A DNA stretch of 64,000 nt from the NCBI GenBank assembly GCA_050575255.1, contig JBNZDD010013718.1:6936579-7000578 (forward strand). The letters run 5' to 3'. A program made the translations under genes and the position numbers. Positions 1 to 64,000 of this stretch are shown piece after piece (the stretch's first letter is position 1; each line of letters begins with the position of its first letter). The notes beneath the pieces were generated by a model. That model was not told the DNA's origin and searched no databases. It saw only the letters and a program-made list of their open reading frames with translations. The stretch comes from Harriotta raleighana (taxonomy: Eukaryota).

Positions 1-1722
1 TGAAAAGAGCCATTTTCCTTCAATATAAATTGTAAAGCCTAACTATATAATATATTTTGATCAAATTATCAATTTTTAAAACAACATTGGGGTTTAACCA
101 GCTTTGGTGGAACCATTTTATTCGCCTTACTTGTTCTAGACAATCTTTCTAAAAAAAAATTAGGGCTGGCAAATAGTCAACGATTAATAGTTAACAAGCT
201 GCTAATGACTGGAATGTGTGCTAATGACCTTTTTTTAAAAAAAACTTTTAGACGTGAGAAGGCATCAAAAAATAGTCAAGGGGAATCTCTGACTGATGGG
301 ATACAAATGAAGTGAACTGGAGTTGGAAAGCTCTTCTCTGCCCTGACTAATAAAGATTCAGCATGTTTGTAATCTGTGCGTATTCATGAACAAAATATTA
401 TTTTTTAAAAACAATTTTAAAAAATAAACTTTTACTGGTTGCTTTTATATTTGTTTTACTTTGAATGTTAAATAAAAGTACCAAAATATTTTCTCTCACT
501 CTAAAAGTGTTTCTTTATCTTAGTAATTATTTTGATTTATCTGTAGGCCTGATGAGCCACTTATTCGAGGAATTTTATTTGATCTGTTTTGCTGCGGGCT
601 GTCTCTGTGCATTTCCTAACCTTCTGCCATAAGATATGGATGTAAAAAGTTAATATTTTTCCCCTAATGGACCAGACAGTTTCCAGGACTCATCTCGCTA
701 TTATATTCTTGTTTCCATAACTTGACAGATGTTATAGCATTGTAAACTGCAGCTTTGCTACTGATTATTCACAATGAGAGTTTTGGGATTTTGTTTTTTC
801 TTTCCCGTTGACAGTATTGTGGGATGCATGGATCTGTGTAGCAGAAATTCACTGACCAAGTGATAATATAGAAATATTGCTCTTCTGTACTGGTTACATA
901 GAATGTGGGATTTATTTATACTATGACCTGAACAGGATCTCTTGCTTTAAAACACATACAGCACTGTGATTCAGCTGAATCCAGGTGAATGAGAAGAAAT
1001 GTTCAACACTATCAAACCAAGAAAATATCTGTATCAATACATTGGTGTTCTTATAACACCAGTCAATGTTGCTGTAACTATTAAGTGCATAGCAGGTGGT
1101 TTTCCGTTAAGTTTCCTCTGACTTTCCATCCTCTGGTAAGGAGCTGCTGACCCATAGAAGTGCAGCTGAGATCAGGAACTCAGTCAGTGAGGAAGCAATG
1201 CTGCATCTTGTCAGTCCTTTACTCTGGATGTTATGTTTGACTGGCTGTGGGTCCCACCATTTATTGACATTGCCTATTAGTGGACAAAGAAATAAAGCGC
1301 CATATTGTCTCTTTACCCCTTAGGTAATTTTGCAAAAATGCCAGTATATCAATAGAAAATTACAACATATGCTACTCATTCCAGACCAGATGCCTTCCAC
1401 AGATGGAATTCCCATGGAACCAATAAAGAAATTATGCTATATAATATACAATAACATTCTTATAACCTTCAATCTAGCCTTTCATTAGCATCTTTTAAAT
1501 AATATATATTATATTTTTAACAAAATAATAGTGTTAATTGATTTTGGTGTACATCCTCAAACATCACATGGATATTTATTCTGTGAAACACTTTGAGATG
1601 TCTCGAAGACATGATAAGGCGCAATGTCAAATGCAAGGATTATTATTATTCAGCATCTTTAAGATTTAGTTAATGTTCTGCTTCATTCCATTCTGGTATT
1701 TGCTTCAGGTTATGATATGGGG

Positions 1723-1792
1723 CAATAGAAAAGTGTAGAAATGTTTGCCAATAAAGGCAGGGAAATTTGCGAGTTTTGGGGAAAATTGCGGA
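1723..1792 (+). repeat. Unclassified dispersed repeat, copy A (copy B at 3763-3832)
   Basis: CAATAGAAAAGTGTAGAAAT is identical at 1723 and 3763, and GAAAATTGYGG lies 58 nt downstream in both copies. Confidence 0.55.
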
Positions 1793-4700
1793 AAGTGTAC
1801 CTTTGTTTTCATAATACACATTGGCAAAAGTAGAGGTATCAACATTTTCTATAGTTATACTGGAATCTCTTGTGCTCCACGTGTAAACAGCAGTATTTTA
1901 AAAACTTGTGCAGAGAGGATTACAGATGTTATTGCTTGTTTAATGAGTAATCAATGAATGGTGTGTTTGTTAACTACAAACTAATACATTACTGTATTTT
2001 AATTAGTTGCAGTCTCTGGAGTGTCTTTCATTGCCATCCTCATAGATAAATATTGAACAAATTAACTCTACAACCACATAGATTATGCAACATTACTCTT
2101 AAAATTGATGACTTCTAGGTGAAAATTCAAAAATTTTGTAAGTGATTTACTGCTTCTCATCCATTAGAATATTGATTTTGGGTTTTTATCTATCCCAGTC
2201 TTAACATCTGCCCAATGTTGGTATGAAATTATTGTGTTTACGTTAAATTTAGCTTATATAGAATTTTAACTGATGTAACAATTAGTGAGTCTTTCATCCA
2301 ATTTCAGTTTTACAATTAGTTGTACTGTACTGCGCATTTCAGTGAATGGACAGTCATCACATTCAATTAAAGAGTATTTTTAGCGACAAAATTCCTCAGG
2401 TTTTTGTACAGCACATGGACATCCTTACATCTAATGGCTAATGGCTCCCTAACATTGTCTGTTTGCTGTTGGAATCACAACCTCCTACAACTAAATAGTA
2501 TCACCCTCTACTTATTGGAAAGCCATATACAGGGAGAAAGCAAATGCACAGATGCATCTCAAATACAAAATATGATACTGAATATATTTAACTTTAACTG
2601 ATTATGCTCATGACACATTATTTTGTTAAAAAGTAACACTACAGGATTCTATTATTTTCCATATATTTTCACAGGGAGACACACAGACTTGATTTGCTCA
2701 ATTTTATGCCGAGTTATCTGATCTTGGCTAAACCAGTGGTGTTACAATTGCCCATTATGTCGCACTCCTGATTGTTACCACTGACTGCTACTGGAACCAG
2801 TATGTGTACTGTATTGTTCAGCATGGGCTAGATTGGCATTGGTTAAAATATCTCCCACCTGTAGATTGCCAGCACCCACTATGCGGGTTCATATCAGCAC
2901 AATGGCCAATTCACAAACTACTGTTCCCTGAGGAATCACACCCATAAGATAATGCCTTCTGTTGAGGAGGCAGGAGAATTGGAAAACATTTTGACAATTA
3001 AAAAAGCTGCCATTTTATGAGTTTTGAATTTATCCTGTGGGAACACAAATTGTTTTGTATAATAGTACCTTGAATTAGTGTATTTAATGTTGGCACTAAC
3101 TGAAACCTGATTAGGTAGATTAAATTAGGTTGACAGTAATTAGATTGCTACCCAGAGCGAGATTTTATGCTAGTTGGTAAGTTTACTGACCCTGGCAGTA
3201 TGCACTTATAATTAAGTATGTGTAGTCAAACCCGTTAAATTTACTGATTAGTGAAAAATAATGAACCAAATAAAGATTTAAGTTAAATGCTGAATGCATA
3301 TAACTATGCTGTGCAAATCCATATTTACTCCCGACATGAAAGGTGCTATACAAATGTAATTTTGTTGTTGTTGTACTTGCTTCTTTTTCTCCTGGTTGTC
3401 CTTGTATTTAGATTTACGGCCAAAAACAGATCTGGAAATTGTATGAAGGCATGAAGATTTGTCTAAATATTTAATTTTTGACCTAAGAAGTGGCAGATAC
3501 CCATTGGGACAAAGCCATATAGAATAAGATCCATCAAAGGAAGTGGTTAAAATCTTGGAAACATAGATCTATATTGCAACAGTGATGGGTGTTGCAATAG
3601 TTTGGCTTTAAATTTGACATACTGCCTGTAACGTCAAAACATCTCATTCAAATGTAATTTCTCTCTAGTATAGCAACTGTAATTTCAATAGTGTCACAGA
3701 ATCTTCATCATCCACTCAAAAGACTAAATATATCAGAAAGTTTGGGTACCCATAATCATGGCCAATAGAAAAGTGTAGAAATATTTGTCCAGAATTGCAA
3801 GGCACAATGACAATTTTGCAGAAAATTGTGGGCAGGTGAATGGTAAAGCAAAAACTAGAGACACAAAGAGGCGCACACACACATACATATATATAGGAGA
3901 CACACAAACACATACACGTATAAACAACAACTTGGAATTATTCAGCGTCCTTCACTCCAGATGGATGGTAGCTCAGAGCTCTTCAAAACACACACATATA
4001 TGCCTGGTCTCTGCAGGTCTGTCACACTACTGATTCTAGCCAGTTTGCTTCCCACCCTCTTAACAACAAGAAAATTGTACAATTGTAAAAGTTAGTTTGT
4101 TGGATGAAAATGAGACAGTGAATGGGTCATGATATCTCTCACTGGACGAAACTAAATAACAAAACATGGATTTGTAGTTAGAATCTAACATTAAGACCTG
4201 AGATTTTGTACGTCTATTTCTCAGCTACTTGCTGACCCATCACGTGTAGTGGGTTTGGGAGACACAAACCCCTAAATGTAAATATTATTAAACATTATTG
4301 CAAACGACTAATATGTCCATTTATTCTGCAATTTTTCTCAAATGTGTCCGAAATCTCGTCAAATGCACATGGGAAAAATCAATGACAACTCTTTCCTGTG
4401 CTGGTGCATTTCTCCCAAATAGGCAGGAACAAGCACTGACAACATATATGTACCACTATATGTACTATATGACTACATGTACCACTGGATATACCTTGAC
4501 CAACCCTCAGGCCTTGTTCCTCCCCTAATGCTAACTCTGTTCCTCAGTGACAGCCCATGCCACCAGATACCAACTACTAACTCCATCTCATCCTCAAGTC
4601 TAATCCTAACCCTGCGATCACCCACTTGCCCATAAACCTACCCCTACTATTCTCTTACCCTTCCACCCCGATCCCCAAAACCCAACACCCCCACCTCTCC

Positions 4701-4999
4701 ACCCACACACTTCACTCACCCAACCCTCCACACACTGGCATCCCCCACCACCCCCAACATCTTAGACCCTCCCGTCACACACATAAAGACTCCCCTGCCT
4801 CATACAGACCCCATTCACTCTCACACATACAGTAGACCAACCACCCCATACACAGATCCCCCCCCCCCTCCCCAACCCCCACTCCGTCACAATACAGTCC
4901 GTCCCACACACACCCATACAGACCAGACCAGACCCCCCCCCCCCCCACAGACAGACATATACAGACTCCCCACCCAACCAACAAAGCCGGGTTATACAT

Positions 5000-5790
5000 G
5001 TTTAAACAGAGTCTCGGCCATTGTGAGCCGGTGCAGACCCTCCGCTCCCCAAGAACCGCTTGGAAACGGGACAATGGTTGCCATGGAGATGGCGCGGTGG
5101 CGGTTACCGGGGGGCGGAGGGGCGGCTGGTGGGAGGAGGGTGGGGGGGGGCAGAGGGTAACGGCCGGACCAGAGCCAAGTCAGGGCCAGAGTGACAGCCT
5201 GACTCCCTCTCTCTCTCTCTCTCATTGACTGCAGGGCTCGGCTTCAGGCCCGGTCTCCCTCCGGCTCTAGATTTCTATGGTGTCGGGAGCGGATTGTAAA
5301 GAGATTCTCTCTCTGTGTGTGTCTGACAGGGCAGGGATCGCAGTGAAAATTCCTCACCCTGCGAATTGCGGGAGGAGGAGTGGGAGTTGGTGGGTGGGTG
5401 GGTGGGAGGGAGGGGGCGGCGTGGGATGTTGTGGTGAGAAGTAGGTGAACACGCTGCTTGAAGATGGCGGCCGTGCCCGCTGGTGGGGAGTGACCGTGAA
5501 GAGAGAGAGAGAGAGAGAGAGAATCAGAGAGTCACAGAGAGAGAGAGAGAAAGAGAGAGGGGCACCCCCTCCTTCTCTCCCCCGCCCACCACCAGTCACA
5601 GAGCTAGTTCCGCAACCTCTCTCCTTCCTTTCTTTCTCCTCTTCCTCCCCTCCTCCCCCCGGAATCCGCAACGACAAAAGCTCTGGGTTCCTCACACATA
5701 TCCTCCTCCTCCTCCCCCCTCCTCCTCTCTCTCTCTGTCTCAGCCTCCCTCTCATTCCCTCCCTCCCTCTGTGTCTGTCTCTGTGTGAAC
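5000..5790 (+). promoter_or_regulatory. USP3 promoter / 5' region: GC- and CpG-rich, with RFX X-box-like and YY1 motifs
   Basis: Strong local rise in CpG and GC content just upstream of the ATG. GTTGCCATGGAGAT at 5077-5090, AAGATGGCGGC at 5461-5471, GGGGCGGAG GC box near 5111. Confidence 0.7.
5500..5558. repeat. (GA)n-rich microsatellite upstream of the USP3 start codon
   Basis: Interrupted GAGAGA runs, followed by CT-rich tracts up to 5790. Confidence 0.85.
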
Positions 5791-5881
5791 ATGGAGTGCC
5801 CCCACTTGGCGTCTAGTGTCTGCATCGTCCCGGATTCCACCAAGTTCCCCAACGGATCGCCCTCTTCCTGGTGTTGTGCCG
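5791..5881 (+). CDS. USP3: USP3 coding exon 1
   Basis: MECPHLASSVCIVPDSTKFPNGSPSSWCCA; donor G|GTGAGT. Confidence 0.96.
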
Positions 5882-8800
5882 GTGAGTTGTTGTCCACACA
5901 CACACACACAAACACACAGACAACACACGCAAACTCCTTTCCTCTCTCCCCTCTCTCTAATTCTCTCCCTCTCTCTTTTTTAACCCCCCCCCTTTCCCTC
6001 CCTCCTTCCTTCCCTTTCTCTTCCCCCTTCTCAACCCCACATACGCGACACACACAAAAACTCGCCGACTTTTCACAGCGCTCCGCCGCTCAAGGAGAGC
6101 TTTCGTCGGGCTGCAAAGTCAGGAAAAGCCGCCTCAGAACAGGGTTAACTCGGGGCCTGTGTTTTTATTTGATGGGAGGGAAAGAGAAAATAAATGCTGC
6201 GGGGAAACAAGGGGGAGAGAGACGTTCAAAACACTAGCGCTTTCTTTGGGGTTTGATATGAAGGAGAAGGAATGGTGGGGGGGGGTGGTGGTGGGGATTT
6301 GTTTCTTGAGGGGAATTAAAACTTCCACCGTTGTGCTCGGGTTTTAACTCGCGTTTGGCATTTTTCTTGGGTTTGCAGCCATCTCTTTCGCAGCCTACAT
6401 TGCTCAGTGTGGGGAGTTGTTGCATCAGAGTTAAAGTGCAGCAATTTAGTTTTCACCTTGTGTTGTGTAGGTGTGTGTGCGGGCAAGAAAAATGCTATAT
6501 TTGCCGGTTGAAAGAAACCGTCGGAAAAATCATGGTTTGAGTTAAAAGAGTGCCATGAGGTTTTTTTTCCCCCCTCAAAAAAGTCTTGGGAATTTAACAG
6601 GCAGGAGTTTAAAATAACCCACTTATACATTTACAGTTTTGCCACGTCCCATCATCATGCAGGGTGTTGTTGCACAGAAAGACATTTGTTTTTACACGCA
6701 CAAGAGTTTATTTACTAACCGAATGGAAAAGCACTTTTGATACGCGAAGAAAGAAGAAGAAAGAAGAAGGGGAAAAAAATACAACCCCTCTTGTGGATTA
6801 GTGTAGCCTTTCAAATGACTTTTCACGTGTAAAGCATCCCAACGTGCTCAAGACTGATCAGATTGGGTTTCCTCTGCTAGGCCCTTTATTGTTTCCATTG
6901 TCTGGACTCCGGGTAGCGAGATAATATCTGAAAGAAACTTGCTCCCCAGCCCCCGCTTGAAGCTTGAAAGCAAATCCAACCAGTGCCTCGACACAATCCC
7001 AAACCTGCCCCCCCCCCCCCTTTTCTGGTGTCTCTGCGCTGCTGCTGAACGAGATTGTAACTGAATCGGGAATTGTGCGCAGCGATAAAACGTGCTTTAT
7101 TGGTTGGTGGTCGACAAAAGGGAAACTGTGATCCCTGTTCTTCATCTTTGTTTCCTTTTGAACCGAGGCAAGTCGTGATGCTGCCGGGCAGAAAGGGGCC
7201 GGGGTTTTACTCTGTGTGTATTCCGACATGGAGTTTAGCGGCTCTTTTGTCGACGCGTTACTCTTTTTTTCCCAGGGCACTTTTTCTTTTAACTTTGCTG
7301 CCGAGGATTCTCAACATCGTACATTTTGTTCCACGCGAATTCTTTGTGTGTAAGGGAAAGGGAGTGACTTTGCAGATCCGTTTTAATTGCCAGGAAACAA
7401 GCCAGCCTGGATTCGGTGTCCCCTTTATTACCATGCAAATTGGCTCCACTCGGGTCTCAGCGGGTAATAAATAATATTCAATTCTAAATGGTAAATTTCT
7501 GCAAAATCTTTCCTTTTTTTTATTATCTGGGGGGCTTTACTCCCAGAAGAAAGTGTAATCGAGTGGAAGTTCACGACTCTTATGAAATCAGTCAGATTTT
7601 ATTGTACATTATTCAGCATAAACAGTTGTTAAAAGTGATAGATTATGTTATATATGTATTTGAGAAAAAAAGTTGCTAAAGTGTAATATTAACGATAGAA
7701 CGTGTTGCTTCAGTAGTCAAAAGGTTAGTTGGTCAGGCCTTCAGTGGGGGGGTGGGGGGGGGGGGGGNTAATTTTATGTGTTTTTAAAGAAATAACTCCA
7801 GAAATTTACAGAGGTGCTCAATTTTAATTCCCTGAGGTTGGATTTGTCTATACCCCCATCCCATTACCAGTCTACAGTCATCTACCATCTGCACTCAAAC
7901 GGATTATGTGCATTCTTGGCTGGGATGTGTGGAAGTGTGTGTTTCCTCAGGAAGTGGGGGGGAAGGGAAGAGGTAGGGAATACTGACCTTGCTTCTTCAC
8001 CCAGTGTCAGGGCATTGATGGTGGCAAAAAGTCTTGTAAGACATCCTATCCATTCCTTTCCAGTTCAGGATTCACAAAAAGTCACAAGCCTTTGAAAGAG
8101 GGGTACTCATAATACAAGATCTATTAAAACTTCAACCTAAAACTGATTTGGCGCTCTATGAAATGCGCTTTCATATCGGTGGGGTAGCACTCACTGTTGC
8201 CAATTCCCTGGCAACTGAGATTTGCAGCAGGTTTCCTGGATAAAATGTTGCCTTTGTGCTTGAAATTCTACTGCAATCACGATAAAATTTGAATTTCAGA
8301 GAATTCTGACTTGTCTTCTGAATTTTTTTTAAATAGACAAAATCTTTGACTTTATCTTATAAACAGGAAATAAGACAGAGATAGCCTTATCAGACTAAAA
8401 GTATTATCTATTTTTCTTGGTTGAAAACTCATGACAGTTGCATCATGCCCTCATTGCTTTTTCAGAATAGCTTCATTTTGCAGTTTCAAAATAATGGTGT
8501 TTTAGAATAATTTTAAATGTGATGGTCTGTGTGACGTAATTATGTTAGCCGCAGGCCAGCACTACACATTGTGATCATATCCTCTCAGCAAAATGCCTCA
8601 TGATTGTTGGGCAGTAGCATTTTTGTGAATTGCTGCATAAACCTGTGCCAAGATGTATGTATTCTTAGAGACTTTTTCTCTTAAGGTTCTTATGAGTCGA
8701 GCCTACAGCATATAAGATTAACAATATGACTTCTAATGGACCACATGACCTTGTTGATGTTGAAATAGAAGATTTTGTGGCCTTACTTTGAGGACATCTA

Positions 8801-11800
8801 CAGATTCTGCCGTAAAAACCTAGCAAGTTTTGTCTGAATGGTTATTTCATTATGCCATTTTGTCTCATTTTAGAATAGCCCTCTATTTCAATACAGAAAA
8901 AAAAAGTGAGAATAAAACTCCAAAAACACTTTTCATTACACTTTTCAGTAAATCCTATTAGGAGCAGTGAGATGTTTCGAGGAATGATAAGTCTCTAAGA
9001 ATGAAATCGAAGGATTATTACGATTTACAGATACCTCTTGTTAGGTTTCTAGGATTGTTTGACACTACATTATTCATTAAAGTGCATCAATTTGCCCTGG
9101 AGGTTGTATAGAATCTGACGGCACAAAAGGAGGCCATTCAGTCCATTTGAGTCTGCCGGCTCTTTGAAAAGAGCAATTTAATCCCACTCCCCAGCTCTCC
9201 CCATAACCGCGCAAACCCGACCTCCCCAAATAAATGTCTTCCTCTCTTTTAAATTCTCTTTATTGTACTTGTTAAAATTTAAAATATTGACTTAAATGCT
9301 TTGTGTTAAGATTATATAAAAACACACTTTTCTTCAGTCCCACAGGAACTGATTTCTGTAATCAGGATATGTCAGTCATAAAATGAGAATGCTGAAATGA
9401 TACACAAAATGACAAATGAGAGAGGCCTCATCAAATGCTGTAATCTCTTGGGAGTTAAATGTTGCCTGTAAATATTTGCAGACCTTCTAATTACCTTGAT
9501 ATTTAGTCAACATCTTGACACTTAGAGTATTTCTAATACAAAATAATGATAACTTATGTATGTTATCCCATATTGGCCATAATCATGCTGAAGTATACAT
9601 GTGGAAACCTACTTTTTGGTTATCTTCTCTTAAAGCACATAGGTTTTGCATCATCTCTCCCAGACTGGGCTGATCTTAGTCAGGGTATCAGTGAATTGTC
9701 CCTGGACTGGGGAGGGAAATGACAAATCTGTGTGTACACGTCTGTTCAATTACCTCTGCTAGAGAACCTGTTATATGAGATTCAGCTTGGGCTTGACCTT
9801 GGTGCCCTCCATAGCTGAGTGAGCTGCCAAGCCACCCAGGGGAAGAATAGCCACTCGGATAAGGTATCAAAAGCCAGCCGATGATCCTGGAACAGTACCT
9901 CAGCTGCCATTGAAATCGGGGAATGCCTCCCTTAGCCGTGAACCTTACAAAATGTTCTTTCAATTTCTGTATCGACAAGCTCTACCCACTGCCAATTGAT
10001 ATTTCTAGGAAGAAACATAGATTTTGGTGTTTCTGACTTCTCCCCTCCCCCTTTTTAAAAAAAAAGTTTGATGAAATTAATTCAGTGAGAATTTATTTTT
10101 AACCTAGTTTGATGTGTCCTGTCACATTGCTGTGCTTCATAAATGAGGTTAGAGGAACTTTGTGCAACAGCGAAGGATTGTGGGGAATTAACCTGGTTGA
10201 TTTGGGTTCATTGTTTTCATCTTGCTCTGACGGCTTCTGTTCACACTCATTGTGAAAGGTTTTCTTGTTTATCACCGGCTGAGCTACTTAATGCAACCGC
10301 TCATCCAGCTGCTTTCTGCTACTTGAAAGTATTGTATATTACGCCTTGTACGTTAGAGGAAGCAGAGCAGTAACCACTGCTTTCATTGTGTGTTTGTCAA
10401 AATTATGAAGTATGATTCCAGCATTATGATAAGTAGCTAGTTAAATTGTTCCTATAATACTAAGTGAAAAATATTGTTCTATTTTAATGAGATTCTGTTA
10501 TGAAAGCATTAAACCACCCTCCACCATTGTACTGTATAATGTGAGCTGCCTTACTTCCTCCTGAGATGTGCTTGACTGCCATTCTTGAAAAATCCTCTAA
10601 ATGTGGATTATGTATTGTATTTATTGGTCTGTCTAGGCTCAAAGACTATTATTACCAACCAGTCAGATAATTACTGTGAACCTTCTTGACGTATCTTAAT
10701 AAAACTTTAATAATTTGGCAAGAGATGCTACATGTAATGAAAAGCTGCTTTTACTGCATGAATTCTTTACTGCACTGCAGGCTGTAAATGTGTTCTACTG
10801 CCTGAATACAACCTTAAGTGGGTTGTGAGCAAAATAGATCTTGCTCTAATGCAAGTCCCAGCATGGGATGAACTTAATTTTGACCTGGAGATTTTTTATT
10901 TGGTAGATTGAACTCTGGTAGAAAATAATGCAACAGCTGTGTTGTTTCCTTCAAGTTATTGTTGAAGCTGTTCCCTTTTTCTGTTTTTGCAGTTTGTCGT
11001 TCCAATAAAAGTCCGTGGGTCTGTCTAACGTGTTCAAGTGTTCACTGTGGAAGGTAAGGTTATTATTCTGCAAAATCTGAAAGAAATCTAAAAATGTGTT
11101 GTACAGTAGTATTCATTTTCTTCACGGGCTCTTTTCGGTCATAATTGCCATGTTAAAAAAAGAGTTGTCTAGTAGCCTTTGTCTCTCTTCAAACTGAGCC
11201 GTACTGTAGTACTGTAACAGATTGCAATCACAGCTTGATTTTTTTTAAAAACTTGCTGCAGTGAATAGCAATTGTTGTAAACCTTTTAATAACAGCAATA
11301 TTTTTAATATTTCTTGTCCTCTAGCTATGCTGTTATAATTTAATGTAGTGTGGAGTGGAAATTGTAAAGCAATTTGTAATTTTATTTCCAGTGCAGGAAC
11401 TGTAAAACGTTTTACTTTTTGCTTGTGAAACTGCAACGGATTAATCTGGAGACGAGTGTATCTAAAATTCAATTTCATATCTACGTACTGTGAAAACACT
11501 AAATCCAGAACAAAATGCTTTATTCAAACAGTAAAATGATACCTAACTTAATATTCAAATTATGCTACTTAATGTAATGGTTTTAGGATGAGTTTTTAAT
11601 GGTACATTCTATATTTTAGAATTGAAGATTTCCTGAATGACATGGCATATTTTTTTCCTACTGTTTTGCTATAATTTGATGTGTGCTTTATCCGTTCATT
11701 AATAAAACAAAGACAAAATCCAGTGATTTCAAAGACACCATAGGCCAATGAAAGGGATACTTAAATCTTGGGAGGATAGTGTGAGTTTTAAAAATACATT

Positions 11801-14800
11801 CTTTCCAATTGGAAGCCATATGTCTGTCTCCAGCAGAGATGCGGGGCTGTTATTTGAGCTTCTCCAGTAGCAGTATTATTTTGTGAGCAGTCTGTAGGAG
11901 GTGCAATTGGATGGTGGGGAGGGGGGAGAAATGTAGCCAGTTTATTATTATTCCTCTCCGCATATATTAGTTTTACCCCACTGTATTGCTCACTTCAGCA
12001 GGTTGGGGCAAGATCAGACCAGTTACACAATCAGGTTGGAATGAATGATTGCTTCAAGCTTCTGGTTGAGAGAAAAATACTCTCTGGTTCCACACCCTTC
12101 CGATGTTGCTTGGGTTAAAATGTGCTTGTTAGGTTTCCCCTGAAAATCTGCAAACGTCAAGCGTCAGTTTACATCTGGTAGCTGCAGTATATTGCATCAC
12201 TACTATCACTGCTAAAACAACTTTAGCAGTGATGCAGTACATGAATAATATCATTAATGTTTTTATTGTAGAAGCAGTAAAGATCATAAAAGGCTCATTA
12301 TTTAGCTGAGCAGCAAACCTACGATACAACATGTGTGTGTGTGTGAATATAACATATTAACATGAAAACCTTTCTCATTACTAAGCGTAACAGAATACAC
12401 AATACTCCACGAGTGGCTAGACCAGCCCTCGGTGAAATATCATGCATGTCCTGTGCTCTTTTTTCACCTATAATAAGTATTAATGATCCTGTTGTTTAAT
12501 GTATCACTTTGTCGATCTGTCGTAAGTGCTTCACATGATTTTATTGTATTACCTCTACCAGAATATGATCAATACCCTTCAGTCACTTCCTTAAATACCC
12601 TCTATTGGAGCCTAGTCAGGGTGAGCTTTAATGCCTTTGTCTTATTCATTACATCTGTATTTACAATATCCCCTTTTCTCAAATATCTAAGAAATCTGAA
12701 TTCCCCATACTTCATTTTGTACCATTTTCGGATAATGTGTTTTCCTCTGAAAATATCTTAGTCTGTTCATGGTACTGGAAGTAATCCTGAGATTAAAGAG
12801 CAGGGCCTCGAGGGCTAGTAATCTATTGCTTAATTCTTCAAACTCGCCCTATAGAACCTTCAACCTATTCCCATGTCATTGGTTCCTGTATAAATCATGA
12901 TTTCTCACTGTTCTTCTGTACGAATAATTTTTGCTTGGCTAGGCTCCCTTGAACCTTGGCACCTGGGAGGTACTATATATCATGTAATACTCAAGCTTCT
13001 GACTGCAAAAAAAGACTAAACTCTTAAAATGTAGCTGCACATCCTATTCATTTTGTTTATTGCCGTATATAAATCCTGAGCAGGGATCCTTTCAACTACC
13101 CCCTGAATTCATTGTATACATGTGATTGGTGGCATACCCACATCACTGCACGTGTAAGGTAACCTTTTTGTGGTTGCTTATAATTTAAATCCACGCCTCT
13201 GTTCAAAATGAGGGATGTGGGAATCGCTTTGTTTATACTATAGGAGATTGCTTTAACAATCAGTCTACAGGAGATTGCCTTAACAATAAAGTTGGTGCTC
13301 ATTTGAGAAGAGTGAAGTTCTGTTATATCTCTGTTATGACTAGAAATATTTAGGCTACACCCCAATAAATCACACTTGTACTAATTCATGCAAATGTCAT
13401 TCTTATATTTGTAGATACGTGAATGGACATGCCAAGAAACACTATGAAGATGCCCAGATTCATTCCAATAGCCTTAGAAAGTCAGAAAAGCACGAAAAAG
13501 AAAAGTTGCAGCATGCAGTGTGTATGGATTGTAGCAGTTACAGCACCTACTGGTTTGTGACACCTTTAAATATTATGGTTGTGCATCACTAGCAATTTGA
13601 ATTTTCTCAGCTATAAATTTTCTCAGATTATAAGATTGTGTGGAATTTTTTTACGTAATACAATGACACTGGATTATTACATTATTTATTTTGCTGCCTG
13701 AAGAAATTCTAACATGACCTGTTGCCTTTGAATTGTAGCCATAGTCTGCTCTATGTAAATTTTTACTATCCCAAATAATGTTTATTTCAGGGAAACAATT
13801 AAAGCAGCACTGTTTTTCATCACTTGAAATCTGCAGTGAGGTTTTGGATAAATTCTATAATGAGTTGAAAATTAGAAATTTGTTGAATAAAGTTTCCTTA
13901 GAGAATTGCAAGACAATAGTAATTATTAACCTCTATAAATGCTTTTGATTGGAAAGTATATCATCTTCTGTTTCAGTAACTAAAAACTTACTGCAGTACA
14001 TTTGACCTTTGTTTTTATATAGTGGGTAAATTTAACAGCCGTGCTTTATATGGGGCAATGCTGCCATGGGTGTATGAAGGTACAATAATGCAAACTCTGA
14101 TGGTGCTTGTTGCTGACTGGTTTCATTCATCACATCTAGTGGGAATTGTTCTTATTCTGGAACACTGTTCTGCAGCTTTCGCAGGTCACTTTGTGCTCAG
14201 CTTCCCAAGTTACAATGCAGCATTGCCAATCAAAAGACCAAGTAGTTACTGTAACTTGATGTAGAAAGCTAAAAATACAGATACTGAATTGTTAAGTCTT
14301 TCTTTTCTCCAGAGCTTGAATTTCAATTGGAATTTCGATGAGCAGTGTATTGTTTTGTATGATTGCAGTGGTCATAAAATACTGAAATGCAACATTGCTG
14401 CTGTTTCTTCTGTAGAACCCAAGTGCTTGAATTCTCTTAAGCTTAAGAACAATGCCTACACTTTTACTCAGCAGGATCCATTCTCTGAAGATTGCCAAAG
14501 TGTTTTTAGGCTGGGTTGAAAGTATCAGTTTTTAACGTTTTCATTGCCTACAAATTCAGCCAAATTTCTTTTTCAGATTACTTTTCCATATACTATACTT
14601 TCTTCCAAAATTGCTGATGACAATTGGAAGAATGGTAAGAGGGGTGGGTAGCAAATAGCTTTTTTCAAAAAAATAGAAATTTATTAACAATGATCCTTTC
14701 ATTTGATATAGTGCCACATCACTTAATTGAGATGCCTCAATGCATTTCACAGAATATATTGTAAACGTGGCAGCCAATTGTGGATAGCAGGGTCCCGAAA

Positions 14801-17800
14801 ACAGTCATGGATCGAGTGACCACATTTCTTTTTGAATGGATTGTTACCCCCGGAAGCGATTCAACAATCGACTAATTCCTAACTCCAACTCACCAGCAAT
14901 TTCTAATTTTATGCTATTTCATATCTGTTAAGAAGGAAATTTGAGCCAGGGAAATAGATGGAGTGAGAGAGATGGGAGGAGACAGAATTAGAGTTAGAAA
15001 AGGGGAAGAAGGCAACTGACTATGTTCATATTGTAAAAAGCTTTATAAAATTATGTATTTTAGGTCAGGCCCACATAGTAATGTTCAAATAGCTACTGCA
15101 GCTGGAAAACTATTTCCATGTCTGTGCAGCAGCTGATAAAGTACAGAATTTGTTCCAGAGCCTTAAGTGTCTGCAGACTTACTGACTCTAAGAATTATTT
15201 ATGTTAACATTTTTTGGAAACTTGCTGAGTTCCTGAGGCAATATCTAAAGTAATGCAAAGGATTTGGATTGGCTTTTAATAATTGCATTATCACTGTCTT
15301 AGTTTTCCAATTGTTGAAACTTTGAAGTTGAATTGCACAACTAAGGAAATGTGACTCAGTACTGTTTACCATTCTTCCTTTCTGCTGGTGTTAAAAATGT
15401 AGAATTTGTAAAATGAGTTCCTCTGAGAAGGCTACAAACTTGAATAAGTGGCAAACAGTTAAATATTGAAGACTTGTTATCTTAAATGAGGTTCTAGCAT
15501 CATAGTTTCATATAAATGTTCCACTGGTAAAATGAACTGTTAATTTGTGCTATGCAAATATATTAATTTAGATAGAACCGTTGTTAATTTTATTATGTAT
15601 ACCTAATATTCTTTCTCAGAGATGAAACATTCTGTCTAACTGATGCACAGTGCTGGTTTACATGACTTTGACCAACATTTTAGCAGTTAAAGCGTAAATT
15701 AGAAGAGGTGACTATCTTAAGAATTGTTTAAATGTTCACACCTTTTCTCTTCCTCTTTCTTACCCATTTCAACATAATTTGGGGATTTCTATCTTGTTTA
15801 AAAACCTCACTGATGCATCACAGATGTTCAGATGGAATGAAAGTTTCCCAACAAAATTTGGAACTATTGGGCCTGCAGGATTTTGTTTAGGGTCATTGTT
15901 ACTTAGGGTCATTGTTACTTAAGGTCATCCTATGTTGTGGCTTTAGTACATCCTGAACTCCCCCTAATATTGCAAAAAATGAGAACTAATTCTATTGGTC
16001 ACAGTAATGTGATTATTATAATGGTAATGGTAAATTATTATTTCCATTATCAAAGTAGCTGATATTTTTCTTAAATATTTTTGTAATTCTCAAAAGTTGC
16101 ACATTTTGTCAAATTAAATGTTAATGTGATAACTAAAGATTGATGGAATGGAAGAAGAATGGAAAGAAAAGGGCCAGTGAAAGTTCATTGTCTTTCTTTT
16201 ACTTCTAGTTACAGATGTGATGATTTTGTGGTGAACGACACCAAATTGGGCCTAGTACAGAGGGTCAGAGAGCATCTGCAGAACTTGGAGAAGTATGTAT
16301 GAAAATCTTTATTGGTTTACAGTAATAACCCCAATTGTACTAAAAGTCCAGTAGAACAAATTCATGTATTTTGAGCTAGATAAATTTTGGAAATGTAAAA
16401 TGGAAGCAGCTGTTAGAAAGCATTCCAATTTGGTGACCAAAGTAGAGGTAATGTATAATTGGATGATTTTGTTCGCTATCAGTTTTTCTCATAATTTTAA
16501 TGATACTTGTGATTGAACAATGGTGATAAGATAGTAATCACCACCAACAATGTATTGTGCCACAGAATGGTGTGAAATGTATCCATGCTTGTGAAATTCT
16601 CATATGATGGTAAGGAAAGTTAACTCGCCAAGTCTAGGTCCCTTTCCTACATGGGGGAAAATCTGAAAGAAATTTGCTAACCATTGCTTAGTATCAAGTT
16701 GAGAATAGTTTTATGTTGCTCTATTCAGTTTGTTTGAACAATCTGGTAGTGCCCTTTTTGATACATCCCTTGAACTGCTGTATTTCATTTTCAAATGATC
16801 ACACGAGAAAACTAGAATTACATCTTAGGGCTTTCCCTCCCTATTGGGGACAGTTCCCAGTCTGCAACTGATAATATTGTAATTGCTGGCAAATTATTCT
16901 TTATATTGCAGACTTCAGATTCACTGCAGCATTAAATCATTGCTCGTCCCGGTTGGCTTGTTCCTGTAGAATTTATTGCTGGAATCAAGTGGTGGGGATG
17001 CTGCTTTCTTACTCATAATTTAATAATTTTGTAAAAGTGCTGTGTGATTTGTAAAATACATTGATAATTAAGTAAAAATACACTGTAATTGTCCATATTG
17101 TTTAGATTTTAACTGTATCCTTATTTAATTTTGCTTTTCGTGCATGTATTATTGCATGTACTATTCAAATGAAAACTATTATTTTAGTTTAGTTTTTTAG
17201 GCTAGGCAAAACATGCTATGTTTCCAAATATCCTCTTGATTTTAACATTTTACTTCAGTGTAAATGTTCATTGGCTTCTAAGTTTATGGGAATCATGTTT
17301 GGAGCATATAAAATATTGGATGTTGGTTGACTAACTGTTGTGTAACATGGCTAGTGTGTAGTAATAATTAGCATATGATAGGTATGTCAGGCAATTTCTC
17401 TGATGCTATTGATGCATATATTTTCATCTTTATATTAGGAGTAACCATATTGAAACCAGATGCCTGAGCTTGAAATAATTGATGTTTCTGAAAATGAGTT
17501 TTTCTGATAAAAGTAGTTCCGAATAGCAATAGGTCAGCTTTACATTGGGTAGGGGTGGAGGAATATTACAATCTTCTTGCAGATACATTCAGCTTGTCTA
17601 TGGGAGAAAAGATTAAATGTTTTCTAACTACTGTATCTTGTTTCCCTCATACATTTTGAAACGATTTCTGGCCTAGGCTGCCCTGATTGACTGTTTTCCA
17701 GTGAAAAGCAACAATGATTAGTGCTTCAGCTGGTTTTCGATCTTCCTCACCTTTGTATTGTGTAAACTGAGGAAATCTAAGAAAAGTGTTGATTAAAATT

Positions 17801-20800
17801 AATAAATTTAAAAATCCTGATTGGAACAATGTTTTTTCTGGCCCACTTTCCCACTTTAGGCATCTTATAGTTCCTAATAGCAATTACAGTATTTCTTAGT
17901 ATTTTTAAACTGTTATCTTTTGGAGACTTGGTTAAACAGATTTGTTCTCTCATATGTATTCTGTGCTTGTATCATTTTGTGTGAATGTGAAGGCCATGTG
18001 CTAAATCAGAATATCTATTTACTACTTATCTAGGGATTGAGGAGAGAGAATTTCATTGTTCATTTTCTTTCGGACTCATTTTAAGTCCTACAAGGATGGT
18101 CACGAATATGTGTTATTTTAGATTCTGTTTTAAGTATCTCAGAAACCAGTACAGGGTGCTTGTTTTTAGCCATTTTGCCTTTCAGCTAATCCCCTGGTCT
18201 ACACAAAATGGTATCTTTTTATGTGCACTTTACATGATCTATCCCGACTTTGATGACTGACTCATAAAACTCCTCAAAGGGAACCTCATACCACTATTAC
18301 AAGATACTAGATGTGCTTACCCTTCGACTGCTGCCTCCGTAGGCTGTGCCCGCTTCTGTATGTCAATACGTACAGTATTGAAGAAAATAGCACAAAGTTT
18401 CTACTCTTGTGTTGGGGGCTGGGTGGGGATTTGCAAACTGGGCAAACCACAGGATAAAAACAATGCCTGTCATTGTGGCCATGTTTTCAGTTTAACATCA
18501 GTTAACTAATCTACATGATTTTATTTAGCGGCCACTAAATAAATCTATTTGAGTTGAATGGAGACATATAGTTTCGCTTGTGTTTTTTTTAATGGTATGT
18601 GACTTGTAAATCANGAATTGCAAGTGACTTGTAAATCAGTATTTGTATACGTTTGAGGAGGACACACAATTAGATATTTACTTAAACTGAACATATCCAT
18701 TGTTTTACTTTCAAAATTGAGGTACAGCATTACACCTTCTAAGCTATCTCCCGTTAGAAAGCTTCTAAAATAATTTTTCTCTTTCCTCCATCTGCAAATG
18801 ACAAATTTAAGGATATGCAAAGCAAAATATCCTCTGTTCTGTTGCTTGGTCTCTAAATTGGGGATGCTAAAACCTTTTAGCCTGATGCTTAGAAAAGAAC
18901 CCAGGTTTTTATTTTTCTTATCCACAGATTTCTTAGTTAATGAATGACTTTGGTGACTAAATTATAAAAATGAATTGTAAACTGTATTTTTTAAAAGCTG
19001 TTTAAAACTACATGCGAAGTCTGTAGTTAATGCAGTTTTGTAACATATCCCAATTGTACAACTAATTTTAATTGAAAATAATAAATTTTTACTCTACATA
19101 TTTTCATAATGTTTATATGAAAAATGTATTGAATATATACAAAACTTTTAAGATAATGACCATAATTACGCTAGCATGTTAAAATAGTACATTAGAAGCA
19201 TGTTAGAAATAATGCTTGTTTTCCTGTTGAGAAAGTGGAATTTACAGTATCTCAGTAGGAAAAGATTAAAAAAGTAGATTCGATTGCATCCAGATAAGTA
19301 CTAGCATGTTCATATTATTTTAAATGATCTTTACCTTGAGAAAGTAATATTAAATGGTTTATTTCTACCATTTATTTATTCACTTGATATTCTCCACAGC
19401 TATGTTTACCTCTCCAAACTCCAAAATGGCGCAGTTATTATCTGTTGCCTATAGTCAGAAGTGAATGGGTATCAGAGCTTTGGCAACTGAGAGGATTATA
19501 TTTTTCTTGTAATTACAGGTTGAGGCACAATAAGGAAAACATTTTGTGTGTGTTTCTGTAGGAATTTGGCTCTTTAGAATTTCAGCACTGTGACTGAACA
19601 ACACACTGAATAATTGTAATCTGACCCAAAGTATTGAGAATAAGTATACTTTATAAAAGCTGCATATGGCTTGTGTAGCATGACATGCTGTTTATCAGGT
19701 GAAAATGATGTGGACTCTAATATATCTTTTTATCATGCAGTTCAGCATTTTCAGCAGACAGGTACCGAAAAAGAAAGCTGATGGAAAGTTCGTCTTTGAA
19801 CAGCAAGTATGTGAAGGTCAATGTAAGTACACTACACACCAATTAGTGGGCATCTTGTTAATGGAAACTTAAGCAATATTTGCTCATCTGCCAAATCCTT
19901 GCTCATGCATTCAACATGCTTACTTATTAAAGACCATTGGATGAAAGGATCTTTCACCTTGCAGTGGGATTATAGCCATTAGCAATTGACTGACTACAGT
20001 TTAGCCTCCCCAAATTAGGTTGTGTTTTTTCAGACTATTGTTAAGAGACTTGCCCCATCTTGAATGTGCAACTCTTGGGAGTCAGACAGACGTTGACAAA
20101 TTTCTCACCCATGGTCTTCTAATCCTTTAGACCGTGAAAGAGGCAGCCTAAATTTCATCTGATCTAGGATGTTCAGATTCTGTAATTGTTTTTCAAGGTT
20201 TGGTGATAACCACAGTAATATTGCAATAAGTTGTTTCAATAATATTCATTTTTCAATATTGCAAATTCATGAAAATCCAACTTTGCTTCCAGAAACTTTT
20301 GTTTTCGGCCTTTTTCTGTGTCTTATCAATGTACAGAGATTCATGGTGAAAGCTGTCACAAATCCTTTTTGAAATCTTGAAAACATTTACCGGGAGTGTG
20401 TTTTTAAATTCCATGTTTTTATAATATTTTCATGGTATCTTGGCAAATGATTGTGCAGAGCCCTCTCATTAGGACCACGTTTGATGGTTGTTAATATGAT
20501 TCTTTTGACAGGGAGGGACCTCTGCTATTTGCGCCACAGGCCTTCGGAATCTTGGAAACACTTGTTTTATGAATGCCATCCTGCAGTCCCTCAGGTATCT
20601 TTTGTGTTCATTGTTGAGAATTGTACAGTAGTGCAGCCAGCAGCCCATGGGAATCTACCTGTATCATTTTGTATACGTCTGCATTTCAACCCAAACTGCC
20701 TCGATGGACTTTATACATACATACATTGCTGTGGAGCTTCTTTCCTGAATACGCTCATTGTGGTGGGATCCAAAATTCTAAAGCCGGGTTTCAGAAAGGG

Positions 20801-23800
20801 TCTTCTTCAGTGAGTATGCTTCTATGCAATTTGGTATGTGATTCTATGGTTACAATCTGCCAAAGTAACACCATACAACAGGTAACATATGGTAACTTAT
20901 AAATTAACAATTGGGTGAATGGCACCATAGTGTGATGGGGACACATATGCATTTGGAATTTCTGAGCATGATTAAATATCCAAATTAACTGAAGAATAGA
21001 TGAGAGCAGGTGAGGTTACCATGTTTTTGGTACCAAACCTTTCTCGTGGCCCCCCCCCCCGCCACACACACACAAACACTTTTCTCTCTGAAAGGGATTG
21101 ATTCATGAATCTGGTTTAATGGGTGGCCACTCCGGTACCTCAGTGTAGATTTCATTCACGTAAGAGTCTGCATAGTGTCTGTATTTAATACTGGTTTGCA
21201 CCACACACAAAGTGAAGTAGCCGAACAAACTGGTTTAACAATAATTCTAGTGGCAGAGGTCTAGAATGATGATAAATAATAATGCTTGCATTTGATGTAG
21301 TGCTTTTCACTTCTAGACATCTCAAAGTGCTTCACAGAATATACTGTGAAATTAAGTGATTTTGTGGGCAAAGTGCAGCAGCCAATTGCGCACAGCTGTG
21401 GATTGAGTTACCAAATTATATATATTTTTTGGGATTATTATCAGCCATATGGTGCAAGGAACCTTGCCCAAGGTTTCATCCTACCAGATCTCTTACTTGT
21501 GAGGCGAGTGCTCTAGCCAATGAATTACAGAATGCCACAGAATAAAAATTCGTATTTCATAATTCAGATTCTACTGTACTGTAGCACATGAAACTTTCCA
21601 TCATTAATTGGACACAAAGTATTTAGTAACTTCGCTGCTAAATGATGTGTGCTATTGAGTTGGGTAGCCGGTCACCATTTTGTCCCTAATGCTGACGTGG
21701 AGTTACTTCTATTGTTATTGATCTGATTTAATTTTTCTAAATTGCAGTAACATTCACCAGTTCTGCTGTTACTTCAAAGAGCTCCCAGCAGTGGAGTTGC
21801 GAAGTGGTAAAACTGCAGGTAGAAGAACCTACCACACGAGGAGCCAGGGAGACAACAGTGTGTAAGTTGCTGTTTTTCTTTGCCTATTGGTAGTGTATTT
21901 CTGAGCACAAAAGTTGGGAAAAATCATTACTGTAAGCGCAATCTGCATTAACCTCTACAGCTCAAGCATTTAATGTAAACATTACTTATTTATTCTTCGG
22001 TTTATTAAAGATGACATTTTTCTAATATTTTTCTAAACGGTCTAGTTCTTTGGTAGAAGAATTCCGAAAAACTCTCTGTGCCTTATGGCAAGGAAGCCAG
22101 ACAGCATTTTGTCCTGAATCTCTGTTCTATGTTATTTGGAAGATCATGCCAAATTTCAGGTAGGCAACCAGGAGAAATCTATTGGTTTAAATAGAAGTGG
22201 TACATTCATCCGATTCTTCCCCTCTTCACAAATACGTAATGGCTATGAAAGTTTCTTGCTTTGTATATATTTCAGCAAGTACTTGACCCGTGCACTTCGT
22301 CTTTTCTTATCTATTTCTACCTTAATGCAAACTTAGTTTCACCTACCTATTTCAATACATATGAAACATTCAGATTTATTGAATTCACAATATTTTCCAT
22401 TTCTATGGTTTGTGCAGGGGATATCAACAGCAGGATGCTCATGAGTTTATGCGATATCTGTTAGATCATCTGCACTTAGAGCTTCAGCGGAGCTACAATG
22501 GTATGACAACTTCATTTATTTCGCCAGGCAGCTCAAGCATCTCTCCAGGCAGTAAATGCTGCATGTAAGTCCCTAAATCAGTTTTTCCCTCTATCATCTT
22601 GCTCTTGCATTTAGTACTTTGCCCCTTCCATTTATTGTAACATGGTTCCTTTACATGAGTACGTATTTTCAGTATGGTTTTTAATCAGTTTTATGATTTG
22701 TTTTGATTGGCTGTATAATTGTGGCAGCTTTTTGATTGATTTCCATAACCTGCTGTGCTCAACCTCCAAATTTATAGTGAGCTTTCTTCATGATTTCCAG
22801 TATGCATCCACTGAATTTTTCTACTTTCACTTTTGGAGTTATTTCCACAATGACTGTCCAGCACCTTGAGACGTCCTCCTGACGTGAAAAGCGCTATACA
22901 ATTATAATTTTCTTTTTGTTCTTGTTTTCTAAGTGATGTAGTGTTTTGTGCTAATTATGTTCGCAGATTGGTGACGATGGAAACAGTTGAAAGTGTACTA
23001 CTTCTTTCATGTTTCTAATGTAGATCATAGATAAATTAATTCAAGTGCATAACATGCAAAGTGGGAAATATTCCTAGCAGTTCTTCCCTTAAAATACATG
23101 TTAATTAATTTTTAAAATATTTTTAATGTAAAAAAGATTGTTCAGAATACTTCATCTTGTAGTTTCTACCCTGTTATGATATTGCTACAGTGTATGACAG
23201 TTGCTGCTTTGTAATTTTACCTTCAGTGATAGTGCTCCATTCACTTTCAGAAATGGTGCTTCAACAGTTGTCACAAATATATTTGGAGGAATACTTCAAA
23301 ACGAAGTAAACTGCTTAATTTGTGGGACCGAATCCAGAAAGTTTGATCCATTCCTTGGTAAGAAATCTGTTTCCATATTAGTTTTTTTTAAAGGAGAATG
23401 TCACAGGTTTGATCTCGATTGCGTTGGCAGGAGTGATGCTAAAATTGGCCCCAGCATAAATACCCTCTACTGGAAATGTACATGTGTGCAAGACTGTTCG
23501 GTTAACATGTCTGCCACAGTGGAACGGGCTTACATCATTCATTGTCCTTTGCCTTATGGTGTCCTTTGCCTTATGGTGTCCTCCCAACATGAAATACAAA
23601 TGTAATTTGTTGCTCTAGCATGGGTAAATGCTGGAGATAAGAGTCTAAAACAAATCAATTTTCCGGCAGGAATGGGCAAGCTTACAGAAAACAAGTGTGG
23701 TGGACAAGAGGAAGGAAGTAGTTTGAGGGTTTCTAACGAGACAAGGCACCGGCTGCTTAGTTTCATTGATGCTGAAACTTTTCAGTGAACTTGTTCGTCT

Positions 23801-23855
23801 TCTTTTAAGATCTGAATATATATACATATATAAGAGAATGAATGATGTATATATT

Positions 23856-23892
<37 letters not shown>

Positions 23893-26800
23893 GAATTGAT
23901 TAAACAAAACTACCAGAGATTAGTTCTGCACATATAAATCGCAGAGAATAGATTGCCTTCAGGAAAGGTAAAATATGTAAGGTGATTTCCCCCACCCCAA
24001 AAGCTAAACATTGTAATGAGATACTATTAACATTTTGTCTTCTAGATCTTTCACTAGATATCCCAAGTCAGTTCAGAAACAAGAGATCCAAGAATCAGGA
24101 AAATGGACCAATATGCACTCTCCGTGGTAAGGCTGTTTTGTCCTTTGCCTTATGGTGTCCTCCCAACATGAAATACAAATGTAATTTGTTGCTCTAGCAT
24201 GTGTAAATGCTGGAGATGAGAGTCTTAAAACGGATCAATTTTCCGGCAGTAATGGGCAAGCTTACAGAAAGCAAGTGTGGTGGACAAGAGGAAGGAAGTA
24301 GTTTGAGGGTTTCTAACGAGACAAGGCACCGGCTGCTTAGTTTCATTGATGCTGAAACTTTTTAGTGTACTTGTTCGCTTTCTTTTAAGATCTGAATGGA
24401 CCACATGTACATTTTAACTAGAAAAGCTTGGTTTCAGTGCAATAAGAGGGAGAAAACTATAACTTTTCTGATTGCCAAAAGTCAATATCTTCCATCCCAC
24501 CATATATTAATTTTTGGATTCTACACTTTGAATCGGTTGCCAATGGATTCTCTTTTGTTCTATTTAACTGCAATTTCTGGAGCCTGAGTAATACCTGCTT
24601 TTATGGCTCCAGAGAAATTTTATTAAGCATTGAATGACTGGCTGAGCCTTCTGTGATTTTTGGTTTACTTAGTCAGCACAGACTTGAAAGATTAATGGGA
24701 GTTCTAGCAGTCTGATAAATGGTGATTTGTAATGCCACAATATATATGAGTAGGGGTGAGAAGATTGTGATTGAATCAGTTCTTGCCAATGTAGAGTTGT
24801 TCATTGCAGTCTGTTTTCCTGTAGATTGCCTACGCAGTTTCACAGACTTGGAAGAGTTGGATGAAACCGAGCTGTACATGTGCCATAAATGTAAAAAGCG
24901 ACAAAAGTCCACAAAAAAATTTTGGATTCAAAAGTTGCCAAAGGTTAGTTCTGTGTTTCGTTTCCTGTACTTTTCTTGAGAAAATAGTTTACCTCTAAAT
25001 TTTATATGGGTAGATTTTGTAAATGTAGATCTCAGTTCAATCACTCAGCTATTCTGAGATGTTTTGGGTGTTGGTACACCAAACTTGAGAATTAAACTTC
25101 AAAGTGCCCTTTTTATTTGAGGGTTTTGTCTGGCAGAACTGAGGTCTACATTTTATTTGAAAGGTGCAACATACAGTAAATACAAGTAGCAATTTATATT
25201 TTTGTTGATGAATTTCACATAAAAGTATCTTCTCAAAGCACTTTACAGATTGAAATTTGAAATGAAGTGCATGATGTGTAGACTACCTTGGTGTTAACTT
25301 GTGCTAGCACTTTCTTAAAAACAACAATGAAATGAGTAGCTATTTGATTTGATTTAGGGATAATTTTTACTTGGGTCTTTCTAATGAAAAAAAAATCCCA
25401 ATGCTCAAAGTTGTAGATCTTCTCCAGTGAATAAATCCAGTGTTGTGTATCCGTGTAACCGATTGCAACTGAACCCACATATTGAAAATGTTCCAGAATA
25501 TCCAGGTGTTAAACGGGTCAGTGTAATCTACTGTATTGTCCCCTAATTCTTGTGATCTTCTTTCTATCCCATTAATTTTAGGTATTGTGTTTGCATCTGA
25601 AAAGATTTCACTGGACAGCATATTTACGAAACAAGATTGATACGTATGTAGAATTTCCTCTGCGAGGCCTAGACATGAAGTGCTTCTTGTTGGAGGTATT
25701 TGTCCAGTTTTATTTTAGTTTTTATCAGCTGCTTCAGATTTACATCAGGGTATAAATGACAACTATTGAACTATAGAATGTTTTATCAACTATGTTAAAA
25801 GTAGCGTCTGCTTAGCAGGCATATGTGTATCAAATGTGTTAACATTGCTGCATTTGCAATGTCATGTTAGCCTGTGATAATTGGTTCAATGCAGTTTTTA
25901 TCCTGTATTCGCAGTTGAATGCAATCAATAAATTTGCCCTTATTAGTGAGGTACACTTATTTAGTGAGATTAAAGTGAAAACTGATCAAAAGATGCCCCA
26001 AATGTTGAGTATTTCTCATTATTGAGGTCCAGATGAGCTGAGGTTCTATTGTATAACAGAACTTGTGTACAAATTGTATGAAATATTACAACAACAAATC
26101 ACATTTATAGAGCGCCTTTCACGTCAGTTGGAAAGACAAGATGTGGTGTGCTTAATATCCCTTTTAAGCGCTCTGAGATGCGATCTGGCGTGGAGGGCGC
26201 TATATAAATTTAAGTTGTTGTTTTAACGAGCTCCTGTGGCTTAGTGGTTAGAGCACTTGCCTTACAAGCATGAGACCTGTGTTCGAATCCAGGCAGATCA
26301 GGGCGAAACCTTGGGCAAGTTTCCCTACTCCACACGCCTAATAATAATCCCTCCAAAAAAAACATGATTATAATAATGGGTCATTTCAATCTATGACTGT
26401 TTGTGGGACACTGCTGTGCGCAATTGGCTGTCGCGTTCCGCCCACAAATATACAGTCAATTCACTTTACAGTATATTTTGTGAAGCGCTTTGGGACGTCG
26501 ATAAAATGTGAAAAGTGCTATATCAAATGCAAGTATTATTATACATTAATACTTCTAATGGATTCTTATATTTGTCCTTTTCTAGCCTGAAAACAGTGGT
26601 CCTGATAGTTGTCTTTATGACCTTGCAGCTGTAGTGGTGCATCATGGATCAGGGTAAGTACGTGTGAGGTTGAGAAACCATCCAATAATTAACCTATATC
26701 TTGCTGGAGCTTGCATAAGTTTTGACTTGTTAATTTTCAAAAGTCTGTTGTAATTTAATTCTTGAGCACATTTTGAACCAAACCCTTTTTGAGTAACATA

Positions 26801-27290
26801 ATTGCTGAGAATTTGAAGTTTCCAGTCAATTCACTTTCCAGTATATTCTGTAAAGCGCTTTGAGATGTCTAGAAAACTTTGAAAGCGCTATATCAAATGC
26901 AAGATTTATTATTTTTTTCAGTTTTGCAGAGGGAAGTGGTGTTGGAATGTCTATTGTTCCAATTATAATCTTGTTTTACTGGTTTGTGGCTTCTAATCAC
27001 ACATTTTTTGTTTTAGTCCAGAATTGGTAAGGCTTTTATTCTTGCTTTTTTATAGAAAGAAAAATCAATGATGGACAAATTAGTATTCTGTGAAGTAATA
27101 TTGTTTTTTTTCTCCTCTTAGGGTTGGTTCTGGACATTATACTGCATATGCAACCCATGAAGGTCGCTGGTTCCATTTCAACGACAGCACTGTTACTTTG
27201 ACTGAAGAGGAAACTGTAGTGAAGGCTAAAGCGTACATCTTGTTCTTTGTGGAACGTCGGACCAAATTGGGATCAGGCACCAAGCTTTAA
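5791..27290 (+). CDS. USP3: Ubiquitin carboxyl-terminal hydrolase 3 (ZnF-UBP plus USP catalytic domain), complete 15-exon gene, 523 aa
   Basis: Exons 5791-5881, 10993-11053, 13415-13552, 16209-16292, 19741-19822, 20512-20594, 21748-21861, 22046-22159, 22418-22564, 23251-23357, 24046-24126, 24825-24943, 25582-25695, 26586-26653, 27122-27290. All are GT-AG bounded and sum to 1572 nt in one frame. Translation MECPHLASSVC...GLRNLGNTCFMN (Cys box)...QQDAHEF...GSGHYTAY (His box)...WFHFNDS...GTKL* matches recalled vertebrate USP3. Confidence 0.98.
9107..9260 (-). mobile_element. CR1-type LINE 3' end fragment
   Basis: ATAGAATC..GGCACAAAAGGAGGCCATTCAGTCCAT..GCCGGCTCTTTGAAAAGAGC..ATCCCACTCCCC resembles the reverse complement of shark CR1 3' tails (recalled). 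Confidence 0.6.
10993..11053 (+). CDS. USP3: USP3 exon 2 (ZnF-UBP)
   Basis: tttttgcag|..CRSNKSPWVCLTCSSVHCG|gtaagg. Confidence 0.96.
13415..13552 (+). CDS. USP3: USP3 exon 3 (ZnF-UBP)
   Basis: ttgtag|YVNGHAKKHYEDAQ...VCMDCSSYSTY|gtttgt. Confidence 0.95.
14690..14830 (-). mobile_element. Decayed SINE body and tail
   Basis: CATTTGATATAGTGC...TTCACAGAATATA...GGCAGCCAATTG...AACAGTCATGGAT, the reverse complement of the family seen at 26228. Confidence 0.7.
16209..16292 (+). CDS. USP3: USP3 exon 4
   Basis: cttctag|YRCDDFVVNDTKLGLVQRVREHLQNLE|gtatgt. Confidence 0.95.
19741..19822 (+). CDS. USP3: USP3 exon 5
   Basis: atgcag|SAFSADRYRKRKLMESSSLNSKYVKVN|gtaagt; contains a basic RKRK stretch. Confidence 0.94.
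20512..20594 (+). CDS. USP3: USP3 exon 6 (catalytic Cys box)
   Basis: ttgacag|GGTSAICATGLRNLGNTCFMNAILQSL|gtatct. Confidence 0.96.
21272..21535 (-). mobile_element. tRNA-derived SINE, near full length
   Basis: Reverse complement of the 26228 element: (AAT)n tail, GCAGCCAATTGCGCACAGC core, CTTGCCCAAGGTTTC, GAGTGCTCTAGCCA head. Confidence 0.85.
21748..21861 (+). CDS. USP3: USP3 exon 7
   Basis: ttgcag|NIHQFCCYFKELPAVELRSGKTAGRRTYHTRSQGDNS|gtaagt. Confidence 0.95.
22046..22159 (+). CDS. USP3: USP3 exon 8
   Basis: tctag|SLVEEFRKTLCALWQGSQTAFCPESLFYVIWKIMPNF|gtaggc. Confidence 0.95.
22418..22564 (+). CDS. USP3: USP3 exon 9 (QQDAHEF motif)
   Basis: gtgcag|GYQQQDAHEFMRYLLDHLHLELQ...SKCC|gtaagt. 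Confidence 0.95.
23251..23357 (+). CDS. USP3: USP3 exon 10
   Basis: ctttcag|NGASTVVTNIFGGILQNEVNCLICGTESRKFDPFL|gtaaga. Confidence 0.95.
23560..23817 (+). repeat. 258-bp direct repeat, copy 1 (USP3 intron 10)
   Basis: Near-identical to 24139-24397; preceded by an extra copy of the 17-mer TGTCCTTTGCCTTATGG and followed by (TA)n. Confidence 0.95.
23816..23889. repeat. (TA)n microsatellite
   Basis: Interrupted then pure TATATA run. Confidence 0.9.
24046..24126 (+). CDS. USP3: USP3 exon 11
   Basis: cttctag|DLSLDIPSQFRNKRSKNQENGPICTLR|gtaagg; 81 nt, phase 1-1. Confidence 0.95.
24139..24397 (+). repeat. 259-bp direct repeat, copy 2 (USP3 intron 11)
   Basis: Starts 12 nt after the exon 11 donor; roughly a dozen differences from copy 1 by eye. 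Confidence 0.95.
24825..24943 (+). CDS. USP3: USP3 exon 12
   Basis: cctgtag|DCLRSFTDLEELDETELYMCHKCKKRQKSTKKFWIQKLPK|gttagt. Confidence 0.95.
25582..25695 (+). CDS. USP3: USP3 exon 13
   Basis: ttttag|VLCLHLKRFHWTAYLRNKIDTYVEFPLRGLDMKCFLLE|gtattt. Confidence 0.95.
26228..26542 (+). mobile_element. tRNA(Val)-derived SINE with Deu-like core and L2-type tail, full length
   Basis: Pol III A box TGGCTTAGTGG at 26237, anticodon loop CTTACAA (TAC), B box GTTCGAATC at 26281, core CTGTTTGTGGGACACTGCTGTGCGCAATTGGCTG, tail GTGAAGCGCTTTGGGACGTC..GTGAAAAGTGCTATATCAAATGCAAG(TAT)n. Confidence 0.9.
26586..26653 (+). CDS. USP3: USP3 exon 14
   Basis: tttctag|PENSGPDSCLYDLAAVVVHHGS|gtaagt. Confidence 0.95.
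27122..27290 (+). CDS. USP3: USP3 exon 15 (His box, stop)
   Basis: ctcttag|VGSGHYTAYATHEGRWFHFNDSTV...KAYILFFVERRTKLGSGTKL-TAA. Confidence 0.96.
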
Positions 27291-27325
27291 TGCATCCCAC
27301 CCTTTTTATATAAATGTTTCCCCCA

Positions 27326-27331
27326 AATAAA
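27326..27331 (+). terminator. Candidate proximal poly(A) signal of USP3 (a distal AATAAA lies at 29941)
   Basis: AATAAA about 35 nt after the stop codon; usage unknown. Confidence 0.35.
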
Positions 27332-29156
27332 TACTGCATTGGAGCAAACACAAACTGTTCCACATTTTCATGAGTACTTGATAAATCAAGACTATTTTCA
27401 TCTTGCACTTTTAAATCGCTGATGAGAATTCTGTTTATTGCACCATTACTAGTGTTGATACAGTAATCGAGGACACTTGATCTAATTTTAGCCTACCAGA
27501 GATCCTCAGCAGAATACTTTGTAATTGTAATGACAGCTGTTAATCAAGAAATTGGAAACATCATTTGAAATTAAATGACTTGTTTGCTCGAAATGTGGCA
27601 TAGCATTTCCTTACTTCAAGGTGCATTTGCAATGATATCTCTGAACCTTTTACAATACTTTGTAATTGGTGAGAATTTTTAAAGATAGATTTGAGACAAG
27701 ATTTAGGGGGCCTTGTTTTTTTGCATTGGTTAATATTCCTGTTGTGTAAATAACTATTAATTTGCCTTCTAAGTAACAATATAAAACAGTTTTAAGTACC
27801 GATTCTAAATTGTTGCATGTGCATTTATTGGCGAGTTGATAGTCCTTTTCTAAGTCTACTCAAACCCTTCCCCTGCAAAAAGCAAGTAGGCATCCGAAAT
27901 CTATGCCAAAAGCTAGGGACAGTTGGTGCCAGAATGCTGTTCAGTATTTTGAGATACATAAAGTGTAAATGCACCTTGACTTTGAAGTGCTATACCCTAA
28001 ATTTACTATTAGTACATTTGGATCTGCCCAGAATTAGTTTTTTTGGTGGAAATTAATCATTATTCTGTCTGTAATTGTCAGTTTTTTTGCCACTCTTCGC
28101 TTTTGTGACCACTTTCAGACACTGGTAAATCAGAACAAAGGCATTCTGCCTCAATATTCACTTGTGCTGCACAATTGATTTTGTGTTTTATTTTAGGTAT
28201 TCCGTTCTGTTATTTTTTAAAAGTTCTCACTTTGTTGGTATCACTAGACACTTTTGCATATTTCAGAAGACGTAAGCAATTTAAAAAACATTACGGAGAA
28301 AGATAAATTCAACTACTCGGTAAACATTAATTCTCATCTATCCAAATACTTTGCTGGGCAGAGTAGGGCTTTCTGCATCACACAGTGGCAATGAATGGCT
28401 AAGACTTGATTGGACAAAAGGTGGTAAGAATGGTTTATGATTTGCAGTGTTCCCTGATTAAGAGACAAATTTATAGACACCTGGGTTACTTTAAAGGGAA
28501 AGGGGTGTATTTTGACAAAATTGTGTCTCCATTTATTGTATGCAGTATGTGACACAAAACCGTGGTTACAGCTTTGGGAGAGTGCTTGGTCATGTATAAT
28601 GGATGGTATGTTTATATTTTCATACCTGGAAAAAGACCTTTTTACTTATCAAAGACACATTTTCTCAATTTCTGTTTATAGTGGCCTGAATAGTGTTTGG
28701 AACTGAATGTTTTAATCGCATAATGAGATGAAATGATGTATTTGCATGTGGATGTACTGTACCATCCGGAAGCAGAAGAAAAGGCCATTTTATGCAGTTT
28801 GGAGGTTTTTGGGCATGAGACTACCTGTCTCTTAAATGTGAAAACATACACATCCTAGACTTGAATCTGAAAATTAGAACTATATAAAGTTATTTAAATG
28901 TTAAACCATTTTGGTTGCAAAATATGAACTGACACAGTAATAACGTCAAATGGCATTTATTCAGTTTTAATCCCAACAAAAAAAATTCTGATTGTATATG
29001 TACTACTATGGCTGCTTATAATGATGGTATGTATATTAGTAAATGTTCATGTACTGTTTCACTGATAGTAAAGTGCAATGTTGATGCAAACCTGTGTGTG
29101 TTTCTTTTTAAATGTAAACCATTTTATAAACTTGGTTTATGACTATTTGGGTTTCT

Positions 29157-29390
29157 AGGTCAGAATGTTTGGGATTAAAGTCCCCGTGTTCAAGGTTTGA
29201 ACTCATCTATACTAAGTCTCCAGTGCTGTATTGGGGAATAGTAAGAGATGGTGTTTTTAGATTTGGACATTTTGCCCCTTCTGCCTCTGTTCAGGTGCAT
29301 ATTAAAGATCCAATGACATTAATCAAAGTGACTTCTCCTGCTAAAAATTCTCCAGAGTTTTTGTCCAATCTTGCTGGTGGAAAATAGCTG
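29157..29390 (+). mobile_element. Old, diverged Deu-domain SINE (SacSINE1/AmnSINE1-like)
   Basis: GTCAGAATGTTTGGGATTAAAGTCCC..CTCCAGTGCTGTATTGGGG..GGTGTTTTTAGAT..CTGCCTCTGTTCAGGTGCATATTAAAGATCCAATGACATTA follows the recalled Deu-SINE motif order. Confidence 0.55.
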
Positions 29391-30518
29391 TCGAGTCTAC
29401 CAACAAAAAAAATTATTACACTTATCTAAGCTGCCATAAAACAATATTTGAAAGTTCTTTTGTTATATTCAACTGGTTTATGAACGCTGTGAATCAGGTT
29501 ATTGGATAATTGCAGAGAGGAAATGTAATGCATTCATCCTTTATTGGATGTCAAAACATTATTGACTATAATATTTAATAGTTCCAAGGCAGAGATTATA
29601 GAAAGAAAGATGTGTATGTAGCATCTTTAATCTATGATTCACAAACATTCCCTAGACAGTATTCCAACTTGTTCCTTGGAGAGAGTGCTTATTATGTATT
29701 GATAATGTAGCCAAAAAAAGTAACTGAAGTGTCAGGGTGCTCTTAAAAACACAGCACAAAGGTTGGGGAACATCTTCCAATGTCACATCTTCAGTGTCAG
29801 AACTACCTTCTGAAAGAATAGTGACCAATTTGAATATATCCCAGTGTTGCAATAGGAGTGCTGTTTGTATGAAAAATATGTTCCAAATCAGAAAAATAAT
29901 AATCCTTGAATTTGTTATAGGGCCTTTTCACATCTTCTAGAATAAAGATGTGGTGTAGGCAATGTTTCAAATGTGACCCTTTATTTCCCGCACCTCTTGT
30001 GCTCCTGGTCATCTTTTAAATTCCTTCAATTGTAAAAGCTCTTTTCAATAGGATTGTTCTAGTTTGTACAGCCAAATATGTTGAATTTGTAACTTCTAAT
30101 AACCTTCCTGTAATCAGTTCATTTAATTTTTTGAGAAAATGCACTGAATGACTGCAGGAACTTCCCGAACAAAGAAGAAACAGAAAAGAATATTCCCAGA
30201 AACCGAAGAACGAAATCTGTGAAACCCCAAGCTTTATCTTCCATGGTTTTTCTTCTGATGATATAATAATTACATTAAACATCCTATCTTAAAACCTTCC
30301 TGAAATATGTATCAGTTTTACCTGCCAATTAAAAGTAAGAATGGTTGTAGTTTGGGGGAAGTACTATAAGTAGTAATTCTTGTTCTTCAAATTAAGATTA
30401 CTTCAGTGACTGGTATCCAGTTTAGATATTAATCACTCTGCGTTCATGGCCATGTGATTGCAAAATACAATGTTTCATCTTCCTGGCAATAGCATGTTAT
30501 ATATAACATTGAAAACTA

Positions 30519-30712
30519 CAATAATAATCCTTGCATTTGATATAGCGCTTTTCACGTCTTCTAGGCGTTTCAAAGCGCTTCACAGAATAAACTGTAAATT
30601 GAATTGACTATATGTACATATGTAGGTGAAACACGGCAGCCAATTGCGCACAGAAGTGTCCCAAAACAAACAGTCGTGGATTGAAAACAACCAATTTTTT
30701 TTTAGGGATTAT
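30519..30712 (-). mobile_element. SINE body and tail (no tRNA head)
   Basis: (AAT)nCCTTGCATTTGATATAGCGCTTTTCACGTC..CAAAGCGCTTCACAGAA..GGCAGCCAATTGCGCACAG. Confidence 0.85.
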
Positions 30713-31611
30713 AGTATTACAAGATCATAGTATTTATTTCACATCCATTGAACAAAAAAAACTCTTCAAGAGATAAAAAGTAGCTCATATTGGACAATAA
30801 GGGAATCGTGAATATTATTACCAAAACATTTAAACAATTATATGCAGCCATTAAACATGACTTTTTTAGTTTAAAGCTGATCACAATTGCAATGCAATTA
30901 AGGGTACATCAATCTTTTGAATATCATTTAAACTGCACGTATTGTCAAAAGTGCAATAAGGTCACACCGGGCCAATGCAGATCATGTTACAAACTGGGAG
31001 TTGATCCAGGAACCTTTGATTCCATACCTGCATTAATGAATTGGTTTGTTCATTTGGAGAAGAGTTGGAATGCTATCTTGTTATTTTAACCAAGTAACCA
31101 AAGATCAGATTGTTGATCCTAAAACAAATAATTTAAAAAGTCTTCCCTCATCCTCAGAGGAATATTTTTTTCCTGGTGCATTCAGAGCCCTCTTCTTTGC
31201 AGTGTTCAAATACGTTATGTAGGTCAACTTGAAACCCAATATTGTACATTCTTGCAAACGGCCTATGTCCCAATAATTAATCAGAATTATTTTAGTTTAT
31301 CAATCAATAATTACATTTACATAGCACCTTTCACGTTGGGAGAACGTCCCAAGGCGCTGAACAGTCCAGTAGGGATCAAGAGCAGAGGGGGAGGAGTCAG
31401 GGGAAGGAAAGTAGAAAAATTGACTTTATTTGTGGCCGAAACATTTATAAGGGCACCAATTGTGGTACATTCCAGGAATATAGCAAATATTTACCTTGTT
31501 TTCCTACATATATATTCGTCACACTATAGTGAATTCTGGTGAAGCATTTGGGGATATTTTAATGATGTTGTAAAGGCTACATCAAATGCAAGAGTAGATG
31601 GGTGACCAAAT

Positions 31612-31916
31612 AATAATAAAAATAATAATAATCCTGGCATTTGTTATAGTGCTTTTCATGCCTTATAGATGTCTCAGAGATTCACAGAATATACTGTAAA
31701 ATTAATTGATTGGACACATGTGGATGAAATGTGGCAACCAATTGCGCACAGCAGTGTCCCACAAACAGCCGTGGATTGAAATGACTAAATTTTTTTGGAG
31801 GGATTTTTTTTAGGCATGTAGAGTAAAGAATCTTGCCCACTGTTTTGCCTTGCCTGGAAATGAACCCAGGTCTCTTGCTTGTAAGGCAAATGCTCTAACC
31901 ACTGGGCTACACGGCT
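31612..31916 (-). mobile_element. tRNA-derived SINE, full length
   Basis: Reverse complement of the 26228 family, including the head GAACCCAGGTCTCTTGCTTGTAAGGCAAATGCTCTAACCACTGGGCTAC. Confidence 0.88.
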
Positions 31917-32008
31917 CCATACATGCAGTGGCGGAGTCGAGCAATTATATAAAAAACAGCAAGTTGTTATGGCAACACCACTTCAACCTCTTCAACTGGC
32001 TATATGTA

Positions 32009-32097
32009 GAGTTCTGTAGCTTAGTGATTAGAGCACTCGCCTTACAAGCGAGAGATCTGAGTTCATTTCCAGGCAGGGTGAAGCATTGGGCAAGTTT
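32009..32097 (+). mobile_element. SINE tRNA-like head only
   Basis: GAGTTCTGTAGCTTAGTGATTAGAGCACTCGCCTTACAAGCGAGAGATCTGAGTTCATTTCCAGGCAGGGTGAAGCATTGGGCAAGTTT. Confidence 0.85.
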
Positions 32098-32845
32098 ATC
32101 ACTGAGTATTTTAGCAAGAAATAACTGAATAGACACTTTTTTCAAAAAAACAACTTTTATGCCCTAGGATGTTATTACAACCGTGATGAGTTCCAGTCGT
32201 TCCCGATTGTCTCTGTGATGTTTTTTTTTAAAAAAGAAAGGAAATATAAAATAAAATCAGCCAGCCTAAAAAAAATCTCTCTGTGCCACATGTGTGAGAC
32301 AACAAGCTGTTTTATGGCAGCTCCGGTTGCTGGTGATGCTGTTGAATCTATTTGAGGCTGAGACTCAAGGCGTGAAGCCACATGGAAGATTTGCTAAACT
32401 CCACAGGAAAGATTCTACCTTTTCTTGTGTTCACAGGAGGTAATGGGTTCCACGTTAACAGATAATAAATTAACAAAGGTCAGATATTGTACAGTTCCCA
32501 GCAATCGAGGAATGAAAATCCCCTGAAGTCAAGTCAAGATTCACCAAAAACTCAATAAATAAGATAAAACCAACACAATCAGGATTTTGTATGTGTTAAA
32601 TGAAGGCTGTCCTCCCTGCTTCACCTATTCAATCACAGGGCAGTATTTTTTATTATGGTGCCTCACAGGTGCAAACATCTATACTTAACTACAACTCCAG
32701 TTGTCACGCTCAGAATAAACTGCATTCCAATCCATATATGTACATCAGTGGCAATAGGCACTGTGCTGGTAGGAATATTGCTCAGTTCCTTTTCTATTGT
32801 CCCTTTCTAGGAGTTGGGCTCTATATTGAGTTTATCCTTTCTTCA

Positions 32846-33180
32846 ATGCAGCTAACAGAATTAAATCATGAGTGTTTGCTTCATATATTTTCATTTCTGG
32901 ACAAAGAGACCAGAAAGAGTACATCTCTGACCTGCCACAAACTTTGTGACGTATTCATGGACCCAGCCCTGTGGTCTTTGCTGAATTTCTCTTCGCCCTC
33001 AGAACTGAGGGAAGATAATTTTCTGCTGAGTCCCATGTTACGGTCCCTGTCTATCTGTTGGTACTCGAGCCGAGTGAAAATCTGCAACATTGAAGACTGG
33101 ATGAAAAGTAACTTTCAGAGAGACATCTGCAGCAAGCATGAAAATCTCATTAATAACTTCTTGAATCAAATAAGTAACAG
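32846..33180 (+). CDS. FBXL22: FBXL22 coding exon 1
   Basis: ATG at 32846; donor AACAG|GTAGGT; acceptor ccctttctag ending at 32810 implies an upstream non-coding exon. Confidence 0.92.
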
Positions 33181-35000
33181 GTAGGTTGAAGGTTTTGATT
33201 CTATTTGGACAGGTCATATTTCAAGCACATTTGATTTATGTGAAACAAGTAATGTAAAATTGTTTATGGGACATCGCTATATGCAATTGCAATATTTAAT
33301 TCATTAATAATTGCCCACTGAACTTTACAAAATAATAATAATAAACAAAATATTCTGTAAAGAGCTTTGAGATGTCTCAATGAAGAGACAAGGCACTATA
33401 TCAACTGCAAGGATTATTATTAGTAGTAAAATATATCTTATTCGCATTTCTTTTCATTTTGTGGAATAAAGAGAAGAAATATTACAGGCACCACAGGCAC
33501 TAATAATTCTATCATTATTTTCCTTTTGTTTTGATTTCAGCAGTAAAGTAGTAAAGGCCTGTATTCAATTTCTAAGGAATAGAAAGCTATTAATATAGTG
33601 GCAAAAGTTCTCCTTTTACTGTTCAAAGAAAACAGATTCACATTCAGGATTGCTTGACAGCCCGTCTTATGATTGCTCTAAATCTGTTCTTGGTCACAAC
33701 AATCAAGTCGACTAACTCAGCCTGGTATCTTGCTGAACTGAACAGGAATAAATACTGAAGTAGATTCATTGCAGATTGCAGTACAACGTACCGACAATTG
33801 GTGATGGTGTCCTGTGTGATACCATTGTAGGCAATCTATGAACCCACTGAACGATACATAACTGAGGTCAGTTGGGATCATTGGTAGTGTTAAAAAAAGG
33901 TATTGCACTTGTACATGTCAGATGTTCCATTAGAACACAAGAATACTGAGAAATAAGATGAGACTTGTCTCACACTGCAGGCCGCCAAGACCCTCATACA
34001 TGCATTCATAAAATTCAGGTTTGACTAGGAAACCTCCCTGCTTGTCAGCCTCCCCAACTCTTCCTTCCATAGGCTGCAGATCATCCAGAACTCTGCAGCC
34101 CGTGTCCTTTCCCGCAACCTATCACCCCCATCCTCACTCGACTCCACTGGCTTCCCATCACACAGTGGATACAGTTCAAGATCCTGGTTCTCACATTCAA
34201 AACCCTCCATGGCCTTGCTCCCCCCTACCTCCGTGACCTCCTAACCCCCTATCAACCTGGCCGCTCCCTCCGTTCGGCGGGCTCTGGCCTGCTTCACATA
34301 CCCTGCCTCTCCTGCCCCACTGATTGTCCAGCGCCTTGAGACGACCTACTGACGTGATAACTGCAATACAAATGTAATTTTGTTGTGATTTGTTGTTGTT
34401 GCTGTTGTTGTAAATTCTCAATGTGAATACTCAGACAGAGTGAAGTGTTTTGGTTTCTCGTGCACTGGTGTTGTTTCCAGTGACTCTGCGAGATGAGGTG
34501 TCACAGCACTCACATGCATAATTGATAATCCCAGATAAACGTTAAAGCAATGTCCAATCATTATTGTCCCTGAGGGTTTCCAGTGGTCAGATCTGCTCCT
34601 TTGCTGGGTTAATATTCTATCTGTAAATGATATTCTCGTTAGTGTGCATTTGTTTTCCAGGTGTCCAAATTTGGTGTCATTGACCCTCTCTGGATGCGGA
34701 CATGTCACAGACTACTACATTATACAAATATTGCACAAATGCACCAAACTGAAAGTGTTAAAATTAGAAAACTGTGTAAGAATGACTGACAAGGCCTTGG
34801 AAGCAGTCACGATCCACGGAATAAATTTACGAACACTGCACGTGGATTTTTGTCGAAATATCACGCAAGGAGGCCTTCTAATGATCAGAGAGAAATGTCG
34901 TTCCCTGTTTGTTAGCGCAGATAGAAGCGCTGGTATGATCCCTGATAATAAACCAGAGGAAACAGACAGTTTGTGGAGAGGAATGAAGAAACGACTGTAA
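32846..35000 (+). CDS. FBXL22: F-box and leucine-rich repeat protein 22, 2 coding exons, 224 aa
   Basis: Exons 32846-33180 and 34661-35000 join in frame (675 nt). [20 protein letters not shown] (F-box)...[18 protein letters not shown]...[18 protein letters not shown]...LENCVRMTD...[10 protein letters not shown] matches recalled FBXL22; position downstream of USP3 is syntenic. Confidence 0.95.
33955..34411 (+). mobile_element. 5'-truncated L2 (LINE2) element: degenerate ORF2 C-terminus plus 3' tail
   Basis: Broken frames read [57 protein letters not shown], the typical L2 ORF2 end. Tail TGTCCAGCGCCTTGAGACG..GACGTGATA..ATACAAATGTAA(TTG)n. Confidence 0.88.
34661..35000 (+). CDS. FBXL22: FBXL22 coding exon 2 (LRRs, stop)
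   Basis: ttttccag|G TGT CCA AAT... to TAA ending at 35000. Confidence 0.93.
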
Positions 35001-35714
35001 AAGCAACAAAAGACTGATATTTATTTTAAGCTTCTATTTGATTCCAGTATAATGACTGCAGATATTGTATGTTGGATTTGCCAAAAATATGTTTTCTACT
35101 CTTCTTTGTGAACAACATGTTTTAATTTTTAACCCATGTTTATTTGGTGACAGACTGCCCATAATGTAGATTCTTTCATTGAGACTGAAATGAACCGAAG
35201 CTGTGCAAATTTGCAGAATGCAATCCTGCTCATACATACATATAGAACAAATGGTAATAAGGATTTCATCCCACCAAAATTTATTTAGCAAAACTCAATT
35301 TTCCGCCAAGTTAAAATAAGGGAATGAATTTGACAACAGATGGACGAGTGCAGCCAAAGCATTTAAATCCTGTGGTCTTCCAAAAAAGCTTCAATCCGAA
35401 GATCAAAATCATATTTCACATTATTGAAAAGATTGTGGCAGAATCGCAGCATATTCAGCTTTGAACACGCAATGTTGCCTTTTTAATACTGATTTTTCTT
35501 CTTAAGAATGTGCTTTGCAAAATAATACTTTTATACGTCTACACTATGTAAGACACGACTGTTCAGCAGAATAATTGTAAACAGTATGAATTTGTACGAG
35601 AACAATATATGTTCATTTCTGTCCACTAGTTGGTGCTGGTGTATATAATTCATTGCCTTGTTCACGACCATACACTGCACACATCTCCTTCACAATTATG
35701 ATGATATATCTTTA

Positions 35715-35720
35715 AATAAA
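35715..35720 (+). terminator. Candidate FBXL22 poly(A) signal
   Basis: AATAAA followed by a GT/T-rich downstream tract (TTTTGTTGTGAGTTGTGGTTTT). Confidence 0.55.
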
Positions 35721-38006
35721 ACTGAAGGCGATTTTGTTGTGAGTTGTGGTTTTATCTTTATTGCATACTGAATGTGAAACAGAGTTTCTACAGTACATAC
35801 CTCAGGGCACACCACAGCTTTACCCTGGCCTAGGCATAAAGTCAAATGAACATTTAACAACAAACTTTATAACCGGAATTATACCACAAACTGCTGTTTT
35901 TTAGAGTACACAATGTCTTGATTTCAAAGGGAATAGCCTTTCCAAGACCTGCCAATGAGCCAGCTGGCTTCGCTGTTAGCAAGCAGTGCCCTGGAGTACT
36001 GCGGACCTGCCTGGCTCGTGAGTTAGACTACCAAGATTGCCACAGAGGGTTGACTCAATTCCAATATTCTGTTGCCAAGCAAGTCACCTTAGAGCCAGTT
36101 CAGCTTGGAGCCAGGCCACTCTCAATTGCACTGTGGATCTGGCTGCTTGAATAACACGAATGACCCATCGTTCAAGATCGCCTTTATTTTTATTTGCTGT
36201 TAACCTCTCCTCATGTCTTCCTAGTGTAAAGGACGAGGTAAGGAACTCAAACAAAGTCGCAATCTTAATACAACATAAAACACTGTGGCAGGTGGCCGAT
36301 CTGCTGTGACATCAATCTTCTCGCACCCGTATCTCTCTCTCGCTCTCTGTCCCACCTTTTCCAGACTCTCTCTCATAAATAATAATAAATAAACATGAAT
36401 AATTCTTGCATTTGATATTGCACATTGTCGTATGGTCGAGATATCTCAAAATGCTTCATAGATGGAGGGACTGTGTATTTTGTATTCCATCAAAGAGACA
36501 CCAAGAACGCACACCCACCTTAACCTCTACTCTGTCTTGCCCTCCACACAGCCAGCCCAGCTGTAACATCCAGGCAGCGCATAATAAACAGCCGTTCCCA
36601 CCCACCTCTTACCCTACAAGTGGTCCAAACTGCGCTAATCCCAACACAACCCACAGAGCACACATGGAATCAACCCTTGAGCCAGCAGAAAGTCAAGATA
36701 AGCGAACTGGGCTCCACTCCTGCACAACACAGCAGTGGCTGGGACCACAGCAACAACAACAACTTGCATTTATATAGCGCCCTCCAGGCCAGATGGCGTC
36801 TCAGAGGAAGTTTCAGAATGAATGACCATTAAATTTTTTTTTATTCCCGAGCCAACAAAAACAGGGCTACACGTGTAACTGAGAATCTGACAGCAAAGCA
36901 CAACAGCCGAGGCAACCAGCTCTCACCCATCCAGATGGCACCCAGCACAAAGTCACCTCCTTCAAAGGAAAGAAAGGAACATTTGTAAAAGAAAACATGT
37001 TGTCTCCTATTCCCTGTTGCTGTAATTTGGGCCTATTGCTCTGCGGACAGGCAATGAAGAGATGAGTGGCAATAGCGGGTGGGGAACTGGGAACTGTTTA
37101 TACGTGTATATGTGGTGGTGGGGGCGAGATATAAACGGACATTGCTCCCCATCAGCTCAATAATGGGACCAGGCAGATGGGGAATGTGAGCACACACCCA
37201 CCAGTCAGTGCCACCTTGTGTTTGTCCTCAAAATACAACACACTAATGTGCTTTCCCTCTCTCAGGGGTTTTGAGAGCTAGGTTGAATGGCGCACGAACA
37301 GCCTGCTTTGGAAAATTAGCGCAAAGGACACCTGAGCTGATTTAATTTGTGCTTCAATGGTTGCAGTTGCTTGGGGTGTGGTGATTTTTAAGCAACTCTT
37401 CGTAGGGTGGATGGGTTTCTTATTAAAATCCTTATTTAGTTATTTTGAAATATTACATGGTGAATATTTGCATTCATTTTCTAAATGTGTTCCACAAATA
37501 GAGGCATAATGGGCTCCCTTGGCTGTTCCATAAATACTGTGTGTCAGCCTGGATCAGTTTAAAAATAATTAGCAGGTTGTGAGTTAATGACCCACATTAG
37601 GACTTCAAATACACAGTCACTCTACTTCATAGTAAATCCTGCAAAGGGCATTGAGAAGTCCTCCTGATGTGAAAGACACTGTACCAAATGCAAGGATTAT
37701 TATTACACGAGCTGTAATGATTGGGAAGAACAGGTACAGATTCCAGTTGGTGCAAAGGCTTTCAATTTAATCTGATTCAATGGCCTGGGATAAAGAACAG
37801 CTGAAAACAGCCAAGGTCATCCCTCCTGATTGCTATCAAGAATTTCAGCTGCAGGTGTGTATGTGTGTGGATTGTGAATGAGGACAGGGTGAAGCTTGGC
37901 ATTGTGGCTGCTTCCGATGGAATAACTTCCCATCATTCAGTGCCAAGGCTTCTGAAAGGATAATGCCTGCTTACGTGAGCTACAAAAGGTTGAGCAGCAA
38001 GCATGC

Positions 38007-38712
38007 CAGTGAAAGGTTGAGTCAAAGGAGAGATGGATAGTACATTGATTGTGATAATTAACACAAGTAAAAGTCCCGCAGTCATACTCAAAGAGGCAGA
38101 GGACCAGGTCTGTAATATGTTATTATTCAAAGAACACAGAGTATCCTTTATAAAGCTTAGCTTGTGTTTTGGAGTTTGTTTTGGTCATTTGTGAGCGATT
38201 AACAGGGAAAATATTCACAGGTCCCTTGACACTAAACAACCTTACAATATATGCACACACCCTTTGGTTGCAGCGCGAGTACTTTATTATCACAGAAGCA
38301 TTAGTTAGGTGACCCCATAATGTTGAGGAAAGCTAACAAGAAATCTTCTTTATATTAGCTCTGCTCTGCTGATGGATTTGCAAATGAGATCATTTAGTTT
38401 TAAAAATAGTAACTTCATGAATCTAGTGACATTTCTGGAACTGCTGTCTATTCTGAGGTTAACTTGGGTTGAGGTGTTCTTGGGAAATGTATTGGCAATC
38501 CAACGTGAATGTGGCTTTGCTGTTATAGCATTGCAAGCTGCTATCTGGTGTGAAGACACCTTCCTTAAAACTGACATATATATGCATCTCTCCCATCATG
38601 ACGGATGCAAATATTCCTTTCCAAATATTTCCCTCTTCCCTCTGCGGGACTTTTGTGTTAATTATCACTATCAATTTACTATCCATCTCTCCTTTGACTC
38701 ACCCTTTCACTG
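38007..38712. mobile_element. Candidate non-autonomous DNA transposon / foldback element with ~72-bp inverted ends
   Basis: 38007-38081 is the reverse complement of 38642-38712 apart from a 4-nt indel and about 3 substitutions; the ends read CAGTGAAAGG...CCTTTCACTG. Confidence 0.6.
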
Positions 38713-40254
38713 AAGTAAGGGCAACCATCCTACTTCGTACATTATTACATTGACTATTTATTCTGCAAAAAGAGACACTACAGCACCCAGAGAAACACAT
38801 CCATAATTTACGAGGTTGCTTTCTCAACTCAGCATTTATCCACTTCAGACTTACCCACTTTGCATGCTGCACGACACCAAGCAAGGATGGGGTGACATCC
38901 GCAGTATAATTATCACAAGGCACATGTCTGACCACATTGATCTTATTCTCTTTGAATCGAGCACTTCCTCCTCAACTGCTGTCTTTACTCATTATACTGT
39001 ACTGCCATCTTCTCAGATGAGTCTATGGCTCTGTCAGCAAATCCCTGAAAGCAAACACACTTTTTCTTTTGATCGTAGCATCTGTTCAAACCGTCAGCAT
39101 ATTGTCTGTGAAATATTCTTTGTAATACAACCTGTCTCACAACCAAATATGCTTTCCACAGTTGTTTATGCTAACTTTCCCTTTCAAGTGTTTTGCTGAA
39201 AAAAAAGTAATTTAGCTGATTATTGCTCCAGTAGTAAAATAGCCAAGCCAAGTTGAACATCAGTGAGGAAGCACAACAGGGAGGGAGCAGTTGATAGCTA
39301 GTGGAACTATATTTTGTTTGTGTATAAGTCTTTGATTTCAGTTTATTTCTGTCATTAATCAATGGTTTATTTTTAGGCTTTGTTACAAGATGACTGTCCA
39401 GCGCCTTGGGACGTCCTCCTGACGTGAAAGACGCTATACGAGTGTACTTCTGTTGTTGTTCTCTTACACGTTGTTTTGTCAACATTGAGAAAAATAAATC
39501 TCAAATTCTCAATTCAGCTGCCACTGATTCCAGTGCAGGAAATGCAATCTTACCAAACAAAAATGGGTTCAACTTTGTAGGCAGCAGAAATTAGAAACTG
39601 CTATCCCATTTAATGTCCGAGGGATGAACAGTGCGCAGAACAGGTATATCTCAGCGAGCGACAAAGTCCCTCAGCCTTTTTCATTACCAGCAGGAAGTTA
39701 TGGAATTTAATCACTGTAACTAATTTTTGCCTCCATGTAAACTTGTAAGAGCCACCCGCAGTGTTGTGTCCTAGATATCCATCCTCAGGTGTACCAAGGG
39801 ATGTAAAATATGAGCAATAGCCACTGAATAATGTATAATTATTCTTCTGTGGCTGAGCGTTTTGTGAACGTGTAATGTTCCATTTATTCGGAGACATTAT
39901 ATAAAAAAAACTCTTGGGTCCTCAAAGTTTTTCTGAGAGTTGAGCTCCCCGATCTCAACCCCACCTTGGGTCCCAAACACTGACCATCCAGTACTTTAGG
40001 ATGTCCTCCCAATGTGAAAGGCACTATACGAATGTAATTTTGTTGTTGTTGTTGAGCCTGTAGAAGTGCACCAGATCTTCTCAATATGAACATGTTAATG
40101 AACTGCTGTTCTCCAGATTCAGATTTTGCTCAGCGCCCATTTGCCACCAAACAGGAATCCAACCTTAGATGGCTCCGATAGTTCTTATTTTATTCTGACC
40201 CAATCCATTGCTTTGATTTATGTTGAACATTGCTGAATGAACACGAGAATAGCC

Positions 40255-40412
40255 CCACAGTTCTTTGTCTGGAAGGTAATTAATAACTGGAACAGGTTAC
40301 CAGCGAGGATGGTTACATCCAAAAGGTCTGATTTTTTTTTTAAGCTGGTTGATGTGGGTGAATGGTAATGGGTAATTTTGGAAGGATAAATTAAATGGGG
40401 CCAATGGACTCC
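40255..40412 (+). mobile_element. CR1-type LINE fragment (ORF2 end plus 3' UTR)
   Basis: Reads KVINNWNRLP (compare CR1 RVVxxWNxLP), then ends in ATGGGGCCAATGGACTCC like CR1 tails. Confidence 0.55.
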
Positions 40413-40719
40413 CAACCCTGCCGTGACATTTCTTTTCGACCGCCCTTTTGGTCACCTTTTTCCCCCTCCCCCTGGCTCGGCCCTGGGATCCGTTATTGGG
40501 AAGCGCTCTGAGACGTCGTCTGACGTGGAGGGCGCTAGATAAATCCAAGGTGTTGTTGTTGTGATCAAAGTTATACTTCTGTGGAAGTTACATGATCAGT
40601 GTATAGTGATATGACTGTGGTGCTGCTTTGGGTATTCATAAGATCACTTGGACCCGTAAAGAGAAATCCCATTATCCAACATTTAGCTGAATATAACCAA
40701 CACTCGGTGTATCACACTC

Positions 40720-41020
40720 AGATTCCTGTAGCTCAGTGGTTAGAGCACTCGCCTTACGATCGAGAGACCTGGGTTCAATTTCAGGCAGGGTGAAACCTTG
40801 GGTAAATTTCCTTACTCCACATGCCTAATAATAATCCCTCACAAAAAAAAATTGGTCATTTCAATCCACGACTGTTTGTGGGACACAGCTGTGTGTGATT
40901 GGCTGCCATGTTTTGCTCACATGTACACTTTGCTTTACAGTATATTCTGTGAAGCACTTTGAGATGTCTAGAAAACGTGAAAAGAAATGCTGTATCAAAT
41001 GCAAGGATTATTATTATTAT
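40720..41020 (+). mobile_element. tRNA-derived SINE, full length
   Basis: TAGCTCAGTGG A box, GGTTCAATTT B-box-like, CTTACGA loop, same core and (ATT)n tail as 26228. Confidence 0.9.
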
Positions 41021-42540
41021 CACCCAACCCAAACGTTTTTTTCCCCCGTCTCTCTTGACAATTTTCTCTGCAGCCTCCTGAAGCTGTTGCCTTCTTTTTA
41101 TTCTATGGGCTATGGTTCCATGGGTATCTTCCAATGNATCACCCAACCCAAACGTTTTTTTCCCCCATCTCTCTTGACAATTTTCTCTGCAGCCTCCTGA
41201 AGCTTTTGCCTTCTTTTTATTCTATGGGCTATGGTTCCATGGGTATCTTCCAATGTCTTGCAGTGTTGCTGTTAATTCACACGTAGCTTTGGCTATTTGA
41301 CCATGAGAGTCAACACAAGTCGAGTCTGATTCTCACTTCACCAAGGGAAAGCAGGATCTTATTTCCACCTCTTAACCCACTATTGCATATATAAATCAGG
41401 ATTGAAAGCTGCAGGTTTACAGTCTGTAAAGGCTGGCTGTTCCTTCCTAGTGAAGGTCGTGCCTTCACTAGGTCATTGGCGGGGCCACACCTGAATTTAT
41501 TTAACGCAGGCAGCAATTCCGTCCATTTTTTCTGTGCCACAAAAGGAGTTAGTGGCTCTTGTTGCTGGCCCTCACGTATAAACTTGTGATAGACATGAAA
41601 AGGAGGAAATGAAATTTCATTTACAAACACATAACAGATTTAAAACACGTTTCACTGACAAATCTAATAAGGTCTGTTTATTTATAAATGGGCATAAACC
41701 CACCTTGATAAAAAGGCATGTTTTATTGTTGAATGGTGATGTTTCTGGGACTGTCCTCCCAACATGAAAGGCACTCTAGAAATGTAATTTTGTTGTTGTA
41801 TAAGCACAAGCTTTAGCACGAGTCTTCTCTGTAAAACTGTTCTGGAAGGTCATTAGATCTTGTGTTGTTAAGATGTAGTTATCTGTATTAGCTCTAATCT
41901 GTATATATTAATGTTAGACAGCCATCTGCTCTTCCCCCATTGCCTGAATCAGCTGAAAAGATATGCTCCTGCTTTCTTTGCTACTCAGTGTTGCTCATGT
42001 TAACAAGCTTGTGCGAACAACCCTGAATTTAGGATTAGTAGTCATGAAGCATTCAGTCTATCTAAATAATGACTGCAAATTTCAGTTCAATTTAAATGCT
42101 ATGGCTGTTTATGGTGACATTGTTAACGCTGTTTATGATGACATTGTTTTTTATATAAACGTAGTTGTCTGGGGCAACAGCTTTCTGATGTCTCCTCATT
42201 GTTCGTTTTGTTCAGAGGTAGATTGAAAGCTTTCGTAACCAAAACATGTAGCTGGCTGCCATGGTGGGGGTGGTAGGGGGAGGTTAGGGTACTGTACAGT
42301 GCTCTGAGGGAGAGAGTATGATGTTTTTGGGGTGCTTGGGGGAAGATGGGAGTGGAGAGATGCTGACTTGGTGAGGAGGGGGTGAAAGGATTAGCAGCAC
42401 TGTATGGTGGCTTATACAGCAGGACAGCTGCTACTGCTGATATAACCTCCTCAGTTTAATTGTTGTTCCAGTACTTGATCCCTATAAGGACATGGAGGAA
42501 TTGAAAGTTTTTTTTCATATTTAGCAGTAAATACCCATTT

Positions 42541-43005
42541 TAATAATCCTTGCATTTGATACAGCGCTTGTCACGTCTTCTAGACTCTCAAAGCACTTCA
42601 TAGAATATACTGTAAAGTGAATTGACTGTATATGTGGGCGAAAATACATCTGAAAATACTGTACTTGTCATCACATGTCTTAACTGCAGATCACATTTTT
42701 TTAATCTCCAACTAAACATCTCTCAGGAGTGCGTTGTAGTGTCAGCTGGATTTAAGTCTTACCTTGTTAAATTTTGGTCAAAGGCGATTCATTGTATCAT
42801 AAAGAAGATGATTCAAGATATTCCCCAAAATACATGGATCAGAATAAACGTTATGTTCATTTCGCGTATATATGTGTGAATAGTAATTATGTGTGCATTT
42901 GATATGGCGCCTTTACATGTCATTCAGATGTCTCAGAGCACCTCGCAGAATGTATTGTAATGTGAATTGACTGTATCTTGTGGGCGAGCGTGGCTGGCAA
43001 ATTCA
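42541..43005 (-). mobile_element. Two SINE 3' fragments (42541-42645 and 42885-43005)
   Basis: TGCATTTGATAC/ATGGCGC...CAGAAT..TGTAA..GTGAATTGACTGTAT..GTGGGCG in both. Confidence 0.75.
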
Positions 43006-43186
43006 TACAATAATTCATTTCTAATCAATTTAGACGCCATTGCCTCTATTTTATTGCATGTGTTGTTCTCCCAGCGAAATACGTACATCCGTAGCATTTA
43101 GATCAATTAAAACAAGAGCGGGTTAGACACTGTCAGTCAACGCTAAAACTTTCTTCAGGGATTAAGTAAGAATGGCAATCCAAAGG

Positions 43187-43500
43187 CACGTTTTCCGAAA
43201 TAGCTTAATAAGAAAAATACTGAATTGTCTTACCAAATCACGTGTCAAAGCACCTGCTGAGCATTACGTGCGGGTAATGTAATTACGCTGTAATGACCAC
43301 AAGTGTTTACGCCTGGGTTGCTTTGGCAACTTTATTTATAGACAAGAAAAACAACTGCCTTTCAGGCGTTACCCTGCCACGTGGCTAGCCACACACTGCT
43401 GCTCTCTGTCACGTTGCCCTCCACACCGAGCCATTGATCAGACACAGGAAGGAAGTGAGGCAGTCAGTCAGTCTAATCCGCTAACCGCGACTGACTGCAC
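43187..43500 (+). promoter_or_regulatory. Distal E-box cluster of the CIART-like gene
   Basis: CACGTT 43187, CACGTG 43239, TACGTG 43265, X-box GTTGCTTTGGCAAC 43317, CACGTG 43378, CACGTT 43410; CpG-enriched. Confidence 0.7.
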
Positions 43501-43922
43501 TGCATCTCTCTCTCTCTCTCTCTCTGTGTGTATGTTGGATCTTAAGACGCTCATTTGCCAATGTAATTGTAGGATCAGCTGGGGGCAGGGATGGGAAGGA
43601 AACCTTGGGAGCTCGGTTTAACCGAATGTTCCAAGTCAAAGCAGGGCCTTTGAGGTGTTAAAATTCAGAAACGTTAACAGCACAAACAACCAAAACAAAC
43701 CCTGTGTCCAGGTAACAGTTGCTTCCATTAAATATATATTATATACTGTATACATATTTTTTGCCAGATGTAAGGCCCAGCCTTTTGGGGGGCTATTTTT
43801 ATAGTTTTTAAACGAAAAAACGCAAATCATTTCTTACTCCATCCCTGTACTAATTAATTGTACTTACAATCTGACAGATTGCCTATCTTTTAGTCTGAAT
43901 CCCATGTATCCCCCCCTCACTA

Positions 43923-43947
43923 CACACACACACACACACACACACAC
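43923..43947. repeat. (AC)n microsatellite
   Basis: Pure ACAC run between the two promoter modules. Confidence 0.9.
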
Positions 43948-44039
43948 TGATCCAGAGATTAACACCAGCTGTAATGAGAACGTTGGGTTTCAGCTGTTTC
44001 GACGCCGCAACATTTGTTACTTTCTCCAGGGGTTACGGC

Positions 44040-44220
44040 AGCTGACATTTGCATAGCCATTGTCCTCCCGACCAATCCAGAGCGAGGACTCCGGGATACC
44101 ACCGTGGCCATTGGCTGCCTATCACAGTGTGGGCGGGGCCGGTCGGTGCGGAGTGCCCGCCCCCACACGTTGCCCCGGGGGCGGCCACACGAGTTGCGAG
44201 CTCATGTGAGTGAGTGAGTC
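44040..44220 (+). promoter_or_regulatory. Proximal promoter of the CIART-like gene
   Basis: Small CpG island with ATTTGCAT 44047, CCAAT 44072, ATTGG 44110, GGGCGGGG 44131, CACGTT 44166, CACGAG 44188. Confidence 0.72.
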
Positions 44221-44494
44221 CAGAGTGTGTGTGTGTGTGTCCAGAGCCTGAGCAAGTGATACATACAGTCAGATAGATCCCACTGGGGAGCAGTATATTG
44301 CAGTCAGTGCGAGAGATCAGGAGCAGAGTTAACTTGGTTGGCAAGCGAGTTCCCTGTGTTATTCGGGGGGCAAATAGCCAGTTAGTCCAGTCTACTGTGT
44401 TCACCAAGAAAACAAAATAACTCCTGCATTTAGTTTGCAGTCTGTCTGCCATAGAATTAACTGCAATCCCCCAAACCTGCCTGGACAACATATA
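44220..44494 (+). other. Probable non-coding first exon of the CIART-like gene
   Basis: Follows the promoter; donors ATA|GTAAGT (44495) and CTG|GTAAGA (44523). The next exon starts at the acceptor at 45206, 9 nt before the ATG. The start coordinate is approximate. Confidence 0.5.
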
Positions 44495-44554
44495 GTAAGT
44501 ACAGTGTCACTTTGATGTTCTGGTAAGACTGACTGTGGATTCTTTCTTTCTCCC

Positions 44555-44630
44555 TGTGTGTGTGGGTGTGAGTGTGTGTGTGGGTGTGAGTGTGTGTGTG
44601 GGTGTGAGTGAGTGTGTGGGTGTGAGTGTG
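44555..44630. repeat. 18-bp tandem repeat (TGTGTGTGTGGGTGTGAG) x ~4
   Basis: Directly visible; produces the HSHPHT repeats in the spurious minus-strand ORF. Confidence 0.9.
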
Positions 44631-45215
44631 TTTTCAGATCAGCGATGGTCGATCTATACAAATTGCACGTTTGACAAGTCTCTATGTTTAAAATTAATGC
44701 ATTGCAAAAAAAAGCAAAGCGCTTTTTTTTAACCCTCATTTATTCCCCATCCCTCAGAGGATTGAAGTGTGGTTATGGAGGCAGAAAGAGACAATATTTG
44801 GGATTAGGATTGGGATAATCTTTCTGACAATGTACGCGTTCATCATCACTGTATCGTTTCTTTCACAGGCGAAGATGTTTTTAAAACTGTTTATTTTATG
44901 AGTCATATACAGGGATTCCCCTTAGTTTTTTTAAAATAGATCATTCACGAATTAAACACTCATTACATTTAGATTTTTTTTAAAAAGGATTAAAATGGAC
45001 AATATTAAAATTACAGGTGATTCGTGTGCTCAGCAGTTAAATTAAAATTAGTGAGCAAGTATTATAATAATAATATAATAATAATAATCCTTACATTTAT
45101 ATAGCGCTTTCCACATCTTATCGACGTCTCAAAGCGCTTCACAGAAAAGTGATTTATTACATGAACCTTGATAACTCGGTGTCTAATGCATTGTGTTGTA
45201 TTTCAGAAAACAGCT

Positions 45216-45803
45216 ATGCATTTGGTGGTAGAACTTCCAAGCAGCAGCATATCACTCGGTGAGTCTGATTATTCAACAGACTGGTTTACAAGTGACGATG
45301 AAGGGAGTGAAATATTTTACTCTGATAGTGAGAGTGAAATAAAATGTGATGAGCTGTCCTCAGTAATGCATGGCTCCTTTGCATACTCTTCCAGAGATTT
45401 TGAATCTCAAGAAAATCTTAAAACAACCATCAAGGCAGCGGAGAGAAAAAACATCCATGCCCTGCAGTTGCTTCCATCAGCATCGAATGCCTCTGGTGTC
45501 AGTGAATCCACTGTCCCCGTGGATAAAGATCTTCTCGAATGCGGTTATTCTTCCAGAAGTGACCTTTTAATCAAAACACTGAGTAATCAGGCATCCTTTC
45601 GTAGCAGTATCGTAGCATCTGTAATGAGTTCCAACAAAATGTGCGAAGATGCAACCATAAGTCTTCCAGGACTCCATGCCATTGACAATTCTTTTGCTAA
45701 AACAATCGTGCCAATTAAAAGGAAAAGAGAAAAGCAAGACTTAAAAATGGCGACAGAAGACGTCAGCACAATGTCTGAAGGGGACATCATCTTTGCCCAA
45801 AAG
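45216..45803 (+). CDS. CIART-like coding exon 1 (acidic Ser-rich N-terminus, PIKRKREK, start of the conserved domain)
   Basis: Acceptor tttcag ending at 45206, ATG at 45216, 196 open codons, donor AAG|GTAAAA. Confidence 0.88.
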
Positions 45804-48419
45804 GTAAAAATCACTAGAATTCATTATTTTAAGGGTTACTAAAAGCAAAATCAGATATTGAAGTTTAGGCTGAACATTGCTTACATTTTGTTGGCTGCTA
45901 CTGAAAAAGATGTTATTGGCGTTTACAGTTGGTTTAGAAGGCTAACTTGTATAACACGATTCGATAAACCGAGTCTGGCAATTCAAGTGGACATTGAAGA
46001 TTCCATGGCATTATTTTAAAAGAGAAGAGAGTTAATCCTGGTGTCCTGGAGAACAATTCCCCAAATAAAATTGGTCACTCACTGGATGTTTATGGCTCAT
46101 TGGTATGTCCACATTCGCAGCTACGTTTGCCCACAAATGTATAGTCACTACACTTCACAAGATATCCTGTGAAGTGCTTTGATCCATCAAATCCAAGGGT
46201 AATCCAATTATTATTTTCCACAACAAACATTTTTCTTTATACAACACCTTTCACCATAGGGGATATTTTAACAGTGTTTACAGTTTACTGGGCAAGCCCA
46301 CTGTATTGTACAAGATGGATGGGGAGGGGATTGGATTGCCTTAGCCTCCAAGCAAGTGTTAAAACCAATATAAATTGTTTGCTGTGGACTTAGCTTCTAA
46401 TAAGAATGGTGTTTGTCTGTAAAATCACTTCTGGTAATTATTGTTAGCTTTGGAGCCTGCAGCTGTTTGACCAAATGACATATTCTTCATTCTGGGTGAG
46501 ATTCCTATTTTAGCACCTTGAAATGAAAGACCAGTTACTGCAACACAAATCTGCCTCCCCTTCCCCCGTTTGCATTTGTTCTATTTTACATCCAGAAAAA
46601 ACATTTAGGCCTTTAGCCTTACCAAATTGTTTTTCACAATATCAATTTATATGAGTGTGGTAACTAAAAAGGTTGAATAGTTCATATTCTTAACATTTCT
46701 TTCTTTCTTTTGTGTTTAGTGTGGGGAACTTCAGGGCTTCATTCCTCCTCTGAACTTGCTGCTGAATGGCCTCAAGTCTGGAAAGTACAGAAAAGGTACA
46801 TGAACTTCAAAACCTATTTAAACTCGCATTGAATCCTAATTGTGCAATAGTTAAGGGCCAACATTTCGCAATCGTAAAATCTGGTTATTTATGTATCTCG
46901 GTAGGTTTGACCAGTTTCCAGGAAAGTGTTGCCATGGACAGAATCCAGAGAATTATGGGAGTTCTGCAGAATCGAAAACTAGGGTAACTATTTGAGCATG
47001 ATTTGCTCTGCTTGGCAAGCTTTTTGTTCTGTGTTTAAAATGAGCTAAAAGTGTTAACATGTTTGGTGTACATGCTCATCATTATTTCCATGGATGCACT
47101 TTTCAAATCTTAGTACTCTGCTGCCTCACCAGAGCCCTGTCATGTGAAGATTGTTAATCCCACTTCCAACATTTGCCAGGAAATAATTGGAATCACAACA
47201 CTTTACAATTAGTCAATCTGATGAAGCAACATAAAATGGATCATCAATGCTTGGCATCCAGTTGTGGTTGAACCACTTAACTTTATACTCAAGACTTGTG
47301 TAGTTTTATGACTTGGAAGATAAATAACCATAGCATTTGATTTTTAAGGTAGATTTCTAACCTCACTTGCCTGGTTTCCAAACGTGTCTCCCAACACTGG
47401 TGGAGTGTAGATAGGCATCCCAGTAAAGTAAAACTCATACAAGTCTGATTTGTATGAATCGGATAATCACCTAAATCTTAAATCTGCCCTACCCATTCAA
47501 GATTCTACTCTATGGGGGTTTGACATAACGCATACTTTGCACAAGTTCATAGTAAAGATATGGTCTCAACTGATATGACTCAGTGCTTTGGGACATCCTT
47601 GCCATGTGAAAGCCCTACACAAATGTAGTGTTGTTGTTATGATGTGTGGTTTACTCTGGTACCTGTATTGCCTATGATGAGTGTTGAATCCATCAAAGAA
47701 TGTAATATTATACGATACTCCCAATGTTATTCAACCAATACAATTTCTTACTGTAATATTAACACTAAAAACTTGCACTTAAAAAACTTTCTGTTGCTAT
47801 ATCGTGTTAATGCAAAATTCAAATGATTTTATTTTGCAGTGAACAATACATAGCGATTTTGCTGCAGGTGGAGCGAATGTTGAAGGGCTGGTTTCCCAAT
47901 GTTGCTCCTGTTCCAGGGTGTAAGGATTCTCTCAATGAGATAATTCATCATAAACGATTCAAGGTAAGAAATAACATGTGTATAGCTGCGTATTGCTCAG
48001 CAGAATTGTGCAATTTCTGTAATGGAGTTAATGACAATACTACAACTGCCTAACCAATATCCTGTGTAACTGTTATATGTTTTTGCATTCATTGACCAAA
48101 TTATAAAATCTAGAATTCCATTTACTGTATCGATCTCATTCACCAACTTGAGCATCAGAGTCGCATTTGCACCTTCAAGTCTATTGGCATCACATCTATT
48201 TTTAAAGACGTTTAGAACATTTTGGTCAGAGTCTCCGCTAATGCTTATGAATTTTGGGATTGTGGCAGACTATTTGGGGCCTGGCTACATTTCCATTTTA
48301 TGACCTTTCATATTTTCCCAATTGTATTTCCCCTTCAGATACTGCACATGTGGTATTGCATACAATGCTTCACTGAACATTACCATTTTTGTTTGCAGAA
48401 AAATGACCAAAGAAGATAA
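45216..48419 (+). CDS. Circadian-associated transcriptional repressor (CIART/CHRONO) family protein, probable paralogue, about 295-315 aa
   Basis: Exons 45216-45803, 46720-46795, 46905-46983 and 47840-47963 splice in frame to SEGDIIFAQK|CGELQGFIPPLNLLLNGLKSGKYRK|GLTSFQESVAMDRIQRIMGVLQNRKLG|EQYIAILLQVERMLKGWFP. Recalled human CIART reads TEGDLLFAQKCKELQGFIPPLTDLLNGLKMGRFERGLSSFQQSVAMDRIQRIVGVLQKPQMGERYLGTLLQVEGMLKTWFP. The last exon is uncertain. Confidence 0.9.
45985..46182 (+). mobile_element. Old Deu-domain SINE relic in a CIART-like intron
   Basis: GTGGACATTGAAGATTCCATGGCATTATTTT..GGTGTCCTGG..TTGGTCACTC..GCAGCTACGTTTGCCCAC..AGTCACTACACTTCAC..GTGAAGTGCTTTG matches the recalled Deu core plus tail. 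Confidence 0.65.
46720..46795 (+). CDS. CIART-like coding exon 2
   Basis: Long pyrimidine tract, tttag|CGELQGFIPPLNLLLNGLKSGKYRK|gtacat. Confidence 0.9.
46905..46983 (+). CDS. CIART-like coding exon 3
   Basis: ggtag|GLTSFQESVAMDRIQRIMGVLQNRKL|gtaact. Confidence 0.9.
47840..47963 (+). CDS. CIART-like coding exon 4
   Basis: ttttgcag|EQYIAILLQVERMLKGWFPNVAPVPGCKDSLNEIIHHKRFK|gtaaga. Confidence 0.9.
48339..48419 (+). CDS. CIART-like putative last coding exon (alternative acceptor start at 48399)
   Basis: Two good acceptors (cccttcag ending at 48338, gtttgcag ending at 48398) share a frame and both stop at TAA 48417-48419; no recognisable homology. Confidence 0.45.
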   Translation: MLHMWYCIQCFTEHYHFCLQKNDQRR

Positions 48420-49988
48420 AAAGAACTGAATGCACAACGTTTGAAGATAAAGGATGGATCACAAGTGGAACTCTGCAAAACTCCAGATAAGGGATTCTAT
48501 ACAGTACCACAAACCAACTCCAAAGGAAAAAGTTATTTCAAAGGAGCTTTATGAAAATCAGCCTTGTGGAAAAAAAACTTGTTGATCATCCTGTAAGTAC
48601 TTGTACAGATGCTGATCAGGTGAAACCAGCTAATCGAAGTAGAATTTGCTTTTATACAAAAGCAACATTTGCTGATGGCCACTCTTACAGATCTCCACCG
48701 GGATGCGTGAGCACGACCAGCCCAAAGGGGTCACCATTAGTACCACAGAATGCTAATTTAACACTATCACGATTGACCTAGATTATAACGGGTACTGGTT
48801 TGGTTTACAGATTAAAGTACATCTCTTGTTCATTATTTTGTGCTCAGAAATGCAGTAAGTGGTGAATAGAGCATAGCAAGCTTTAAAAGCATAATGTATA
48901 ACATTAAAACACGTTTCTGCAGAAATAATTTGACTGTTAATGCACATTTTAAGACATTTAAACAGCTGAATTCTTGATAAATGAAATTGTTTTGCAATGC
49001 CAATTTGAAAACATCTAGATTTTTTACAGCAGTATGCAGATGTACACGTTTACTGCTTGCTGATGTTTTACTGACAGTTGTTATAATGTTTATACATGTA
49101 AACTGAATATATTCATGATCACAGATTAAGTGGCAGTTGCTATGTTTTTGCCTATATTTATGCAATGTGCTTAACATGTTTATGAATGTATGCTCTTATC
49201 GGGGTATGGGTATATGGAGGACAAATTTGCTTTAATGCTGGTTGACTGGTGGAAATTTGGCAGTGATGTACATTAATAAATGATCATATTGCACAGGGTT
49301 AATTATATATATTTGAGTATTTGTTTTTATGGTTAATTTTTTTTAAATGGCCATAAATTCTTATTTTACATCACTATGAATTAGGTCAAAGGGACTTGGC
49401 TCCTCGTTGCATAAATTCACCTTAAAATGCTTTGCAGAATGGAGATATAATCTTAAATTTGTCTTTCCTGTAATGTGTACAACTCTATTCTTGGGCTACA
49501 TGTTGCAGTTCTTTTGGTCCATGACCAAAGAAAATTATGAATCTTACAAAATTAAGTATTTTAAGGGTGTTCTAAGAATCAGATTCCCACCGTCAGGCAC
49601 AGCAAGGAAGAAGCTTTGTGCATCCCTGATAATAACTGTTTCAAACCAGAACTTGGCCACTTAGAAGTTAGTTAAATATTAAATGACTCGCTATTTTTCA
49701 GGTAACAAAAACAGTGGGCCAGGAAGGACAAATATTGTAACCTGGCCAAATAGATGTGCTTTTAATTCACAACAATTCAAACTAACCTGACAAATATAAT
49801 GCATCTATCCATGCATACAGCTATCCAAGAAAATGATATCAAATAGAAATATAGTAATAACTTAAATGTAGTAAAGCTTTTGAATTTGTTTATATACATA
49901 ATCCTTCCCACAACTATTTTTGATCAGTCAAATATCACAGACAGCTTGAAGTACCAGTTGATAAATAAACATGGTTTTAAATTAGCAT

Positions 49989-49994
49989 TTTATT
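49989..49994 (-). terminator. Probable HERC1 poly(A) signal
   Basis: TTTATT on + (AATAAA on -), about 440 nt past the HERC1 stop. Confidence 0.55.
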
Positions 49995-50433
49995 CTTTGA
50001 TGTAGTTCTGTTAGGAAACTCGGCACAGGCAATTCAAATTAAAACAAAAATAAATATAAGAATATTTATGTAAATTGCTCTCTCCCCCATGAACAATTAT
50101 ACACAATGTACATTTTTTTTACTTACATTTTTCCTAAATCTGGGAGGGTCATCTATACCATTCCCAAATATGCATCAAAATATCTCCATGCAAACTTATC
50201 GAAAATGAACAAAAACAGGGAGGAAAGTGTTTTTTTTTAAACCTGCCAATAGTCAAAATCAGAAACAATAACATTTCACATTTGTTTTCTTCAAGTACAT
50301 ATACAATTAAAATATTGGCCATTTGCAGAAGTTACTATTACAACTATCATTACCAAAGGATTGCTTTGCACCAATGCTCCCTATTAGCATTTCCCTGTGC
50401 AGGTAATAGAATGAATTTTGATCATACAGAAAT

Positions 50434-63113
<12,680 letters not shown>

Positions 63114-64000
63114 CTGGTCAATCAAATCAAAGGAAATCAAGATTGAAGGTGTGCTATGCACAGGCGGATTTGAACTAACACATTTCATCCTCCACCAGTT
63201 TTCAGACATTAACTCAAAAGTGCTTAACCATGACTTAATACATAAACAGCAGGAATCACAGCAACATTTAAGAATTTACAGTAGTATCTTTATTAAAAGA
63301 TAACTACTGTACAATGATTTTTTTCTAATCTGCATTAACAGTTATAAAGACATGGGTAAGGTTATGAAATCATTTATTATATTTAATGCCTTAGTGACTT
63401 ACAATTACAATAGATGGCACAATATGGGGGGAGGGAATCTGTTTTGATACTGGAGCCAGCTCACAATTCACAAATCAATACCTTTTGTATTAAAATATAT
63501 TTATTTCAGTTACGTCTCCCACATACAGAATAAAAATGGATGCTCAACTAACAGCGAGGATAATTATGAATATCCTGCCTAATCATTAGTGACATAGATT
63601 GTATCATCATTCTTCCTCTGCATAAAACAAACTTGATCCAATTAAGTTCAGATGTATTTAAGGCTAACATCTTTTCCATTAGAAACAGGTCAATGGCTAT
63701 TTCATTCACTTACATCATATACATCACTTATTACTAGTTGAATACTCAATGTTGAATTCATGGTTTTATTGCAGGTTATGTTTTAAATACGGATGATGAA
63801 TTTTGTATTCCTAATACATATAAAACTGCACCCAGTAATTGTAGCCTTTCTCATGTACATTTTATCTTTAAGAAAGATAATCTTGGCTTTCAAATTCCAG
63901 AAGTACACCTACAGTTAGTGTCTGGGATGCTGCAACTCTGATCTATAAAAACAGCTACAGTATTGCTTAAACAAAGTAGAATAGGACATAAGTGCCTTTG

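Follow-up and report, generated by a model that had tools for sequence, protein, structure and literature searches.

Does the interval between FBXL22 and HERC1 in the chimaera Harriotta raleighana hold a second copy of the CHRONO/CIART clock repressor, and would such a copy still act as a repressor? The window that we analyzed is a stretch of 64,000 nucleotides, in which a first-pass annotation had placed such a gene at 44220..48419. We find a CIART-family protein of 295 amino acids encoded by five coding exons with GT-AG introns, the one CIART copy in the 64-kb window. The reading that we lean towards is that this gene is an orthologue in a second CIART lineage, called b here to set it apart from the mammalian-type lineage a. 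It has kept the helical core and lost the C-terminal tail, and it would encode an E-box-driven, BMAL1-only and probably weakened repressor.

The gene, its neighbors and its helical core

The features of the locus are the following (coordinates within the window).

32846..35000, plus strand: upstream neighbor, presumably FBXL22, an intact two-exon F-box/LRR gene, 224 amino acids open, from domain matches
43187..43415, no strand: two canonical E-boxes CACGTG (43239, 43378), E'-boxes CACGTT (43187, 43410) and a D-box-like element between, from sequence
44072..44208, plus strand: proximal promoter-like region (putative function) with two CCAAT boxes, a GC box and an E'-box (44166)
44220..44494, plus strand: possible non-coding first exon, a candidate from sequence, ending at a GTAAGT donor (44495); its start is the coordinate of the first-pass annotation
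45216..45803, plus strand: coding exon 1 (acceptor 45206/7, ATG 45216), with the b-lineage acidic N-terminal motif, a disordered linker, a KRKR cluster and the start of helix 1
46720..46795, plus strand: coding exon 2, which holds helix 1 of the Ciart core
46905..46983, plus strand: coding exon 3, carrying helix 2 and the Glu in FQES that marks the b lineage
47840..47963, plus strand: coding exon 4, helix 3 up to WFP, then 22 more residues
48399..48419, plus strand: coding exon 5, six codons leading to a premature TAA (48417-48419), after a net loss of about 46 nt relative to Callorhinchus milii
48410..48781, plus strand: decayed former coding tail, presumably 3'UTR now, with frameshifts near 48408, 48470, 48528 and 48562, from alignment to C. 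milii
50434..63113, minus strand: 3' part of the downstream neighbor HERC1, 19 exons and 3153 nt in one open frame, with HECT and PDB matches

The claimed position holds. Upstream lie the F-box/LRR gene, which we take to be FBXL22, and a USP-family gene, presumably USP3; downstream, on the minus strand, lies HERC1 with its HECT match, whose best PDB match is human HERC1 (4o2w). An interval table for cattle names only DAPK2, HERC1, FBXL22 and USP3, in agreement with the claim that the mammalian locus is without a CIART gene. We assume that the paralogons of the two CIART loci are those of APH1A/CA14 and APH1B/CA12; the supplements of two ohnologue papers gave no matches.

Exons 1 to 4 are open over 867 nt in a single frame without a stop, with canonical splice sites, and the intron phases of the gene are 0,1,2,0. 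The four in-frame exons that had been described, with their quoted motifs and GT-AG introns, are thus present, but intactness of the gene is not borne out, as a fifth exon carries a premature stop. What had been given as the gene end (48419) is the TAA after six codons of that exon, and the orthologue in C. milii continues for about 133-135 residues. That orthologue is a direct one, a protein labeled 'uncharacterized' (LOC103188008, XP_007905990.1; P0011 among our rows), identical at 238 of 294 residues (81%) and with the same start, motifs and core. It has 428 amino acids with an open but eroded tail, whereas the window product ends at 295.

The complete helical domain is there as claimed. 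Exons 2, 3 and 4 match the Pfam family Ciart (PF15673) consecutively, at profile positions 32-55, 59-80 and 84-106 (E-values 2e-5, 7e-8 and 4e-5), the quoted motifs are present and 38 of the 41 core columns conserved at at least 90% are kept. Exon 3 alone, at 32.6 bits, clears the PF15673 cut-off (27), which neither exon 2 nor exon 4 does by itself. Two core sites conserved at 98% are altered in this lineage (R218K and P245R). The C. milii structure model served as a stand-in, since the two cores are identical at 74 of 81 residues. It has helices at 188-216, 225-243 and 249-265 with pLDDT >90 and low values in the remainder, that is, a helical bundle with disordered flanking arms as in the CIART/CHRONO family. 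The predicted helices (188-265) match the bundle reported for human 112-196. Because fold searches returned generic three-helix matches only (best Z 6.4; no Foldseek E <0.001), we do not claim fold homology. PDB sequence searches gave no relative and the ESM Atlas gave no usable match; exon 1 alone as a query found 0 of 200 candidates of lengths 123-394, a range that leaves the 428-residue C. milii orthologue outside.

Upstream of the gene, E-boxes are in excess: five boxes fall in 42720-44220, where dinucleotide shuffles give a mean of 1.07 (P=0.0045), and two of the window's eight CACGTG sites lie in the cluster at 43187..43415. This cluster is a likely CLOCK:BMAL1 enhancer. Mouse Chrono is likewise described with upstream E-boxes (PMC3988004).

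The broken tail and what the product may still do

The reading frame ends 28 residues past the core WFP, at about human residue 221. The C. milii residues beyond the stop are still recognizable at 48410-48778, scattered over three frames, and 89 of 121 aligned residues are identical if the remnant is read across four frameshifts. Besides the net loss of about 46 nt, the lesions comprise three frameshifts, each a one-base extension of a short run. The product lacks the PER2-binding region (human 216-384) and WxH-T/S-PIC, a motif found across the family (173 of 199 named matches fit a loose pattern for it); the b-lineage C-terminal PCL..LL motif is absent by truncation. Bony-fish proteins of the b type have a tail of about 150 residues with WLHTSPIC, QD..VSSS and PCL..LL, all three of which the window product is without. 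Since the tail is destroyed in this species, it is doubtful that an extra intact negative-limb component is kept here, as had been suggested.

The tail of C. milii scores 1.3 bits on the b-tail profile against a shuffle maximum of 5.6, and does not outscore shuffles on either the a or the b tail profile. In chimaeras the tail was already eroded, and in this species it is cut off. The stretch around W324 had at one point been taken for a clear copy of WxH-T/S-PIC; we dropped this because of these profile scores, and regard it as an alignment-suggested remnant only.

If our preferred reading is correct, CLOCK:BMAL1 would drive the gene through the upstream E-boxes. The KRKR cluster, a candidate NLS, would carry the protein into the nucleus; the NLS of human CHRONO (59-71, PMC11599456) has no counterpart in the window protein. 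The three-helix core would bind the C-terminal transactivation domain of BMAL1 and compete there with CBP/p300 and CRY in the manner of human CHRONO, a candidate binding that we infer because the core is conserved. With the tail cut off, the PER2/CK1 arm should be missing from the product, leaving a repressor that would act through BMAL1 alone and is probably weaker.

Published truncation studies differ as to whether such a length is sufficient. Human CHRONO 101-245 binds the BMAL1 TAD at ~370 nM and represses, and PER2 binding requires 216-384 (bioRxiv 2022.10.04.510902). Elsewhere, 111-196, 1-196 and 111-262 gave no repression, 111-196 and 111-262 did not co-precipitate with BMAL1, and 111-264 did both (PMC7177903). 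In the 385-residue orangutan protein WxH-T/S-PIC occupies 257-267, so that the 262/264 boundary of activity falls inside the motif. The latter study had initially led us to regard the tail motif as necessary for BMAL1 binding, a necessity that we no longer claim because 101-245 binds and represses without it.

Some observations speak against our preferred reading: the window product is shorter than human 111-264 (and than 101-245), it carries R218K and P245R, and three of the four frameshifts in its tail have a pattern typical of long-read error.

The main alternative, which we regard as unlikely although far from negligible, is that the gene has the same ancestry but is in decay. Its truncated product would have ceased to repress, and the locus would be a pseudogene at an early stage, with selection relaxed, perhaps in connection with dim-light, deep-water life. 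The four frameshifts, the loss of a family-wide motif that contains the activity boundary, the two core substitutions and the state of the C. milii tail would all fit. However, an open frame and canonical splice sites persist through exons 1-4, the E-box cluster is kept, and identity to C. milii is 91% in the core and 90% in the N-terminal motif as opposed to 73% in the linker. A premature stop in the last exon is also not expected to trigger nonsense-mediated decay, and the stop here lies in the last exon.

The broken last exon could instead be an artefact of assembly, and the true protein could have ~410-430 residues like that of C. milii. The three one-base insertions extending short runs form a pattern typical of long-read error, and once its frame is corrected, the tail reads through 121 codons without an in-frame stop and is about as conserved (74%) as the linker. 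We give this little credence. The first lesion, the deletion, truncates the protein by itself, the peptide lost by it was not found nearby in the window, and no alternative acceptor or intron retention that restores the whole tail was found. There are four frameshifts in ~380 nt of tail versus none in 4695 other coding nt; under uniform errors the chance of all four falling in the tail is ~3e-5, a figure partly favored by the control exons, which came from open-frame lists. The truncation in this species looks real.

An old second CIART lineage

The window protein groups with the b lineage in a tree of 24 rows on 222 columns (support 99/97), in a tree with named rows only (98/95) and in a tree on the 87-column core (94/85). 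Its partners are coelacanth, sturgeon, gar, bowfin and teleost 'ciartb'-type proteins, with mammalian CIART apart. The alternative is not formally rejected: for the chimaera with a, the mammalian type, the AU test gives p=0.187 (core) and p=0.061 (222 columns). The branch leading to the chimaera is long. The root, which rests on two deep rows (P0312 and P0358) whose taxon is not established, is unsupported and lies among a rows.

Motifs point the same way. Bony-fish b-type proteins (coelacanth LOC102347843, gar, bowfin, sturgeon, paddlefish, teleosts) form a common clade with an SD.S.DW N-terminal motif and FQES. The window protein has the DW motif, its N-terminus scoring 19.2 bits on the b profile and 6.2, inside the shuffle range, on the a profile (out of 300 shuffles the best reached 14.6), and Glu at FQ.S; it has neither the Gln/Arg nor the N-terminus of the a type and does not group with tetrapod CIART. 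Among the named matches listed, Glu at FQ.S occurs in 96 fish-type proteins including coelacanth, and Gln/Arg in 103 a-type proteins including 92 of 92 tetrapods; Gln is also found in one deep row without established taxon. Mammalian CHRONO/CIART (C1orf51, Gm129; PF15673) shares a three-helix core ~71% identical to that of C. milii, but belongs to the other lineage and another locus, differs in N-terminus and NLS, and has the PER2-binding C-terminal region that the window product is without.

The interpretation as an old sister copy holds because of the support for the b clade, because gar carries both lineages (P0081, P0216) while coelacanth carries b, and because the AU test rejects a duplication that arose within the ray-finned fishes (ray-finned monophyly, p-AU 0.0008). 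Judged from these comparisons, the duplication predates both that of teleosts and the split of bony vertebrates into ray-finned and lobe-finned fishes, and the a/b split most likely took place before jawed vertebrates diversified, via an early whole-genome duplication. That the gene is instead the sole chimaera CIART, be it a mammalian-type orthologue that moved here or a member of a lineage older than the a/b split, is very improbable: the AU result, the core resemblance to mammalian CIART and the lack of a second C. milii protein or any named shark or ray protein among the 240 rows listed would suit it, but the b support of two trees, the FQES Glu and the DW motif stand against it, the listing covered only 120 of 517 matches, and a well-separated a-type clade that fits no named group (P0283, P0285, P0305) may represent the a genes of cartilaginous fishes.

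The b lineage is not peculiar to this genome. It is present in coelacanth, sturgeon, paddlefish, gar, bowfin and teleosts, and the copies in fishes already bear database labels ('ciartb', 'CIART-like'), of which a 'CIART-like' one had been anticipated; all five listed records that NCBI names 'ciartb' belong to it. Loss in mammals was also proposed, and b was indeed not seen there, but the loss is older, as none of the 92 named tetrapod matches listed is of b type. The surprise is limited, because ohnologues kept in cartilaginous and early bony fishes and lost in tetrapods are common. No paper on CIART paralogy was found in the literature searched, which is weak evidence of absence with subscription journals mostly outside coverage. 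Database labels for fish CIART are inconsistent, and with so old a split, fish studies on ciarta, ciartb and 'CIART-like' genes combine lineages whose separation is older than the diversification of bony vertebrates. Work on CHRONO has been almost wholly mammalian, and in one of the founding papers the gene is described as mammal-only (PMC3988004).

A broader suggestion can be made, speculative and tentative. There may have been two CHRONO genes at the origin of jawed vertebrates, with b a negative-limb clock component marked by PCL..LL, kept in fishes and coelacanth and lost toward tetrapods. This chimaera would then hold a natural separation-of-function form, which kept the BMAL1-binding core and shed the PER2/CK1 arm, possibly as a simplification of the clock in deep water, and WxH-T/S-PIC, straddling the human 262/264 boundary, would be the core of a PER2-binding or stabilizing element. 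The truncated form offers a ready means of testing whether the core by itself is useful as a repressor. Outside the core, this motif is the sole one kept in both lineages and in tetrapods; it sits in the PER2-binding region, spans the known boundary of activity and is a testable pointer for human CHRONO.

The gene and its surroundings

The spliced CIART-domain gene that the first-pass annotation had placed beside HERC1 is borne out by the window sequence. Five plus-strand exons, with GT-AG borders at every intron, encode 295 residues, and exons 2-4 match consecutive parts of the Pfam Ciart profile.

Coding exons of the CIART gene (window coordinates, spliced reading frame)
45216-45803, plus strand, coding exon 1
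46720-46795, plus strand, coding exon 2, Ciart match
46905-46983, plus strand, coding exon 3, Ciart match
47840-47963, plus strand, coding exon 4, Ciart match
48399-48419, plus strand, coding exon 5, stop codon at 48417-48419

On its upstream side the gene adjoins an intact F-box/LRR gene of two exons, which we take to be FBXL22; farther upstream lies a USP-family gene, presumably USP3. Downstream, 19 exons totalling 3153 nt in one frame make up the 3' portion of HERC1, which runs on the minus strand. In human, the order at 15q22 is APH1B-CA12-USP3-FBXL22-HERC1, and CIART is at 1q21 beside APH1A and CA14. For cattle, the interval table in PMC10804543 gives DAPK2, HERC1, FBXL22 and USP3, and nothing resembling CIART. 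Among the 120 matches listed of 211 in an exon-3 search, the protein closest to the spliced product is C. milii LOC103188008 (238 of 294 residues identical), which makes another holocephalan the likeliest source of the window. In a model of this orthologue, residues 188-265 form three helices at high confidence and the arms on either side are disordered; fold searches found no specific structural relative.

Several minor features were seen nearby. An E-box and an E'-box stand 17 bases apart at 6824-6846, close to the start of the USP-family gene. Four weak tRNA matches of 36-46 bits (26234-26296, 31845-31916, 32010-32081 and 40722-40793) are probably SINEs of tRNA origin; the two within 31845-32081 are inversely oriented. 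At about 40950-41250 a short local duplication includes N bases, of which the window holds three in total, and this may be the trace of an assembly join.

The broken last exon

The first-pass annotation described four in-frame exons without a stop but missed that the end it gave for the gene is a premature stop; the C. milii tail residues lie out of frame. The orthologue has 428 residues versus 295 here. The last exon has three to four codons in common with C. milii and then lacks about 16, a net loss of about 46 nt that is out of frame. A tail remnant (89 of 121 residues identical to C. milii) is broken by three further +1 shifts. No alternative acceptor or intron retention that would rescue the tail was found in the window.

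Published truncations of human CHRONO, in those parts of the papers on which we draw, bear on what such a product might do. Residues 101-245 bind the BMAL1 TAD at about 370 nM in competition with CRY1 and CBP and repress less than the full-length protein, while 216-384 bind the CK1-binding domain of PER2 and shorten PER2 half-life (bioRxiv 2022.10.04.510902). Constructs retaining 108-212 (108-285 in the supplementary legend) reduce BMAL1-CBP binding (PMC3988006). Fragments 111-196 and 111-262 neither bind nor repress, whereas 111-264 does both (PMC7177903). Human numbering was carried over through the WFP that ends the core, in a 385-aa orangutan protein whose numbering agrees with the human NLS position in the relevant passage of PMC11599456. 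The window product ends at about human residue 221, so placed, and keeps the entire bundle while almost wholly missing the PER2-binding part.

On balance, we lean towards an E-box-driven gene whose tail-less product would act on BMAL1 alone, probably as a weaker repressor. It would work like CHRONO, through its core, and differs from the rest of the Ciart family in lacking its C-terminal features. The core keeps 38 of the 41 columns of at least 90% conservation in a 100-row alignment. The 1.5 kb upstream contain five E/E' boxes, compared with a mean of 1.07 in locally shuffled sequence (P=0.0045, for a region picked after viewing), and the boxes would drive transcription. Between them, at 43265-43295, is a palindromic D-box-like stretch; in fish, D-boxes confer light induction on clock genes. 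That the gene is instead decaying and no longer represses is a less probable but serious alternative.

An assembly artefact in the last exon is unlikely. In favour of one, each of the three small shifts makes a short run longer, in the manner of long-read errors, and once the frame is corrected the tail shows no in-frame stop and matches the N-terminal linker in conservation (74% vs 73%). Against one, frameshifts are absent from 4695 other coding bases (867 + 3153 + 675), though the control exons came from open-frame lists, which favours such a result; with uniform errors, the probability of four falling within about 380 nt would be near 3e-5. The deletion of about 46 nt is by itself enough to truncate the protein, and because of this we hold the truncation to be very probably real.

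Two CIART lineages

Searching again, now with the C. milii core, gave 517 matches; the 120 listed are mostly from tetrapods. The 199 named rows pooled from both searches (40 unnamed rows were left out) fall into two types at the FQ.S site of helix 2: Gln or Arg in 103, the mammalian or a type, and Glu in 96, the b type, most of which have an N-terminal DW motif and a C-terminal PCL..LL motif. Among the matches listed, b members come from chimaera, coelacanth, sturgeon, paddlefish, gar, bowfin and teleosts, some teleost species having two copies. Gar has one CIART of each type (protein rows P0081 and P0216). All five listed records that NCBI labels 'ciartb' are b type, and one b-type medaka record is labelled 'a'. 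Database labels are inconsistent (P0077, P0092, P0081, P0216), the gar b protein being called plain CIART.

Trees, all built on hand-picked rows, place the window gene with b, with support of 94/85 on the conserved domain (40 rows, 87 core columns), SH-aLRT 97 in a quick tree of 287 columns, 99/97 for 24 rows and 222 columns, and 98/95 for 20 named rows. Constraining the ray-finned rows into one group was rejected (p-AU 0.0008), and therefore the a/b split is older than the divergence of bony vertebrates. Separate evidence, not resting on the core, comes from the N-terminus of the window's protein: its score is 19.2 bits on the b profile and 6.2 on the a profile (best shuffle 14.6). Constraining the chimaeras, whose branch is long in these trees, with a was not rejected (p 0.187 and 0.061; outgroup rows without taxon names). 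Judged by its sequence, the protein belongs to the Ciart family and, within it, to the b lineage, and the gene is not an orthologue of human CIART; that it is the sole CIART or an a-type one is very improbable. Whole-genome duplication would be the simplest reading of the timing. The old second CHRONO of the first-pass annotation thus stands. Its loss in mammals holds for the mammals listed, but the absence is wider: none of the 92 named tetrapod matches listed is b-type, all being Gln/Arg, and tetrapods as a whole have apparently lost the lineage. The 240 listed matches include no named CIART, a or b, from a shark or a ray, and the b gene may have been lost in those groups.

One tail motif is common to both lineages, tetrapods included. 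It occupies 257-267 in a primate protein (P0122), within the PER2-binding region and across the 262/264 activity boundary in the data drawn from PMC7177903; we found no published mention of it there. A loose pattern matches 173 of the 199 named rows, and the motif is absent from the window product. The C. milii tail scored no higher than shuffles on a- and b-tail profiles.

The proposed extra clock repressor is old, but it belongs to a widespread, already labelled fish lineage and is truncated here. The new leads are the deep split, a conserved tail motif across the point where human CHRONO fragments gain activity, and an allele that lacks the tail naturally. Fish ciarta, ciartb and si:ch211-132b12.7 appear alongside clock genes in expression lists within PMC5397488, PMC9748118 and bioRxiv 2020.07.10.181842, and a portion of PMC11884735 has ciartb rhythmic in zebrafish testis; which zebrafish gene is b-type we infer solely from NCBI labels in other teleosts. 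A passage of PMC3988004 describes Chrono as mammal-only, and one of PMC11521621 living chimaeras as mostly deep-sea. The sections consulted of PMC8877790, PMC5191836 and PMC9944912 hold nothing on CIART paralogy, and the outline and one supplement of PMC13450315 and one supplement of PMC4504502 had no match to the terms sought. We found no publication on CIART paralogy or a truncated chimaera copy, although supplementary data may bear on the point.

A profile search of 50% representatives (150 listed of 292 matches) gave, among those listed, two very deep rows and an a-type clade outside all named groups (P0283, P0285, P0305), in which the tail motif is seemingly absent. Representatives P0300, P0308, P0309, P0314 and P0320 form a second, faster-evolving, teleost-like a-type group. 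The data suggest that teleosts hold up to four CIART genes, two a and two b. Two mammalian gene models (P0143, P0183) fuse Ciart with PF15465 or PF01165, which we take to be C1orf54-like and ribosomal S21, hinting at different neighbours for mammalian CIART.
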